A program made the position numbers and the translations under genes. A stretch of 63,457 nucleotides of DNA, the filler included, from Myxococcota bacterium (GTDB lineage: Bacteria > Myxococcota_C > UBA6777): NCBI GenBank assembly GCA_023150835.1. It is 3 parts of 3 records of this genome, joined end to end, with 100 filler letters (N's around TTAATTAATTAA, not from the genome) between each part and the next. Parts side by side here need not be neighbours in the genome. Positions count along the whole stretch, not along the records: positions 1 to 25,829 come from JAKLKB010000097.1; 2 more parts are not named here. One strand, written 5' to 3'. Under the pieces are notes generated by a model. The model worked only from the letters and a program-made list of their open reading frames with translations. It searched no databases and was not told the origin of the DNA. Below, piece after piece: positions 1 through 63,457 of this stretch. The stretch's first letter is position 1, and each line of letters starts with the position of its first letter.

Positions 1-133
1 CACGCTGTATGCACGACGCGCAGACGCTGCCCGTTCCAACTTCCCCCCGTTCACGGGGGGATTGAGGGGGGGCGACAAAAGAAACGGCGATCAGGCTAGA
101 CTATCCGGTGTTTCCACCTTAACAAGGCGCGTA
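1..133 (+). repeat. Dispersed palindromic repeat family C (partial, contig edge)
   Basis: Near-identical to 41311-41445 (cacgctgtatgcac...cccgttccaacttccccccgtt...ggggggattgaggggggg...tttccaccttaacaaggcgc) and to 63420-63457. Confidence 0.85.
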
Positions 134-216
134 TGGGGGCAGACCCCTGTGTCTGCCCGATCATAGGGCGTCTACGTACTCTGCTTTGCTGTGTACATCA
201 CTCGGATATCGTATTA
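131..216 (+). repeat. REP-like family A element
   Basis: ggggcagacccctgtgtctgccc hairpin plus gggcgtctac and catcactcggatatcgtatt flanks shared with other copies. Confidence 0.75.
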
Positions 217-1986
217 TGTTTCAGCCCGATAAATCAAGATAAATTCTCCGATGATGATCTCATCGCCGTCTTGGAGTGTTGTGGGGGCGGTGATCTGTTT
301 TCCGTTGATGAAGATCCCGCCGCTTGATTTGAGATCAACGATCATAAAACCGTTGCGGGAGGGGGCGATCTTTGCGTGTCGTTTGCTGATCATCGCGCTG
401 GGGAGGTGGATGGCGTTGTTGGCCGCCCGTCCGATGGTGAGGTCTTCGTCGAAGGTGTGGACGTTCAAGAGGTTGCGGTGGGTGTCATAGATCTCCATGC
501 GTCCCTTGGCTCCCCCGTCCAAGCGAAACGCCTTCATCATGCTTTTTTGAGCGATGTTTGTACCCGCAGAGGTGACATTGGCGGTGTAAGTGGTCTGGCT
601 GGGCATCTGCATCTCAGCGGCAGCTTGTTTGCGGAATTCTTGATACCACCCTTGTTCGGGGCGTTGTTCGTAGATCTGCTTTTCGTCCACCAACTGCTCA
701 TACCAGTTGCGGATATCGCTTTTTTCATCGGCCCAATCGGGGGAGGTTTTGAGGCGCTCGATCAACGGGGTAAGAGAGGCTGCTGCCGCCAAAAAGTCTC
801 CGCGTGCGGCGATGGCTTGGGCATCTTTCCAACCTTGCGCAGCTTCGAGCAAAAGCAGTTGGCGAGAGATCTCGGGGTGCATGGTGCCGGTGGCTTGGGC
901 ATGAACGGGCAGGGTGAGTTCGATCTCGTGGACGGTGGGTTCTTTGGCTTCGGGGAGCCAATACTCGATGCGCAAAGTGGCCAAGGGGCGGGATTCTTGA
1001 GGATCTTTGGTGTCGACTTCAAGATCGGCCAGCAGTTCGATCGTTCGTCCTGCCACCAAGTCAGACAGCGATACTTCGAGACCTTTGGAGCCAAAGCGTT
1101 GATCGTTGTCGCCGCGCACGCGAAGAACGGTGCATCCATCGTGCGGCTTTAAGAACAAGCGGGCTTGGCGGGCGACCACGCTAAACAACGCGCCAAGTTC
1201 GAGCGCAAAGGCAGCGGGGGCGCTATCTGCGCTTTCGATGTAGGTGTATCCGCCTCCGCCAGCTTGTGCGATATCTTGTAAGATTTGTTCTTGGTGGTGG
1301 GAGCCAAAGCCAAAGGTACTCACGACCGCGTTTTTGCGTTGATCGCGGACGAGGCGAGTCAGCGCTTGCGAAGAGGACGGTCCGACGTTGGGTTGGCCGT
1401 CGGTGAGCAAGAGGACGCGGCGTGGCATATCGCCCGATAGTGCGGCTTGCAGTTGTAGTGTTTTTTCCAAACCTTCGTACATGGCGGTGCTTCCGTCGGC
1501 TCGGATGGTTTGCAGGGCGATACTGAGCCGACTTCGGGCTTGGCTGTGAAAGGTTTGCGGTTCGAGCCAAACGTGGGCGCTGTTAGAAAAACTGATAAGG
1601 CAGGCATGGTCATCTTCGCGTAGGTGATCGGAGACAAGGCTGATGGATTGAAGGACTAGCTTGATTGGATCACCGTTCATCGAGCCTGAGTTATCGATGC
1701 AGATGGCGACGAGCGCAGGGGAGCGCTTTTGGGGGGCGTGTTCGGAAACGCGGATACGCAAGAGAAGGGGCAGGGCGGTGTGTTTGTGCGGGGCGAGTGC
1801 CTCGTAGGCGGGGATCGCTTCCAAGCGGACGGGGGGAACGGCAGCAAGGCCGCTCGGGGTGGGGATCTTGTCGAGTGTTTGGGCGTGTTCGGCTGTAGAA
1901 TGGGGAGGCGAAGATGGCGGAGGTATTGGATTGGGCATGATCAAGCGCTCCTTGGTTTGTAGGCCTTTTGGTACGATCGAGGCCAT
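214..1986 (-). CDS. VWA domain protein with C-terminal FHA domain
   Basis: MIDAS DNSGSM, LLTDGQPN, TFGFG; C-terminal TIGRAANN...ISKRHA...DLKSSGGIFING; start may be ATG at 1938. Confidence 0.85.
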   Translation of the reverse strand: MASIVPKGLQTKERLIMPNPIPPPSSPPHSTAEHAQTLDKIPTPSGLAAVPPVRLEAIPAYEALAPHKHTALPLLLRIRVSEHAPQKRSPALVAICIDNSGSMNGDPIKLVLQSISLVSDHLREDDHACLISFSNSAHVWLEPQTFHSQARSRLSIALQTIRADGSTAMYEGLEKTLQLQAALSGDMPRRVLLLTDGQPNVGPSSSQALTRLVRDQRKNAVVSTFGFGSHHQEQILQDIAQAGGGGYTYIESADSAPAAFALELGALFSVVARQARLFLKPHDGCTVLRVRGDNDQRFGSKGLEVSLSDLVAGRTIELLADLEVDTKDPQESRPLATLRIEYWLPEAKEPTVHEIELTLPVHAQATGTMHPEISRQLLLLEAAQGWKDAQAIAARGDFLAAAASLTPLIERLKTSPDWADEKSDIRNWYEQLVDEKQIYEQRPEQGWYQEFRKQAAAEMQMPSQTTYTANVTSAGTNIAQKSMMKAFRLDGGAKGRMEIYDTHRNLLNVHTFDEDLTIGRAANNAIHLPSAMISKRHAKIAPSRNGFMIVDLKSSGGIFINGKQITAPTTLQDGDEIIIGEFILIYRAET

Positions 1987-2271
1987 CCGTTTGGGGGTGA
2001 GTCTTTGTGTGGGGGTGGATGGTTGCGTTTCTTGCGCGTCGTGTGATGATGGGCTGTTTTTGCTACGGCGTCAACACGCTGTTGTGGCTGCGTGGATCGG
2101 CTTTGGGAAGAGGGCGATCGATGCTTGATTTTTCGTGTATGCCAACGCATCCTGCTTTTCGTTCTGTTCTGCGCTGTTGAAGACCGCGCACATACGGTTG
2201 TCGCGCTTTTGTGGACGGACACGTGAGAGAAAAGTCACAAAGAAAACCGAAACCATCAAGGCGTTATTTTT

Positions 2272-4689
2272 TTACGGCTGGATGAAAGATCGAAGAACAA
2301 GATAGCTGTTCTTTCTTCTTTCCTTGAGAATTATCTCTATCAGATGGAAACAAATTTCGTTGTCGTAACTGATTTGAAAAAGGTCTATTTGTTCCGTCGG
2401 TATGGGGTTAAGGGGGGCGGGACTTTTGAAGAAGAAGTGTGTTGAGGTCTGCTTCACTTGCGCTGATTCGAGAGAGAGAGGACGTCTGCGCAAGAGTCCG
2501 ATCAGGAAAAGGACAAATAACCCAATCCATGAAGAGAAGGAGTCTTGGCTTTGACAGCCGCAGCCTTTGGGGCGTATATCGTCGTCGATGGGGGCGTTGG
2601 AGTCGGTTGGGGTGGGGGATTCCTTGGCGGGTTGTTCGGTCGGTGTGATCTCGGGGGGTGCAGCGTCCTTTGCGTCGGTCGTGGTTTCTTCGGGGAGTGT
2701 AGCTTCTTGGTTCGTTTCGGGGGCGGACTCTTGGGACGATTCGGAAGAAGGAGCGACACAGCGGCCTTGAACGCATAGCAACGGGGCAGTGCATTCTCGA
2801 TCGTTCAGGCAAGGAGGGCGCGAGATACATCGTCCTGCTTGGCAGATCGGGGTGGGTTCTGCACAGTCTGCATCTTTTTGGCACGTAGGACTACGCGGGA
2901 TGCGACAGATCTTTCCGCGTGTGCTGTCTTCGCAAAGGTAAGCGGGAGGGCAAGGAGAGGCATCGCTGCATGGTGTGCTACAGTAGCGCTGTCCTTGGCT
3001 GTCTGTGGGCGCACAAAGCTGGCTGGTACAGTCGATATCTTGGGTGCAAGGTTGCCCAAAACCAAGCCCCGTACGGCTCTGACAGCGGCCTTGTGTGCAG
3101 ACTTCGTTGGGAGGGCATTCGTTGTCTTGTGTGCAGGGGGCGGGCTCGATGCAACGTCCTTGAAGGCAACGTGATGGAGCCGAACAGTCCGCATCTTTGG
3201 TGCAAGGGATCTCTTTTTGGAAGCAGGAGCGTTGGAAGCAAAACTGGTTTGCGTTGCAGTCGGAGTCGCCATCGCAAGCGCAAAACTGCGTGCCGAGGGT
3301 GGTTCGAAGGCACTTTCCACCGTCGGGGCACCCGCCGTTTTGGCAGAGTGCTAGGCAATAGGCCGGTTGGCCGGACTTGTTGACGCAGACCATCTGATCA
3401 TCGCAGAACTGCCCGCCTGCACTGGCTCCACAAACCGAGCCGCGTTCGCCGATCTGGACGAATTGGATGCAGCGTCCTTGATCGCAGCGGGCGTTGGCTT
3501 CGCAATCGCTGTTTTGGGTGCAACTGGGGTTGCGGGGGACGCACTTTCCTGTGGAAGTGTCGCAACGCTCGGTAGATGGGCAGTTTGCGTCGGATGTGCA
3601 GGGCGGTGGGGTATTGGGGACGCAGACACCTGTGGAGGTGTTGCAACGCTCGGTAGATGGGCAGTTTGCATCGGAAGTGCAGGGCGGTTGCAGGGTGACG
3701 CACTGACCTTGGCGGCAGACTTGGTTGTTGGTGCAGTCGGTATCTTGGCGACAAACGACGCAGGAGCCGTTGACACAGCGCAGGTTGTTGGTGCAGTCGG
3801 TGTCTTGGGCGCAGGCATTGGGACGGGGGATGCAGCGATGGTTGAGGCAAAAGTCGCTGGTGGGGCAGTCGCTGTGTTCGTTGCAGCCGCAGTATCCGCC
3901 TCCTTGTTGGAGGGCGATACATTTTCCTTTGGTGCAAGCGTTGTTGTTGCAAGGTTCCTGACAAAAAGATCCGCGTGTTCCTTTGGCGCACAACAAGCCG
4001 CTTTGGCAGGTCGCACCGCTGGCGTCACTCCCACACAATAGGCCGAGTGTTCCTTGGGGCATGGGAGTGGCGGGATAAATAAAACAAACGCCTTGGATAT
4101 CGTCTGCGTGAAGAAAGCGGCGTTGGCTTGGGCCGGTGCTTGTGGTTCCGTACATGGTGGCGCTGGAAGTGCCGCTGTGTCCGAGTCCAAGGAAGTGGCC
4201 GATCTCGTGCGTGGCTGTGCCGCGCAGATCAAGCTGGTTGCTGTTTGGATTGACGGAAAACGGCTTGGTGCGGCGAAAGACGATATCTGCGTCGGTAAAG
4301 CCTGTGGAGCCACCCCATAGGGTGTAGGTGATGGCGGTGGTTGCGCTGCCTGCGCTGAGATAATCAAAGAGCAGGACATTTTTGCGATCGCTGCTATGAA
4401 GGGTGGTGGTTCGGCCCATGTATCGGGCGCGAAAGCGTGTACAGGGCTGTTGTGTCCATTGCCACATCGAGGCTTGAAATTCGCGCTCGGCGTCCGCTTC
4501 GCTGACATCGGTAAATCCGTTGGGGTTAAAGTACCAAGGCACAGGAAGACTGGTATCGCTCCACCCTTTGATCTGGCTTCCTGAATTGTTGACGTTGTAG
4601 GCCGAAGCGGGCAGGCTGAACACCCAAACGAAGGCAAAGGCAAAAGGAAAGATCGATGTCGGAGAGACGTGAAAAAGATGTTTAGCCAT
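2272..4689 (-). CDS. Secreted matrixin (M10-like) metalloprotease with Cys-rich repeats and MYXO-CTERM-like tail
   Basis: Signal peptide; HEIGHFLGLGHS zinc motif and Met-turn ATMY; many CxxDxxC repeats; GCGC-TM-RRR near C terminus. Confidence 0.85.
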   Translation of the reverse strand: MAKHLFHVSPTSIFPFAFAFVWVFSLPASAYNVNNSGSQIKGWSDTSLPVPWYFNPNGFTDVSEADAEREFQASMWQWTQQPCTRFRARYMGRTTTLHSSDRKNVLLFDYLSAGSATTAITYTLWGGSTGFTDADIVFRRTKPFSVNPNSNQLDLRGTATHEIGHFLGLGHSGTSSATMYGTTSTGPSQRRFLHADDIQGVCFIYPATPMPQGTLGLLCGSDASGATCQSGLLCAKGTRGSFCQEPCNNNACTKGKCIALQQGGGYCGCNEHSDCPTSDFCLNHRCIPRPNACAQDTDCTNNLRCVNGSCVVCRQDTDCTNNQVCRQGQCVTLQPPCTSDANCPSTERCNTSTGVCVPNTPPPCTSDANCPSTERCDTSTGKCVPRNPSCTQNSDCEANARCDQGRCIQFVQIGERGSVCGASAGGQFCDDQMVCVNKSGQPAYCLALCQNGGCPDGGKCLRTTLGTQFCACDGDSDCNANQFCFQRSCFQKEIPCTKDADCSAPSRCLQGRCIEPAPCTQDNECPPNEVCTQGRCQSRTGLGFGQPCTQDIDCTSQLCAPTDSQGQRYCSTPCSDASPCPPAYLCEDSTRGKICRIPRSPTCQKDADCAEPTPICQAGRCISRPPCLNDRECTAPLLCVQGRCVAPSSESSQESAPETNQEATLPEETTTDAKDAAPPEITPTEQPAKESPTPTDSNAPIDDDIRPKGCGCQSQDSFSSWIGLFVLFLIGLLRRRPLSLESAQVKQTSTHFFFKSPAPLNPIPTEQIDLFQISYDNEICFHLIEIILKERRKNSYLVLRSFIQP

Positions 4690-6298
4690 GACTGGTGTCT
4701 TGTAGCCTTTTCAGGTTGTTTTGGATGGTCTTGTTTTCGGGGTCATGCCGTAAGGCTTCTTCCCAAAGTTGTTTGGCTTTTTCGCGTTGCCCGCTGCGGA
4801 GTGCTTCAAAACCTTGTTCGACCAATCGTGCGGCCCGGCTTGGTGTCGGAGAAGAAGGAGGTGGAGTGGAGGAAGAAGGCGGCGGCGGTGTTGGAGAAGA
4901 AGAAGGTGGAGGGACAGAGACTTGCGTGGAGCGTTTTTTGGATGCTTTTTCATCGCGATCTGTACCAAAAGAGGAAAACAGAGCAAAAGCACCGCTGCGG
5001 CTGGGAGGGGGCGTTTTGGCGGAAAAGATATCGTGCGGGGTGGCGGGGGGTCTTTTGGAGCCGCCTGTGATCGGGGTAATGGTGGTGTCGTTGTTGGCTT
5101 CTTGAAGCTTGGGGATGGGGGTGTAAGCCGAAGGCTTTCGGGAGAAGGTGGGGTTGGAAGAAGACGATGTGGTGCGAGGGGGTGGAGTGGTTTGTGGGGC
5201 TTGTGTTGCGTTGGGCAGCGGGGTGGCTTGTGGGGCTTGTTTGACGAAAGGCGTGCTGGTCGAGAAATGGGGGGGGGGCTGAAGCATCTCGTCTTGAAAA
5301 TGGGAACGCATGGAGGCGTGTTCTTTGGGGGAAAGTTGATCGTGGATCTCGGATAACACTTCGAAGATGCGCCCGCTTTTTGGGGCAGGAGAAGGGATTT
5401 GTTCGAGTTGAAAAGCATGGTGGAGAGCTTGCCAAAAAGCAGCGACAGAAGGGAAGCGATCTTCGGGTTTTTTGGCAAGTGCGCGTTGGTAAACTTCTTC
5501 GAGAGCAGTTGAGTAAAGAAGATGTGGGGCGAGTTTTTTGAGCGGTGGTGGGGGTTCTTGGATGTGTTTTAAGAGGATGCTTGGCATACCTCCTTGAAAG
5601 GGAGTTCTTCCTGTGAGGGTTTCCGCAAGCAAGATCCCGAGGCTGTAAATATCCGAGCGGGTATCGACGATCTCGTGCTGGCCGTAGGCTTGTTCTGGAG
5701 ACATATAAAGAAAACTACCGAGCATCTGGCCGACAACGGTCAACTTGTGCTCGTCTTGGTTTTGGTTAGAAGAAGAAGAGATGCCAAAGTCCATTAGGCG
5801 GAGGTGAAACTGGTTGGATTTTCGGCTGAGGAAAAGATTGGAAGGTTTGAGATCGCGATGGATCACGCCGTGTTGATGGACGATATGGAGTGCAGAGCAA
5901 AGTTGATGAAAGAAGGTGTAGGTTTCAAATGCAGACAGGGGGCCTCGTCGCAAGACGACATCAAGGGTGCAACCAAACAACCATTCCATCATCAAGCACC
6001 ACCCGATCCCGGGATGATGCTGGCAGTCGACAATTTGTACGATGTTCGGATGCGAAAGAAGCCCAAGCAGGCGGGCTTCGCGCAGAAAACGCTGTTCGAT
6101 ATCTTCGCGGTTGGCGACGCTTGGGCGCAATTGCTTGAGCGCAAAATATCGCTCAAGGATCGTGTGCTCGACTTTGTAGACGGCCCCAAAAGCCCCGCCT
6201 CCGATCCGCCCGAGTATCCGATAAGAACCGATCTGCTCGTTGGGTTCAAGAAGGCGAGTCTCGGGTAAACTCTCTTCTTCGTGTTCGTTGTAAGACAT
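4682..6298 (-). CDS. Ser/Thr protein kinase with Pro-rich linker and C-terminal TPR-like helix pair
   Basis: GGGAFG, ALK, HRDLKPSN, DFG, YMSPEQ, DIYSLG motifs. Confidence 0.92.
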   Translation of the reverse strand: MSYNEHEEESLPETRLLEPNEQIGSYRILGRIGGGAFGAVYKVEHTILERYFALKQLRPSVANREDIEQRFLREARLLGLLSHPNIVQIVDCQHHPGIGWCLMMEWLFGCTLDVVLRRGPLSAFETYTFFHQLCSALHIVHQHGVIHRDLKPSNLFLSRKSNQFHLRLMDFGISSSSNQNQDEHKLTVVGQMLGSFLYMSPEQAYGQHEIVDTRSDIYSLGILLAETLTGRTPFQGGMPSILLKHIQEPPPPLKKLAPHLLYSTALEEVYQRALAKKPEDRFPSVAAFWQALHHAFQLEQIPSPAPKSGRIFEVLSEIHDQLSPKEHASMRSHFQDEMLQPPPHFSTSTPFVKQAPQATPLPNATQAPQTTPPPRTTSSSSNPTFSRKPSAYTPIPKLQEANNDTTITPITGGSKRPPATPHDIFSAKTPPPSRSGAFALFSSFGTDRDEKASKKRSTQVSVPPPSSSPTPPPPSSSTPPPSSPTPSRAARLVEQGFEALRSGQREKAKQLWEEALRHDPENKTIQNNLKRLQDTSHG

Positions 6299-6467
6299 CG
6301 GTGAACATCCTCCATAACAAGATCGAGGGTCGGATTGGTTTGGCGCTCTTGTGGGGAAGAGAACGGCCTAGGGTACAACGCTCTTTGTCTTCTGCCAAGC
6401 CTGCTTTGCTCAAAATCAACGATCGCTGGGTGAAAAAAGGGCTTGTTGGGGGAGGCGATGGCCCAGT

Positions 6468-7223
6468 CTATTTCGTTTCGATGGAGTGGCGTGGTGGAGG
6501 GCGATGGGGTGCAACATGACGGATCTGCGGGGGCTTCTGTGTTTCTTGGATCGGGTGGTGTCTTTGCGTGGAGTGGCGGTGCGCTTTGTCTGTTTTTGGG
6601 GGCATGGGCTGTGCGGGGGTGAGGTGGCGTTGAAGAGCCTCAACGAGATCAGACAACAGTCGAGGTTGTGTGTGTAAATGAGGGAGCGGCGTCCATTGTC
6701 CTTGCGCATTGCGTGCAAGACGCGTGGGCAGATCGTGTTGTTGGAAAAGCTGATATTGTCGGTGTATCGGAGACCATCGCATCTTCCATAAACCGTAGGC
6801 CATGCCTGTGAGGTAGTAATGAGTGGGCTGGGGTTGCCAAGGAAGCGGGCGAGCCGCCTCAAGGTACACCAACACTTCTTCCCCTACAGCGATCTGACCT
6901 GCACCCGCAACGTGTGCTATTTGTGCGCCGATTCGACCGCCCAAACAACGCACCGTAAGGGTGTTTGTCAAGAGCTTTCCCTTGAAGATTCGGCGGATGC
7001 TCAAGGTGCTATCGGTGACGATGTATTGTCGCGGCCCGATCTTTCGGGCGATCTGAGACTGTACACGCCCCCAAACGATCAGCGCCGAACGTTCGACTTG
7101 TTCTCGTTCGCTGTAGGCGATTACCTGCGTTGCCTCGACGGGTGGTGCTTGTGTGAAAACAAAAAGACAAATTCCTGTGAACAAGAGGGTTCGTGCGAAA
7201 AGCGATGTATAAAATCTCATCAA
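6468..7223 (-). CDS. Secreted hypothetical protein
   Basis: Signal peptide (VEA-TQ); co-oriented with kinase and matrixin genes. Confidence 0.7.
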   Translation of the reverse strand: MMRFYTSLFARTLLFTGICLFVFTQAPPVEATQVIAYSEREQVERSALIVWGRVQSQIARKIGPRQYIVTDSTLSIRRIFKGKLLTNTLTVRCLGGRIGAQIAHVAGAGQIAVGEEVLVYLEAARPLPWQPQPTHYYLTGMAYGLWKMRWSPIHRQYQLFQQHDLPTRLARNAQGQWTPLPHLHTQPRLLSDLVEALQRHLTPAQPMPPKTDKAHRHSTQRHHPIQETQKPPQIRHVAPHRPPPRHSIETK

Positions 7224-7270
7224 TTCGCCCTTTTACGGGTGGAGAGAGCAGAGAGAAGGACACTTTGGGG

Positions 7271-7849
7271 TTAGGGGGTGGAGGTTTTCAGCAACATCTC
7301 GACTTCGTTGGCTGTTTGATCGAAGAGTGCTTCGAGAGCGGGGTGAGTTCCACGCAAGGCAGCGACGACATCGCGGGACCATTGAAGGTATTCGAGTTTG
7401 CGTTGTAGGGGCCAGTCAGGCGGAGAATAACCGACATCGTGGAGGTTGTTGATCTTGTCTGCGAGTTTGATCAGTTTTGCACCAAGGGAAAGGGTGGGGC
7501 CGTGTTCGATCTGGAGCCGCTTGCGCTCGGCTTTGGGAAGGCTTTTGTCGTCGGTGACTTCTTGAACGAGGTGACAGACATTTTCGCCAAAGTGAGCGTT
7601 GATCTCTTCGGGCATGGTGTTGGTGTCTTCGAGCGTGTCGTGGAGGACGGCAGCGATCAAGACATCTCGATCGCGGATCTCCCCGACCTTCCAAAGGATA
7701 TCGAGTACATGGATCAGGTGGTTGATGTAGGGGCTTTGGGGTTGATCTTTGCGTCGCTGATCGCGGTGGCGTAGGGCTGCAAAGTGCAGCGCGCCGATCA
7801 TGGAGTGGAAGATCTCTTCGGGGAGCATGAGGGAGTCCTTTCTGTGCAT
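7271..7849 (-). CDS. HD-domain (p)ppGpp hydrolase, MESH1/small alarmone hydrolase type
   Basis: HRDQRRK..PYINH, AAVLHDTLEDT, EVTDDKSLPK, KLADKINNL motifs. Confidence 0.9.
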   Translation of the reverse strand: MHRKDSLMLPEEIFHSMIGALHFAALRHRDQRRKDQPQSPYINHLIHVLDILWKVGEIRDRDVLIAAVLHDTLEDTNTMPEEINAHFGENVCHLVQEVTDDKSLPKAERKRLQIEHGPTLSLGAKLIKLADKINNLHDVGYSPPDWPLQRKLEYLQWSRDVVAALRGTHPALEALFDQTANEVEMLLKTSTP

Positions 7850-8108
7850 CGTCGCGTGGTTTGTTGTCTGTGGGGGCGGCCTCTGGCCCTAGGCTTTTGT
7901 TTATGGCATATTGCGCTGTAGGCCGCAAGAGCAAGTATCCGAGCAGCCCCCCCACTTCGGTGCAGACGCCGAGGTTGAGACCTTGTTGCAGACTGGTAAG
8001 GTCTACGGCTCACATCGTCTTGTGACGGCCTGCCCATCAAACGGAACAACACGGAGGGACGGAGCGCAAAGGCACCGATGGATTCAGCGACTTTGGAGTA
8101 ACGTGAGT

Positions 8109-8984
8109 ATGTGTCGTGTAGGTTTTTTGTGTGCATTGTTTTTGTGTGCTTTTTGTGCAGGTGGGGGGAGTTTTTCGCTGGCATGGGCAGAAGACGACGC
8201 AGCCCATTCGTATTTTCAAGGGCTGCGCTATCTCAAGCAAAAACAATGGAAAGAAGCCGATATCGCGCTTGCGCAAACCTTTTCTTTGCTTGAAAAGAAG
8301 CAAGCCCCCAAAGGTCGGCCTGCGGATCTTTTAACGTTGGGGCGCTGCGATGTCTTGTTCTTGCGCGCACAAGCCGCCGAAGGCGAAAAGGACGCGCAGA
8401 AGATGTGTCGTATGCTGAGCGAAGCACAACAACGCCTTCGCACCGTCCCTGCGGAATGGACCGCGTGGTCTGTGAATCCCGTGTTGCCTTCGCGGATGGA
8501 GCAAGCCCGTCTCATGTTTCAGCGCTGTGTTACGATCGAAACCACGATCTCTTTTCGGCTCGATCCGCCTCTTGCAAAGGCGGAAGCATGGCTATCTCCT
8601 AAGATCGGCTCTCCCCCTCGTTGGACCCCGATTCTTGGGCCGCTTTCCTTGTTGCAAGATCACGTCAAATTACGCGCAACCTCCGAAGGATACGAACCCT
8701 TTGAAAAAGTGTTGCCGATCCGCCGTTGGCATCCACAACAATTCACTATCCATCTCAAGGCGTTACCCAATCCGACAACGCGACCGAACCTGCGTGTTGC
8801 GTTGGTTCGTCGGCCCCCGCCCCCTCCCAAAGAGGCGATCCCTGTGACGTGGATCGTCGGCGGTGTTGCGATCGGGGTGGTGCTGGTGGCTGGAGCCGTT
8901 GCGGGTGGCATCCTCTTGGCTCGGGTGCTTCAGGAGGATCAATCGAAGAAAACCAATGTAAAGATCGAACATTCTGCTTTTTAA
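8109..8984 (+). CDS. Hypothetical exported protein, TPR/PEGA-like, with C-terminal TM anchor
   Basis: Signal-like N terminus, helical region, SEGYEPF PEGA-like motif, hydrophobic C-terminal helix; start uncertain. Confidence 0.6.
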   Translation: MCRVGFLCALFLCAFCAGGGSFSLAWAEDDAAHSYFQGLRYLKQKQWKEADIALAQTFSLLEKKQAPKGRPADLLTLGRCDVLFLRAQAAEGEKDAQKMCRMLSEAQQRLRTVPAEWTAWSVNPVLPSRMEQARLMFQRCVTIETTISFRLDPPLAKAEAWLSPKIGSPPRWTPILGPLSLLQDHVKLRATSEGYEPFEKVLPIRRWHPQQFTIHLKALPNPTTRPNLRVALVRRPPPPPKEAIPVTWIVGGVAIGVVLVAGAVAGGILLARVLQEDQSKKTNVKIEHSAF

Positions 8985-9050
8985 GCAAAGCTCTCTCCTG
9001 TTTTTAAGAGATGACGCCCGTCTGATGCGAAACAAAGGAAGGCAAACACG

Positions 9051-12000
9051 ATGACGCAACAGCTTGATCGGTGGAAAAGGCAGAAGAAAAATGGCCTGTT
9101 TTTCTTCTGGTGGCTTGTGTGTGTGTCTTTGATGGGTGGGGGGATGGCTTGTGTTGACCCACAAAAAGAAGCGAAAAAGCTGACTCTCCGTTTGATCTAC
9201 TCAAAGAGCCACCTTCCAAGCGGCCAAAACGAACTGGGCGGCGTTGTCATCTCAAAGATATCGCTTTCGGATGGAAAACAAGAAGAAACAAAACTGACTC
9301 AAGGCATCAACGAGAACGTCAACTGTTCAGAGAATCACTCTCGTGGTGAAGCGATAAAGTATGTATTGCTTGCACAAAAAAAAGATGAGAGTGGTCACCT
9401 GCTTTTGGAGGGGGCAGTTCCTTTTTCAAAAGAGCTTTGCGAGTCCGGCACCGTCAAGATCGTGATGATGGTGCCCGAGCGTGTGGGCGAACTGGTGGTG
9501 GAAAACAATACGGGAACATCACAAAGCCCGATATTTGGGCCTGCTTCGGTCGGAGGCGTCTTGGGCCATGCTGGTGCGGCGTTTGGGGATGGTCGGGTCT
9601 TGGTCTCGGGAGGGATATCGGCTTTTTCGGGTGAGTTGAAGGTGCCGCCGTCTTTGTTGCGTCCACAAACACGTGGGGAGTACGGAGGGAGCTTTGCGGA
9701 GAAGGGGTGGGTGTATGATCCCGAAGCCGCGACCTTGCGTCCCGTGAGCGAAGCAACAGAGATCAAGGGAGCATTTGGGCGCGCCTTTCATTCGCTTACA
9801 GCGCAGGCCAACAAGGGATGGATGGTCGGGGGCTGGTCTTCTTCGACAGGATGGGCTTCTGTGCTTTCGTTGACGCTGCCTCCTGTCTCCTCAACAACGA
9901 TCCATGATCTCGGAGAGATGGCGATATCGGGGCGTTTGGAGCAGCCGTCAGCGCAGGCCGCAGGGCATTTGATCGTTGAAGGCAACGGCACGCTGGTGGC
10001 GTCGAAAGATCTCGCGCTGATCGGTGGGCAGAGTCCAGAAGGCCCAACAAACCTGCCCGATCCATCGCTACCTCCTTGTTTGGCGGGAGAAGAACAGATC
10101 TTCTTGACAATGCACGCATCAGCTATCCTTGAAAGCAGCCAAGAGGTCGTTGTTTCGGGTGGCGTGTGGAGCCGTCGTGACGGAAGTCTCTTGCCTCCGC
10201 GTTTTTCGAACATGATCTGGCGTGCGCCGTTTTCGCATCTTCAGGGTCAAACTCTTTTTTGCGCAACAACTCCTACGGCAGGAGATATCACGATCCGTGC
10301 GATCTTGAAGGACGGTAAGTATTTGTCGCTGGTACGCGGTGAGCTTCCCGAACGGGCGGGATGGGCGGGCCATTCGATGACGGCGATTGGCGATAAGATC
10401 CTTGTGTATGGGGGATTTTCGTTGCCTTTGGATGGTTGGCCTTGGCCTGAGGGGTCTGCTCCCTTGCGAGGAGAGTTTTTCCGTAACCATTTGTTTGTTC
10501 GTCAACGCGCATATTGGTTAACTGTAGAAAGTGGAAGATGGGTGTGGTCGCCCATTAATTTACAGGAAGGAAACCCAGAAGCAGGAAGCAATTGTCTGAT
10601 CTCGGATCTTGGCGCACGCGCAATGCACCAAGCGACGAGGCTTTTGGATGGTCGGATCTTGTTGTCAGGCGGGATCCGTTGCTTGCCTTCGGACACCACG
10701 ACCCCGCCTGCTTTGCGTTGCGGGATGGAAGAGATGTTGCATCCGCGCTCGGTGCTGTTGTATACGCCAAGAGTCTTTGCGCAGAAGGCCATACTTCCGA
10801 GCCGATTGGTGTATCAATGCGTCGGGGGTGGAGGAACGCACAAAGACGAATCACAAGATCGACCGATACCGCGCCTTTTCCACACAGCGACACGATTGTC
10901 TTCTGGACAGATCTTGTTGTGGGGAGGGCTGACTTCGGGGGGGCCGACTTCGGGCTTGCGTGTCGCAGGGCGCGTGGAACTGTTTTCGCCTCGGCTGCGC
11001 TTTGGGGCGTGGGTGGACGAAGTGCCTTCTCCCGAAACGACCGATGGTGGCCCACAAGAGTCTCCCGAAGAAAACATCCGCCCCGACGGTGGACCTCCCG
11101 AAACGAGTGAACCACCGAGCCCAGAACCGCAACCCGAAACGATCGGGCCGGATGCAACGCCTCCCCCTCATACGCTGATGCGGCATCTCGCTGTGAACGG
11201 CTATCTCCAAGGTCTTCGCACGTTGATCGGAGACAAACAAGAAATCCACTTATTTTTCGCGCTACAAGGCACGATTACGCGATTGGATGGTTCGGTTTTG
11301 GAATCGGAAGACACTGGGACAGCTTGGAGTTTGATGCGGGTGCGCTTTCTCGCGGATTTTAACAACAAGCGATGGGTGGAATACGACCACGCTCGGGTGA
11401 TCCCGCGCATCAAAGAGGCTTCACAATGGGATGTGGTGCTTGATCCGCAACATTCTGACCGCGCCGTTTTGGCCATCCGTTGCTCGGATATCCTGAAAAA
11501 AGATATCCTGATCTCTCCAAAAAATCCGACTCTTCTACCGTTGTGCAAGGTGGGCGGGGCGGTGGCCGAAGGACTCGCTGTCTTGCGTCTTGGCCTCGTG
11601 AAAGATGTGGATGGAGAATATTATCCATACTCACCTTTGTCTTCTTTTCTTGTGAGAGGAAATCTGGAGTTGCGTCGTCTTCGTGTGCGCGGAACGGGGC
11701 ACGCCGATCTGGTTTTGATCGGAAAAGGGGGGGGACCGATTTCTCTTGATGTACTCGGCTCCACGCAAAGCGTCTCCCTACCGACGGGTTCGTCCTATGC
11801 TTTGGTGCTACGATTCGGTAGCGCCGATCCACCACCGCTGGAATCGTTTTCGCTCGCCTTTTTTCGCTCGTTGCCGAGCAGTGGGTTTGGAAACGTGGTG
11901 GACTATGTGTGGATGAGGGATGCGACCGATACGAGGTGCTTGTTGGCGTCTGTGAAAGGGGCGGGAGTCTTTGAGGCGATACGTTGGGATGTTTCTTCGC

Positions 12001-13820
12001 TTTCGGTTCCTTTTTCTTTGGGTAATTTTGAAGGAGTCTCGCAAGAAGGCGTCTTTGTCGCTTGTTATAACGGGGCTTTTGATGCTACGCGGACGTGGAA
12101 GATGGTCTTGCACGATGCGACGAGCGTTAAGCGGCCAAAGCAAATCTTGGCGCTACAAAAGGCAGGAGAAACAAGGCTGTATATGTCCTTTGACGAAGAG
12201 CTGAATTCGACGAGCAAGCCCCATGTGTTGGTGTTTACGGACAAAGCGCAGCTCCTCGATTCGTGGCAGTTGAAAGATGGCAAACAAACCGAGATGGTGC
12301 TTCTTTCCGACCCGAACGGAGCGGGAGAAGTGCCGCTTTATCTGGCACAGACTTCTTCGGGGCTGCCTTGGCACGAGATGTTTTCTAGCCCGTCATGGTT
12401 TGTTTATGCGCCAGAGTTTCCCGCAACGCCCCAAGGTTACGCTTTTCCGATGAAACGTCCGCTGCCGATCCCTCCGGGTTATTGGGGAGATTCTTTTGTA
12501 GATAGGGCTTCGCTGGCCTCTCATGGTGGGATGTTGGCGGTTGCGGGGCTTCTTTCTATGAGCGAGAGTTTCGAGGCGAGTGCTTCTGGTTTGCGTCCTG
12601 CACAGGTGGATGGTCCCGGGATCTTTTTGTGGACGCGGGAGATGCTTTCGAGCGCGTCTGCACCCCAGTGCCAACCCACTCAACTCGGTCCGATCGCGGC
12701 CTGCCGATGCGAAGAAGTCTGTCGTCATTGTTGTGGCCCGTTGGGGCTTTGTCGTCAGACAGGGGAGAGCACAAAGCTCGATCCGCTCCCCTTTTTCTGC
12801 GGAAATCCTGCGATAATCGGGAAAGTCTGTACGATCTGCGACAAGCAAACCGCCGATGGCTGTACAGCTTCGGGGTTGTGCTCTTGTGGTGGTAGGGCGG
12901 CTTGTTCACCGCAGCAACGATGCGAGGGGGCACTTGGAGCGAAGGTCTGCCGCGATTGTAAGCCTCGGTCAGTGACGATCTCTGTGAACGGAAGCGCAAT
13001 CAGTGGCATCTTGTCCGTGAAGTCAGGCGAGGATCTGACGGTGAGCGTAAGCGGATATCCGCATCGTGTACCCGAAATAACCGCAGCTACGCATCAATCG
13101 TTGGTGGTCGGGATCTGGCGGGAAGGCTACGGGGTGGAGGCTTGGGGGTGTGCTTACCACAAAGAGATCAAGACGATGGATTGTTCGGAGACCTTGCCCG
13201 TGTCTTTTTCGACTTCGCTGAATCGAGGATCTCGCTCAACCGTCCCGCTGAAAGCGCCTCTTTGGCTCTCGTCTGGGGGCGCTCAATACACTGTTTTGGC
13301 GATCCCGATGGTGGGGAATTTCCCAAGTTGTCAAGATGCCATGAACGCGTTTGAGTCGATGCCGTCGAGCGAATTGATTCAGAAAGGGAGCATCGGAGGC
13401 TTAAATGTCGAGTCTTCGGCGTGTACAGGGACATCCGTTGCTGTGAGCAGCGCGTCACTAGCGGATGCGAACAAACAAGCTCTGACATGGCCCGCACGGG
13501 TGAAGGCAGGGGGCATTCTTCATGTCTCTCTTGCTGTGTTGACAGATTCTTCTCTGAAGGTTTGGTTCTCTTTTACTTTGACGGACGAATCGGGATATCC
13601 GAAGGATATCGTGTGTGTGGGGTTGGGTGCTGGAAACTATTGTTCGACAATCACCCCCAATCAGTCCGGTTTGGTCCCCTATCATTTTCCTTTAGGATTA
13701 AAGGCGGGCCGTTATTTTTTCCGTGTCGCCGAAAAAAGAACCGCGATCTGCGAGACGGCGGCGACAAAATTGTCGTTCCCTCGGTGGGCGACTTTTGGTG
13801 AAGTGATCCTCGAACCTTGA
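9051..13820 (+). CDS. Large Kelch-repeat putative lipoprotein (1589 aa)
   Basis: Lipobox-like GMAC; Kelch-type motifs MHQATRLLDGRILLSGG, FHTATRLSSGQILLWGG, GHSMT; Cys-rich segment. Confidence 0.75.
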   Translation: MTQQLDRWKRQKKNGLFFFWWLVCVSLMGGGMACVDPQKEAKKLTLRLIYSKSHLPSGQNELGGVVISKISLSDGKQEETKLTQGINENVNCSENHSRGEAIKYVLLAQKKDESGHLLLEGAVPFSKELCESGTVKIVMMVPERVGELVVENNTGTSQSPIFGPASVGGVLGHAGAAFGDGRVLVSGGISAFSGELKVPPSLLRPQTRGEYGGSFAEKGWVYDPEAATLRPVSEATEIKGAFGRAFHSLTAQANKGWMVGGWSSSTGWASVLSLTLPPVSSTTIHDLGEMAISGRLEQPSAQAAGHLIVEGNGTLVASKDLALIGGQSPEGPTNLPDPSLPPCLAGEEQIFLTMHASAILESSQEVVVSGGVWSRRDGSLLPPRFSNMIWRAPFSHLQGQTLFCATTPTAGDITIRAILKDGKYLSLVRGELPERAGWAGHSMTAIGDKILVYGGFSLPLDGWPWPEGSAPLRGEFFRNHLFVRQRAYWLTVESGRWVWSPINLQEGNPEAGSNCLISDLGARAMHQATRLLDGRILLSGGIRCLPSDTTTPPALRCGMEEMLHPRSVLLYTPRVFAQKAILPSRLVYQCVGGGGTHKDESQDRPIPRLFHTATRLSSGQILLWGGLTSGGPTSGLRVAGRVELFSPRLRFGAWVDEVPSPETTDGGPQESPEENIRPDGGPPETSEPPSPEPQPETIGPDATPPPHTLMRHLAVNGYLQGLRTLIGDKQEIHLFFALQGTITRLDGSVLESEDTGTAWSLMRVRFLADFNNKRWVEYDHARVIPRIKEASQWDVVLDPQHSDRAVLAIRCSDILKKDILISPKNPTLLPLCKVGGAVAEGLAVLRLGLVKDVDGEYYPYSPLSSFLVRGNLELRRLRVRGTGHADLVLIGKGGGPISLDVLGSTQSVSLPTGSSYALVLRFGSADPPPLESFSLAFFRSLPSSGFGNVVDYVWMRDATDTRCLLASVKGAGVFEAIRWDVSSLSVPFSLGNFEGVSQEGVFVACYNGAFDATRTWKMVLHDATSVKRPKQILALQKAGETRLYMSFDEELNSTSKPHVLVFTDKAQLLDSWQLKDGKQTEMVLLSDPNGAGEVPLYLAQTSSGLPWHEMFSSPSWFVYAPEFPATPQGYAFPMKRPLPIPPGYWGDSFVDRASLASHGGMLAVAGLLSMSESFEASASGLRPAQVDGPGIFLWTREMLSSASAPQCQPTQLGPIAACRCEEVCRHCCGPLGLCRQTGESTKLDPLPFFCGNPAIIGKVCTICDKQTADGCTASGLCSCGGRAACSPQQRCEGALGAKVCRDCKPRSVTISVNGSAISGILSVKSGEDLTVSVSGYPHRVPEITAATHQSLVVGIWREGYGVEAWGCAYHKEIKTMDCSETLPVSFSTSLNRGSRSTVPLKAPLWLSSGGAQYTVLAIPMVGNFPSCQDAMNAFESMPSSELIQKGSIGGLNVESSACTGTSVAVSSASLADANKQALTWPARVKAGGILHVSLAVLTDSSLKVWFSFTLTDESGYPKDIVCVGLGAGNYCSTITPNQSGLVPYHFPLGLKAGRYFFRVAEKRTAICETAATKLSFPRWATFGEVILEP

Positions 13821-13868
13821 CGCTCGTTTTTGAGGGAACGGGCCAAGGCCGAGATTTGGGGGGAACTG

Positions 13869-13983
13869 ATACGATATCCGAGTGATGTGTACACGAAGGG
13901 CCGTACGTAAACGCCCTATTATTGGGCAGCCACGGGGGGCTGCCCCTACGTTTTTACGATCACGCGCCCTGCGGATTTCGTAT
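13869..13983 (-). repeat. REP-like family A element
   Basis: Core is the reverse complement of GTAGGGGCAGCCCCCCGTGGCTGCCC (13924-13949) with conserved flanks. Confidence 0.8.
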
Positions 13984-14008
13984 GATGCCGATGTTTGGGG
14001 GGGAAATG

Positions 14009-14044
14009 AAAAAAGCCGCTTTCTTCACGAAAGCGGCTTTTTTT
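14009..14044. terminator. Bidirectional intrinsic terminator downstream of the tRNA-Pro cluster
   Basis: aaaaaagccgctttc-ttcac-gaaagcggcttttttt perfect hairpin with A and T tracts. Confidence 0.88.
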
Positions 14045-14045
14045 G

Positions 14046-14119
14046 TCGGCGTGGCAGGATTTGAACCTGCGACCTCTACTACCCCAAAGTAGAGCGCTAC
14101 CAGGCTGCGCTACACGCCG
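14046..14119 (-). tRNA. tRNA-Pro(GGG)
   Basis: Cloverleaf; anticodon arm CTACT-TTGGGGT-AGTAG; GGTTCAAATCC T arm. Confidence 0.95.
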
Positions 14120-14140
14120 AGGGGGAACGAAGAATTGAAG

Positions 14141-14214
14141 TCGGCGTGGCAGGATTTGAACCTGCGACCCCTTGCTCCCGAAGCAAGTGCGCTACCAGGC
14201 TGCGCTACACGCCG
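14141..14214 (-). tRNA. tRNA-Pro(CGG)
   Basis: Anticodon arm CTTGC-TTCGGGA-GCAAG. Confidence 0.95.
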
Positions 14215-14237
14215 AAACCAAAGAACGCGGGAAAGAG

Positions 14238-14314
<77 letters not shown>

Positions 14315-14338
14315 AATGATGGAACCGAAAGAAACTTG

Positions 14339-14412
14339 TCGGCGTGGCAGGATTTGAACCTGCGACCTCTACTACCCCAAAGTAGAGCGCTACCAGGCTG
14401 CGCTACACGCCG
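14339..14412 (-). tRNA. tRNA-Pro(GGG), identical to 14046-14119
   Basis: Same sequence as the first copy. Confidence 0.95.
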
Positions 14413-14426
14413 AAACACAGAGCGAT

Positions 14427-14455
14427 GTTTTAGTAGGCGATCTTGCGTTTGTCAA
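14427..14455 (-). promoter_or_regulatory. Putative sigma70 promoter for the tRNA-Pro cluster
   Basis: TTGACA-N17-TAAAAC ending about 15 nt upstream of the first tRNA-Pro. Confidence 0.55.
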
Positions 14456-14608
14456 GCGGTCTTTTTGTACCCTCCATTAGATCGTTGATCCACAAAGGAA
14501 AGTTTTTTAGTTGACACGCACAGACACCGTCGTTCTAGGGTTTCTGTACGCCTTCTCTGTCGGTTAGGGACACCCGAAGGAGTTAGGAGCAAGGTCACTG
14601 TTGGCAGA

Positions 14609-14682
14609 TGCCGCAACCAGGAGTCGAACCTGGACCTGTGGCTTCGGAGGCCACCGTGCACCATCCGGTACACCATTGCGGC
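14609..14682 (-). tRNA. tRNA-Arg(CCG), atypical D arm
   Basis: GTGGC-CTCCGAA-GCCAC anticodon arm; D arm can form 7 bp (GTGTACC-GGAT-GGTGCAC). Confidence 0.85.
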
Positions 14683-14756
14683 GAAACAAGTGTTTTCGTT
14701 GGGTGGTTGTAGATCATGGCGAACAAAAAGTCCAGCATTATTTTTTGTGTGCTGTG

Positions 14757-14827
14757 TGGACCGACAGGGAGTCGAACCCTGATCTTCGGCGTGCAAAACC
14801 GAAATCCTTCCATTGAACGATCAGCCC
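14757..14827 (-). tRNA. tRNA-Ala(TGC)
   Basis: TCGGT-TTTGCAC-GCCGA anticodon arm; G3:U70 identity pair present. Confidence 0.85.
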
Positions 14828-14830
14828 AAG

Positions 14831-14904
14831 TGCATCCGACGGGACTCGAACCCGCGCACACTGATTTGAAAGACCAGCGGCTCAACCTATTCGCCTTCAG
14901 ATGC
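14831..14904 (-). tRNA. tRNA-Glu(TTC), atypical (A8)
   Basis: CTGGT-CTTTCAA-ATCAG anticodon arm; GGTTCGAGTCC T arm. Confidence 0.82.
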
Positions 14905-14931
14905 GTTGTGTGGCGCGCACGGGCGCGTTTG

Positions 14932-15006
14932 TGCTGGAGACGGGATTCGAACCCGCAACCTCCTGAACCTCAGTCAGGTACCTCTACCGATTTGGGCTAC
15001 TCCAGC
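14932..15006 (-). tRNA. tRNA-Leu(GAG) with short variable arm
   Basis: CCTGA-CTGAGGT-TCAGG; variable region only AGGTT; A73. Confidence 0.85.
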
Positions 15007-15037
15007 GGTCGATTCAGAATCATCGAACAAGGGCTTG

Positions 15038-15111
15038 TGCTGTCGGTGGGATTCGAACCCACAACCTCCTGCTTTTGAAACAGGCTCCTCTGCCGATTGG
15101 GTCACGACAGC
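15038..15111 (-). tRNA. tRNA-Leu(CAA) with short variable arm
   Basis: CCTGT-TTCAAAA-GCAGG; variable region AGGTT; A73. Confidence 0.85.
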
Positions 15112-15165
15112 AAAAAAGAAACCAATCGACCTCTGCTATCAAAAAACGAGTCGGGTACAGTTTCG

Positions 15166-15285
15166 CCAAAAATCCGTGCTCGCGTCTTCTCAAGCGGAGC
15201 AGATGTTGGTTTAAAAACTCTGATCGTTCCGCCGATGGTCAAGGGAGCTGTGCTCCCTTGCGGGGTGTGGGGCAGCGTCCCACAA
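15166..15285 (+). repeat. Dispersed repeat family B, located inside the tRNA array
   Basis: ccgtgctcgcg...tcaagcgg...aaaaact...gtcaagggagc...gcggggtgtggggca...cccaca, homologous to 48554-48677, 51429-51551 and 63194-63314. Confidence 0.75.
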
Positions 15286-15347
15286 AAACCATCGAAATGT
15301 ACCCATTTTATAAGAAAAGAAAACACGAGAAAAAAATACACAAGTGA

Positions 15348-15421
15348 TGCGAACTGTGGGAGTCGAACCCACAACCCTCTGGTTCTAAGCCAGAGACCTC
15401 TACCGATTGGGCTAAGTTCGC
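15348..15421 (-). tRNA. tRNA-Leu(TAG) with short variable arm
   Basis: TCTGG-CTTAGAA-CCAGA; variable region GGGTT; A73. Confidence 0.85.
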
Positions 15422-15424
15422 GAT

Positions 15425-15495
15425 TGCGGCGCGGGGGACTTGAACCCCCACAACAGGCATGGCGTACCTGTAGGCTACCTTTACCTCAGCGCCGC
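15425..15495 (-). tRNA. tRNA-Gly(GCC), atypical (A32/C33, A73)
   Basis: GCG acceptor start; anticodon arm CAGGT-ACGCCAT-GCCTG; GGTTCAAGTCC T arm. Confidence 0.72.
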
Positions 15496-15501
15496 AGGTT
15501 G

Positions 15502-15574
15502 GGAGATCGAGGGGAATCGAACCCCCGTTTCAGGTTCCACAGACCCGCGTGTTGACCGTTACACCACGATCTCC
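15502..15574 (-). tRNA. tRNA-His(GTG)
   Basis: CGGGT-CTGTGGA-ACCTG; G-1:C73 identity pair. Confidence 0.88.
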
Positions 15575-15590
15575 GTCTTGACGAGTATTT

Positions 15591-15662
15591 CGAGGCCGAC
15601 GGGAGTCGAACCCGCTAACACCTGATAGACAGTCAGGCAGCCCACCGTGAGCTTTCGACCCC
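15591..15662 (-). tRNA. tRNA-Asp(GTC), atypical (A8, U37, extendable D stem)
   Basis: CCTGA-CTGTCTA-TCAGG; G73; GGTTCGACTCC T arm. Confidence 0.8.
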
Positions 15663-15673
15663 AGAGAATGCGC

Positions 15674-15706
15674 AAAAAAAAACCGCCTGTGTGTTCACGC
15701 AGGCGG
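15674..15706 (-). terminator. Intrinsic terminator (attenuator) immediately upstream of the tRNA array
   Basis: CCGCCTG-cgtgaacaca-CAGGCGG followed by T9; T tract ends 11 nt before tRNA-Asp; leader stop codon lies inside the hairpin. Confidence 0.85.
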
Positions 15707-16156
15707 TGGTCGGACGTACGGTTCGTCGGACAGATCCTGCGGTCTATCGGGTGCTTTGGCCTCATCCAAGCGGGCAAGGGTCAGATCGCCTGCGAAGGAA
15801 AGATCGGCGAGGAGCAACGCAGCATGAAGTTCTTGCGCGGCATGAAGTTCTTGTGCGGCATGAAGTTCTTGTGCGGCATGAAGTTCTTGTGCATCGACGT
15901 GCGGTGGTGCTTGGGGGGCCAAGCCAGCGCCGTTTTGGATGTGTTGAGGCGCAAGCGGGTTGTGTTTGGGTTGTGCGTGTTCGGGTTGAGCTGTTAGGCC
16001 GAGCGATAGGCCGAGCGATAGGTCGAGCGACAAGCCGAGTGAAAAATGGGGCAAAGCAGCGGCCTCGCTTGGGATACGGATAGGCTGGATCTTGATGTGG
16101 ACGGGGGGTTGGGGAGCGGTGCGGGGGAGCGATTGGAAGAATTTTTTGCGAGTCAT
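15695..16156 (-). CDS. Putative leader peptide (153 aa) ending RPPPA-stop
   Basis: ATG preceded by aaagga/gggaa; in-frame 12-bp (SLGL) and 18-bp (AQELHA) repeats; overlaps the terminator; alternative ATG at 16174. Confidence 0.6.
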   Translation of the reverse strand: MTRKKFFQSLPRTAPQPPVHIKIQPIRIPSEAAALPHFSLGLSLDLSLGLSLGLTAQPEHAQPKHNPLAPQHIQNGAGLAPQAPPHVDAQELHAAQELHAAQELHAAQELHAALLLADLSFAGDLTLARLDEAKAPDRPQDLSDEPYVRPPPA

Positions 16157-16203
16157 GGTTCCCAGTCCTTTCATCGGGTGAGGGTGTTTGTGGTTTGTGG
16201 CTT

Positions 16204-16230
16204 GCTGACGTGTGAGAAAAAAGAAAGTTC
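16204..16230 (-). promoter_or_regulatory. Possible ECF-sigma-type promoter for the leader/tRNA array
   Basis: GAACTT-N16-TCAGC about 50 nt upstream of the leader ATG; resembles sigmaE-type consensus. Confidence 0.3.
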
Positions 16231-16476
16231 AGATTGTTTTCTTTTTGTTTCGATCTTGGCTACGAAAGAGTCTTCGATGGAGTTCGTTTTTTTCTTTTGT
16301 TTTTTTTGAAGTATTTGGTTTTCGCTTGAAGCGTGGTTTGCGCTTACGGGGGTAGAAAAGAAAAGTTCGTGAGGAGGGAAAGTTTTTAGGGGATGGGTTG
16401 AGGGAAGCGTTGCGGGGAAGGGCATCTCGGGATATAAGGTGGGTTTGTGTGATCTGGGTTTTGGAGAGGATGAGGG

Positions 16477-19083
16477 ATGGAGGATCGGATGCAGTTGTGG
16501 GAAGCGTTTTTGCGGGTGGTGAGCGCGGAGTTACAGCCGAAGATGCCGGCATGGTATGCGTCTTATCGGGGGGCGCAAGGGCGCGAAGATATCGAAGGGT
16601 TCTTGGTGTACATGGAGGCGGAAGGTCTGTTGACAAGGCCGATGGTGCAGTCGTTGCGGATCGCTTGGCAGGCCGCGTCATTTCAGTCCCGTGTTGCGGG
16701 AGGCTTGGAGGCTGGTGAGGACGATGAATTAGACGGCGCGACGATGATGGGGGCGGATTACGTTTCGCCGTTCGCGGCGTCGAAGCTCACAGAGGCATCG
16801 ACGGTGGCTCCAAAGGTTGCGGTGCCTGATCCCAAGGCTGCGGTGGTGATGGCCAAAAATAGCGTATCTTCGGGGAGTTTGGCGAAGGTATCAAAAGCAG
16901 CAGAAAAGGAAGAAGATGAGGCTCCTGTGGAGGCTTTTTTGCCGACGTTGATGGCGCAACCCAAGGCGCAAGGGGCAAAAGCCCCATCCAAGGGGCAAAA
17001 GCCGGGGCGACGTGCGGTGCAGGAGGGCGAGTGGGTGTTGGAAGACCCACATCATCGGGTTGTGGAGTCGATCGGTGAAGGGGGGATGGGGTACGTTTTT
17101 AATGCGTGGGAAGACACGTTAGGACGAAACGTAGCGTTCAAGCAATTGAAGCCGACGTTGCGCCACGATCAAGAAGCGATGGGGCGATTTTTGCGAGAAG
17201 CGCGGGTGACTGCGCAGCTTTCGCACCCGAGTATCGTGCCTGTGTATCAGTTGGTGAAAGGGGTGGATGGCCTGCCTGCGTACACGATGAAGATCATCGA
17301 GGGCGATACCTTGGCGTCTTTGATCTTGTCAGCGCGCAAAGCGTACGAAAAAGGAGAGGAGATACCGGAGTCGTTGTCGTTGGAGCAGCGGCTGGAGCAT
17401 TTTTTGAAGGTGTGCGATGCGATGGCTTATGCCCACAGCAAGGGGATCTTGCATCGCGATCTCAAGCCCGGGAACGTGATGATCGGGCCATTTGGGGAGG
17501 TGTATGTGGTGGATTGGGGGGTTGCGCGCTTGATGCAAGAAGCGCAAGACCAGATCTCGATCATGCCGTCGGATGGTGGGGAGTTTTCAACGCGGATCGG
17601 TCAATTGATCGGCACGCCCAACTATATGTCGCCCGAACAAGCGCGGGGAGCGATCGATCAGATGGATGGCCGCAGCGATCTGTTTGCGCTTGGGGCGATC
17701 CTGTTTGAGTTGGTGTTTTTGAAAAAAGCGTTCGAGGGCGATAACCTTGTGGTGGTCTTGAACAAGGTGAATACGGGAGATATCGCGCCGATGGTTCCGA
17801 ACTATCCGAAGCAAGAAAAAATCCCGTCGGATCTGGTCGCGATCATCCGAAAAGCTTGTGCGTTGGAGATCAAAGATCGGTATGCGTCGGTGCAAGATCT
17901 CGCGGAGGACTTGCGGCACTTTTTGCGAAACGAGCCGATCAAAGCAGCGCCGTGGTCGGCGTTTCGGCGCATCGGTCGATTTTTGGCGCGTCGTCGGGCG
18001 GTGTTGTTTGCGTTGGTGGTGATCTTGGTGTTGCTGGGGGCAGGGAGCAACTTTTGGTATCTAAGCCGACAGCAAGAGGCCAAGCTGGAAGAACGCAAAG
18101 AACAAGCCGAGCTATTGCGCCGATTGACGGAGCTTTACCAGAGCGGGCTGAAGCTGGATCGCTTTTTTTACCAAGCCGAGCGGCTGTTGGGTCAGTTGGC
18201 GGCCTCTGCGCAGATCGCGTTGCTGCCGAGCGAAACGCAAAAGCCGCAGAAGTTTTATTTGAGCGAAGATTTTACGCCCAAAGATCTACAAAAATCGACG
18301 TTTTACCAAGACTCTGTTAGCCTCGAATGGCCTGTGATCAAGCTGGCTCCGAGCGCAAAACAGCGCTTTGATCGGGCCAAAAAAGATCGGCCATTTCAGG
18401 CTCTTTTGCAACGGCTGGTTTTGTTGCGTGGGGCCTTGTATGACACGGTGTTTCAAAGTGAAGAGATCTCGGTAGATGGGGCCAAAAAGCGAAGCCATGA
18501 GGTGATGTTGCGCAGCGGTTTTCCGATCTCGTCGTCTTTTGTGGCGACGCAGGAAGGGATCGAGTTGAGCTATCCGGGACGAAGCGGATATCCCGACGAG
18601 TACGATCCAAGAGAGCGGGACTGGTTCACGCAGGCTTCGGCGCGTCGGGGATTTTTGTGGAGCGATCCGTTTGTGAGCGTCCACAAGTCGGCACAAGCGA
18701 CGTTGGTATGTAGTACGGCGATCTTGGACAAAGACAAGCGCTTTTTGGGGGCAGCGGGGATCAAGATCCGACTGAACGAGATGACCGCGCATCTTGGGCA
18801 GATCGCACGTGGGCTGCCGTGGGCGCGAGATGCGGTGCTGGTGGATGCGCGTGGGCGTGTGATGGCGCGTGCTTTTGTGCAACTGCCGCGTTTTGTGCAG
18901 AGAACCACGAAGAAGAGCTTGGATCTTCCGCGTTTTCACAAGGAAGCGTTGTTGAAACAGATGGCAAAAAAGAACAAGACTTCTTATCTCGTGGAACGCC
19001 AAGGGGTGGTCTCCGAGTTGTGGGCGTATACGCCTTTGGAATCCGTAGGTTGGTATCTTGTGGTGAGTTCGGAGTGGCGCTAA
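16477..19083 (+). CDS. Transmembrane Ser/Thr kinase with extracytoplasmic Cache-like sensor domain
   Basis: GEGGMG, HRDLKPGN, DWG, GTPNYMSPEQ; TM helix; YDPRERDWF...WSDPF dCache-like motif. Confidence 0.9.
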   Translation: MEDRMQLWEAFLRVVSAELQPKMPAWYASYRGAQGREDIEGFLVYMEAEGLLTRPMVQSLRIAWQAASFQSRVAGGLEAGEDDELDGATMMGADYVSPFAASKLTEASTVAPKVAVPDPKAAVVMAKNSVSSGSLAKVSKAAEKEEDEAPVEAFLPTLMAQPKAQGAKAPSKGQKPGRRAVQEGEWVLEDPHHRVVESIGEGGMGYVFNAWEDTLGRNVAFKQLKPTLRHDQEAMGRFLREARVTAQLSHPSIVPVYQLVKGVDGLPAYTMKIIEGDTLASLILSARKAYEKGEEIPESLSLEQRLEHFLKVCDAMAYAHSKGILHRDLKPGNVMIGPFGEVYVVDWGVARLMQEAQDQISIMPSDGGEFSTRIGQLIGTPNYMSPEQARGAIDQMDGRSDLFALGAILFELVFLKKAFEGDNLVVVLNKVNTGDIAPMVPNYPKQEKIPSDLVAIIRKACALEIKDRYASVQDLAEDLRHFLRNEPIKAAPWSAFRRIGRFLARRRAVLFALVVILVLLGAGSNFWYLSRQQEAKLEERKEQAELLRRLTELYQSGLKLDRFFYQAERLLGQLAASAQIALLPSETQKPQKFYLSEDFTPKDLQKSTFYQDSVSLEWPVIKLAPSAKQRFDRAKKDRPFQALLQRLVLLRGALYDTVFQSEEISVDGAKKRSHEVMLRSGFPISSSFVATQEGIELSYPGRSGYPDEYDPRERDWFTQASARRGFLWSDPFVSVHKSAQATLVCSTAILDKDKRFLGAAGIKIRLNEMTAHLGQIARGLPWARDAVLVDARGRVMARAFVQLPRFVQRTTKKSLDLPRFHKEALLKQMAKKNKTSYLVERQGVVSELWAYTPLESVGWYLVVSSEWR

Positions 19084-20906
19084 TGGCGGTGCAGCGGTGG
19101 TGGCAAGCATGGAGCAATCAAGTCCATCGGTGGTGGCATCGACGCGCCTTGCCGGTGTGGTATACGCCCGCGTATCGGTTGCCTGTGGCGCAACTGGATG
19201 TGGCGACGGGTTTGGAACCAAGGCGTGCGGACTTTGCGATCTGGTATCTGTTGGAGCGGCGCGTGGTGGATCTGGCGGATGTTCGGGAGCCTGTGCGGAT
19301 CCGTTATCGTGATATCGCTCGTGTGCATACGTGCGAGTACTTGGAATCGTTGTCACAGCCCGAGGCGTTGGCGCGGATCTTTGCGGTCGATGCGCATCTG
19401 ATCCCTGTGGATGAAGTGATGCGTTCGATCCGTCTTGCTTGTGGTGGAACGTTGGCTGCTGCCAAAGAGGCGCTGCATACGCGCTCTGCGACGCTCAACT
19501 TGCTTGGCGGTTTTCATCATGCAAGCCCTTCGAGTGGTGGGGGGTTTTGTGTCCTCAATGATATCGCGATCGCGATCGCGGTTTTGCGCAGCGAAGGCTT
19601 TTGCGAACAGATCGTCGTGCTGGACTTTGACGCCCATCCTCCCGATGGTTTGGCCGACTGCCTTGTCAACGATCCGCTGGTGTGGATCGGTTCGCTCTCA
19701 GGTTCGGATTGGGGACCGCTGCCTTGTGTGGATGAAACGGTCTTGCCGCGCAGGGCCGAGGATCGTGTGTATCTGGAGGCGCTCGACAGGCTGTTGGCAC
19801 GGATGCCTCCGCCTGCGCTGGCGTTTGTGATCGCGGGCGGCGACGTCTTGGCGGGCGATATGCTGGGGATGTTGGGGATGACGCTTGCAGGAGCGCGCAA
19901 ACGCGATCTGGCTGTCAAAAAGGCGATGGCAGGGGTTCCTTCGGTGTGGGTGCCGGGGGGCGGATACCACCGCGATACATGGAAGCTGTTGGCAGGGACG
20001 GGGATGGCGTTGGCGCTGGATGCGGCGACCCTGATCCCAGAGACGTATGATCCCTTGCGTGCGCGATTTACACGCATCGCACAAAAGATTACAAGCGAAT
20101 CCCTCGAAGGTGAGGCATGGATCACCAACGATGATCTGGCCGAGGCTTTGGGGATGCCCTCTTCTCAACACTATCGGTTGTTGGACTTTTATACCGCCGA
20201 AGGCATCGAATACGCCTTGTTTCGGTACGGTCTTAGTGATCACGTTCGGCGCTTGGGGTATGGCACACCGCGTGTGGTGATCGACCGAACCAGCGTCGGT
20301 GATCGGATGCGCGTGTATGCGGAGGGCGGAGGGGCCGAGCATCTGATCGCGGAGCTTGTGGTCGAAAAGCAAGAAGCCGAGAATGCGTCGGTGTTGTACA
20401 TTCATTGGTTGACGCTTCGTCATGGGATGGCAACCTTTGGTTCGGAACGACCGCAGCTTCCGGGGCAAGAAAAACCCGGCTTGGGTTTGGCGCGTGAAGC
20501 GGGTGAGATGTTGTTGCGGATGGCCGAACGATTGGGCCTCAAGGGTGTGATGCTTCGTCCTGCGTGGTACCATATCGCTTATGCGATGCGTGTGGACTTT
20601 CGGTTTGTTGAGCCTGCGCGGCAGGGTCGTTTTGAGGCGTTGATTCGCGATCTTGCGGGGATTCCTTTGCGAGAAGCCACGCAACTTGTCGCGCAAGAAT
20701 TGGTCGAGATGGACGGACAGACGTATCTTTGGGAACCCGAACCCATGGTTTACTGGCTTGGAGCACACGAATTCGATCGAACCATCGTCGAACAAGTGCG
20801 CGAACAAGTGCATTTTTCCATCAAAAAGCGGCTCGATGAAGAGACGCTTTCTTCGATCACCACTGCCCACGCTCGCACCACTCTTTCGATGCCTTCTCTT
20901 CCTTAG
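19083..20906 (+). CDS. Histone deacetylase (HDAC/AcuC) family protein with C-terminal extension
   Basis: GGFHHA, GFCVLNDIA, LDFDAHPPDG, GGDVLAGD, GGGY; ATG overlaps the kinase stop (TAATG). Confidence 0.88.
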   Translation: MAVQRWWQAWSNQVHRWWHRRALPVWYTPAYRLPVAQLDVATGLEPRRADFAIWYLLERRVVDLADVREPVRIRYRDIARVHTCEYLESLSQPEALARIFAVDAHLIPVDEVMRSIRLACGGTLAAAKEALHTRSATLNLLGGFHHASPSSGGGFCVLNDIAIAIAVLRSEGFCEQIVVLDFDAHPPDGLADCLVNDPLVWIGSLSGSDWGPLPCVDETVLPRRAEDRVYLEALDRLLARMPPPALAFVIAGGDVLAGDMLGMLGMTLAGARKRDLAVKKAMAGVPSVWVPGGGYHRDTWKLLAGTGMALALDAATLIPETYDPLRARFTRIAQKITSESLEGEAWITNDDLAEALGMPSSQHYRLLDFYTAEGIEYALFRYGLSDHVRRLGYGTPRVVIDRTSVGDRMRVYAEGGGAEHLIAELVVEKQEAENASVLYIHWLTLRHGMATFGSERPQLPGQEKPGLGLAREAGEMLLRMAERLGLKGVMLRPAWYHIAYAMRVDFRFVEPARQGRFEALIRDLAGIPLREATQLVAQELVEMDGQTYLWEPEPMVYWLGAHEFDRTIVEQVREQVHFSIKKRLDEETLSSITTAHARTTLSMPSLP

Positions 20907-20921
20907 ATCGACAACTTCGAG

Positions 20922-21038
20922 TAATACGATATCCGAGTGATGTGTGATCGTAAGATGTTGCGTAGACGCCCGATTCTTGGGCAGCCACACCTGTCTGCCC
21001 CCACACCGTTACGGTAACACGATGGGCGGATTTCGTAT
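20922..21038 (-). repeat. REP-like family A element
   Basis: taatacgatatccgagtgatg...gtagacgcccga...gggcagccacacctgtctgcccc...gcggatttcgtat. Confidence 0.78.
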
Positions 21039-21097
21039 AAGCAGCTTTTTTTGATGCCTTTTTGTTTCGATACCTGTTTTCCATCAAGGGGGCTTGC

Positions 21098-22327
21098 ATG
21101 ACAAGTTCAAAAAAACACAAACGCCAAGATGAGACCCAACCCAAAGCACCACATCGGCCTGTAGGTCTCGGGACCGATCACCAGCTATCTGCTCACGATG
21201 AACACAAGGCCCTAGAGCTACCGCCGCATCCGATGCCAGACGATGCGCACACGCTCTCTGCCCACCCACACACCGAAGTCGACCACCAACTTGCACCGCC
21301 CGAAGAATCCCCGAAACCGCTAGAGCTACCGTCACATCCGACGCCAGACGATGCGCACACGCTCTCTGCTCACCCACACATCGAAGTCGATCACCAACTT
21401 CAAGAACACGTTTCTGCCGAAACCTACGCACTCCCCGCACATCCCGAGATCGCAGCCGATCACCAACTTCCCGCTTTCGATACCTCTCACGCATCCTCTG
21501 GTGTGGGGCCTTGGACGCAACAAGAGCAAGCCTTTCTTTCCGAAGCCGCTCAGTACCTAGAGCATCCGTCTTTTTTGATGCGCGTCGCTGAAAAACTGGG
21601 GAAGCCGTTGGAGTGGCTTGTGTCGCAGCTTCCCGACGTTGCCCACCAAGCCGCACACAAAGCTCTCGAAAAAGCCCTTGAGGTGGCCGTGATGACACTT
21701 CCCGAACAAGTCGACACACCCGCCGAACCATTGCCTGAGGCCGATTGGACACCGACCTTACACACCCTTGCGACCGCTGTTTCGGGCGCTTTGGGTGGAG
21801 CTTTGGGAGTCATGGGGCTGGCTGTAGAGCTTCCTTTTTCTACGGGCGTGATCATGCGCTCGATCGCCTCGATCGCGCAGTCTTATGGCGAAGATATCCG
21901 CGATCCTGCCGTACAACTGGAGTGTCTCGCTGTTCTTAGTCATGGAGGCCCGCCCGATGCTCAGGCTTCGATGGATAGTGCGTATCTGACGAGCCGCGCT
22001 TCGTTGACGGTACTTTTGCGCGAAGCCTCCGGCTTTATGGCGCGTGTTTCTGCGCGTGAGCTTGCGGAGGCCGTCGCCAAAGGAACCGCGCCGCGTGTCT
22101 TGGTTTTGCTTGCGCAGATCGCCAATCGCTTTGGCGTGGTGGTGTCGCAAAAGTTCTTTGCTCAAGCGCTACCTTTGATCGGGGCGTTGGGCGGGGGATT
22201 TGTCAACGCGGCGTTTGCGGATCATTTTCAACGTGTGGCGCGTTACCACTTTGGCATCCGTAGCCTTGAGCGGCGTTATGGATCGGTCTTGGTGTTGGAT
22301 GCTTATCAACAAGTGTTGATCCCCTGA
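21098..22327 (+). CDS. EcsC family protein with His-rich N-terminal repeats
   Basis: LEHPS..., LAVELPFSTGVIMRSI, RFGVVVSQK, GGFVN..F.DHFQRVARYHF..R.LERRYG pattern. Confidence 0.8.
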   Translation: MTSSKKHKRQDETQPKAPHRPVGLGTDHQLSAHDEHKALELPPHPMPDDAHTLSAHPHTEVDHQLAPPEESPKPLELPSHPTPDDAHTLSAHPHIEVDHQLQEHVSAETYALPAHPEIAADHQLPAFDTSHASSGVGPWTQQEQAFLSEAAQYLEHPSFLMRVAEKLGKPLEWLVSQLPDVAHQAAHKALEKALEVAVMTLPEQVDTPAEPLPEADWTPTLHTLATAVSGALGGALGVMGLAVELPFSTGVIMRSIASIAQSYGEDIRDPAVQLECLAVLSHGGPPDAQASMDSAYLTSRASLTVLLREASGFMARVSARELAEAVAKGTAPRVLVLLAQIANRFGVVVSQKFFAQALPLIGALGGGFVNAAFADHFQRVARYHFGIRSLERRYGSVLVLDAYQQVLIP

Positions 22328-22507
22328 ATCTTGCGCGAGGATCGACGCACTGAAAGTTTGTGACGCATTGTGGCACAACCCCGCTTTATCCTGCCTTGAG
22401 CAAGTCAAGATGCACAAGCGTAAAAACAAACACCCAGAAGCGAAGGGGAATCCTCGGACAGTCGGGAGGTTTGTGGTGATGCATTGTGCGACAAGGAGAA
22501 ATGGTCG

Positions 22508-25500
22508 ATGACAAGGTTGGTGATCGCAGAAAAACCCTCGGTTGCGCGGGATCTTGCCCGTGTGTTGGGAGCCACACAAAAGCACAAAGGCTACATCGAA
22601 GGCAATGGTTGGTTGGTGACGTGGTGTGTGGGCCACCTTGTGCAGTTGTGCGAGCCGCACGAGTACGATCCTTCGTGGAAACGTTGGTCGATGCAGGTGT
22701 TGCCGATGCTCCCAGCGCGGTTTCAGCTTCGAGCGAACGAGCAAACCCGCGATCAGTTCGATGTCGTCGAGCGTTTGTTGAAGCGAAAAGATGTCCGCTC
22801 TGTCGTCAATGCTTGTGATGCCGGGCGTGAAGGGGAGCTGATCTTTCGTTATGTTGCGCAACTGGCCGGTTATCAGGGGCCGATCGAGCGTTTGTGGATA
22901 TCGAGCATGACAGACGAAGCCATCCAACAAGGGTTTGCGCGTTTGCGACAAGGCGCGCAGCTTGATCCGCTGTGGGATGCTGCACGCTGCCGCTCAGAGG
23001 CGGACTGGTTGGTGGGTCTCAATGCCACGCGAGCGATGACGCTGCGGGTGCGCAGCGCCGTTCCACAAGGCACGCAAGCTCCGCTCTTTTCGGTCGGTCG
23101 CGTTCAAACCCCCACCTTGGCTTTGATCGTGGAACGCGAAAAAGAGATCGTACACTTTGTCCCCCAAGACTACTGGCAGATCGAAGCTGACTTTCAAGCC
23201 AATGCAGGAAATTATCGTGGGCGCTGGTTTCGTTTGCAAAAACAAGAGGGCGAGCAAGAACCCCAACAGATCGACCGCTTTGACAAAGAACAAGATGCGC
23301 TTGATGTGATCGCACGCATTGAAGGCCAACAAGGCACGATCGCCAAAGTCGAACGAAAACAAGTCAAAGAACCCCCACCGCTGTTGTTTGACCTCAACCG
23401 TCTACAGCGTACTGCCAACAAACGCTACGGTTTTTCTGCCGCACGTACCCTAGAGATCGCACAATCTTTGTACGAAAAACACAAAGTGATCACCTACCCT
23501 CGTACGGATTCGATGTTCCTCTCGAAAGATATGCAAGGCGAGATGAACAAGACCATGAAAGCGCTCGATCAAGCACCCTACGATCCGTTCATCCAATTCT
23601 TGCGCACCCAAGGCAAGCTGCCGATGCCAAAGCGCGTCTTCAATGATGCCAAAGTCTCCGACCACCACGCGATCATCCCCACCACCCGCAAAGCCAATCT
23701 CGCACAACTGACCCCTGATGAACGCAAGATCTATGATCTTGTTGTACGCCGTTTTCTTGGAGCTTTTTTCCCTGACGCCGTGTTTGAAAAGACCCGTGTG
23801 ATCACGGAGATCGCTGGGGAATTGTTTTTGACGCGTGGGAAAGTGGTGGTGAATTCAGGCTGGCGAGAAGTCGCAGGATTCCAAGATGATGTCGGCGGAA
23901 AGCCCCAAAAAAAGGGCAAAGAAGACGAGAGCGAAGATCCCCAAGACAAAGACGAAGACGAACAAGGGATCTTGCCCCCGCTCAAAAAGGGCGAGATGGT
24001 CGCGCTTTTGGCGGCTGAACTGCTCAAGAAAAAAACGCAACCTCCCCCCCGCTACACCGAAGCAAGCCTACTCGCCGCGATGGAAGGAGCCGGAAAACTC
24101 TTGGAGGATGAAGAGCTTCAACAAGCCCTCAAAGACAGCGGACTCGGAACTCCCGCCACCCGCGCAAGCATCATCGAAACCTTGCTCTCTCGCAACTACA
24201 TCTTGCGAAAAGGCAAATCCCTCTGCCCAAGCGAAACAGGGATGCAGCTAATCGATGCCATCCCTGCTCAATCGCTGCGTTCTCCCCAACTGACGGGACA
24301 ATGGGAAGCCTTTCTCTCTCGGATCGCACGCGGTGAAGAACGCGCCGAAGACTTCGACCAAAAAGTACGGGCTTATGTTCAACGTCTGATCGAAGGGATC
24401 CGACAAGCTCCGATCCAACGACTCGCTGTCGCAGGCGCACAAGCCTCTGCCACAAACAGCCCAGAGTCCGCATCAGACGATAAAGCCTCTTCGATGGCCC
24501 CCAAAAACGGCGATCCCAAGGCCCCAAAAGCCAAGTCGTCCAAATCCCCAAAAGCCAGCGATCCCAAAGCCCAAAAAAACCACGCCACTCTCCAAACAAC
24601 CCCTCAACACGAAGAGAGCCTTGAAGACGCCGATGTATCCGAGCCTAGCAATGACGATATGCTTTGCGCTTGCCCATCGTGCGGGGGAAAGATCAAAGTG
24701 TTCCCAAAAGTCTTTGCTTGCATCGGAAAACCGCCAGAGATGGGCTGTGGCTTTCGTGTGTTTGCCGAGATCAAGGGCAAAAAGTTATCGAACGCGATGG
24801 TGCGCGAACTGATCACCAAACGAAAAACCCGCGTACTCAAGGGCTTTGTCAGCAAAACCCAACAGCCCTTTGAAGCCCGCTTGATCCTTGATGATCAACT
24901 TCAAGTCAAGTTCGACTTTTCCGATATCCAACACAGCACAAAAGCACCGTCTCCTCCACCATCGATCCAAACAGCCCAATCCTCCCAAACCGCGAAAACC
25001 ACTCAAACGCAAAGCTCCGTAAAATCATCTCCCTCTACAGGGGCTTTGCCTTCTGCCAAAAAAACCAGAAAAGCCTCTTCCAAAGACACCGTTCTCCCCC
25101 CACCAAAAGGCGCGTTGATCGCGGATATCTTGCAAACCAAACGCACAACCGCCGATCCTTCAAATCATGCAGACGCTTCTCCTCCATCTACCTCCGTTTC
25201 CACCAAAACCATCGCAGATGTCGTGCGAGATACCCCACCAAAACAGCCAACCCAAGGCCACAACGAAGCTTTGGGGGCTTGCCCTCGATGCCACCAAGGC
25301 TCGCTGATCTCGGGGCGTCAAGCGTGGGGATGCAGCCGTTGGCGCGAAGGATGCCACACCATGATCCCCTATACTGTAGAAGGATCGCAGATCGCACCTT
25401 CCGAAGCCAAAAAACTGCTCGCTCGCGGAAGCGTTCGCCCCCTCGAACCGTTTCGTGGCCCACAAGGCCCCTTCTTAGGCGAGATCCGCTTGACTCTCGA

Positions 25501-25549
25501 CCAAGGTGACTCGATTGTCTCCGTCGTTCCTGCAAAAGTACCTGCTTAA
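22508..25549 (+). CDS. topB: DNA topoisomerase III
   Basis: IAEKPSVA, DAGREGE, SVGRVQTPTL, catalytic ITYPRTD, GLGTPATRA; C-terminal zinc-ribbon repeats; SD aaggag. Confidence 0.93.
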   Translation: MTRLVIAEKPSVARDLARVLGATQKHKGYIEGNGWLVTWCVGHLVQLCEPHEYDPSWKRWSMQVLPMLPARFQLRANEQTRDQFDVVERLLKRKDVRSVVNACDAGREGELIFRYVAQLAGYQGPIERLWISSMTDEAIQQGFARLRQGAQLDPLWDAARCRSEADWLVGLNATRAMTLRVRSAVPQGTQAPLFSVGRVQTPTLALIVEREKEIVHFVPQDYWQIEADFQANAGNYRGRWFRLQKQEGEQEPQQIDRFDKEQDALDVIARIEGQQGTIAKVERKQVKEPPPLLFDLNRLQRTANKRYGFSAARTLEIAQSLYEKHKVITYPRTDSMFLSKDMQGEMNKTMKALDQAPYDPFIQFLRTQGKLPMPKRVFNDAKVSDHHAIIPTTRKANLAQLTPDERKIYDLVVRRFLGAFFPDAVFEKTRVITEIAGELFLTRGKVVVNSGWREVAGFQDDVGGKPQKKGKEDESEDPQDKDEDEQGILPPLKKGEMVALLAAELLKKKTQPPPRYTEASLLAAMEGAGKLLEDEELQQALKDSGLGTPATRASIIETLLSRNYILRKGKSLCPSETGMQLIDAIPAQSLRSPQLTGQWEAFLSRIARGEERAEDFDQKVRAYVQRLIEGIRQAPIQRLAVAGAQASATNSPESASDDKASSMAPKNGDPKAPKAKSSKSPKASDPKAQKNHATLQTTPQHEESLEDADVSEPSNDDMLCACPSCGGKIKVFPKVFACIGKPPEMGCGFRVFAEIKGKKLSNAMVRELITKRKTRVLKGFVSKTQQPFEARLILDDQLQVKFDFSDIQHSTKAPSPPPSIQTAQSSQTAKTTQTQSSVKSSPSTGALPSAKKTRKASSKDTVLPPPKGALIADILQTKRTTADPSNHADASPPSTSVSTKTIADVVRDTPPKQPTQGHNEALGACPRCHQGSLISGRQAWGCSRWREGCHTMIPYTVEGSQIAPSEAKKLLARGSVRPLEPFRGPQGPFLGEIRLTLDQGDSIVSVVPAKVPA

Positions 25550-25555
25550 AAAACA

Positions 25556-25590
25556 AAAAGAGTCCACGGAAAACACGGAAAACACGGAAG
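25556..25590 (-). repeat. Repeat family D fragment
   Basis: aaagagtccacggaaaacacggaa is the reverse complement of motifs in 46941-47004 and 58760-58821. Confidence 0.55.
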
Positions 25591-25829
25591 AAGAAGAGGA
25601 AGAAGAGGAAGAAGAGGAAGAAGAGGAAGAAGAGGAAGAAGAGGAAGAAGAGGAAGAAGAGGAAGAAGAGGAAGAAGAGGAAGAAGAGGAAGAAGAGGAA
25701 GAAGAGGTAGAAGAGGTAGAAGAGGTAGAAGAGGTAGAAGAGGTAGAAGAGGTAGAAGAGGTAGAAGAGGTAGAAGAGGTAGAAGAGGTAGAAGAGGTAG
25801 AAGAGGTAGAAGAGGTAGAAGAGGTAGAA
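25587..25829. repeat. 9-bp tandem repeat, (GAAGAAGAG)n switching to (GTAGAAGAG)n
   Basis: Directly visible; runs into the assembly gap. Confidence 0.95.
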
Positions 25830-25929
25830 NNNNNNNNNNNNNNNNNNNNNNNNNNNNNNNNNNNNNNNNNNNNTTAATTAATTAANNNNNNNNNNNNNNN
25901 NNNNNNNNNNNNNNNNNNNNNNNNNNNNN
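25830..25929. other. Assembly gap with artificial linker
   Basis: N run with TTAATTAATTAA (stops in all six frames). Confidence 0.97.
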
Positions 25930-27425
25930 AAACCCGTTCCATAGCGGGGATCATAGTTCGGGCCGGGCTGGCAGGTGCGCAAATTGTTTTGGTAGTCGAC
26001 TTGGCCGATCACCCAACAGGCATTTTTTGTCAAGCGCTGTTCGAGGATATAGCGTTCGACGGGCGAAAAGCCGTAGCGCAGATCATCATCGCGGATCATC
26101 ATCTGTGTCCCTTGCCACGGCGCAAACAGAGCTTTGTTGTCCGCGCAGCCCGGAAAGCAGCCAAAGCGCTTGGACTCGTTGCCAAGCGCATCTTCGGGCA
26201 AGACCCAACGCTTGAATTGCGCCCCTTGCCAAGGCGGGCAAGGTTGGTTGGGGTCAGGTGTCGGCCCAAGCGACGGAAGATAACAGTTCGGCGGCTCGCT
26301 ACCGGGCGAAACCGCCGTCGCCGTCGTCCCGGGTGAAGGGTGCGCAAAGTTTCCGATCGTGTGACCGACCTCGTGGATCGCTGTGTACTCCATAAAGACA
26401 TCTGGGTGCGTAAACGGCCACGGACAACCCAATGAATTTTGTTGCGAGCAATCGGGATAACGGCGGGTATTCGGGGGTAATCCATCTTCGCGGTCGGGCA
26501 AGCTATCGTCGCAAAGGCACCGTCCCCCCGGGGCATCCCACGCGCACTGCCCGGGATACTTGGCGATCCATGCGTTGCAGGCCGCTTCGATTCCTGTGCG
26601 CCAACGGCGGATCGAACGGTCGTCATTGCCTGATCCAACGATGCTCATCCAGCCCGTCCACTTGTTGGCATTCCCACCCGCCCAACCCGAATGGTTGGCG
26701 ATCACCACGACGCTATGGGCTTGACAGCGTTTTCCAGCGTCCAACAAGGTCGCGCTGTACCACAAACCTCCTTTGGCTTCCCAGTTGGGTTTGGCTTGCT
26801 CGCCCATCCCCGTCGCGTTGACCCATGCTTCGTAGCAATACGAATGTTGATGCGTGTGATCAAAGCCTGTTTGAAGATCATCATTCCGTATGATAGACCA
26901 TCGCTCTGGAAAAGATTTATAAGGCTCTGTACGAAGAAATCCTTCTGTGATGCGCTGCACAAGATAGTTATAACGATCACGTTCTTTTTGTGGATGAAAG
27001 CCACATGCAACCGTCACAAGGCGAAGGCTTGGGGGTTTTCCTTCGTGAATCGGCGTACAGGCCGAAGAATCGGGATCTTTTACGCAGCGCTTGACATCAA
27101 GAAGCTTGCCCACGTCGTAGCTGCTTGGCAAAGAAAAATGGCGATACCCTGAGGGACATACTGGTGGCTCAGGGATCGGCTCGGGGATCGGCTCAGGGAT
27201 CGGCTCGGGATCGGGTTCGGGGCTTGGTTCGGTCGCCTTTTCCACAACGGCTTCTTCGGAAGGCAGCTCGCTCGTGGGTTCAGGCTCCGAAGGGACCGCG
27301 TCTTGCGCTGTTTCGGGCGTCGGCTCCGAAACAGGTTTGGGATCGCAATGAAACAGCACCGCAGATAGGCAAAAAAAGAGTAAGACAGCAAAAAGATCTG
27401 AGAGCTTGGGATAATATCGTGACAT
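25930..27425 (-). CDS. Putative lipoprotein with M64-like zinc metallopeptidase domain (3' end truncated by gap)
   Basis: Signal peptide ending in Cys, EP-rich linker, FLRTEPY segment, HEVGH zinc motif. Confidence 0.65.
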
Positions 27426-27727
27426 TTGCGCACACTCGTTTTGGGGTTTTCGGGCAAAGCAGCCCCAGTATGGCACGAGGGCGGCAAAAAAACCAACACC
27501 GACCCATCGATGACCTTTTCCGCATCGGAAAGTTCTCATCATAGGAGTGACGTTGTTGGATGCCAACGTTCTTCCCCAAGCCATCGGCCTCTTTTGTGGG
27601 CGCAAAACCCCCGAACAAGGAAGTCGCTTGCTTGTCTCGCACGACTCCGCTACACTACGGTCGCTGCGTAGCACCAAAACGACGCAAACCCAAAGCGTCC
27701 TTCGCTCACAAGAGACGCAAGAGGCCG

Positions 27728-30700
27728 ATGATGTTCACCCCCCCCAAACCCAACGCTCCCAAAAACACCGATGCCCAACAAGCATCGCGTGCCTCCGAGT
27801 CTTTGGGTGTCTCCGAATTTGATAGCCTTGCGGACGAGTTGTCCTCTTTCTCCGAAGGTCTTTTTGAAAGCGAAGACGATCTCAATGCCCTCAACCGCCC
27901 GATGAAGACGGCCTCTCGCTCCGCCTCGCAATCTTCTTTGCCCGCCAACCGCAACACCCGCCCCACCGCAGCTTCCTCCGCTCTCCCCAAACCTCCAATC
28001 GGCCTGCCTTCTCCCCCACCCCTGCCCGCCAAACCCACCCTCTCCAAATCCCCCATTCCTTCTTCAATGGCCTCCAAGCCCCCGCCTCTTCCCGCCCCCT
28101 CCACAAGCTCCACGACCTCTCTTGACCCCTTCTCCGCCCTCCAAAATGACCCCTTCGCCAGCAGCCAAGGGCTAGATGAATCTTTTTTGCCCAAACCCAA
28201 CGCCACTTCCCTTCATTCTTCCGCTCCCATCCCCAAAGACACCATGCAAGTTCTGGCGTTGACACCTCCCCCTCCACCCAAATCCTCCCCCTCTCCGCTG
28301 TTCGGCTCTCACGGCGATCACGACGATCCCGCAGAAACACAACGCGAGATCAAAAAACCCGACTTTGCAAACAAAACGCAACGTCCCGGCCCCAAAGAAG
28401 TCCTCAACAACCCACCCGACGAGTTGTGGCTTCCCGTCGAAGACGAGAAAAAGTCCAGTCGAGCGACCGATCGGGTCTTTACCATTGATGATGTACCCAA
28501 CATGCCATCACGCGGTTCACGACCCCCATCCCGTCCTCCCACTCCACCCATGCCGTTTGGAACGCCTGCTGCGAACGCACACGCAGACACAGGAGACAGC
28601 ACCATGATGTCCCCTCACGCGCTCCAACCCAACGATTTCCGCCCTCCTGCGGCCCATCCCCCCAATCCCTTTTCTTTTCATCAGGACGACGACGCCAACA
28701 ACGTCATGTCCCTTGAATTGCTCGAAGACGACGACGAGGGCGACAGCACCATGATGTCCCCGCATCGCGATCTCGAAGGAGACGATGACGGCGACAGTAC
28801 CATGCTCGCGCCCAACTTGAACAACACAGAAGCCTCTCCCTCCCTCGGTTGGGGGGATCCCAATCCTTGGCAAAGCCCCTCTCATGGCCTCACCGAGTCT
28901 ACCGCACCACAAGACGACTGGTACGGACTGGGAGATGCCCTTCATTCTCCCGAAGAACTCAGCCCTTCTTCTTCTTCCATCGCAGGATTTGCCTCTTCTT
29001 CGCCAAGCGGTGCCTACGCTCAACCTCCACCCTCTCGTAGTGGCGCTTATTCTCAACCCCCGCAGCTTCGCAATGATCCCTACGCTCAACCTCCACCCTC
29101 CCGCAGTGGCGCTTATTCTCAACCCCCGCAGCTTCGCAATGATCCCTACGCTCAGCCTCCGCAGTCTCGCAGCGGTGCCTATCCACAACCACCCGCATTC
29201 TCAGGAAATCCACCCGCGCCATATCCTCCTGCCTACGAAAACAACTCCGTCTATCCACCCGCGCCCTCGTCATTCCAACAACCGTCAGCTCCCTACATCG
29301 CAGCTTCACCTGTGGCCTCTGCCCAGCCTTTCGGCTCCTACGCCCAAAGCGGCGCGTATCCGCAACCAAGTTATCCCCAAGCCGCCTCCAACCCCTTCGC
29401 CCATCCTGCTACACCCAGCGGGGCTTATCCGCAGCCTTCTCTCGATCCGACCCTTGCTCCTGACGGTAGCGGTTCGCACTCTTATCCTCCCCCTCAGTCC
29501 GACGCTGCTGCGGAAAGCTATCGCTCGTATGCTTATCCCGGAGGCCCCTCCAACCCGCTCTCCCAACCTGCGCAGGCTCCCCCGACTTGGCCGCCCCCCG
29601 CTGCTCGCCCCCAACCGCCCGCTCTTCCTGTGGTTGGCCGAGGAGGCGCACACGCACGCGGTGGCGTCCCCATCGCAACATCACGCAGCAGCGCCTCGCT
29701 TGACTCCCTTGAGGCTGTGCAGCCCTCGCGATCCGCACCACCACCGTTTGATCCACGCGAAGCTGAAGCCTTGATCGCCGAAGCCGAGGCCGTCGCCCGC
29801 GTCGGAGCAGGAGCCTCGTACGTCGGCCCTACCCCCAAACCAGAAAAAAAGCGCAGGATGGGGTTGGTTGTTCTTCTTTTGTTGATCCTCGTCACTTTTG
29901 GGACCGTGACAGCGGCTCTTTTCGCATTCCGCTTTTGGGATCGCAAAGAATTTGTCACCAAAGCCCCGCAAAATCGGGCTTCGTGGGCTGACCCCCAAAT
30001 CGTTCGACGCCAAGCCCCCCCTCCCACTCCCATCGTATCGCCCGCACCTGTCGCCGATCCACCCACCCAAACCAACACGCCTTCCGATCCTTCCGTCGGC
30101 TCGACACCATCACAGCCACGCCCTCCCACACCGCCTCGCCCCTCCGCGCCGCCTCCGACCCAAAAACCCGAAGACTCCGACTCCAAAAAGCCCGAAGACT
30201 CCGACTCCAAAAAGCCCGAAGACTCCGACTCCAAAAAGCCCGAAGACTCGGAACCTACTCGTGCGCGCAAAACCGACGACAAAACCGACGACAAAACCGA
30301 CGACAAAACCGACGACAAAACCGACCAAGACACTCCCAAACCGCCTATTTCTCGGGGAAAAGTGACAAAAAAGCAGCCCTCTCGCAAAGTTCCCCCCGTA
30401 CGGCGAAAAACCACCGTCGCGGCAGCAACACCCGAACCCACAACAGCGAGTGGCTTGCGCATCTCGATCCAACCGGCCTGTACTCTTTACGAAAAAGGCC
30501 GATCTTTGGGAAAAACAGACAACCCCATCCTTCTTCAACGCAGTTCGGGCACGTACCAGTTCTTGTGCAAAGAAGAGAAAAAGCTGCTCTTTTACTCGTT
30601 TTCCGTCACGGTGCCTGCAAGCGGGCAAGCCGAGTACACAAAGACCTTGCGCCCCGGGACGCTGTACGTTCATTCTCGCCCGTGGAGCATGGTGTACTCC

Positions 30701-30895
30701 AAACGCTACGGAAAGCTGGGGCGTTCAGGCGGCCCGATTCTGCTTTACGAAGGCACCTACGACCTTCTTCTCTACAAGCGGGGTTCCCTGATCCCGGGTC
30801 CCGGGATGCAACTTCAACAGCGCGTCACCATCCGACCCGGCCAGACAACGCGAACGCCCGCACTTGAATTTCCTGCCCAAGACGACGACGAATAA
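27728..30895 (+). CDS. Pro/Ser-rich single-pass membrane protein with PEGA-like C terminus
   Basis: Long low-complexity region, internal tandem repeats (SGAYxQPP, KPEDSDS, KTDD), one TM helix, beta-rich tail; start uncertain. Confidence 0.7.
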   Translation: MMFTPPKPNAPKNTDAQQASRASESLGVSEFDSLADELSSFSEGLFESEDDLNALNRPMKTASRSASQSSLPANRNTRPTAASSALPKPPIGLPSPPPLPAKPTLSKSPIPSSMASKPPPLPAPSTSSTTSLDPFSALQNDPFASSQGLDESFLPKPNATSLHSSAPIPKDTMQVLALTPPPPPKSSPSPLFGSHGDHDDPAETQREIKKPDFANKTQRPGPKEVLNNPPDELWLPVEDEKKSSRATDRVFTIDDVPNMPSRGSRPPSRPPTPPMPFGTPAANAHADTGDSTMMSPHALQPNDFRPPAAHPPNPFSFHQDDDANNVMSLELLEDDDEGDSTMMSPHRDLEGDDDGDSTMLAPNLNNTEASPSLGWGDPNPWQSPSHGLTESTAPQDDWYGLGDALHSPEELSPSSSSIAGFASSSPSGAYAQPPPSRSGAYSQPPQLRNDPYAQPPPSRSGAYSQPPQLRNDPYAQPPQSRSGAYPQPPAFSGNPPAPYPPAYENNSVYPPAPSSFQQPSAPYIAASPVASAQPFGSYAQSGAYPQPSYPQAASNPFAHPATPSGAYPQPSLDPTLAPDGSGSHSYPPPQSDAAAESYRSYAYPGGPSNPLSQPAQAPPTWPPPAARPQPPALPVVGRGGAHARGGVPIATSRSSASLDSLEAVQPSRSAPPPFDPREAEALIAEAEAVARVGAGASYVGPTPKPEKKRRMGLVVLLLLILVTFGTVTAALFAFRFWDRKEFVTKAPQNRASWADPQIVRRQAPPPTPIVSPAPVADPPTQTNTPSDPSVGSTPSQPRPPTPPRPSAPPPTQKPEDSDSKKPEDSDSKKPEDSDSKKPEDSEPTRARKTDDKTDDKTDDKTDDKTDQDTPKPPISRGKVTKKQPSRKVPPVRRKTTVAAATPEPTTASGLRISIQPACTLYEKGRSLGKTDNPILLQRSSGTYQFLCKEEKKLLFYSFSVTVPASGQAEYTKTLRPGTLYVHSRPWSMVYSKRYGKLGRSGGPILLYEGTYDLLLYKRGSLIPGPGMQLQQRVTIRPGQTTRTPALEFPAQDDDE

Positions 30896-30963
30896 CCCCT
30901 TTCGCGTACCTTGCGGCGCACCCCGCGCATCTTGCGCTTGTGTGCCTTCGATGGAGCAACATC

Positions 30964-32196
30964 ATGGAAGAATTCATCCGCGCTCTGCCCCCTCCTGCCA
31001 AAAAAGCCCTCGAACCCGACGCACCCACCAAGATCAAAAAATTGGCTGCCTCTGGGCGCTTGCCCATGTCGCCCCTTCAACAGATCACCCTACTTTACCT
31101 TTTAAGCTTTGATTCCGATACCGATATCGCCCAAACGGCGGTCCAATCCATCCAAAATCAGCCCGAAAGCACGCTGCTCACCCTGACAAGCCAAGAAGAA
31201 GCACCGCTCGAATTACTCGATTTCTTAGCCCGCCACACCTACCATCTCGACGCCGTCCTTCACGCGCTGATCCTTCACAAAAATACGCCTGATCCGATCC
31301 TCGCTTGGTTGGCTTCGCACATCCAAGGCCCCTCGCTCGATCTGATCGCACTCAACCAACAACGACAACTCCGCCACCCTCCTGTGCTCCTCTCCCTCCT
31401 TCAAAACCCCCACCTCAACGAAGCATTGCGCGCACGCGTCGCCGAATTCGCACTCCGCTCCAAACTCGAAACGGGACTCTCCCAACAACAACTCGCCGCT
31501 CTCCTTGGAAAAGAAGGCGCACAAGAACTTCTTTCCGCTGCACAAGCTGCACAAGCCGCACAAGCCGCAAAAGCCGCTGAAGAAGCCGCAAAAGCCGCAC
31601 AGGCTGCAAAAGAAGCTGCCCTCGCGGCACAAGAAGCCGAAGAGATCGCGTCAGACGAAGTGTTTGAAGACGATGAAGAAGGTGAGATCCCGCTAGAAGA
31701 AGGCCCCTCCCAAGCGGAGATCGATGCAGCGTTTATCCCAGAAGAGTTCGTCAAAGAAACCCCCGGCGAATCCGAAGACAAAGCGCCAGAAAATGTCGTT
31801 CAAAAATTGCTACAGATGACGGTTTCACAAAAGATCAAAGCGGCCTCCAAAGGAAACAAGCAAGTTCGGGGACTTTTGATCAACGAGTCCAACCGCTTGA
31901 TCGCGGCTGCGGTGTTGAAAAACCCCGGCCTGACAGACGGCGAAGTCATCAAGATCGCAGCCAGTCGTTCTGTGAGCGGCGATGTGATCCGACAGATCGC
32001 CACCAACCGCGAATGGATGCGCATCTACCGCGTAAAAGTTGCCCTCGCAAGCAATCCCAAATGCCCGCGTGGCGTGGCTTTGCGCATCCTCCCCACCCTG
32101 CGCAAAAACGATATCCGCGATATCGCTAAAAACAAAGGCATCTCCAGCCAAGTCGCTGGAGCCGCGAACAAACTCTACAAACAAGGACTTGGATGA
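30964..32196 (+). CDS. Conserved hypothetical alpha-helical repeat protein
   Basis: KIKAASKGN..R..LI, AVLKNP, IATNREW..Y.VK.ALASNPKCP pattern; SD ggag. Confidence 0.75.
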   Translation: MEEFIRALPPPAKKALEPDAPTKIKKLAASGRLPMSPLQQITLLYLLSFDSDTDIAQTAVQSIQNQPESTLLTLTSQEEAPLELLDFLARHTYHLDAVLHALILHKNTPDPILAWLASHIQGPSLDLIALNQQRQLRHPPVLLSLLQNPHLNEALRARVAEFALRSKLETGLSQQQLAALLGKEGAQELLSAAQAAQAAQAAKAAEEAAKAAQAAKEAALAAQEAEEIASDEVFEDDEEGEIPLEEGPSQAEIDAAFIPEEFVKETPGESEDKAPENVVQKLLQMTVSQKIKAASKGNKQVRGLLINESNRLIAAAVLKNPGLTDGEVIKIAASRSVSGDVIRQIATNREWMRIYRVKVALASNPKCPRGVALRILPTLRKNDIRDIAKNKGISSQVAGAANKLYKQGLG

Positions 32197-32261
32197 AAAT
32201 CCCCGATGTTTCGGTCTTTTGTGGTGGTGTCTTGCGTCTGTTCTGCGTCTTTTGTTCGGTC

Positions 32262-32376
32262 GTACGAGATCCGCAGCGCCTGTGATCGTAAAGACGTAGG
32301 GGCAGCCCCCTGTGGCTGCCCAATAATCGGGCGTCTACGAATGATGCTTTATGTACACACCGCTCGGATATCGTAT
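32262..32376 (+). repeat. REP-like family A element
   Basis: Core GTAGGGGCAGCCCCCTGTGGCTGCCC at 32296-32321. Confidence 0.82.
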
Positions 32377-32409
32377 CACTCCCGGATATCGTGCAAGCGT
32401 ACACAAACC

Positions 32410-34284
32410 TCAAGAAGCCCGTCGTAGCAGGGGGGGACGTTCGATCCCGAGCAGATCACGGGCCAATTCCAACGCGCCATCCATCGCGTTATCTCCCGTC
32501 AACATTCGAGCGATCTCCTTGATTCTTCCGTGTTGATCGAGCAACGAAACGTAGGATCGCGTGCGCCCTTCGTGGACTTGTTTGCGCACCACAAAGTGCG
32601 CGTCGGCTGCGGCGGCGATCTGCGCGGTGTGGGAGATGCACAAGATCTGGGTTTGTTGGCGCGGATCATCGACGATCTCCCGCAGCTTTTGGCCCACCAA
32701 AGAAGCCGCAGAGCCGGACATCCCCGCATCGATCTCATCAAAGACAAACGTCGATATCTCGGCGGCATCCGCCAACACACGCTTGAGCGCAAGCAGTATC
32801 CGGCTTAATTCTCCACCCGAAGCAACACGGCCTAGCGGTCGCAGCTCTTCGCCCGTGTTGGCGGACAAATAAAAACAGATGCGTTCTCCACCTGTACGGC
32901 TGATCTGCCACGAAGAAAGGGCCTCTTGAGCGGGGGGCGTGAGCGGCTTTTCGTGACGCTGAGCGTCGGCCTCAATGCGTTCGATCATATCGTCCATCCC
33001 TTCGGCATCATGGTAACGTGTCAGCGCGACCCTTTGCGAGGAAGATATCTCCTCGCTCCAAGGACAAGCGATCCCTTCGGCTCCAACGGGGAAAAAGCGC
33101 ACTTCCAAACGAGCATACGGCATCGCAAGACCCTTGAGTTCTTCGGCGACTTGGGACGCCAAGCTCACCGCTGCTTCGCGGCGACACTGGCTCAACGGGA
33201 TGGTCGCTTGCAAGAGGGTTTGCTTACCTTGTTGGATCAATCGCCCCAGTTCTTTGATCCGCTCTTCTTCTCCGCGTAGTGTTTTCAGTTCGTCTTCGAT
33301 GGATTGGAGACGTTGCATCACAGCATCCCACGCCCCGCCATAACGCTCTTGCAGTCGGATGATCTCGTCGAGGCGCTCTTGGATCTCCTCGACGCGCTGT
33401 GGATCGTCGTCTTGTTCGCGCCCATAGTGCTGTAAACTTCGCCCGACTTCTTCGATCACCATCCGCGCTTTGTCCAATTCTTCGGCGAGCGGATCGATCT
33501 CTTCGCTGTCCAACATGGCGAGGTTTTCGACATGACGCTGAATCACCGACAACTGCGAGCAGATCGCATGCTCCCCACCGTACAACATCGCAGCGGCTTT
33601 TTGCGAGAGATGGGTGCGCTTTTCGGCTTCTTGCAGATGTTTTAATTCTTGGTTCAATGCCTCTTCTTCGCCCGGTTGGGGGTCGACTTCGCGGATGGCA
33701 TCGCGTTGGAACAACAAAAAATCCATGCGCTCGGCCCGACTGCTGCGTCGAGCCAGCAGTTCTCGTTGTTCTCGCTGCCGCTCGGCCAGTTGCGCGTATG
33801 CTGACTCCACCGCCTCCCGTCGTTCGAGGGCTTTGGCATAGCGATCCAACAGCAAGAGCTGTTGCTCGCTATCCATCAACGCTGTTTGGTCGTGTTGTCG
33901 TCCATAATCCAGCAACAACGGGGCGATCTGACGCAAGAGAACAACGGGGGCGCTGACGCAGTTGATGTAAGCGCGTGAACGGCCATTTTGTTGCACCACG
34001 CGGCGCAACACCAACGGCTCGTCGGCTGCAAACGCGATCCCCGCCTCGCGCAAAAAAGGTTCGACGCTTTGCCATGCTTCAAAAGAGGCTTCGACCCACG
34101 CTTCTTTGCTCCCCGTCCGTACAAGGTCGCGATCGCTTCGCCCCCCCAGCACCAGCCCCAACGCCGCCAAAAGCATCGACTTTCCCGCACCTGTCTCGCC
34201 TGTCAAAACATTCAGACCCGCATCAAAGCGGATATCCATCGCTTCGATGATCGCCAGATCGCGTATTTTTAATTCCAACAACAT
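32410..34284 (-). CDS. recN: DNA repair protein RecN
   Basis: LTGETGAGKS Walker A, ASGGELSR signature, FDEIDAG, EIARML; SD aggagg. Confidence 0.95.
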   Translation of the reverse strand: MLLELKIRDLAIIEAMDIRFDAGLNVLTGETGAGKSMLLAALGLVLGGRSDRDLVRTGSKEAWVEASFEAWQSVEPFLREAGIAFAADEPLVLRRVVQQNGRSRAYINCVSAPVVLLRQIAPLLLDYGRQHDQTALMDSEQQLLLLDRYAKALERREAVESAYAQLAERQREQRELLARRSSRAERMDFLLFQRDAIREVDPQPGEEEALNQELKHLQEAEKRTHLSQKAAAMLYGGEHAICSQLSVIQRHVENLAMLDSEEIDPLAEELDKARMVIEEVGRSLQHYGREQDDDPQRVEEIQERLDEIIRLQERYGGAWDAVMQRLQSIEDELKTLRGEEERIKELGRLIQQGKQTLLQATIPLSQCRREAAVSLASQVAEELKGLAMPYARLEVRFFPVGAEGIACPWSEEISSSQRVALTRYHDAEGMDDMIERIEADAQRHEKPLTPPAQEALSSWQISRTGGERICFYLSANTGEELRPLGRVASGGELSRILLALKRVLADAAEISTFVFDEIDAGMSGSAASLVGQKLREIVDDPRQQTQILCISHTAQIAAAADAHFVVRKQVHEGRTRSYVSLLDQHGRIKEIARMLTGDNAMDGALELARDLLGIERPPLLRRAS

Positions 34285-34370
34285 CGACGTCTGCCTCCTG
34301 TGCTTTTCGACAACCCACCTCGGCAAGCAGCCTAGCCCAGCCAAGCGCCAGATCGCGTCATCACACAAGA

Positions 34371-34480
34371 TCCAAGAACTCTGCGATCAGAATGTCGGTG
34401 CGATCCGCTGTAGACACCCTGTTCTTGGGCAGCCACAAGAGGCTGCTCCTACATATTTCGATCACACCATCCGCGACATT
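34371..34480 (-). repeat. Degenerate REP-like family A element
   Basis: gtagacaccctgttcttgggcagccacaagaggctgctcctac. Confidence 0.65.
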
Positions 34481-34542
34481 CAAACCACAAACCCCGCACA
34501 AGCAGTTCAAACGCCTTCCGTCAAAGACTTCCGCTCCACCGC

Positions 34543-36258
34543 TCAAGGAGGCACGATACAGCGCCCTCCAACACACACCTGATCTGCCGCACAAACCTGA
34601 CCACATCCCCCGCAATGCGTTGCGTCCGTTTGTGTGTCCACGCACTGACCGTCACAAAATGCACCGATCCCGCAGGTACACACCCCATGCGCGCAGTACG
34701 CTCCCCCCCCACAAATACTCCCGCAACTTCCGCAGTTTTGCGGATCAAAGGCCAGACTTACACAACGACCACCACACGATTCGTACCCTTCCAAACAAGC
34801 GCGGCACTTTCCCCCATAACAATACGGAACCGAAGCACCGCAAATAACCGAACATCCGCCACAATGACTTACATCTCGTTGCAGATCGACGCACCAGCCG
34901 CCGCAATCGGTCAGCCCACTTTGACAGGACAACGTACAATGTCCCGCCGAACACACTTCTCCCGCTTTACACCGCACACCGCAAGCACCGCAATGATCGC
35001 GATCTCGCAGCAGATCCACACACTGTTCTTGGCAGTTCGTCAACCCACTCTGGCAAGACAGCACACACCGACCGAGCGAACAGATATACCCCTCCGAACA
35101 AAGCCGACGACACACCCCACAATGCCCTCGATCCGATTGCAGATCCACGCAATCTCCCGCACAATCCGTCCGACCCTCTCGACAAGAAGACCCGCAACGC
35201 CGATCCGAACACACTTCTCGCAACGCACACGCTCTCCCACACTCCCCACAATGCTCGCGATTCGAGGCCAGATCCACACAACTCCCCCCACAACTCGCCT
35301 GTGTTGCCGGACAAGATATCTCGCACTTTCCGTAGCTACAGACATATCCCGACACACAAGCCCGATGACAAGCACCGCAATGAAAGCGATCATTCACAAG
35401 GTTCGCACACAGGCCAAAGCAATTGGTAAAACCTTCTTGGCAAGAAACGCGACACTCTCCCTCCGCGCAGATCTGCCCGCTCCCACAAGGATGATCGCAC
35501 TTCCCACAATGCGCACGATCTGTTTGTTTATCGACGCACTTCGCGCCGCAAAAGCCCTGTCCATCGGGGCAGGTCGGCCTGCATTTTCCTTCTTCGCAGA
35601 CTTGGCCTGTGCCGCAGGTTTTGCCACACCCCCCGCAGTGCGCGACATCGCGCTCCAGATCCACACACGCCTCCGCGCAAGCCTCTTGACCGTGTGGACA
35701 TCTCCACTGACACCGACCTTGCAGACACATCTGGCCGACTTTGCAAGGGTTGACACAACCACCACAATGAAAAAAAGAGGTCTGGGTATCTACACACTGC
35801 CCGATACAAGCCGTGAAACTCTCTTGACAACTCAGCACACAACGCCCCTTCTCACACACCCATCCCGCCACACACACCTTCCCACACACCCCACAATGCG
35901 AGCGATCCGATTCCAGATCCACACACCGATCTCCACAAGCCACCGTTCCTCCCGCACAAGACAACACACAACGCCCTCCCTCGCAACGTTGGCCTCCAAC
36001 ACAACCTTGCCCACACGCCCCACAATGCCCGACACTCGTTTGCAGATCCACGCAGTCCTTCCCACAAACCACCCATCCCTGCGCACATCCCGACACACAA
36101 AGACCCGCTTGACACAACTTTCCTTCCGCGCATGATCGGCTCGGACACAGCGCCGTCTGTGGCGTTTCACAACCGCTCCACCCGATCCATCCGAAGACCA
36201 CAACCCATACCCCCCACAGCCTCATCCCCCTCAAACTACACCCACAACCTGCCATCAC
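34543..36258 (-). CDS. Cys-rich repeat putative lipoprotein (STIG1-like repeats)
   Basis: About 12 repeats of CVDLxxDxxHCGxCxxxC; signal ending WSGC. Confidence 0.85.
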   Translation of the reverse strand: MMAGCGCSLRGMRLWGVWVVVFGWIGWSGCETPQTALCPSRSCAEGKLCQAGLCVSGCAQGWVVCGKDCVDLQTSVGHCGACGQGCVGGQRCEGGRCVLSCAGGTVACGDRCVDLESDRSHCGVCGKVCVAGWVCEKGRCVLSCQESFTACIGQCVDTQTSFFHCGGCVNPCKVGQMCLQGRCQWRCPHGQEACAEACVDLERDVAHCGGCGKTCGTGQVCEEGKCRPTCPDGQGFCGAKCVDKQTDRAHCGKCDHPCGSGQICAEGECRVSCQEGFTNCFGLCANLVNDRFHCGACHRACVSGYVCSYGKCEISCPATQASCGGSCVDLASNREHCGECGRACALREVCSDRRCGSSCREGRTDCAGDCVDLQSDRGHCGVCRRLCSEGYICSLGRCVLSCQSGLTNCQEQCVDLLRDRDHCGACGVRCKAGEVCSAGHCTLSCQSGLTDCGGWCVDLQRDVSHCGGCSVICGASVPYCYGGKCRACLEGYESCGGRCVSLAFDPQNCGSCGSICGGGAYCAHGVCTCGIGAFCDGQCVDTQTDATHCGGCGQVCAADQVCVGGRCIVPP

Positions 36259-36439
36259 ACGAACCTCCTGCCCAATCTTCCGTTCAACCTATCCCACCGA
36301 ACAAGTCTGCTTTTTAATCGGATTTCTCCCGACGCGCTTTGATCTCGATCAATCTTGCCTTTACGATGCGCTTTTGGCGCGCTATGCTCGCCTTTCGTTG
36401 TGTCCGTTGCGATGCTTTCAAAAAGAAGGAGCGAGTGCT

Positions 36440-37765
36440 GTGGCCTTAGAACAAGCAGAGGTGTATGCGCGCCGACGTGCGCGTGCGATGGAGAGGATGG
36501 GAGCAGGAAGCGTGGGGATCTGGATGGCTCCGCCCGAACGGGTCCGAAACCACGATGTCGATCATCCTTACCGCCAAACGTCCGAACTGTTGTACCTCAG
36601 CGGCTGCGCTGAACCCGAAGCTGTCCTTGTGCTTTGCCCCGATCTTTCCGAAGGAGAACGCAGTATCCTTTTTGTCCGTCCACGCGACACCGAACGCGAG
36701 ATCTGGTATGGCCGACGACTCGGACCCGCTCGCGCCCGCGAATACTACGGCGTGGACACCACTTATGATATCAACGAGATCGATCAGGTGATCTTGACGC
36801 TGCTTGGCGGTGCAGAGCGCTTGTTCTTGCGTATGGGCCTTGAACCCGCACAAGATCAACGCGCACTCAAATGGCTCGAACAAGTCAAACGCAAACGCCG
36901 CAACGGTGTGATCACACCCTCTCAGATCATCGATCCCGCCCAGATACTCGATGAGATGCGCCTGATCAAAGATCCCACCGAGATGACTTGGATGCGCAAA
37001 GCCGCAGCGATCAACATCGCTGCCCACCGCGCCGCCATGTCCGCCGCTCAACCCGAGATGTACGAATATGAACTCGCAGCCCTCTTGCATTACCACTACA
37101 GCCGCCAAGGATGCACAGGCACCGCTTACCAAAGCATCGTCGGTGGCGGAGACAACGCCACCATCCTGCATTACACCGAAAATCAAGACCCGCTCAAAGA
37201 CGGTGAGCTGGTTCTGATCGACGCGGGCTGCGAGTGGAATTATTATGCTTCGGATATCACGCGCACCTTTCCTGTCAATGGCCGATTTTCCCCGCAGCAA
37301 CGCGATGTTTACACCATCGTCCTCAATGCCCTCGACGCCGCCATCGCTCAGTGCAAACCCGGAAACCGCATCCAAGATGTCCATGAAGCTGCATTACGCC
37401 GACTCACCGAAGGTCTCGTCGCTTTGCGCGTCCTCGAAGGCGATATCGACGAACTGATCGTCGCACGCGCTTATGAAACCTTCTATATGCACCGTACCTC
37501 CCATTGGCTCGGCCTCGATGTGCACGATGCTGGCGGATACCACGACGCCCAAGGCCGCCCCCGCATCCTCCGCCCCGGCATGGTCCTCACCGTCGAACCC
37601 GGCCTCTACTTTCACGCCTACCACAACGTCACCACCGCCGATCCCTTCCAAGGCATCGGCATCCGCATCGAAGACAACATCTTGATCACCGAAAACGGAT
37701 ACGAAAACCTCACCCTTCATACTCCCCGCACACCCGACGAGATCGAAGCCGCCTGCACTTCCTAA
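36440..37765 (+). CDS. pepP: Xaa-Pro aminopeptidase
   Basis: LHY, LIDAG, YASDITRTFP, HWLGLDVHD, TVEPGLY, GIRIEDNI; GTG start after agaaggag. Confidence 0.93.
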   Translation: MALEQAEVYARRRARAMERMGAGSVGIWMAPPERVRNHDVDHPYRQTSELLYLSGCAEPEAVLVLCPDLSEGERSILFVRPRDTEREIWYGRRLGPARAREYYGVDTTYDINEIDQVILTLLGGAERLFLRMGLEPAQDQRALKWLEQVKRKRRNGVITPSQIIDPAQILDEMRLIKDPTEMTWMRKAAAINIAAHRAAMSAAQPEMYEYELAALLHYHYSRQGCTGTAYQSIVGGGDNATILHYTENQDPLKDGELVLIDAGCEWNYYASDITRTFPVNGRFSPQQRDVYTIVLNALDAAIAQCKPGNRIQDVHEAALRRLTEGLVALRVLEGDIDELIVARAYETFYMHRTSHWLGLDVHDAGGYHDAQGRPRILRPGMVLTVEPGLYFHAYHNVTTADPFQGIGIRIEDNILITENGYENLTLHTPRTPDEIEAACTS

Positions 37766-38235
37766 GAGGGTATCTCGCTCTCCTGTTCGTCTGGGCGTTC
37801 ACCCGACAAAAGCCCCGAATCCTCGACATCTTGAGCGGTGAGCCTTGTCGGTCGCTCTTCTTTTAACAAGGCACGCACTTTGACCAACAACATCCCGATG
37901 TTGACGTTCTGGTTCGCCACAACAGCGAGAACAAGGCGCGGAGAGTGTTGCAGCTTCCCAAAGTAATGCACGAGGTGCTTCGAATAAAACAAGATCTCCT
38001 TAAAGTAAGGTTCTTTTTGATCTCCGCGTCGGGCATGAAAGATATCTTCGATCGCTCGGATGTTGGGGCCCTCAAACAGATCGCGTGTGGTATTCCCCAG
38101 TCCCGAAAGATCCGTCAGCCCTTGTGCATCCGCACTCTCCGACCCAAACGATTCGCCTGTGTCGATATCCACCAACCCCACACCCACAAGCTCCGGCAAT
38201 TCCGATACCGCACGCTCTAACAAATGATTTCTCAT
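37762..38235 (-). CDS. Hypothetical protein, roadblock/LC7-like fold
   Basis: GVGLVDIDTGE...N.GMLL pattern typical of small roadblock-like proteins. Confidence 0.6.
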   Translation of the reverse strand: MRNHLLERAVSELPELVGVGLVDIDTGESFGSESADAQGLTDLSGLGNTTRDLFEGPNIRAIEDIFHARRGDQKEPYFKEILFYSKHLVHYFGKLQHSPRLVLAVVANQNVNIGMLLVKVRALLKEERPTRLTAQDVEDSGLLSGERPDEQESEIPS

Positions 38236-38348
38236 ACCAAAACCTATTATCCAACAGCCCTCCGCACAACGGATGGATTCTCCGATGAAGCCTTCACACA
38301 AAACGTTTGGCGGACAGACCCCCTAGCACACATACCCATCCCCACCGA

Positions 38349-39248
38349 TTAAGCAAGAAGCATCGAGCGAAACCACCGATGCAACGGCGCATTCGTCAAG
38401 CGCTCTGGCCAAAACATCGCGATCGATATCGCAGGAACCTCGACAGGAAGCGGCCTCGACAACAACGGCGCATAAACGCACATACGCTCCACGAGGCGGC
38501 GCGGGATCGTCGCGATCATATCGGAATCTTGGAGCGTCATCCATTGAAGGATGTAGCTTTGCACAACAAGACCCACATGGCGCGGCGGAGCATCAGCCTC
38601 TTTTAAACTGTCATCCACAGGCGACGACGGTGTACCACGCACCCTGACGTTGATGTGCGGATAATGCAGATAATCCTCAAGCGCCAACGATGCTTTTTCG
38701 GAAAGCGGATGCCCTGAACGAAACACGCAGACATACTCGTCCTCAAACACTTTTCGTTGCATCAGACTCCCTCCGTCTTTGAGGGTGCCTCCAAAAAAGA
38801 CATCCACCTCGCCGCTCTCCAACAGATCGGCTCGCCGAAAATCAAGGTGCAAGACACGTACAGACATCAACGGAGCCTCCCGCTGTATCCGCTGCAAACG
38901 CTCCAACAAAAAGACCGTCGAGACATAATCCGAAGCACGGATCTCAAACGTCTCTCGCACCCGAGCAGGATCAAACTGCGCAGGAGCGATCAGCTCCTCC
39001 CCCGCTTGAAACATCCGCTGCAACGGCGCAAACAGATCTTCGGCTCGTGGAGTCGGCAACAGCCCGTTGGAGGTTCGCACAAACAGCGGATCTTGAAAAA
39101 CCGTTCGCAAATGCCCTAACAACCGACTTGTTGCCGACTGGCTCAGCCCCAAACGCTCCGAAGCTCGGGTTAAGTTGCGTTCCTCTAACAACAGTTGCAG
39201 CGCCCTTAATTCCCGAAAACTCAACTGCTCGATTTGCGTTTTTTGCAT
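38349..39248 (-). CDS. LysR family transcriptional regulator
   Basis: NLTRASERLGLSQSATS HTH, FQDPLFVRT..GLLPT; divergent from the 39450 gene. Confidence 0.92.
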   Translation of the reverse strand: MQKTQIEQLSFRELRALQLLLEERNLTRASERLGLSQSATSRLLGHLRTVFQDPLFVRTSNGLLPTPRAEDLFAPLQRMFQAGEELIAPAQFDPARVRETFEIRASDYVSTVFLLERLQRIQREAPLMSVRVLHLDFRRADLLESGEVDVFFGGTLKDGGSLMQRKVFEDEYVCVFRSGHPLSEKASLALEDYLHYPHINVRVRGTPSSPVDDSLKEADAPPRHVGLVVQSYILQWMTLQDSDMIATIPRRLVERMCVYAPLLSRPLPVEVPAISIAMFWPERLTNAPLHRWFRSMLLA

Positions 39249-39449
39249 ACCAGCTTCCCTCTTTTTGCATTGGACACCCCTCCCTCCGTGTTGTATTCCT
39301 AAGCACAAGAAAGTCAACAAACGCTCCTTTCACCGAGCCTTATCAAACACCCGCCTCGGCGGTTCGATTCGTTGTGCCTGTGCGCGCAATCACAACGATC
39401 CGCCCCACCATGCCACTCTTTCCCCCAACACAACGGAGAAACCAACGTT

Positions 39450-41159
39450 ATGCAAACACGTACCCTTCCACAGAAAAGAACATATCTGCTTCTCGCCCGA
39501 TGGTCCTTGATAGCCTGTTTGGTGTTATTCACCGCTGCTTGTGCAGGTCCAGCCGGACCCAAAGGCGACGCTGGCCCCAAAGGTGACACCGGAGCCGCAG
39601 GCGCAAAAGGTGACGCAGGCGCAAAAGGCGATGCAGGCGCAAAAGGCGATGCAGGCGCAAAAGGCGATGCAGGTGCAAAAGGCGATGCAGGTGCAAAAGG
39701 CGATGCAGGCTCCCCCGGTCTATCGGGCATCCCGGGTCTCCCGACAACGCCGTCTTGGTCGGCAAGCCACGAGATCCAACTACCGGGCGAGCGATTTTAT
39801 CCCGAAGGGATCGCCATCTCGTCCGATGGTACGGTGTACGTCGGAAGCATCGCGACAGGTGAGATCCTCCGCCAGTCACCCACACAACGCAAACCAGAAA
39901 CCTTCGTCGCAAGCGGCGGCGATATCGTCCAAGCTGTCGGCCTTTTGGTGGATGAACCTCGCAAGATCCTGTGGGTTTGCTCGGCGGATCTCTCCAACGC
40001 CCAACCCCCCCGCATCGTCGCTGTGGATCAAACAACAGGACAAGTCCGCGCCAAACACAATATGACGGGATTCTGCAACGACTTGACCTTGGACAACAAC
40101 GGCAACCTCTACGCCACCAACTCCTTCGGATCGCAGATCTACCGCGTCCCCGCTGCCCAAGCCCTGCAAAACAACAGCGCCACCGTCTGGAAAACAGATC
40201 CGCTGTTTGCCATCGACAAACAAGGCGACTTTGGCCTGAACGGTATCGTATACAACGGCAAAGACGCCCTTTACACGGTGCATACAGCACGCGGAACGCT
40301 TTTGCGTATCCCCATCCAAAACGATGGAAGCGCCGGAACAGTCGCAAAGATCACTCTCAGCCGCTCTCTCGTCGCAGGCGATGGGTTGAAGATGATCAAC
40401 GACACCACCCTTGTGGTGGCTGAAAACTTCGCCGATCGCCTCAGTGCGATCACCCTCAATGGCAACCAAGGCACCGTTCGCGTCTTGTCTTCGCGCCTCG
40501 ATAAGCCCACCACCTTCGCCGTCTATGCAGGTAGCGCGTGGGTGGTCGAAGGCCAACTCGATCACCTTGTCGGTGCAGATCCCAATCCTCCGAGCTTGCC
40601 GTTCTTGATCCGACGGGTCGATCTGCCCTTTGTGATGCCTTTGTCCTCCTTCGACATGATCGGGCGTTGGAAAAGTGAATCCTGCGAAACCCTCCAAGCC
40701 AACGGCCAAACCAACTACCTCACCCGCGACTTTATCGTGAGCGATCGCCGCTGGTGGCTCGAATTCACCATCCACGCCGACAAAGACTGTAAAAACCCCT
40801 TGTTCTCTTCCCGTATCAACGGCCCTTACACGCTGCTCGGTTTCTCCAAAGACGTCCCCGACGCAACCCAAGGCAACTTCTCTTATACCTCGATCCAATT
40901 CATCGCACACACCGAAGACTTCGCCAAAACCTTCACCCAAAGCCAATGCGGTACAAAACCTTGGGCCGTCGGCGTCCCCCAAGAAGTCGGTGGCACAGGA
41001 TGTATCGGTGTGGCTCCCAAGATCGCTGACTGCCCGACCGATCACGACATCGTCAAGATCGAAGGGGATAAGCTCTTCTTCGGCACTCGCGAAACCGATA
41101 TGTGCAAACCCGAAGGCCGCCCCAAAAAACTCAATGTCCCCGTCATCCGCGAAAAATAG
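39450..41159 (+). CDS. Lipoprotein with collagen-like repeats, SMP-30/gluconolactonase-like propeller and APCDD1-like domain
   Basis: TAAC lipobox; (GAKGDA)n; FYPEGIA, CNDLTLD..GNLY, GLNGI, GDGL; GRWKSESCE..YLTRDF..DKDCKNP. Confidence 0.75.
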   Translation: MQTRTLPQKRTYLLLARWSLIACLVLFTAACAGPAGPKGDAGPKGDTGAAGAKGDAGAKGDAGAKGDAGAKGDAGAKGDAGAKGDAGSPGLSGIPGLPTTPSWSASHEIQLPGERFYPEGIAISSDGTVYVGSIATGEILRQSPTQRKPETFVASGGDIVQAVGLLVDEPRKILWVCSADLSNAQPPRIVAVDQTTGQVRAKHNMTGFCNDLTLDNNGNLYATNSFGSQIYRVPAAQALQNNSATVWKTDPLFAIDKQGDFGLNGIVYNGKDALYTVHTARGTLLRIPIQNDGSAGTVAKITLSRSLVAGDGLKMINDTTLVVAENFADRLSAITLNGNQGTVRVLSSRLDKPTTFAVYAGSAWVVEGQLDHLVGADPNPPSLPFLIRRVDLPFVMPLSSFDMIGRWKSESCETLQANGQTNYLTRDFIVSDRRWWLEFTIHADKDCKNPLFSSRINGPYTLLGFSKDVPDATQGNFSYTSIQFIAHTEDFAKTFTQSQCGTKPWAVGVPQEVGGTGCIGVAPKIADCPTDHDIVKIEGDKLFFGTRETDMCKPEGRPKKLNVPVIREK

Positions 41160-41191
41160 AAGAGATCAGCCACATCATCCGATGGTTTTGG

Positions 41192-41467
41192 TGGGGCGTT
41201 GCCCCATAGGCGTTAGGTGAAGCGGAGGAAAGCCCCCCACCCCGCCCTCCCCCGTGAACAGGGGAGGGAGCGAAAGTCGAAAGCATCGGGGATTTTGTTT
41301 TTTCATGACGCACGCTGTATGCACCAAATGCAGACGCTGCCCGTTCCAACTTCCCCCCGTTGGCCGGGGGGATTGAGGGGGGGAGAAAAAAAAGGCGATC
41401 AAGACCGACTCTACGAGGTTTCCACCTTAACAAGGCGCCTATGGGGCGTTGCCCCATACGCGCCTTG
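41192..41467 (+). repeat. Dispersed repeat family C (full copy, multiple GC hairpins)
   Basis: Bounded by tggggcgttgccccata at both ends; homologous to both window ends. Confidence 0.85.
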
Positions 41468-41558
41468 CGAACATTTGATCCAACTAATTGGACGTCATTT
41501 TTACGAAGAATTTGATTTTGTTGAAAAAAATCTCACACAACAACAGAATTCGCTCATG

Positions 41559-41657
41559 GGCATCCTCCTTTGCACAAAAAAATGCACTCGATAGGATGTC
41601 GGCATCCTCCTTTGCACAAAAAAATACACTCGGTAGGATGTCGGCATCCTCCTTTGC
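41559..41657. repeat. 42-bp tandem repeat (about 2.4 copies) upstream of the mmsA promoter
   Basis: ggcatcctcctttgcacaaaaaaatRcactcgRtaggatgtc twice plus a partial copy. Confidence 0.9.
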
Positions 41658-41729
41658 CAAGAAGCAGCCCGATCAAAAGACTTCGATCCTCCATCGACGG
41701 ACTCTTTCGACAGCACACACACAGCAGGC

Positions 41730-41759
41730 TTGCGTTTTTTGCGGATGGCGTTCTATACT
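41730..41759 (+). promoter_or_regulatory. Putative sigma70 promoter of the pyrimidine catabolism cluster
   Basis: TTGCGT-N18-TATACT upstream of SD aaggag. Confidence 0.5.
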
Positions 41760-41802
41760 TCGCCTCTTCGCCTGATTTCCCTAGAGCGAAAGGAGAGCCA
41801 AG

Positions 41803-43284
41803 GTGTTCACCATCAAAAATTATGATTTCCAGACCGTCGAAGATGTCAAAAACTGGATCGGGGGCCAATGGGTCGATGCTGCGTCAGGAGCGCGATTGGA
41901 AGTGACCAACCCGCGACATGGCAAAGTGATGACGCACGTTGCTTTGAGCGCGGCCTCGGATGTGGATGCTGCTGTTCAAGCGGCAAAAGCCGCATTTCCG
42001 GGATGGAAAGCCACCCCGATGAAAGAGCGCGCCCAAGTCTTGTACCGCGCCAAGGCCATTATGGAACGCGACGCACGCGATCTCGCATGGCTGATCTCCC
42101 ACGAAAACGGCAAAACCTTTGAAGAAGGTCTCGCCAGTGTCGCCAAAGCCGTTGAATGCCTCGAATTTGGTTGCTCTTTGCCCAACATCCAAACAGGCGG
42201 GATCTCGTTTGTCAGCCGAGGGATTACTTGTGAGACGCACTACGAACCGCTCGGTGTCTGCGCAGGGGTCGTGCCGTTCAACTTTCCGATGATGGTGCCG
42301 ATGTGGATGCTTCCCCAAGCCCTCGTCGCAGGCAACTCCTTTGTGCTCAAACCCTCCGAACAAGTGCCGATCGGTGCAAGTATGTTGGCGCGGATCTTCC
42401 GCGAAGCCGGACTCCCCGATGGAGTCTTAAACGTCGTCAACGGCGCAAAAGAAGTCGTCGAAGCCCTTTGCGATCACCCCGAGATCAAAGCGATGGCTTT
42501 TGTGGGTTCGACCAAGGTGGCCAAACTGCTCTATACACGGGGCGCACAGACAGGCCGTCGGATGCTTTGCCTTGGCGGTGCGAAAAACCATCTGATCGTC
42601 GTCCCCGATGCCGAAGTCGAGATGACCTCGGTGGATATCCTGCGTTCCTTTACGGGCGTCTCAGGGCAACGCTGCATGGCGGCATCGGCCATGATCGCGG
42701 TCGGTGATGTGCAACACATCATCGATGCTGTGGTTGCCAAAGCGCGGGCGCTCAAACTGGGCGAAGAGATGGGGCCGATCGTCAGCGCAACAAGCCTCAA
42801 GCGCATACACGGCTACATCGAACAAACCGAAAAACTCGGCGGAAAGATCTTGCTCGATGGGCGTGGAGCCACCGTGACAGGCGCAGAAGGCGGCCACTGG
42901 CTCGCTCCCACCATCCTCGAAGTCACTGCCGAGATGCCCGCCTACCGCGACGAGATCTTTGGGCCGATCCTCAGCATCGTGCGCACCAAAACCCTCGACG
43001 AAGCTCTCCACCTTCAAAACACCCACGAATACGCCAACGGCGGCTCGATCTACACCACCACAGGCTCGACAGCGCGCTACGCTTCAAGCCGCATCAATGC
43101 AGGGATGTGCGGGATCAACATCGGTGTACCTGTGCCACGCGAACCCTATTCTTTCGGTGGATGGGACAACAGCAAGTTTGGGCACGGCGATATCACCGGC
43201 ATCGACGGCTATTATTTCTGGACCAAACCGCGCAAGATCACAACCAAGTGGGCGCTTCAACCCGACGCCACTTGGATGAGCTAA
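41803..43284 (+). CDS. mmsA: CoA-acylating (methyl)malonate-semialdehyde dehydrogenase
   Basis: PFNFP, KPSEQ, FVGS, GGAKNH, GQRCMA, EIFGP, GINIGVPVP..SFGGW. Confidence 0.92.
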   Translation: MFTIKNYDFQTVEDVKNWIGGQWVDAASGARLEVTNPRHGKVMTHVALSAASDVDAAVQAAKAAFPGWKATPMKERAQVLYRAKAIMERDARDLAWLISHENGKTFEEGLASVAKAVECLEFGCSLPNIQTGGISFVSRGITCETHYEPLGVCAGVVPFNFPMMVPMWMLPQALVAGNSFVLKPSEQVPIGASMLARIFREAGLPDGVLNVVNGAKEVVEALCDHPEIKAMAFVGSTKVAKLLYTRGAQTGRRMLCLGGAKNHLIVVPDAEVEMTSVDILRSFTGVSGQRCMAASAMIAVGDVQHIIDAVVAKARALKLGEEMGPIVSATSLKRIHGYIEQTEKLGGKILLDGRGATVTGAEGGHWLAPTILEVTAEMPAYRDEIFGPILSIVRTKTLDEALHLQNTHEYANGGSIYTTTGSTARYASSRINAGMCGINIGVPVPREPYSFGGWDNSKFGHGDITGIDGYYFWTKPRKITTKWALQPDATWMS

Positions 43285-43296
43285 GGAGCCGACATC

Positions 43297-44619
43297 ATGG
43301 ACAGCCAAACAATGGTCGAATGGTGTAAAAAATACACCCTGTATTCGTGGTCTGCGACCGGAAAAGTCGATCCCACCCCTGTTTCCCGCGCTGAAGGCAT
43401 CTACTTCTGGACCCCCGAAGGCAAGCGCTTTATCGATTTCAACAGCCAACTGATGAGCGTCAACATCGGACACAGCCATCCCAAAGTCGTCGCCGCCATG
43501 AAAGCCGCGATGGATCGGGTGTTGTTTGTCCACCCCGGAACCGCCACCGAAGCCCGCGCTCGCTTGGGCAAAAAGATCGCCGATCTGATGCCCGGCAACC
43601 TCAACACCTCCTTCTTTACACTCGGTGGGGCCGAAGCCAACGAAAATGCCATCCGCGCTGCTCGCCTCTACACGGGACGACACAAACTGATCAGTCGCTA
43701 CCGCAGCTATCATGGCGGAACCAACGCCACCATGCAGCTTACGGGCGACCCCCGACGTTGGCCCAACGAACCCGGGATGCCGGGCGTGATCCACGTCATG
43801 GACCCCCACCCGTACAACTATTCCTTCGGCAAAACCGACGCCGAGATCACCCGCGAAAACCTCAAATACCTCGAAGAGATCATCGCTTACGAAGGCCCTC
43901 ACACCATCGCTGCGATGTTTATCGAGACCGTCACAGGCACCAACGGCATCCTCGCTCCCCCCGAAGGCTACCTCCAAGGTCTTCACGCTCTCTTGAAAAA
44001 ACACGGGATCTTGTTGGTTTGCGACGAGGTGATGGCGGGTTGGGGACGCACAGGCAAGCTCTTTGCGTTCCAACATGGCGATATCATCCCCGATATCGTG
44101 ACAATGGCCAAAGGGCTTACCAGCTCCTATACCCCCCTTGGCTGTATGGTGGTCAGCGACCCGATCGCCGAACACTTCCGTGAAAACGTGTTTTGGGGTG
44201 GACTCACTTACAACGCCCATCCCTTTTTGTTGGAAACTGCGCTCGCTGTGATCGAGGTCTTTGAAGAAGAAGGCATGCTCGAAAACGCCGAACGCATGGG
44301 CCGTGTGATGCGCGCTGAGATGGATCGCCTCAAGATCAAACATCCCTCCGTCAAAGAAGGCCGATGTATCGGTCTATTTGGGATCATCGATCTTCAAAAG
44401 AACCGACAAGGCGATCCGATGGCCCCCTTCAACGGCTCCAGCCCCGCCATGCAAGCGATCTCCAAGTTCTTCCACCAAGAAGGTCTCTTCACTTTCCTGC
44501 GCTTCGGCGGATTTATGTGCAACCCTCCCCTTTGCATCACCGAAGAACAACTCCACGAAGCCTTCGCGATCATCGATCGTGGCCTCGATATCACCGACCG
44601 CTACGTCGAAGACGCCTGA
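43297..44619 (+). CDS. Class III PLP aminotransferase (probable beta-alanine aminotransferase)
   Basis: SYHG, DEVMAGWGRTG, MAKG; substrate inferred from gene context. Confidence 0.88.
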   Translation: MDSQTMVEWCKKYTLYSWSATGKVDPTPVSRAEGIYFWTPEGKRFIDFNSQLMSVNIGHSHPKVVAAMKAAMDRVLFVHPGTATEARARLGKKIADLMPGNLNTSFFTLGGAEANENAIRAARLYTGRHKLISRYRSYHGGTNATMQLTGDPRRWPNEPGMPGVIHVMDPHPYNYSFGKTDAEITRENLKYLEEIIAYEGPHTIAAMFIETVTGTNGILAPPEGYLQGLHALLKKHGILLVCDEVMAGWGRTGKLFAFQHGDIIPDIVTMAKGLTSSYTPLGCMVVSDPIAEHFRENVFWGGLTYNAHPFLLETALAVIEVFEEEGMLENAERMGRVMRAEMDRLKIKHPSVKEGRCIGLFGIIDLQKNRQGDPMAPFNGSSPAMQAISKFFHQEGLFTFLRFGGFMCNPPLCITEEQLHEAFAIIDRGLDITDRYVEDA

Positions 44620-44693
44620 TACGACATCCGCACCACCGCAACGTCCGATCGTGTGGGTGTTGGCGGACACGAGATCCGTTGTGTGCGCTAACA

Positions 44694-44783
44694 CGTAGGG
44701 GCAGCCCCCTGTGGCTGCCCTATTACAGGGCGTCTACCGCCGATCGCACCTACCCTTCGCACACATATCTCGGATTATCGTAT
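44694..44783 (+). repeat. REP-like family A element
   Basis: Core GTAGGGGCAGCCCCCTGTGGCTGCCC plus gggcgtctac. Confidence 0.8.
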
Positions 44784-44889
44784 GATCCTCGAAGACGCCT
44801 GAGCCTTCACCGCACCACCAACATCCGAGCAAAACAGACCCGATATCTTTGGCCTCCAAACCATCCCACCAAACCAGAGGGGTTTTCTC

Positions 44890-46659
44890 GTGGCGAAGCT
44901 ACACGCAGAACACGACATTTACGAACTGACCGAGACTTCCGACCTTGATCCCGCCCTAAGCAACGAAGATCTCTTGCCCACCGCCCTTGCTCATCGCTCG
45001 TGGAATCTTTGGCACCTTGCTTCTCTTTGGGTGGGGATGGCTGTTTGCGTCCCCACCTATATGCTTGCTTCCAACATGATCCTCGGCGGCCTTTCTTGGA
45101 AAGAAGCGCTGATGATGATCTTACTTGGCAACGTGATCGTCGCGATCCCGATGGTCTTTAACGGCCATGCAGGCACCAAGTACGGCATCCCTTTTCCTGT
45201 ACTCGGGCGCGCATCCTTCGGATACAACGGGATCCATATCCCAAGCGTCTTGCGTGCCATCGTGGCGTGCGGCTGGTTTGGCATCCAAACATGGCTCGGT
45301 GGACTCGCCATGATCGCGATCTTTGCGGTCATCGCAGGGAAACCCGCATGGAACCAATCTTGGAACGCTCAATTTGTCGGATTCATGGTCTTTTGGGGCA
45401 TCCAGATGTTTTTTGTCTGGAAAGGAACGGAAAGCATCAAGTGGCTTGAGACCTTGTCGGCTCCCTTGCTGATCTTGATCGGCTTGGGGATGTTGTATTG
45501 GGGCATCAGCAACGGCGGGGGGTTCGCCAAAGTCCTCTCTTCCTCCGAAGTCTTCCGCGAAGCCAGCGTCGTCTTTGTCAAAGAAAAAGCCGGTGCCACC
45601 TCGGCGCATCTGCGTTTGCTTGCCGGAAAAGACGGGAAGATCCGCGCCCACGCCTACCGCGCAAAACTGCTCACAAAAGCCGAAACCACCGACGAAGACA
45701 AATGGAAAGCCGCCCTCAGCAAAACGCCCTTTTTGCCGCTCTCTTCCAAGCAAATCCAGTTCTCCGCCGCCCTGTCCAAAAACGCCACCACCCTCGCCAT
45801 CCAGTTTCAAGGCACAAACCAAAAGCACCTGAGTTCGGTCGTGATCGCTCCTTTGTATGCAGCCTTCCCCGCCAAAAACACACAAACGCCCCTTTCCACC
45901 TATCTTTTTTGGTTGACGGCGATGGTGGCTTTTTGGGCCACCCTCGCTCTCAATATCCCCGATATCACACGCTACGCCACCTCCCAAAAAGACCAGATCG
46001 TCGGGCAGTTCTTGGGCCTTCCCACCACGATGGTCTTGTATTCTTTTATCGGTGTCGCCGTCACTTGCGCAGCGATCTTGATCTTCGACGATATCTTGAT
46101 CGCCTCCGATGCACCGTGGGATCCTGTGCGCTTGCTTGCTCGCCTCGAAGACAAGCCCTTTCTGCTCATCCTCTCGCAGTTTGCGATCATCCTTGCCACG
46201 CTCTCAACCAACATCGCCGCCAACATCATCTCCCCCGCCAACTCCTTTGCCAACCTCTGGCCTCAACGCATCACCTTCCGAATCGGCGGTCTGTTGGCCG
46301 GGATTATCGGTATCTTGATCATGCCTTGGAAACTCCTTGGCGTAATCGTCGGCTTCTTGCTTACCTACGGCGCACTTCTCGGACCCGTGATCGCTATCCT
46401 TCTTGCCGACTATTTCTTCCTCCGCAAAAAACAACTCGCCCTCGATGAACTCTACAAAAAAACGGGCCGCTATCACTACATCCAAGGTTTTAATCCCCAC
46501 GCCTTGATCGCCCTCGCTCTCGGTATCGCCTTCGTCCTCGTCGGATACTCCGTCCCCTCCCTCAAGATCCTCTACGACACAGGCTGGTTCTCTGGCTTCT
46601 TCTTCTCTTTTGTCGTATACATCGGCCTGATGAAAGCACGCCACAACGCCCCTGCCTGA
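44890..46659 (+). CDS. NCS1 family nucleobase:cation symporter
   Basis: LWVGM, GTKYGIPFPV..RASFG, GWFGIQ, TLALNIPDITRY, TNIAAN. Confidence 0.92.
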   Translation: MAKLHAEHDIYELTETSDLDPALSNEDLLPTALAHRSWNLWHLASLWVGMAVCVPTYMLASNMILGGLSWKEALMMILLGNVIVAIPMVFNGHAGTKYGIPFPVLGRASFGYNGIHIPSVLRAIVACGWFGIQTWLGGLAMIAIFAVIAGKPAWNQSWNAQFVGFMVFWGIQMFFVWKGTESIKWLETLSAPLLILIGLGMLYWGISNGGGFAKVLSSSEVFREASVVFVKEKAGATSAHLRLLAGKDGKIRAHAYRAKLLTKAETTDEDKWKAALSKTPFLPLSSKQIQFSAALSKNATTLAIQFQGTNQKHLSSVVIAPLYAAFPAKNTQTPLSTYLFWLTAMVAFWATLALNIPDITRYATSQKDQIVGQFLGLPTTMVLYSFIGVAVTCAAILIFDDILIASDAPWDPVRLLARLEDKPFLLILSQFAIILATLSTNIAANIISPANSFANLWPQRITFRIGGLLAGIIGILIMPWKLLGVIVGFLLTYGALLGPVIAILLADYFFLRKKQLALDELYKKTGRYHYIQGFNPHALIALALGIAFVLVGYSVPSLKILYDTGWFSGFFFSFVVYIGLMKARHNAPA

Positions 46660-46730
46660 TCCAACACTTGATAAAACCGACACTTTTTTTATACCCGCTA
46701 CTTTACAATTTTGTTCCTCAGATGCTCATC

Positions 46731-46839
46731 AAATCCGCCTGTTGAGTGATCGTAAAAACGTAGGGGCAGCCCCCTGTGGCTGCCCAAGAATCGGGCGTCT
46801 GTGTACTCTCTTACGATCACAGATCATTCGGATTTCGTA
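46731..46839 (+). repeat. REP-like family A element
   Basis: Core GTAGGGGCAGCCCCCTGTGGCTGCCC starting at 46760. Confidence 0.82.
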
Positions 46840-46940
46840 GGAGTACCTCGCCCCATCAAGCAACACCCTGATCGGTCGCCACTCTCCTGAAGAGATGCGT
46901 ACACGAAACATTGTCGCGATTCGCTGTGATTCTTGCTTTT

Positions 46941-47004
46941 TCCGTGCTTTCCGTGTTTTGCGAAGCGCGCAACTCCCGTTGGTCGTTGTCCGTGGACTCT
47001 TTTT
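46941..47004 (+). repeat. Repeat family D
   Basis: ttccgtgttttRcgaagcgYgcaactcccgttggtcgttgtccgtggactct shared with 58760-58821. Confidence 0.8.
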
Positions 47005-47144
47005 GTGTTGTATCACCGATGACTTGCAGCTTCATGAAAAATATGGCAGGGTGGGTGGTTCGGTTTTCGGTCTCTTTCGTATGGCTTGGCGCAAACCATC
47101 GACGCGGAGAGTCCTGCGTCGCACGACATGGAGGGGTTGTTTTC

Positions 47145-48527
47145 ATGGGTCTATTGATCAAGAACGGCGAGATCATCACCGCAAGCGAACGCTACACCGC
47201 CGACATCTACTGTGAAGGCGAAACCATCACACGCATCGAAAAAGATATCACCCCGCCTCCCGATGCCACCGTGATCGATGCAACAGGAAAATATGTCTTC
47301 CCCGGTTTTATCGATCCACACACACACATCTACCTCCCTTTTATGGGAACATTTGCCAAAGACACCTATACAACGGCCAGTCAAGCAGCCTTGGTGGGAG
47401 GGACGACCACCTTTATCGACTTCTGTATCCCCATGCGCGGCGATGAACCCCTCGCTGCATGGGACACATGGAACGCCCACAGCGAAGGTAAGTCCGCTTG
47501 TGACTACACTTACCACATGGCCGTCACCCGCTACGATGCCGGCGTCGAAAGCCAACTGCGCGAGATCGTCCGCAACGGCGTCTCTTCTTTTAAGGTCTTT
47601 TTGGCCTACAAAGGGGCCTTTGGCGTCGATGACGAAGAACTCTACCACACCCTCAAACTCGCCAAGTCTTTGGGAGTGATCACCACCGCTCACTGCGAAA
47701 ACGAAGTGATCGTTGCAGAACTCCAAAAAGAACTGGTCGCCCAAGGCAAGATCGGCCCTGAGTGGCATTATTACAGCCGCCCTCCCCGCGTCGAAGCCGA
47801 AGGAACTCACCACCTCACCACTTTCGCAGAGATCCACAACGCACACGTCTACATCGTCCACCTTAGCTGCGATGAAGCCCTTCAAGTCGCCGCCCAAGCC
47901 AAGTATCGCGGTGTCAACGTCTGGGTCGAAACGCTGATCCAGTACCTTCTTCTCGATAAAACTTATGCTGAACTGCCCGAGTTTGAGGGAGCCAAGTATG
48001 TGATGTCCCCACCGCTGCGCGACAAACGCAACCAGTCGATCTTGTGGGACGCCATCCGCCATCAACTCGTCAGCACCGTCGCCACCGACCACGCTCCCTT
48101 TGACTTCAATGGGCAAAAGCCGATGGGGAAATCGGACTTTACCAAGATCCCCAACGGCATCCCCGCCCTCGAAGATCGCGTCAATCTGCTTTACACCTAC
48201 GGCGTCAAGACGGGAAAGATCGACCTGCACCGTTTTGTCGACTCCGCAAGCACCCAAGCCGCCAAGATCTTTGGACTGTATCCCCGCAAAGGTACCATCC
48301 AACTCGGCGCAGATGCCGACCTTGTCGTCTATGACCCCCACTACACACGCACGCTCTCGAAATCCACCCAACTGATGAACGTCGACTACAGCGCCTTCGA
48401 AGGCTGGAAGATCGAAGGCCGCCCCCACGTTGTCACGGTTCGCGGTGAGATCGCTGCCCGCGATGGAAAATTTGTCGGAACCGTCGGACGTGGGCGCTTC
48501 TTGAAACGCGATCCCAACCACTTTTAA
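47145..48527 (+). CDS. hydA: Dihydropyrimidinase
   Basis: PGFIDPHTH, GGTTT, SFKVFLAY, HCEN, VMSPPLR, TDHAPF, IPNG; SD ggagg. Confidence 0.93.
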   Translation: MGLLIKNGEIITASERYTADIYCEGETITRIEKDITPPPDATVIDATGKYVFPGFIDPHTHIYLPFMGTFAKDTYTTASQAALVGGTTTFIDFCIPMRGDEPLAAWDTWNAHSEGKSACDYTYHMAVTRYDAGVESQLREIVRNGVSSFKVFLAYKGAFGVDDEELYHTLKLAKSLGVITTAHCENEVIVAELQKELVAQGKIGPEWHYYSRPPRVEAEGTHHLTTFAEIHNAHVYIVHLSCDEALQVAAQAKYRGVNVWVETLIQYLLLDKTYAELPEFEGAKYVMSPPLRDKRNQSILWDAIRHQLVSTVATDHAPFDFNGQKPMGKSDFTKIPNGIPALEDRVNLLYTYGVKTGKIDLHRFVDSASTQAAKIFGLYPRKGTIQLGADADLVVYDPHYTRTLSKSTQLMNVDYSAFEGWKIEGRPHVVTVRGEIAARDGKFVGTVGRGRFLKRDPNHF

Positions 48528-48553
48528 CCCCCGACAGGATCGACGCCGTTGAC

Positions 48554-48677
48554 AAAAACCCCGTGCTCGCGCCGTTTCAAGCGGCAGAGTCGTTTGACTG
48601 AAAAACTTCTGACCACCCCACCAATACGGGGTCAAGGGAGCCGCGCTCTGTGGCGGGGTGTGGGACAATGCCCCACA
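48554..48677 (+). repeat. Dispersed repeat family B
   Basis: Homologous to the copies at 15166, 51429 and 63194. Confidence 0.78.
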
Positions 48678-48762
48678 AATCTATCCAATCGCGTCGATCC
48701 TATTCCAAACATCCAGTACGCCCGACCAACCCACACCGCATCTTGCGACGGAAGAGGAATCT

Positions 48763-50106
48763 ATGAGTGAACACGTCGGATCTTCCTACAAACTCGGCGA
48801 ACTCAAACCCGCCATGAGCCGCAACGAAGCCCTTGCAGAAGCCCATCGTTGCCTCTTTTGCTACGATGCACCTTGCACACGCGCTTGCCCCACCCACATC
48901 GATGTCCCCCGCTTTATCAAAAAGATCGCCTCCGATAACCTCCAAGGCTCCGCACAAACCATCCTCGAAGCCAACATCCTCGGCGCTTCTTGCGCTCGCG
49001 TCTGCCCCACCGAAGTCCTCTGCGAAGGCGCTTGCGTCCTTCACGACCTTCACGACAAACCCATCAAGATCGGACGCCTCCAACGCTACGCCACCGATCC
49101 TTTTGTGTACAAAGATATCCCCCTCTTCCAAGCCGGCGAACCCACCGGCAAAAAGATCGCCATCGTCGGCGCTGGCCCCGCAGGACTCGCTTGCGCGCAT
49201 GAACTCACGCGATTTGGGCACTCTGTGATCGTCTTTGAAGCCCAAGATCGACCGGGTGGACTCAACACCTACGGCATCGCCGATTACAAACTTGACACCG
49301 AAACCTCCCTCAAAGAAGTCGAATGGGTCCAATCCATCGGCTTTACCATCCAAACCAATACCCGCATCGGCCAAGATATCCACATGGCCGAATTGCTCCG
49401 TGATTACGATGCCGTCTTTGTCGGCGTTGGACTCGGACAGATCCCCCCCCTCGGGATGCCGGGCGAAGACCTCCAAGGCTACCAAGATGCCCTTGTCTTT
49501 ATCGAAGATCTCAAATTCAAGCCCCTTGACCAGATCTCCCTCAAAGGCCAACGCATCGCCGTAATCGGCGGCGGAAACACCGCCATCGATGCCGTTTCCC
49601 AATCCGCAAGCCTCGGGGCCGAAAAAGTCTACATGATCTACCGCCGCAGCCGCGAAGATATGGGAGCCTACGATCACGAGATCGATCTCGCCCTTCGCAA
49701 GGGTGCTGTCGAGATCCTGTACATGGCACAACCTGTCCAGATCCTCGGAAAAGACGGTCGCGTCGTCGGGATCGAGTGCGTTCGTCATCGCCTCGGCCCC
49801 CCCGATCCACGCGGCAAACACCACATCGAAGTGATCGAGGATAGCGCTTTCATTCTTCCCGTCGATCGGGTCTTTCGCGCCACAGGACAAGCCAAACATC
49901 GCGATTTCTTTGCAGGCATCGAAGGACTCCAAGTCGACGCTTCGGGCCGCGTGGTCGTCTCCAAAGGCGGCCAGACCTCCGTCCCCAAACTCTGGGCCTC
50001 AGGCGATTGCGTCAACGGCGGAAAAGAAGTCGTCAACGCCGTCGCCGAAGGAAAATCCGCAGCCCAACACATCCACCAAGCGCTGGAGGCACAGGCTCAT
50101 GGCTGA
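48763..50106 (+). CDS. preT: Dihydropyrimidine dehydrogenase subunit PreT
   Basis: RCLFCYDAPC...CPTHID, CARVCP, GAGPAG, GGGNTAID; overlaps preA start. Confidence 0.9.
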   Translation: MSEHVGSSYKLGELKPAMSRNEALAEAHRCLFCYDAPCTRACPTHIDVPRFIKKIASDNLQGSAQTILEANILGASCARVCPTEVLCEGACVLHDLHDKPIKIGRLQRYATDPFVYKDIPLFQAGEPTGKKIAIVGAGPAGLACAHELTRFGHSVIVFEAQDRPGGLNTYGIADYKLDTETSLKEVEWVQSIGFTIQTNTRIGQDIHMAELLRDYDAVFVGVGLGQIPPLGMPGEDLQGYQDALVFIEDLKFKPLDQISLKGQRIAVIGGGNTAIDAVSQSASLGAEKVYMIYRRSREDMGAYDHEIDLALRKGAVEILYMAQPVQILGKDGRVVGIECVRHRLGPPDPRGKHHIEVIEDSAFILPVDRVFRATGQAKHRDFFAGIEGLQVDASGRVVVSKGGQTSVPKLWASGDCVNGGKEVVNAVAEGKSAAQHIHQALEAQAHG

Positions 50107-51388
50107 TCTCAAAGTCAATATCGCTGGCATCTCTTCTCCCAACCCCTTCTGGCTGGCCTCTGCTCCACCCACCAACACAGGCGACCAAGTCATGCGCGCC
50201 TTTGACGCAGGTTGGGGCGGAGCCGTCTGGAAAACCCTCGGAGAACCCATCGTCAACACTTGGTCTCGCTACAGCGCCGTCGATCTCAACGGCCAAAAGA
50301 TGATGGGACTCAACAACATCGAACTGATCACCGACCGCCCTCTCGACGTCAACTTCCGCGAGATCACCGAAGTCAAAAAACGCTACCCGCACCACGCTGT
50401 GATCGTCAGCTTGATGGTCGAAGCCAATCAAAAAGCATGGCAAGATATCGTCAAACGTACCGAAGATACGGGCGCAGACGGCATTGAACTCAACTTTGGC
50501 TGCCCTCACGGGATGTCCGAACGCGGCATGGGTTCCGCCGTCGGCCAAGTCCCCGAATACACCTGCCAGATCACCGAATGGGTCAAACAAGCCGCCTCCC
50601 TCCCCGTTCTCGTCAAACTCACCCCCAACATCACCGACGTCCGCTACGCCGCTCGCGCCGCCAAACGCGGTGGAGCCGATGGCGTCAGCTTGATCAACAC
50701 CATCAACTCCATCACAAGCGTTGATATCGATACCTTTGCCCCACGACCCACCGTCTCAGGATACTCTTCTCATGGCGGATACTGCGGCCCCGCCGTCAAA
50801 CCCATCGCCCTCAATATGGTCTCCGAGATCGCCCGCGACCCCGAAACCGCCAACCTCCCGATCAGCGGCATCGGCGGCATCTCCACTTGGCGCGATGCCG
50901 TCGAATTTATCCTGCTCGGAGCCACCACCGTCCAAGTCTGCACCGCCGTCATGCACTACGGCTTCCGTATCGTCGAAGACATGATCGACGGACTCAACCA
51001 ATACCTCGATCAAAAAGGCTTCGCCGATATCTACGCACTGCGCGGAAAAAGCGTCCCCCGTATCAAAGATTGGAAATACCTCGATCTCAACTACGTCGTC
51101 CGCGCAAACATCAACCAACAAAAATGTATCGGCTGCGGACTCTGCTACACCGCTTGCAACGATGGCGCACATCAAGCCATCGGCGCAAAACCCGCAAACA
51201 ACGGACGCACCGAGGTCTGGGTGATCGAAGAAGCCTGCGTCGGCTGCAACCTTTGCTCCCTCGTCTGCCCCGTCGAACAGTGCATCACCATGCAAACCAT
51301 CCCCGTCGATGCCGAGCCTTGCTCTTGGGATCAATACACCTCCCAAAAAGGCATACTCGCTCCACGACCCCAAGACAACCAACATTGA
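50099..51388 (+). CDS. preA: Dihydropyrimidine dehydrogenase subunit PreA
   Basis: NPFWLASAPP, NNIELI, ELNFGCPHG, KLTPN, GGYCGPAVKP, two 4Fe-4S motifs. Confidence 0.94.
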   Translation: MADLKVNIAGISSPNPFWLASAPPTNTGDQVMRAFDAGWGGAVWKTLGEPIVNTWSRYSAVDLNGQKMMGLNNIELITDRPLDVNFREITEVKKRYPHHAVIVSLMVEANQKAWQDIVKRTEDTGADGIELNFGCPHGMSERGMGSAVGQVPEYTCQITEWVKQAASLPVLVKLTPNITDVRYAARAAKRGGADGVSLINTINSITSVDIDTFAPRPTVSGYSSHGGYCGPAVKPIALNMVSEIARDPETANLPISGIGGISTWRDAVEFILLGATTVQVCTAVMHYGFRIVEDMIDGLNQYLDQKGFADIYALRGKSVPRIKDWKYLDLNYVVRANINQQKCIGCGLCYTACNDGAHQAIGAKPANNGRTEVWVIEEACVGCNLCSLVCPVEQCITMQTIPVDAEPCSWDQYTSQKGILAPRPQDNQH

Positions 51389-51428
51389 AAAACCGGTGAA
51401 CATAGGACTTGCGCTGTTGGGCTGATTT

Positions 51429-51551
51429 TGTGGGGTTTCACCCCACGCCCCACAAGGGAGCTTTGCCCCCTTGACCCCCATGTTGGCGAACAGATCGCTG
51501 GTTTTTCAAACCAACTGCTCTCTCGCTTGAAACGGCACGAACACGGGGTTT
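51429..51551 (-). repeat. Dispersed repeat family B
   Basis: Reverse-complement homologue of 63194-63314. Confidence 0.78.
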
Positions 51552-51694
51552 GGAACGTGAGCGGAAAGCTCGACTTGCACAGCCTTTGCGCGCTCACTTA
51601 AGTAAGTATCACTAAGTTTCTTCAACTTTCGCGCCCGAAGAACGGGTTCGTTCAAAAAAGATGGCGATGAAGAGGTCACCGACGCAACAGAGAT

Positions 51695-51721
51695 CGGGCA
51701 GGCACGGGGGCCTGCCCCTAC
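51695..51721 (-). repeat. GTAG-type REP hairpin
   Basis: Reverse complement GTAGGGGCAGGCCCCCGTGCCTGCCC. Confidence 0.75.
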
Positions 51722-51738
51722 GAAACACCGTGTGATTT

Positions 51739-51838
51739 NNNNNNNNNNNNNNNNNNNNNNNNNNNNNNNNNNNNNNNNNNNNTTAATTAATTAANNNNNN
51801 NNNNNNNNNNNNNNNNNNNNNNNNNNNNNNNNNNNNNN
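51739..51838. other. Assembly gap with artificial linker
   Basis: N run with TTAATTAATTAA. Confidence 0.97.
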
Positions 51839-52218
51839 CAAAGGCAAAGACGAATAAGCCCGCCCCCCCCCATCCCAGACGCCCCTCAACCCGCCCCAAG
51901 CCCACAAAACCGCCGCCCCCCCTAGACCTCCAAATGAACCCTGTGCATCTTGGCCCGTCCATCATTTCCTTGTAGCAACGGACCCAAGGGAACCGCTCCG
52001 ACGCACAGCAGCGGCGCGAATCAAAAAAGATTCTGTGCGCGGCAAAACTATTCGCTTGAAATTCCTGCGGCAACCTGCTACAGAAGCGGCGACTTTAGGT
52101 AGCCCCAACGCCTCACTCCACAAATCTCGGCAAGGACTGCCTTTGTAACATCCACCCCCCCAAGCCTTTTTGGGGACATGGCGATCTCTCGTAAGCATCG
52201 ATCCACGAGGACTAAACA

Positions 52219-54354
52219 ATGAGTACACGCGTTAAAGACCTGACCCTTCTCCGAAACATCGGAATATCCGCACACATCGACTCTGGAAAAACCACGCTCA
52301 CAGAGCGCATCCTCTTTTATACAGGACGCATCAACGCCATCCACGAAGTGCGCGGAAAAGACGGCGTCGGGGCCAAAATGGACTCGATGGATCTCGAACG
52401 TGAAAAAGGCATCACCATCCAATCCGCCGCAACCTACGTCAACTGGGATTTCAAAGACCCCAAAACCAACAAAACCACCGAGTACGCCATCAACATCATC
52501 GACACTCCCGGACACGTCGACTTCACCATCGAAGTCGAACGCGCCCTCCGTGTCCTTGACGGTGCCATCCTTGTGCTTTGTTCCGTTGCGGGCGTCCAAT
52601 CCCAATCCATCACCGTTGACCGACAAATGCGCCGCTACGGCGTCCCCGCGATCGCTTTCGTCAACAAATGCGACCGCGCTGGCGCAGACCCCCTCGGTGT
52701 TTGTCAACAACTTCGCGACGATCTCAGCCACAACGCGGTGTTGATCCAACATCCCATCGGACTCGAAGCCGCCCATCGCGGCGTCGTCGACCTCATCCGT
52801 ATGGTCGCCTATGTCAACGAAGGCGAAGACGGCGAGATCATCAAAGAAATCCCCATCCCTGGTGACCTCGTGGCGATCTGCAAAGAGCAACGCAACACCA
52901 TGCTCGAAGCACTCTCTGACTTCGACGATGAGATCGCCATGATGTACCTCGATGGCGAAGGCGACAAGATCACCGAAGAACACATCATCGCCGTCATGTC
53001 CAAAGCCACGCTCTCTCGCAAGTTTACGCCTGTGTGCCTCGGATCCGCTTACAAAAACAAAGCCGTTCAACCCTTGCTCGACAAGGTTTGTGAACTTCTC
53101 CCCAACCCCCTTCAGATGCAGTACAAGGCCCTCGACCAAGAAAACAACGAAGCAGAAGTCCACCTCCTCCCAGACCCCAAAAAGCCTCTCGTGATGCTCG
53201 CCTTCAAACTCGAAGACGGGCGTTTCGGACAGCTTACCTACTGCCGCGTTTACCAAGGAAGCGTCCGAAAAGGCGATACCATCTTCAACTGTAGCAACGG
53301 CAACAAGCACAAAGTCGGCCGCCTTGTTCTCATGCACGCCAACGAGATGAACGATATCGAGTTCGCAGAAGCCGGCGACATCGTGGCACTCTTTGGAATC
53401 GAATGCTCTTCGGGTGACACTTTCACTGATGGCGAAGTCACGTACACCATGACCTCGATGTTCGTTCCTGACTCCGTGATCACCCTTGCCGTCGAACCCA
53501 AAGACAAAAAAGGTCTCGCAAACTTTGGAAAAGCACTCAACCGCTTCACCAAAGAAGACCCGACATTCCGCCTTTTCCGCGACGAAGAATCCGGACAAAC
53601 CATCATCGGCGGGATGGGTGAACTCCATCTCGAAGTCTACATCGAACGCATCAAACGCGAATACGGCGTTGAAGTCCTTGTCGGTCAACCCCAAGTCGCT
53701 TACCGCGAAACCATCACCAAACGCTCCGACTTTAACTACACCCACAAAAAACAAACGGGTGGTTCCGGTCAATACGCACGTGTTGCTGGTTATATCGAAC
53801 CCGGCGAAGAGGGCATCCCATACGAATTCGTCAACAACATCGTGGGTGGTGTCATCCCCAAAGAATTCCAACCCTCCTGCGACAAAGGCTTCCAGTCCGC
53901 CCTTGAGCGCGGAAGCCTCATCGGCTTCCCCATCATCGGTGTCCGCGCTTGTATCAACGATGGGCAATACCACCCCGTCGACTCTTCGGATATGGCGTTC
54001 CAAGTCGCCGCTCGCTCCGGCTTCCGTGAAGCCTACGGCAAAGCTGAGCCTGTCATCCTTGAGCCGATCATGAAGGTCGTTGTCGAAACACCCGAAGAAT
54101 TCTCTGGAACCATCCTCGGCACACTCAACAAACGACGCGGTGTGATCATCGGAAACCTTGCAAAACAAGGACTCGCTGTGATCGAAGCCGATGTTCCACT
54201 CGCTGAAATGTTCGGATACTCCAACGAGATCCGTTCCGGCACCCAAGGAAAAGCCGAATTCTCCATGGAATTCCGACGCTACTCCCCCGTCCCCCGCCAA
54301 GTCCAAGAAGCCCTGATCGTCGAGTACGCAGAACGCGCCAAAGCCCGTATCTAA
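52219..54354 (+). CDS. fusA: Elongation factor G (stand-alone copy)
   Basis: [51 protein letters not shown]. Confidence 0.96.
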
Positions 54355-54355
54355 G

Positions 54356-54427
54356 CCATCCCACAATCCTCCACAATCCTCCACAATCCCCCACAATCCC
54401 CCACAATCCCCCACAATCCCCCCACAA
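54356..54427. repeat. 10-bp tandem repeat (ccacaatccy)n
   Basis: Directly visible between convergent genes. Confidence 0.9.
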
Positions 54428-54439
54428 GATCACACCTCG

Positions 54440-55513
54440 TTATTTCGCAGGCAGCGTGAGGATCGAATAAGCCGCTTCGTTGGCCTGCATCGGAAACGTC
54501 CCGGGCTTGTCTTTGCCCTTGGCCTTGCGGTCGTTGTCGTCGTCGTACACCACAAGGATCTTCCCTCCCGCAAGCGGCGTCACCCCTTCTGGTTTGTGAC
54601 TTACCTTTTGACGCCAAGCCTTCTTCCATGTCTCGACTTGATTCAGGGCTGTGAGATCCGTCGACACCAACCACAGATGCCCACCCACCTGTGCTGTCGG
54701 CGGCGAAGCATCGTCATTTTCGTAGCTCGTCACCAACAAATACTGCTTGCGCTCAGGCAGATATTCCAGCGCCGAGATGCCTTCTTCGCGCCCCAACAAA
54801 CCCTTCAGATCGATATGCGCCAACACCTCTGGATCCTTGTTGAGGCGATTCAGCGCATAACGCAACAACAGCACCCGAAACTGCGGCTTTTTGTAGCTCT
54901 CGCCATAAGTACGCACGCCCACGATCAAAGCGTCTTCTTTGGGTGTCAACGCCAATGCCTCGATCTTGTACCAAGGCATCTTGTACTTGGCCTTGATCAC
55001 ACCCGCAGGATCGCGAAGTTTGATCACCTGCGCAGACTTCATCTTGATCGACACTTTCTTGCCTTTTTTGCCCTTCACTTTCGCTCGAAGTTCAAAACGC
55101 ACGACTATCCGAAAACTTGGAACGGGTCGATCAAACGCCGTTGTCGCATAAAACACGCCCGGGGTCTTTTGCGAAGCTGTAATCCCTTCAAACTTCGAGA
55201 TATCCAACGGCTTACCTCCGATCACCACCACAGGACGGGCGATCTCTTTCAGTCTGCCTTTCTTGCTCAGTTTGAACACAGAGATCGGACTCGTCCATTT
55301 GGAGCGATCGTTAAGCACCACCAGATACGAAGTCCCCGGCCACAACGCCACCGCCGACGGCTCAAAACGATTGTAACGACCAAACGTCCGATACACAGGT
55401 TCTCCACCCGCCGACTCGGCCCCCGCTCCCGCCATCCAACCAAACCACACCGAAATCAAGCACAACATCCCAAACAGCCGCATCTTCCGCATCAAACCTC
55501 CTTCTTGCTCCAC
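54440..55513 (-). CDS. Secreted hypothetical protein, beta-propeller-like
   Basis: Signal peptide; FEPSA, FEGIT, IEALAL, KPEGVT blade motifs. Confidence 0.7.
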   Translation of the reverse strand: MEQEGGLMRKMRLFGMLCLISVWFGWMAGAGAESAGGEPVYRTFGRYNRFEPSAVALWPGTSYLVVLNDRSKWTSPISVFKLSKKGRLKEIARPVVVIGGKPLDISKFEGITASQKTPGVFYATTAFDRPVPSFRIVVRFELRAKVKGKKGKKVSIKMKSAQVIKLRDPAGVIKAKYKMPWYKIEALALTPKEDALIVGVRTYGESYKKPQFRVLLLRYALNRLNKDPEVLAHIDLKGLLGREEGISALEYLPERKQYLLVTSYENDDASPPTAQVGGHLWLVSTDLTALNQVETWKKAWRQKVSHKPEGVTPLAGGKILVVYDDDNDRKAKGKDKPGTFPMQANEAAYSILTLPAK

Positions 55514-55530
55514 GCACTTTTCGTGCGACT

Positions 55531-55636
55531 CGTACGAGATCTGCCCGTTGCGTTATCGTAAGCAGCCACAGCGAACTCCCAACAATCGGGCGGCTACGTA
55601 CCCTCCTTTGTGGATACATCACTCGGATCTCGTATC
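55531..55636 (+). repeat. Degenerate family A flank element
   Basis: cgtacgagatctg...aatcgggcggctacg...catcactcggatctcgtat, with the REP core decayed. Confidence 0.55.
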
Positions 55637-55744
55637 ATCCCACACAAAGCTCTTGCCTCTCCGAAAACACAACGCCCCCACCGTACAGGACAACACCCCC
55701 CACACACAAGCAAGAAAAACATCTCCCTCAACCCCACTTCGCCT

Positions 55745-56428
55745 TTAACACCAAGGTATCCGAGACTTTGCCAACGCAAACACCCACTCTCCCGTCTCGT
55801 CGCCCCTCACACGATCCACTCTGTCCGTCACCATCGCGCCTTCCGCGCTCTCCCGCTCCAACAAAACAACGTCTGTTGCTTCGCTTCCCAACAAAGGCTC
55901 TGTTTCTTTTGGCTCGATGCTTGGGCCTTTTCGCTCGATCAGACGCATCCGTTCCAACACCGCCAACGCATACGAAACAACCTGCGCTGGCAAGCGAACA
56001 CGCAACACCAACTCCTCAAAAGGCAACACAAGGATCCCCGACTCATCGGCATAACGGTGCAGCCATAGATACAAAAAATGCGCGTTCTTGGGCAGCGCAC
56101 CTCGGCGCACCAAAGCCCAACTCTTTTGAAAAGACACCATCTTGCTTGCGTGCTCTGTCTGGATCTCTCGGTACAAACGGCGCATCGCTTCCTCTGACAA
56201 AGCCTTCACCTGAAGCGCTTCCAACACCACCTCTGGCGAAACTTGGCGACTGCCGTGTCGTTGCGTGTGCTGATAAAACCACAACAGCAGATACAACTCC
56301 AGCCACTCAGGATGTTGCGAACCTCCACGCAACTCGCCTTTTTCAAACATCAACCAATGATCTGCTTCTTGCCCTCGTTTCCCATCCCCACCCAACAAGG
56401 GTTTTTTCTTCCGCTTCACGATCTTCAT
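55745..56428 (-). CDS. Hypothetical protein, possible winged-helix
   Basis: Open frame with codon bias like neighbouring genes; LYLWL...EEL...V..AL..LER..LIER pattern. Confidence 0.5.
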   Translation of the reverse strand: MKIVKRKKKPLLGGDGKRGQEADHWLMFEKGELRGGSQHPEWLELYLLLWFYQHTQRHGSRQVSPEVVLEALQVKALSEEAMRRLYREIQTEHASKMVSFQKSWALVRRGALPKNAHFLYLWLHRYADESGILVLPFEELVLRVRLPAQVVSYALAVLERMRLIERKGPSIEPKETEPLLGSEATDVVLLERESAEGAMVTDRVDRVRGDETGEWVFALAKSRIPWC

Positions 56429-56649
56429 CTTGACATCCCACAACGCTTCGGCTAGATTCCTTGGCCTTGGACGGGTACAGAACCCTTTGTTCCCTTCAGT
56501 ATCGAAACCCTCGATACTCGGCCCGTTGCAATCAATCCATCGCACGCTCGCTGCCACGCAACATCCCAAACAAAGGACGTTTCCCACGCAGCACTCCGTT
56601 GTTATAAGATTCCAACCAAAGACGCAAGCACAGATTCTTGGAGTATCCA

Positions 56650-56955
56650 ATGGCCAAAAAAAGTATGATCGCACGCAACGAACAACGTAAAGCTATCGTC
56701 GACCGTCACTGGGAAAAACGACAAGCCCTCAAAAAACTCATCAAAAACCCCAACACCAGCCCCGAAGATCGCGATGAAGCCCAAGTCAAACTCCAAAAGC
56801 TTCCCCGCGATTCTAGCCCCTGCCGCGTTGTCAACCGCTGCAGCATGACGGGCCGTCCTCGCGGATTCTACCGCAAATTCGGACTCTCTCGTATCGCTCT
56901 GCGCGATATGGCTCGCGCTGGCGATCTCCCCGGTGTTCGCAAATCTTCTTGGTAA
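56650..56955 (+). CDS. rpsN: 30S ribosomal protein S14, long zinc-independent form
   Basis: MAKKSMIAR...[25 protein letters not shown]...[10 protein letters not shown] ggag. Confidence 0.96.
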
Positions 56956-57114
56956 TCTCCCCCCTCCTCGCCCCTCTTGACGACCCCCCCCCTCCTCCAA
57001 ATCACCCCTCCAATCAAACGAACCAAACAACCCACATCTTCGACGCAGGTTTAAGGCCCGTACGGTAGATACCCACAAAATGTCCCTCTAAAGCAGCCCA
57101 CTTCACAATAAACC

Positions 57115-57942
57115 TCAACGCAGGTTTAAGGCCCAACTGTACGGTAGATAGGCGATCTTTATTTCCCCACCATGCGCTTCAACAAATGCCTTGTCGTGGC
57201 CTTTTTGTAGATGCCTTCCAATAAAATCTAACACCCCCTTGTATCCGCCTTTTTCAAAGTCACCTTTGAACCACTCAAACAACTTCGATATCTTGACCGT
57301 CTTACTCTCACGATCGATCTGAAACCCCCGTGTATGCGCAAGATATCGACGCACGCCGTTGTCCAGCATCCCCTCCAATCTCTCCGCCGTAAAGGCTCGT
57401 GCCTGAAGATCAGGGCAGCCTTTTGAAGCACACACGATCGCAAAGTGCAAACGCGGATCGATGTACTTCGGACGCAATATCTGATGTTCGATCTGATCCA
57501 ACGTCACATAACGCCCCCCAACTTCATAACTGTATCCCTTCCAAAATCCGCCCTTGACGTTGAGTACTGAAAAAGCCCGCTGCTGCGCCAAAGAAGAGGG
57601 CAAACGATCCAACACCGCACGCAACGTCAAAGCATTGTACACATTGATCCAGTACGCAAAACGCGCTTTGTTCCCCTGAATCTCCGATGCTTTCGTTCGT
57701 GATACCCGAAACAGATACTCGTCCAGCTTCTGCCGCGAAGAACCCGCCAACCCTCGGTAATCCACAGCACCGCCCTTCACGTGCGCTCGCAACACTTCAT
57801 CCAATAGCCGATGATCAAAACGTGCTTTCTCCCATCTCCCCGAAAACCAAAACGACCACGGCGTCTTCACCTTCTCTACCGCATACGCCTCACCACACCC
57901 GAAACCCGCACACACCGCGATGATCCACACCCACACTCGCAT
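57115..57942 (-). CDS. DUF547 domain secreted protein
   Basis: VDY, AYWINVYNALT, TLDQIEH.ILR, DPRLHFAIVCAS.GCP, SKLFEWF..DF, YSWALN. Confidence 0.9.
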   Translation of the reverse strand: MRVWVWIIAVCAGFGCGEAYAVEKVKTPWSFWFSGRWEKARFDHRLLDEVLRAHVKGGAVDYRGLAGSSRQKLDEYLFRVSRTKASEIQGNKARFAYWINVYNALTLRAVLDRLPSSLAQQRAFSVLNVKGGFWKGYSYEVGGRYVTLDQIEHQILRPKYIDPRLHFAIVCASKGCPDLQARAFTAERLEGMLDNGVRRYLAHTRGFQIDRESKTVKISKLFEWFKGDFEKGGYKGVLDFIGRHLQKGHDKAFVEAHGGEIKIAYLPYSWALNLR

Positions 57943-58021
57943 GACACCTCCTTTTTTCCGTGTTTTGTCCTGTGAACGACTCAAACCACAACGCAACAGC
58001 CCCCTCCAGCGTTACACGCCA

Positions 58022-58193
58022 CCACAACAAACCACGCCACCACACGATACGACTCGACCCGTCCCACGCACCCATAACTTCCGCCAGCTCCCCACAACAA
58101 ACCACGCCACCACACGATACGACTCGACCCGTCCCACGCACCCACAACTTCCGCCAGTCCCCCACAACAAACCACGCCACCACCTGATACGAC
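58022..58193. repeat. 70-bp tandem repeat, about 2.4 copies
   Basis: Units start at 58022, 58092 and 58162. Confidence 0.9.
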
Positions 58194-58290
58194 GCCCTCT
58201 TCTTGCGCTTCGTGTGTATGCCAAGTTGCGACCACACCACAGATACGCTATAACCACAACGCTCACTCTGGTCCAAAGGAGATCTTTTCG

Positions 58291-58716
58291 ATGAAGCCCA
58301 AAAAAACCCGCCTTGTCGTGGATGTACCTCTTCACATCAAACGCGCCATCCACCGCGTCCAAAGCGAAGCCCAAGAAACCATGCTCGCTTTTACCGATGT
58401 CCTCCGCCTGCTTGAGATGGCCGTCGAAGAGACACAGACCGAATCCTCCGAAGTTACCCCGCTCTCTCCCCAAGACCTCCATCAGATCGCCCAGATCCTA
58501 CTCGATCATTGGCAGCAATTCACTCAGTCCCTCGAACAACTTCAACAACGCACCCGACGCTGGGGCGATCCCAACGAACTCGAACTCCTCCCTTCACAAG
58601 AAGAAGAACAAGAAGACGAAGACGAAGACGAAGAACCAGAAGACGAAGACGAACCCCTCCGTGTCGAAGCCGATCTCGACTTCCAACCCAACTTCCGCCC
58701 CCAAGATCTCCCCTAA
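58291..58716 (+). CDS. Hypothetical coiled-coil protein with acidic tail
   Basis: SD aaggag; 141-aa ORF. Confidence 0.65.
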   Translation: MKPKKTRLVVDVPLHIKRAIHRVQSEAQETMLAFTDVLRLLEMAVEETQTESSEVTPLSPQDLHQIAQILLDHWQQFTQSLEQLQQRTRRWGDPNELELLPSQEEEQEDEDEDEEPEDEDEPLRVEADLDFQPNFRPQDLP

Positions 58717-58759
58717 ACTCTTCTATCCGTACACTCCACCTCAGATCTTCCTTTTCGGC

Positions 58760-58821
58760 CTTCCTTCCGTGTTTTACGAAGCGTGCAACTCCCGTTGGTC
58801 GTTGTCCGTGGACTCTTCTTT
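58760..58821 (+). repeat. Repeat family D
   Basis: Near-identical to 46941-47004. Confidence 0.8.
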
Positions 58822-58853
58822 TCGCACACCCTACACCGCAAGGCTCTTGCTTG

Positions 58854-58965
58854 TACGATATCCGCAAGATGTGTGATCGAAGGATCGTGCGTAGATGCCC
58901 TACGGTTGGGCAGCCACACCTGTCTGCCCCTGCGTTCTACGATCACACGATGGGCGGATTTCGTA
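58854..58965 (-). repeat. REP-like family A element
   Basis: gggcagccacacctgtctgcccc...cacgatgggcggatttcgtat, as at 20922-21038. Confidence 0.78.
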
Positions 58966-60477
58966 TTATTTTCGATCCCCCAAGATCACCAACAACGTCC
59001 GTTTGTTGCCTTTTCCTGCGCTGATATAGGCCCCATCGGCATCTTGGCAGCCTTGTTGACCGCCAACAAGCAGCACACGGTTGGCATCCAACGACACCAC
59101 ACCAAAGTCATCGATCCCTGCGTATCCTTTGGTGTTTGGGCAAAGCTCGTCATCCAACACATCTGTGCGCCGAAACAGCAAGAAAGATCCCAAGTAGCGG
59201 CCCTCTTTGGCATCAAAGATCTCCGCAGAATTCAAGATCTGATCTTCTTTGTCGTTGGATTCGCCTCCGAAAAACACCAACCATCCGCCGATACGAACGG
59301 GGAGGTGATCTTCACGCGGCTCGCTCATCGGTTCGCCGTCTCGGATCGTCCCTGTCAACGGATTTAAGATCTCCGTGACGTTCAATGTTCTTCCCTCTGC
59401 GTCCGTTCCCCCGGTCATCAGGACTTCTCCGTTGTCCAACAACGCGATCGAAAGATCTTCACGCCCGATCCGCATCCTCGGCCCTTCCGCAAACAACCCC
59501 GTCCCCAGATCCAAAAACAAGGTGCTGTCGTACACTTTGTTCGTTCCAAGACCCTGTTCTCCTTGACCACCCACCAACAACACCCGACCATCGGGCAGTT
59601 CCAACATCCCTAGATCTTGCCGTCCTTCCGGCAAAGACAGCACGCGAACTTGTCCCAATGGATGCGCTGCATCGGGTGGTGTGTACACTTCCACGATCGA
59701 CGACTGGAGGATCTTGCGCTGTCCTTTGACATACGGGCAGTCTTTGACTTCTCGACAAAAGTAGTCTTGGCTGCTTGAAAAGGGCTTACACTCCCCGCCA
59801 TAACAATAACGACAACGCGATGCCTCACAACGCGGCACAGGATCGGGGTACGCATAACGAACAGCCCCGCCTGCCCGCACGATCCGACCATCGCGCAATC
59901 GAACGCTTTGCGCAAACGCACGCTGCATCAACGCTGGACCGTCCCCTTTCAATGGCGGTTGACCCACCGCATTTCTTTGGGGCCGATACAACGGGAGCGC
60001 CGTCTTCTTCTCCAGATCCAAGATCACCGCCGACACCGCCCCCGCTGCATCGGCTTTTTCAGCCCCGGGTTCGGTCTCCGAAGCGTCCGGGTTAAACACA
60101 TACACCGACGCAAACGCAAACAGCCGACCATCCGGCAACACAAACACTCGCCCTGAGATCTGATACGGTACATCGATATCCGCATACGACCATGCCCCCG
60201 TCTTCGTGTCCAACACCTCGATCGCTTGTTTCCCCTTTACAGGCAAAAAGGGATCTTCCGTAGGAGAGCCGCCCACCACCACCACCCGACCATCCGTCAA
60301 ACGCACCACCCCCAAACTCGCGGACATCCGCCCTCTTCCCATGCTCGGGCCTTCTTGTAGTTGAAACCGCTTCGTTTCTTGCGATGCAACGCAGGATCCC
60401 AACCCGCACAGCCACGCGCACGCACACAACAACCGCCACCAAGCCCCGCCCATCCGTCTTTTTTGCATCGCCCACAT
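58966..60477 (-). CDS. Kelch-repeat putative lipoprotein
   Basis: LGSC lipobox; repeated L.DGRV.VVGG, GPRM...R, PREDH motifs; start uncertain. Confidence 0.75.
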   Translation of the reverse strand: MWAMQKRRMGGAWWRLLCACAWLCGLGSCVASQETKRFQLQEGPSMGRGRMSASLGVVRLTDGRVVVVGGSPTEDPFLPVKGKQAIEVLDTKTGAWSYADIDVPYQISGRVFVLPDGRLFAFASVYVFNPDASETEPGAEKADAAGAVSAVILDLEKKTALPLYRPQRNAVGQPPLKGDGPALMQRAFAQSVRLRDGRIVRAGGAVRYAYPDPVPRCEASRCRYCYGGECKPFSSSQDYFCREVKDCPYVKGQRKILQSSIVEVYTPPDAAHPLGQVRVLSLPEGRQDLGMLELPDGRVLLVGGQGEQGLGTNKVYDSTLFLDLGTGLFAEGPRMRIGREDLSIALLDNGEVLMTGGTDAEGRTLNVTEILNPLTGTIRDGEPMSEPREDHLPVRIGGWLVFFGGESNDKEDQILNSAEIFDAKEGRYLGSFLLFRRTDVLDDELCPNTKGYAGIDDFGVVSLDANRVLLVGGQQGCQDADGAYISAGKGNKRTLLVILGDRK

Positions 60478-60682
60478 CGCCTTCCATCCTCTCCATCCCA
60501 ATAACCACAACTTCCCCAACACCTTCCGCTCTCCTCGCTGACAAATTGCGACACCCACACAGACTATGCTCCTCCCTGACACTGCGGCGGGTTTTCGTCT
60601 CTTTCTCCACCTATACAACGCTCCACACCACAAAGACAAACCCCCCCCTCCGAACAACGCTCACCCAACACAGGAGCGAACC

Positions 60683-61954
60683 ATGCTCTCTTCACCCAAA
60701 CAACTCTCCTTTTTCTCTGCTCTTGCGCCCCTACCAAACCACTCCATCCATCCTCATTCCATCGAAACAACGGTAGATTCCGCCGAAACCAACAACTCTT
60801 TCCCCCAAACATCGGGAGATATCTCCCAATCCTCCGCCCCCGCATGGTCCCAAGACCCCCACGAAACACACCCGATCCTCGCCGTCGAGATCCACCCACA
60901 CGGCCCTCGCGTCTTGGTTCATCCCCTTCATGGCTGCTCTTGCGGAGCCTCGCTCTCCGATCCCTGTTGGCATCTCAAGCGCGCCCTCGCTGTCTGGGAA
61001 GACGGCCCCTCTGGACTCCGTTATCTCGCCAAAAGCGGCTTCCACAAAGAACTCCGTCGTGGCGATCTCCAAGCCGCTTTCCGATGGGCTCGGCTTGCAG
61101 CCCATTTTCACGGACGCTCGTGGCCCAAATCCTACCTCAAACGCGTTCTGCTCGAAGAGTCCCGATCCATCAGCCTTTTGCATCAATGGAAAAGCCTCGC
61201 AGGTCTCAATTGGGAAGATTGCGTTCAAAAAGGCATCGCCGCCCCCAAAAAATGGCAAGTCCCCCGTCGCGAAGGTCTCTTTGCCGAATACGTCGAAGCC
61301 TTCGTTGCCACCGAAAATGATCCGATCTTTTCCAGCTTTGAACAAGTCCAACAAGCTGTCGATCTTGCCCAAGATCGCGATGACTTGTGGCGGATCTTTT
61401 GGCGTGCCATGCGGCGACGTGATCGCTTCGGTGTGACATGGCAGATCGACGCCATGAAAGAACGCGCCTTCTCCAAAAGCCCCACCGCCCGACTCTTTGT
61501 CGAAGAAGCCCTTTGGGACACCAACCCCTTTTACGGACCCAAAGTCCTGATCGAACTCTTAACCGACGCATGGGATCAAACTGCCGATCAGCTCGATCCA
61601 CGTGTCCTCCAACAAGCCCTTCCCAACGACGAACACCTCGTGATCCCCGCAGCACCCGCCTATCTCTACGATTGCCACGAGATCAGCGGACAGCGCCGAC
61701 TGCTCAAACATTGGGACGCCATCCTCCCCCACCAACCCATGCCCAAAGGCGTCGACTTGCGTTGGTCTGGGATGCTTGCAGGTGTTTGCTGGCGCGAATA
61801 CGCTGCTCGCCAGTCCCCTCACCGCCTGCGACAATGCCCTTGGGAAGCCGTTGATATCCCTCGCGAAGTCTGGCAACACGCCACGATCTGCGACCGTTTC
61901 TTCTATCCCCGCTTCTATCAACAACTGCCCCACCCAAGCGCACAAGCCGCTTAA
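60683..61954 (+). CDS. SWIM zinc-finger protein with MgsA/RarA-C-like helical domain
   Basis: CSC..PCWH SWIM motif; SGFHKELRRGD; PAYLYDCH; SD aggag. Confidence 0.6.
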   Translation: MLSSPKQLSFFSALAPLPNHSIHPHSIETTVDSAETNNSFPQTSGDISQSSAPAWSQDPHETHPILAVEIHPHGPRVLVHPLHGCSCGASLSDPCWHLKRALAVWEDGPSGLRYLAKSGFHKELRRGDLQAAFRWARLAAHFHGRSWPKSYLKRVLLEESRSISLLHQWKSLAGLNWEDCVQKGIAAPKKWQVPRREGLFAEYVEAFVATENDPIFSSFEQVQQAVDLAQDRDDLWRIFWRAMRRRDRFGVTWQIDAMKERAFSKSPTARLFVEEALWDTNPFYGPKVLIELLTDAWDQTADQLDPRVLQQALPNDEHLVIPAAPAYLYDCHEISGQRRLLKHWDAILPHQPMPKGVDLRWSGMLAGVCWREYAARQSPHRLRQCPWEAVDIPREVWQHATICDRFFYPRFYQQLPHPSAQAA

Positions 61955-62112
61955 CCCCATCCACTCACGCCTCCCCGCTCTCGCACAGCCCGAAACACCC
62001 GATACAAGCCGATGTCCGAATACAACACTCCGCCACTTGACCGCCTTCTAACGCTGTGCCAGCCTTCATCCTCATTTTTTCTTATTCCCGCCAACACTCG
62101 GAGTTCAAACCC

Positions 62113-63183
62113 ATGCCTCGCCCACAAACACCGCCCACCGCAAACCACAAAGCCTCTCAAAGCCCCTTCCAGACGATCATTCCCGACATCTCTCCCAAAC
62201 ACCCCGGACTTACGCAGATCCGCGACCTCACGCGCCCTTACCCTTGGGGCATGGGCTTGATCGGCCTGATCAAGTGGCTCGCTTGGCAAACCGAAAACAT
62301 CCTCGGCAAAACCAAAACCACCATGACCAAACAAGCCATCTCCACTGCTTGCGAAACGCTTGGCGCAGATGCCCCCCAAACCAAGCGCGCCCTCGATGCT
62401 TTTGAGACCCTCTACCAAAAAGAACTCGAACAATCCGTTCCCAACGAACCCTACGCCGCCCCTGCAAGCAACCATTACCTCCATCCATTCGAAACAACGC
62501 GCAGACTTCGTTACTTCTCCGAAGATCTCCTCAACAAAGAATTCGATATCTTTTTTTCACTCCTCCCCACGACTCTGATCCATGCCTATCTCTCGCGCTT
62601 TTTTAACGTCCCACAAGGCGGATCGTGGGCCGTTTTTGGAAACTCCAACGACTTCGAATACTCCACCGATATCCAATTCATGCAGATCGACACCCTCGCC
62701 TACAACCCCGAACACCAAACCCTTGTCGCTCTCGAACTCAAGATCGATGCCGAAGTCGGTGAACAGCAAGTCTTCAAATACGCCATGATGACCGCTGCGC
62801 TCGAAGCTCGACAACATATCCTCCCCCATTCTGCACTCAAACTCCTGATCCTCGGCAACCAAGACGATCCCCACCACCAACACGCTCAAACACTCCAAAA
62901 GACCGCCCTTTCCCAACTCGATCAAAAACTCTACCCCAAACGCGGACTCTCCAAAGAAGACGCCGCAAACTATCACCCCCGCTGCAAGGCCCTCTTGGAA
63001 GACATGGAGCTTTGTCTCACCACATGGCAAGATCTCGGAGACTTTTTCGCCCAACAGCGCCTTTCCATCCCAACAGACGGCTTCAACGAAAGCTGCTTCA
63101 AACTGCTCGATGGATTCCTTGCCTCCCTCGCGACACGCTATAGCCGAAAACAACAACGCCTTTTGTATACCCCCAAAAGTTAG
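62113..63183 (+). CDS. Hypothetical protein, putative PD-(D/E)XK nuclease
   Basis: QIDTL...ALELKI...QVFKY resembles D...ExK plus QxxxY. Confidence 0.55.
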   Translation: MPRPQTPPTANHKASQSPFQTIIPDISPKHPGLTQIRDLTRPYPWGMGLIGLIKWLAWQTENILGKTKTTMTKQAISTACETLGADAPQTKRALDAFETLYQKELEQSVPNEPYAAPASNHYLHPFETTRRLRYFSEDLLNKEFDIFFSLLPTTLIHAYLSRFFNVPQGGSWAVFGNSNDFEYSTDIQFMQIDTLAYNPEHQTLVALELKIDAEVGEQQVFKYAMMTAALEARQHILPHSALKLLILGNQDDPHHQHAQTLQKTALSQLDQKLYPKRGLSKEDAANYHPRCKALLEDMELCLTTWQDLGDFFAQQRLSIPTDGFNESCFKLLDGFLASLATRYSRKQQRLLYTPKS

Positions 63184-63193
63184 GCCATCGACG

Positions 63194-63314
63194 AAACCCC
63201 CGTGTTCGCGCCACTTCAAGCAACAGCGCCGTTGGCTTGAAAAACCTGCGATCTCTTCGCCAATACGGGGTCAAGGGGGCCGCGACCCCTTGTGGGGCGT
63301 GGGGCAAAGCCCCA
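63194..63314 (+). repeat. Dispersed repeat family B
   Basis: Homologous to the copies at 15166, 48554 and 51429. Confidence 0.78.
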
Positions 63315-63457
63315 TACGCGTTAGGTTAAGCGCTTGTTGGCCCCCCACCCCAGCCCTCCCCCGTGAACAGGGGAGGGAGCGAAAGTCGGAAGCAGCGGGG
63401 ATGTTGTTTTTTCGTGACGCACGCTGTATGCACGAGACGCAGACGCTACCCGTTCCA
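63300..63457 (+). repeat. Dispersed repeat family C (partial, contig edge)
   Basis: Homologous to 41192-41348. Confidence 0.85.

What the first reader, a model, noticed from the sequence alone, without database searches (positions are those of the whole stretch)
15591..16230. Leader-peptide attenuator (RPPPA-stop inside a terminator) gating an atypical tRNA operon
Seen: on the minus strand a ~153-codon ORF ends ...GTC CGA CCA CCG CCT GCG TGA. The Pro codons form the 5' arm of a hairpin (CCGCCTG/CAGGCGG) followed by T9, with the stop codon inside the hairpin, and tRNA-Asp begins 11 nt after the T tract. I see no room for a promoter between terminator and tRNA. An upstream CGCAGGCG (15787-15794) is perfectly complementary to CGCCTGCG (15698-15705) and could act as an antiterminator; a second CGCAGG lies near 15737-15742. 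Known: PPP motifs stall ribosomes in an EF-P-dependent way, and Pro-rich leaders control attenuation (Salmonella mgtL/mgtP). Inference: the tRNA array is silent by default and is read through when ribosomes stall on the leader, making a cis-acting translation-stress switch for spare tRNAs. I am not aware of this arrangement being characterised for tRNA arrays.
Basis: partly seen in the sequence, partly recalled or inferred. Interest (0 to 1): 0.88.

Follow-up and report, generated by a model that had tools for sequence, protein, structure and literature searches.

The report
Leader-ORF attenuator gating a tRNA array
A small translated reading frame that ends inside a transcription terminator sits directly in front of a cluster of tRNA genes, and it is rich in the amino acids those tRNAs carry, which suggests the cell senses tRNA supply by translation and adjusts tRNA gene transcription in response.

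Summary
A 153-codon ORF (15695-16156, minus strand) ends VRPPPA-TGA. The Pro and Ala codons form the 5' arm of a -16.2 kcal/mol hairpin followed by T9, and tRNA-Asp starts 11 nt later.

The ORF is a conserved frame. Five homologues all end DEPYVRPPPA, and both ends are under purifying selection.

The same architecture recurs in front of 10 other tRNA clusters in the four related genomes where it was found: a GAAC-N16/17-CGTA promoter-like motif (9 of the 10 other loci), an SD plus ATG, a small ORF, a strong hairpin with a T-run, then the tRNAs. In 9 of them the ORF stops 27-34 nt before the hairpin. Its last codons can pair with the terminator's 5' arm; this antiterminator is significant in 5 of those 9. 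One further locus (L031) has the stop in the hairpin loop, like the window.

In all 11 loci the ORF, in its own frame only, is enriched in the amino acids of the downstream tRNAs (sum z 40.8; 0 of 7484 re-pairings reach it).

My reading is a ribosome-dependent attenuator that senses cognate tRNA supply. The PPP/EF-P trigger is untested and may be a by-product of the stem sequence. All evidence is computational, and I found no description of this arrangement in print.

The parts
16261..16285 (-). Promoter-like motif GAAC-N17-CGTA behind an A-rich tract, which resembles an ECF-sigma promoter. The expected transcription start is near 16254.
   Evidence: the motif occurs 12 times on the tRNA strand in 11 of 20 upstream regions, 0 times on the other strand, with a shuffle mean of 0.46. 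It is conserved in L001/L002, with changes only in the spacer. RNA contigs end at 16254 and 16266. It lies 129 nt before the ATG, against 97-126 nt in the other leaders.
16345..16368 (-). Second, upstream copy of the GAAC-N16-CGTA motif.
   Evidence: No RNA contig reaches it.
16166..16170 (-). Shine-Dalgarno-like AAGGA, 9 nt before the conserved ATG.
   Evidence: A similar AAGG/AGGA-type element (CAGGA in L057) sits within 18 nt upstream of the ATG of the 10 other leader ORFs, mostly at about -14..-10.
15695..16156 (-). Leader ORF of 153 codons plus TGA. The N-terminus (MTRKKFFQSLP) and the last 36 residues are conserved. The middle is variable and rich in repeats.
   Evidence: five homologues all end DEPYVRPPPA; pN/pS is 0/0.09 for the N-terminal 16 codons, 0.136/0.209 for the middle and 0.011/0.063 for the C-terminal 40 codons. 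RNA contigs at depth 10.7-17.1 cover it; 107 of 152 residues are cognate to the array (z 4.2), in this frame only.
15819..15908 (-). 18-nt tandem repeats coding AQELHA, four copies. Five of the six residues per unit are cognate to array tRNAs. Copy number differs between the window, L001 and L002.
15787..15794 (-). Antiterminator candidate A (CGCAGGCG), complementary to 15705-15698.
   Evidence: duplex -16.6 kcal/mol, matched by 3 of 1000 shuffles; this pairing is the minimum-energy fold before the 3' arm is made (109-nt context), but it is 7.9 kcal/mol worse than the terminator state once the 3' arm exists.
15736..15742 (-). Antiterminator candidate B (CCGCAGG), about 27 nt before the hairpin. 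This is the position of the antiterminator strand in the related leaders.
   Evidence: duplex -10.8 kcal/mol; used in the pre-3'-arm folds with longer contexts.
15698..15712 (-). Codons R-P-P-P-A (CGA CCA CCG CCT GCG). The Pro and Ala codons form the terminator's 5' arm.
   Evidence: Invariant in 5 of 5 homologues. RPPP belongs to the RxPP arrest-motif class according to PMC12992588 section 7.
15674..15707 (-). Intrinsic terminator: 8+2 bp hairpin (15707-15682) with the TGA stop in its loop, followed by T9 (15682-15674).
   Evidence: -16.2 kcal/mol. The only differences from L001/L002 within the hairpin-T9 are in the loop. It is paralogous to the L031 terminator, with a compensatory C-G to T-A change.
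15663..15673 (-). 11-nt spacer between the T-run and tRNA-Asp. There is no room for a promoter.
14609..15662 (-). Gated tRNA unit: Asp(GTC), His(GTG), Gly(GCC), Leu(TAG), Leu(CAA), Leu(GAG), Glu(TTC), Ala(TGC), Arg(CCG). The Leu tRNAs are 74-76 nt with no long variable arm. tRNA-Asp scores poorly in Rfam.
   Evidence: the Arg tRNA at 14609-14682 was found by Rfam only; 85-nt Leu tRNAs and a 75-nt tRNA-Asp (73 bits in Rfam) occur elsewhere in G001.
14427..14455 (-). Sigma-70-like promoter TTGACA-17-TAAAAC, 14 nt before the first tRNA-Pro.
14045..14412 (-). Four tRNA-Pro genes (GGG, TGG, CGG, GGG) with Rfam scores of 65-68 bits. They may be a housekeeping unit that also receives read-through from the gated unit.
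14009..14043 (.). Bidirectional intrinsic terminator that closes the array.
   Evidence: inverted repeat I2: 15-nt arms, 100% complementary.

Best explanation
The ORF at 15695-16156 is the translated leader of a ribosome-dependent transcription attenuator. The attenuator controls read-through from an upstream promoter (GAAC-N17-CGTA, 16285-16261) into the tRNA genes that begin 11 nt after the terminator.

The leader is built largely from codons for the amino acids carried by the downstream tRNAs. The speed at which the first ribosome crosses it therefore reports the supply of those aminoacyl-tRNAs. The position of that ribosome decides whether the terminator hairpin (15707-15682, then U9) can fold while RNA polymerase is on the U-tract.

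In the nine relatives with the common geometry, the ORF stops 27-34 nt before the hairpin and its last codons carry the antiterminator strand. A ribosome that reaches the stop hides that strand, so the terminator forms and transcription ends. A ribosome delayed on hungry codons leaves the strand free, so transcription reads through and more tRNA is made.

The window carries a variant, shared with one paralogous leader in the nearest genome. Here the ORF runs on for about 13 codons across the spacer and the 5' arm, and the stop lies in the loop. Ribosome occupancy of the RPPPA-stop codons and terminator folding are therefore mutually exclusive, and the upstream strands CGCAGGCG and CCGCAGG can still act as antiterminators.

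Shown by sequence and comparison: the anatomy, conservation of the frame, recurrence of the module, covariation of the alternative pairings, and the in-frame match between leader and array.

Inferred: that translation controls termination, and the promoter. The sign of the response in this variant could not be determined.
For: 1. Anatomy. The hairpin is -16.2 kcal/mol and is followed by U9. The stop codon is in the loop. tRNA-Asp starts 11 nt after the T-run. No promoter-like site occurs in the 200 nt before it. Several tRNA clusters without this leader in relatives have sigma-70-like sites: 7 of 20 clusters meet the scan's criteria within 200 nt of the first tRNA, the closest 11-73 nt away.

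2. The frame is real.
- Five homologues at 50-84% alignment identity to the window ORF (48-76% by BLASTP) all end DEPYVRPPPA, and the N-terminus is conserved.
- All indels are in frame. pN/pS is 0/0.09 at the N-terminus and 0.011/0.063 over the C-terminal 40 codons, against 0.136/0.209 in the middle.

3. RNA. Contigs from three metatranscriptome runs of one sample cover 15709-16266 at depth 10.7-17.1. The tRNA-Asp/His bin is at 0-1.1 and most of the divergent kinase gene is at 0.

4. Recurrence.
- Of 39 tRNA clusters in G002-G005, 9 have a hairpin (-15 kcal/mol or stronger) plus T6 or longer within 200 nt of the first tRNA.
- In 9 of those 9 an ATG ORF of 59-93 aa ends 27-34 nt before the hairpin. 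8 of 9 have the GAAC-N16/17-CGTA motif 332-436 nt before it.
- G001 holds one more such locus, L031, with the stop in the loop.

5. Antiterminator.
- A duplex between the ORF end and the 5' arm is matched by 4 or fewer of 1000 shuffles in 6 of 11 loci: window 3, L044 4, L047 3, L056 0, L065 1, L057 0.
- In four aligned loci the antiterminator helix pairs in 93% of cells with 2 compensatory pairs, against 20-41% when slid. The terminator pairs in 100% of cells with 2 compensatory pairs.

6. Leader and array match.
- In 11 of 11 loci the leader is enriched in the array's amino acids (z 1.8-5.7, sum 40.8).
- The other five frames sum to between -5.2 and +1.6.
- 0 of 7484 re-pairings of leaders with arrays reach the true value (codon-level version: sum 40.9, 0 of 5766).
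Against: - Everything is computational. No transcript ends, ribosome occupancy or read-through were measured.
- RNA contigs stop 33-75 nt short of the expected 3' end, and none bridges to the tRNAs. That is uninformative.
- In the window the terminator state is 7.9 kcal/mol more stable than the forced antiterminator state.
- 5 of 11 loci have no significant antiterminator duplex: L041 134, L046 103, L070 95, L059 411, L031 526 of 1000 shuffles.
- At 153 codons the ORF is far longer than classical leaders, and its middle evolves almost neutrally.
- Synonymous codon choice within cognate amino acids is not better matched to the array anticodons than expected.
- None of the six Arg codons in the window's leader is CGG, the codon read by the array's Arg(CCG). 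Gln is enriched although the array has no tRNA-Gln.
- The leaders of different arrays show no significant sequence homology (hhalign E 0.041, 0.34, 0.69).
- Some of the 11 loci are related to each other, so they are not 11 independent cases.
- DNA for the two more distant homologues (P0003/P0006, P0005) could not be fetched, so conservation of the overlap beyond the genus rests on protein sequence only.
Confidence: 0.68

Rival explanations
1. The array is off by default. It is switched on when a ribosome stalls on the PPP motif, either in an EF-P-dependent way or because Pro-tRNA is short. The stalled ribosome covers the terminator's 5' arm.
For: - The P-site of a ribosome on PPP lies inside the 5' arm.
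- RPPPA-stop is invariant in 5 of 5 homologues.
- The three Pro codons CCA, CCG and CCT are read by the three Pro isoacceptors present in the array.
- RPPP is an RxPP arrest-type motif: ApdP A132P keeps arrest (PMC12992588 section 7).
- RPPP occurs 0 times in 19,407 residues of the window's long ORFs.
Against: - The paralogous stop-in-loop leader L031 ends QKPSG, with no PPP.
- In the nine other leaders the C-terminal residues (GSGGW, GSGG, GSDG, SGGFRC, DPPGFAL and others) follow from the RNA strand they encode. PPPA can be read the same way, as the translation of the CCGCC stem.
- The tRNA-Pro genes have their own promoter-like site.
- If ribosome and polymerase are coupled, a ribosome is on the 5' arm when the U-tract is made whether or not it stalls.
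Confidence: 0.25
2. This is a coupling-type attenuator of opposite sign, as in pyrBI and pyrE. The terminator works unless the leading ribosome follows the polymerase closely onto the 5' arm. Efficient translation therefore turns the tRNA genes on, and slow translation turns them off.
For: - The ORF runs into the hairpin, with the stop in the loop, in both leaders of the G001 lineage.
- L031 has no significant antiterminator (526 of 1000 shuffles).
- The terminator is thermodynamically dominant in the window.
Against: - This would give positive feedback: less tRNA would mean less tRNA transcription.
- The nine relatives have a geometry that predicts the opposite sign.
- The window does have a statistically unusual upstream complement to the 5' arm.
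- Enrichment of the leader in cognate codons is most easily explained by a hunger sensor.
Confidence: 0.2
3. This is an ordinary small protein gene with its own terminator. The tRNAs are made by leaky read-through or from an unrecognised promoter. The stop-terminator overlap and the composition have no regulatory meaning.
For: - The protein is conserved at both ends.
- It is transcribed above its neighbours.
- Overlap of a stop codon with a terminator stem is not rare in bacteria (recalled from general knowledge).
- It matches no known family, so a function in trans cannot be excluded.
Against: - It does not explain why an unrelated small ORF precedes the hairpin in 10 of 10 other terminator-preceded clusters: at a fixed 27-34 nt before it in nine, and running into it in L031.
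- It does not explain why the ends of those ORFs pair with the terminator arm with compensatory changes.
- It does not explain why each ORF matches its own array's amino acids in frame.
Confidence: 0.1
4. This is a RAPP-like arrest peptide that monitors a cellular activity through its N-terminal part, as SecM, ApdA and ApdP do. Its output is terminator read-through rather than exposure of a ribosome-binding site.
For: - An RxPP motif sits one residue before the stop. The C-terminal 36 residues are conserved, about the length of the ribosome exit tunnel (that length is recalled). The N-terminal motif is conserved.
Against: - There is no signal or transmembrane segment. The maximum Kyte-Doolittle 19-residue mean is 1.39, and 0.52 at the N-terminus.
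- The paralogous leader L031 lacks the motif.
- No arrest was tested.
Confidence: 0.1

Closest known systems
Classical leader-peptide transcription attenuators of amino-acid operons (trp, his, leu, pheA, thr, ilv of enterobacteria). Recalled from textbook knowledge; trpL is also described in abstracts listed.
   Same: A translated leader ORF enriched in codons that report the controlled pathway, an intrinsic terminator just before the regulated genes, and an alternative antiterminator pairing whose formation depends on where the ribosome sits.
   Different: - The regulated genes are tRNA genes, not biosynthetic enzymes. What is restored is the decoder itself.
- The leaders are 59-153 codons long instead of about 14-30. 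They are enriched throughout for several amino acids rather than holding a short run of one.
- Only two alternative helices are evident; no 1:2 pause helix was identified.
- In the window the ORF extends into the terminator.
pyrBI and rph-pyrE attenuators of E. coli (recalled).
   Same: The upstream ORF reaches or crosses the terminator hairpin, so a ribosome close behind the polymerase physically prevents hairpin formation. In pyrE the upstream ORF is a full-length gene.
   Different: Those systems sense UTP through polymerase pausing and have no cognate-codon enrichment. Their logic is that coupling gives read-through. The sign here is unknown, and the relatives' geometry predicts that stalling gives read-through.
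Ribosome-stalling uORF attenuators that sense translation inhibitors, such as vmlR (PMC9226507) and the topAI uORF (PMC12121999). I saw only search listings and the starts of the abstracts.
   Same: A stalled ribosome in a leader ORF changes the choice between termination and antitermination. The output is a response to translation stress.
   Different: The cargo there is resistance or toxin-antitoxin genes. Those leaders are short and are not matched in composition to the cargo.
The trn L-array of Anabaena sp. PCC 7120: PMC8421152 (abstract, section 19 and passages) and its repressor TrcR, PMC10272220 (abstract only).
   Same: A partition of tRNA genes into a housekeeping set and an inducible array. 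That array responds to impaired translation.
   Different: Regulation there is by a ribbon-helix-helix repressor that binds repeats over the -10 box. The words terminator, attenuat- and leader occur 0 times in PMC8421152. Here the sensor would be in cis and specific for the array's own amino acids.
RAPP-like (RxPP) arrest peptides: PMC12992588 (passages and the whole of section 7) and PMC10987492 (passages).
   Same: An Arg-x-Pro-Pro motif at the extreme C-terminus of a small protein upstream of the regulated genes. RPPP is partially or nearly fully permissive for arrest in ApdA and ApdP.
   Different: There is no N-terminal localisation signal. The output would be transcription termination. 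The motif is absent from the paralogous leader. Stalling was not tested.
T-box riboswitches (recalled).
   Same: A cis-acting leader that senses the charging state of a specific tRNA and controls a terminator.
   Different: T-boxes bind the tRNA directly, without translation, and control aminoacyl-tRNA synthetase and amino-acid genes rather than tRNA genes. No Rfam family, T-box included, matched these leaders.

Membership tests
Ribosome-dependent (leader-peptide) transcription attenuator | A translated ORF in the 5' leader with its own ribosome-binding site | tested here: met
   AAGGA lies 9 nt before the conserved ATG. The frame is kept in 5 homologues, with purifying selection at both ends. 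The composition signal is frame-specific. Translation itself was not measured.
Ribosome-dependent (leader-peptide) transcription attenuator | Regulatory codons in the leader that are cognate to what the operon supplies | tested here: met
   In the window 107 of 152 residues are cognate (z 4.2). Across 11 of 11 loci z is 1.8-5.7. 0 of 7484 re-pairings reach the true sum, and the other frames are near zero. Caveat: the match is at the amino-acid level, not in synonymous codon choice.
Ribosome-dependent (leader-peptide) transcription attenuator | An intrinsic terminator between the leader and the regulated genes, with no promoter after it | tested here: met
   A -16.2 kcal/mol hairpin followed by U9, with tRNA-Asp 11 nt later. 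No promoter-like site. A canonical hairpin/T-run terminator also closes the array.
Ribosome-dependent (leader-peptide) transcription attenuator | A mutually exclusive antiterminator structure whose formation depends on ribosome position | tested here: inconclusive
   In the window, CGCAGGCG with the 5' arm is matched by 3 of 1000 shuffles, but that state is 7.9 kcal/mol weaker than the terminator state. Among the relatives 5 of 10 are significant, with 2 compensatory pairs in four aligned loci.
Ribosome-dependent (leader-peptide) transcription attenuator | Termination efficiency changes with leader translation | not testable with these tools
   This needs reporter fusions, Term-seq or coupled in vitro assays.
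RAPP-like (RxPP) translation arrest peptides | An R-x-P-P core (x = A, G, S or P) near the C-terminus | tested here: met
   R149-P-P-P152-A153-stop. The motif definition comes from PMC12992588 section 7.
RAPP-like (RxPP) translation arrest peptides | An N-terminal signal sequence or transmembrane segment that couples arrest release to a localisation machinery | tested here: not met
   The Kyte-Doolittle 19-residue maximum is 1.39 overall and 0.52 in the N-terminal part. No dedicated signal-peptide predictor was available.
RAPP-like (RxPP) translation arrest peptides | Demonstrated ribosome stalling at the motif | not testable with these tools
   This needs toeprinting or detection of peptidyl-tRNA.
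pyrBI/pyrE-type coupling attenuator | The leader ORF overlaps the terminator hairpin, so a closely following ribosome blocks it | tested here: met
   The 5' arm is coding and the stop lies in the loop. The same holds in L031.
pyrBI/pyrE-type coupling attenuator | NTP-sensitive polymerase pause sites upstream that set the coupling | not tested
   No analysis of pause sites was made.
L-arrays (long, horizontally spread, supernumerary tRNA gene arrays; PMC8421152) | A long array that adds redundant isodecoders to a complete housekeeping set | tested here: inconclusive
   The array has 13 tRNAs (9 gated plus 4 Pro). In G001, further copies of Asp(GTC), Gly(GCC), Glu(TTC), Leu(TAG) and Leu(CAA) exist outside the array, the Leu ones of the canonical 85-nt length. 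No His, Pro or Ala(TGC) was seen outside it, but that genome is incomplete.

The most novel reading that the evidence does not exclude
A small bacterial phylum regulates tRNA gene clusters with cis-acting 'decoder-supply' attenuators. Each cluster is preceded by a leader ORF written largely in the amino acids that its own tRNAs carry. Depletion of exactly those tRNAs stalls the leader ribosome, opens the terminator and transcribes replacement tRNAs.

The gated tRNAs in the window are structurally atypical: the Leu tRNAs lack the long variable arm, and the Asp tRNA scores poorly in Rfam. The boldest reading is therefore that they are a backup set, insensitive to whatever removes the canonical tRNAs (for example tRNA-cleaving toxins of competitors or phages), and that they are deployed automatically by a built-in sensor.
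Probability: 0.2. Interest if true: 0.95.

Novelty: new variant of a known kind. Interest (0 to 1): 0.85.

Why it matters
How bacteria match the supply of individual tRNAs to demand is largely explained by global controls such as growth rate and the stringent response. The only studied inducible tRNA array, in Anabaena, uses a repressor.

A leader peptide whose codons mirror the downstream tRNA genes would be a direct, isoacceptor-specific feedback from decoding to tRNA transcription. It would be the attenuation principle of amino-acid operons applied to the decoders themselves.

It is directly testable with reporter fusions. It also offers a sequence signature for finding regulated tRNA arrays elsewhere: an ORF enriched in the array's amino acids that ends at or 27-34 nt before a terminator. 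And it gives a functional handle on the puzzling supernumerary, atypical tRNA arrays.

Tried and rejected
- **Whole genome and earlier findings.** Neither was available for the window.
- **Known families for the ORF.** Pfam, NCBIfam, PHROGs, the ESM Atlas, and tblastn against phages and plasmids gave no match. No relative was found in viral contigs.
- **Homologue searches in genomes.** Profile searches in the 5 genomes of the GTDB phylum, and in 400 'relatives', found the ORF only in G001, plus one weak chance-level hit in G041.
- **DNA of distant homologues.** DNA around P0003/P0006 and P0005 could not be obtained.
- **Homology between leaders of different arrays.** hhalign was not significant (E 0.041, 0.34, 0.69). 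The shared N-terminal pattern MTR....Q.LP in the window, L044 and L031 is noted only by eye.
- **RNA runs.** All were Logan contigs, so transcript ends and strands are not given. No contig covers 15526-15708 in X1, and none bridges the ORF and the tRNAs. This says nothing about termination.
- **Rfam.** No family matched the leader in the window or in 9 related leaders.
- **Simple promoter scan.** It found nothing at all in 13500-17000. The GAAC..CGTA motif came from a later pattern search.
- **Synonymous-codon matching** of leaders to array anticodons was not beyond expectation.
- **Antiterminator by exact-word search** was only marginal (a script that also crashed part-way). It was replaced by the duplex-energy test.
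- **L036 (G002, Phe/Trp array).** It has the motif and a 33-aa ORF ending FPFPTFFRWCA, but no hairpin with a T-run by my criteria, so it was not counted.
- **Structure and complex prediction** were not used, because the ORF is of low complexity and no binding claim is made.
Full report
**1. The observation**

Reading the minus strand confirms every element of the finding.
- An ORF ends GTC CGA CCA CCG CCT GCG TGA (15715-15695).
- ACCGCCTG (15707-15700) pairs with CAGGCGGT (15689-15682), and the stop codon lies in the loop.
- Nine T's follow (15682-15674), then 11 nt.
- tRNA-Asp starts at 15662 (ARAGORN).
- The hairpin alone folds at -16.2 kcal/mol. Its pairs have probability 0.76-1.0 in contexts of up to 600 nt.
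- CGCAGGCG is at 15794-15787. The second site is CCGCAGG at 15742-15736.

The array holds 12 ARAGORN tRNAs plus one that only Rfam finds, at 14609-14682. I read its anticodon loop as Arg(CCG). A canonical bidirectional terminator at 14009-14043 closes the array, so the organism does use hairpin/T-run terminators.

**2. Is the ORF real?**

- It has no Pfam, NCBIfam or PHROGs family and no Atlas neighbour.
- The word-indexed search found three homologues. The exhaustive profile search confirmed two of those and added one more, P0005, plus a 2270-aa repetitive hit that I disregard.
- The five sequences are 105-153 aa long, and the others are 50-84% identical to the window's ORF in the alignment. 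They share an N-terminus (MTRKKFFQSLP-like) and a C-terminal block of 36 residues. All end DEPYVRPPPA-stop. The middle differs in length and in repeat number.
- Against the related contig L002, pN/pS is 0/0.09 for the first 16 codons, 0.136/0.209 for the middle and 0.011/0.063 for the last 40 codons. All indels are multiples of three.
- L001 (a MAG named Myxococcota at NCBI) and L002 (a metagenome contig) carry the same ORF, hairpin, T9 and tRNA-Asp. The only change in the hairpin is in the loop.

**3. RNA**

- Three metatranscriptome runs of one activated-sludge sample hold contigs covering 15709-16165, 15744-16266 and 15751-16254, at depths 10.7, 16.7 and 17.1.
- The bin holding tRNA-Asp/His is at 0-1.1. 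The rest of the array is at about 2-4. Most of the divergent kinase gene is at 0.
- The leader is therefore transcribed above its surroundings.
- These are contigs from a single sample, and tRNAs are poorly captured by such libraries. No claim about termination can rest on this.

**4. Relatives and the wider pattern**

No genome is held for the window. L001 lies in genome G001, whose GTDB phylum holds only five genomes.

I examined the upstream regions of 40 tRNA loci of G002-G005, chosen from the Rfam tRNA hits. ARAGORN found tRNAs in 39 of them, and 35 of those have at least 450 nt of upstream sequence. A uniform scan gave these results.
- 9 clusters have a hairpin of -15 kcal/mol or stronger plus at least T6 within 200 nt of the first tRNA: L041, L044, L046, L047, L056, L057, L059, L065, L070.
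- In 9 of those 9 an ATG ORF of 59-93 aa ends 27-34 nt before the hairpin.
- 8 of 9 carry a GAAC-N16/17-CGTA motif 332-436 nt before the hairpin.
- Each ORF has an AAGG/AGGA-type Shine-Dalgarno-like element (CAGGA in L057) within 18 nt before its ATG, in most at about -14..-10.

The motif itself is unusual.
- It occurs 12 times on the tRNA strand in 11 of 20 upstream regions (about 12 kb in all).
- It never occurs on the other strand.
- It occurs 0.46 times on average (maximum 3) in 500 shuffles.

In the window the nearer copy (16285-16261) lies 129 nt before the ATG. The comparable distance is 97-126 nt in the other leaders. An RNA contig ends at 16254, where a start would be expected. The motif resembles ECF-sigma promoters; that resemblance is recalled from memory, not tested.

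Several tRNA clusters in the relatives that lack this leader have sigma-70-like sites instead: 7 of 20 meet the scan's criteria within 200 nt of the first tRNA, the closest 11-73 nt away. The window has no such site in the 200 nt before tRNA-Asp. It does have TTGACA-17-TAAAAC 14 nt before the first of the four tRNA-Pro genes.

**5. Alternative pairing**

In the nine relatives, the last codons of the ORF carry a strand that resembles the terminator's 3' arm and is complementary to its 5' arm.

Number of 1000 dinucleotide shuffles of the 107 nt upstream that gave a duplex as good as the real one:

| Locus | Shuffles as good |
|---|---|
| L056 | 0 |
| L057 | 0 |
| L065 | 1 |
| L047 | 3 |
| window (CGCAGGCG) | 3 |
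| L044 | 4 |
| L070 | 95 |
| L046 | 103 |
| L041 | 134 |
| L059 | 411 |
| L031 | 526 |

- In L044 and L056 the antiterminator is part of the minimum-energy fold of the whole RNA.
- In an alignment of four loci, the antiterminator helix pairs in 93% of cells with two pairs changed on both sides, against 20-41% when slid. The terminator pairs in 100% of cells with two such pairs.
- With four sequences the shuffle control is not significant (190 and 61 of 500).
- The window's second site, CCGCAGG, sits about 27 nt before the hairpin. That is where these strands sit in the relatives.

**6. Leader composition mirrors the array**

For each of 11 loci I counted the leader residues whose amino acid is represented among the downstream tRNAs. 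I compared the count with the composition of the window's 35 long ORFs.
- All 11 are enriched, with z between 1.8 and 5.7. Examples:
  - L057 (Cys-Arg-Arg array): 17 of 58 residues are Cys or Arg, against a background of 0.08.
  - L044 (Phe-Gln-Leu-Met): 27 of 58, against 0.19.
  - L047 (Tyr-Lys-Ile-Ala-Val-Gly): 40 of 61, against 0.36.
  - Window: 107 of 152, against 0.53.
- The summed z is 40.8 in the ORF frame. In the five other frames it is -2.5, -2.2, +1.6, -5.2 and -2.6.
- None of 7484 re-pairings of leaders with other arrays reaches the true value (mean -7.2, maximum 16.8).
- At the codon level (wobble-readable codons) the sum is 40.9, and 0 of 5766 re-pairings reach it. Synonymous choice within an amino acid is no better than expected.
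- The ORFs were chosen by position before composition was looked at.
- Some loci are related: L041 with L059, L044 with L046, and L047 with L056. The number of independent cases is therefore nearer seven.

**7. What is special about the window**

In the nine relatives the stop lies 27-34 nt before the hairpin. In the window, and in L002, it lies in the loop (gap -13).

G001 holds one more array, Lys-Asn-Arg-Met (L031), with the same extended geometry.
- A 72-aa ORF (MTRQHNQTQVLP...) ends CCG TCT GGG TGA, with TGA in the loop.
- Its hairpin is plainly paralogous to the window's: the GTGAAC loop start is the same, and one stem pair is changed on both sides.
- That leader ends KPSG, not PPPA, and has no significant antiterminator.
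- 'Stop in the loop' is therefore a conserved feature of this lineage. PPP is not.

In the relatives the C-terminal residues (GSGGW, GSGG, GSDG, SGGFRC, DPPGFAL) are simply the translation of the pairing strand. PPPA can be read the same way, as the translation of the CCGCC stem.

Against that reading, DEPYVR lies outside the stem and is also invariant in all five homologues. In addition, R-P-P-P belongs to the RxPP arrest class. Section 7 of PMC12992588 reports that the Ala-to-Pro variants of ApdA and ApdP keep partial to nearly full arrest. PMC10987492 lists RPPP among RAPP-like motifs and shows an LPPP peptide stalling with the third codon in the P-site (passages). The ORF has no signal-like or transmembrane-like segment.

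**8. Mechanism**

For the common geometry the logic follows from the anatomy.
- A ribosome that reaches the stop sits on the antiterminator strand while the polymerase makes the terminator. Transcription ends.
- A ribosome delayed on hungry cognate codons leaves that strand free. Transcription reads through into the tRNA genes.
- This is a negative feedback on tRNA supply.

For the window, a ribosome with PPP, Ala or the stop codon in its decoding sites covers the whole 5' arm. Its occupancy and the terminator are therefore mutually exclusive. Strands A and B can act when the ribosome lags far behind.

Whether the net effect of slow translation is more read-through (my preferred reading, by analogy with the relatives) or less (a pyrBI-like coupling logic) cannot be settled from sequence. 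I give the general attenuator reading 0.68. I give the PPP-stall trigger 0.25, the opposite-sign coupling model 0.2, an ordinary gene plus terminator 0.1, and a force- or ligand-sensing arrest peptide 0.1.

**9. Are the tRNAs spare?**

- The gated Leu tRNAs are 74-76 nt and lack the long variable arm. tRNA-Asp reaches only 31 bits, against the tRNA-Sec model.
- G001 has a tRNA-Asp(GTC) scoring 73 bits and 85-nt Leu(TAG, CAA, CAG) tRNAs, plus Gly(GCC) and Glu(TTC) copies, elsewhere.
- No His, Pro or Ala(TGC) was seen outside the array in that incomplete genome.
- The four tRNA-Pro genes score 65-68 bits and have their own promoter-like site, so they may be a housekeeping unit.
- 'Spare' is therefore only partly supported.

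**10. Literature**

- The Anabaena trn array is induced by translation inhibitors (PMC8421152: abstract and section 19). It is controlled by the repressor TrcR (PMC10272220: abstract only).
- The words terminator, attenuat- and leader occur 0 times in PMC8421152.
- Three full-text searches were run. The first, combining tRNA-array terms with 'leader peptide' and 'attenuation', returned 0 papers. The second, combining 'tRNA genes' with attenuation, uORF, ribosome-stalling and terminator terms, listed 9 of 11 matches. The third, combining tRNA-array terms with attenuator, 'leader peptide' and uORF, listed 25 of 482 matches. No listed paper describes a leader-ORF attenuator in front of tRNA genes.
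- The two tRNA-array surveys listed contain none of the terms attenuator, 'leader peptide' or uORF.
- Subscription journals and supplementary files were not searchable.

**11. Verdict**

The finding is real. It is the visible tip of a conserved class: leader-ORF attenuators in front of tRNA gene clusters, with leaders matched to the tRNAs they gate. It is a new variant of a known regulatory kind, and it would surprise specialists. It is also directly testable.

Noticed in passing
window 13865-13985, with a partial copy at 15237-15289; also L031 about 895-945: A dispersed repeat of about 120 nt with inverted ends (ATACGATATCCG / CGGATTTCGTAT) and a central GC hairpin plus T-run. In the metatranscriptome contigs it attracts summed depths of 1100-2080 (80-120 for the partial copy). 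Many loose ends lead into other contigs, which suggests a MITE- or REP-like terminator element present at many loci or in many organisms.
   Followed up: partly
window 15112-15347 versus L002 6334-6491: Where the related contig L002 has a tRNA-Leu(TAA), the window has a 236-nt spacer holding the repeat fragment described above. The array content therefore differs between close relatives. G001 also has only one tRNA-Pro where the window has four, two of which are 100% identical 78-nt copies about 293 nt apart.
   Followed up: partly
window 14609-14682 (-): A tRNA that ARAGORN misses but Rfam scores at 57.3 bits. I read its anticodon loop as CCG (Arg).
   Followed up: partly
L036, L037, L038, L042, L043, L049, L060, L062, L063, L067, L074 (G002-G005): The GAAC-N16/17-CGTA motif also lies upstream of tRNA clusters that have no leader ORF and terminator, including clusters that have TTGACA promoters nearer the tRNA. 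In three loci it sits at the same 187-188 nt. It may be a general second promoter, or a binding site, for stable-RNA genes in this phylum.
   Followed up: partly
L036 (G002:C1, Phe-Trp-Phe-Phe-Trp array): A 33-aa ORF after the motif ends FPFPTFFRWCA, rich in Phe and Trp like its array. No hairpin with a T-run met my criteria. This may be a further form of the same control.
   Followed up: no
L063 (G005:C121:35682-36561): An array of eleven tRNA-Met-like genes of about 71 nt, one with an unassignable anticodon. The GAAC..CGTA motif lies 461 nt upstream, and no terminator or leader ORF was found.
   Followed up: no
spacer between antiterminator strand and terminator: window 15735-15708 and the same place in L044, L046, L047, L056, L065: A small local hairpin forms in the 27-nt spacer in the minimum-energy folds of most loci. 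It could be a pause or junction element, and in the window it could explain the nucleotide-level conservation of the DEPYV codons.
   Followed up: no
window 9051-13820 (+) and 16477-19083 (+): The array is flanked by a 1589-aa Cys-rich protein with Kelch repeats and by a divergent Ser/Thr kinase with a C-terminal dCache domain. The kinase is also the neighbour in L001 and L002.
   Followed up: no
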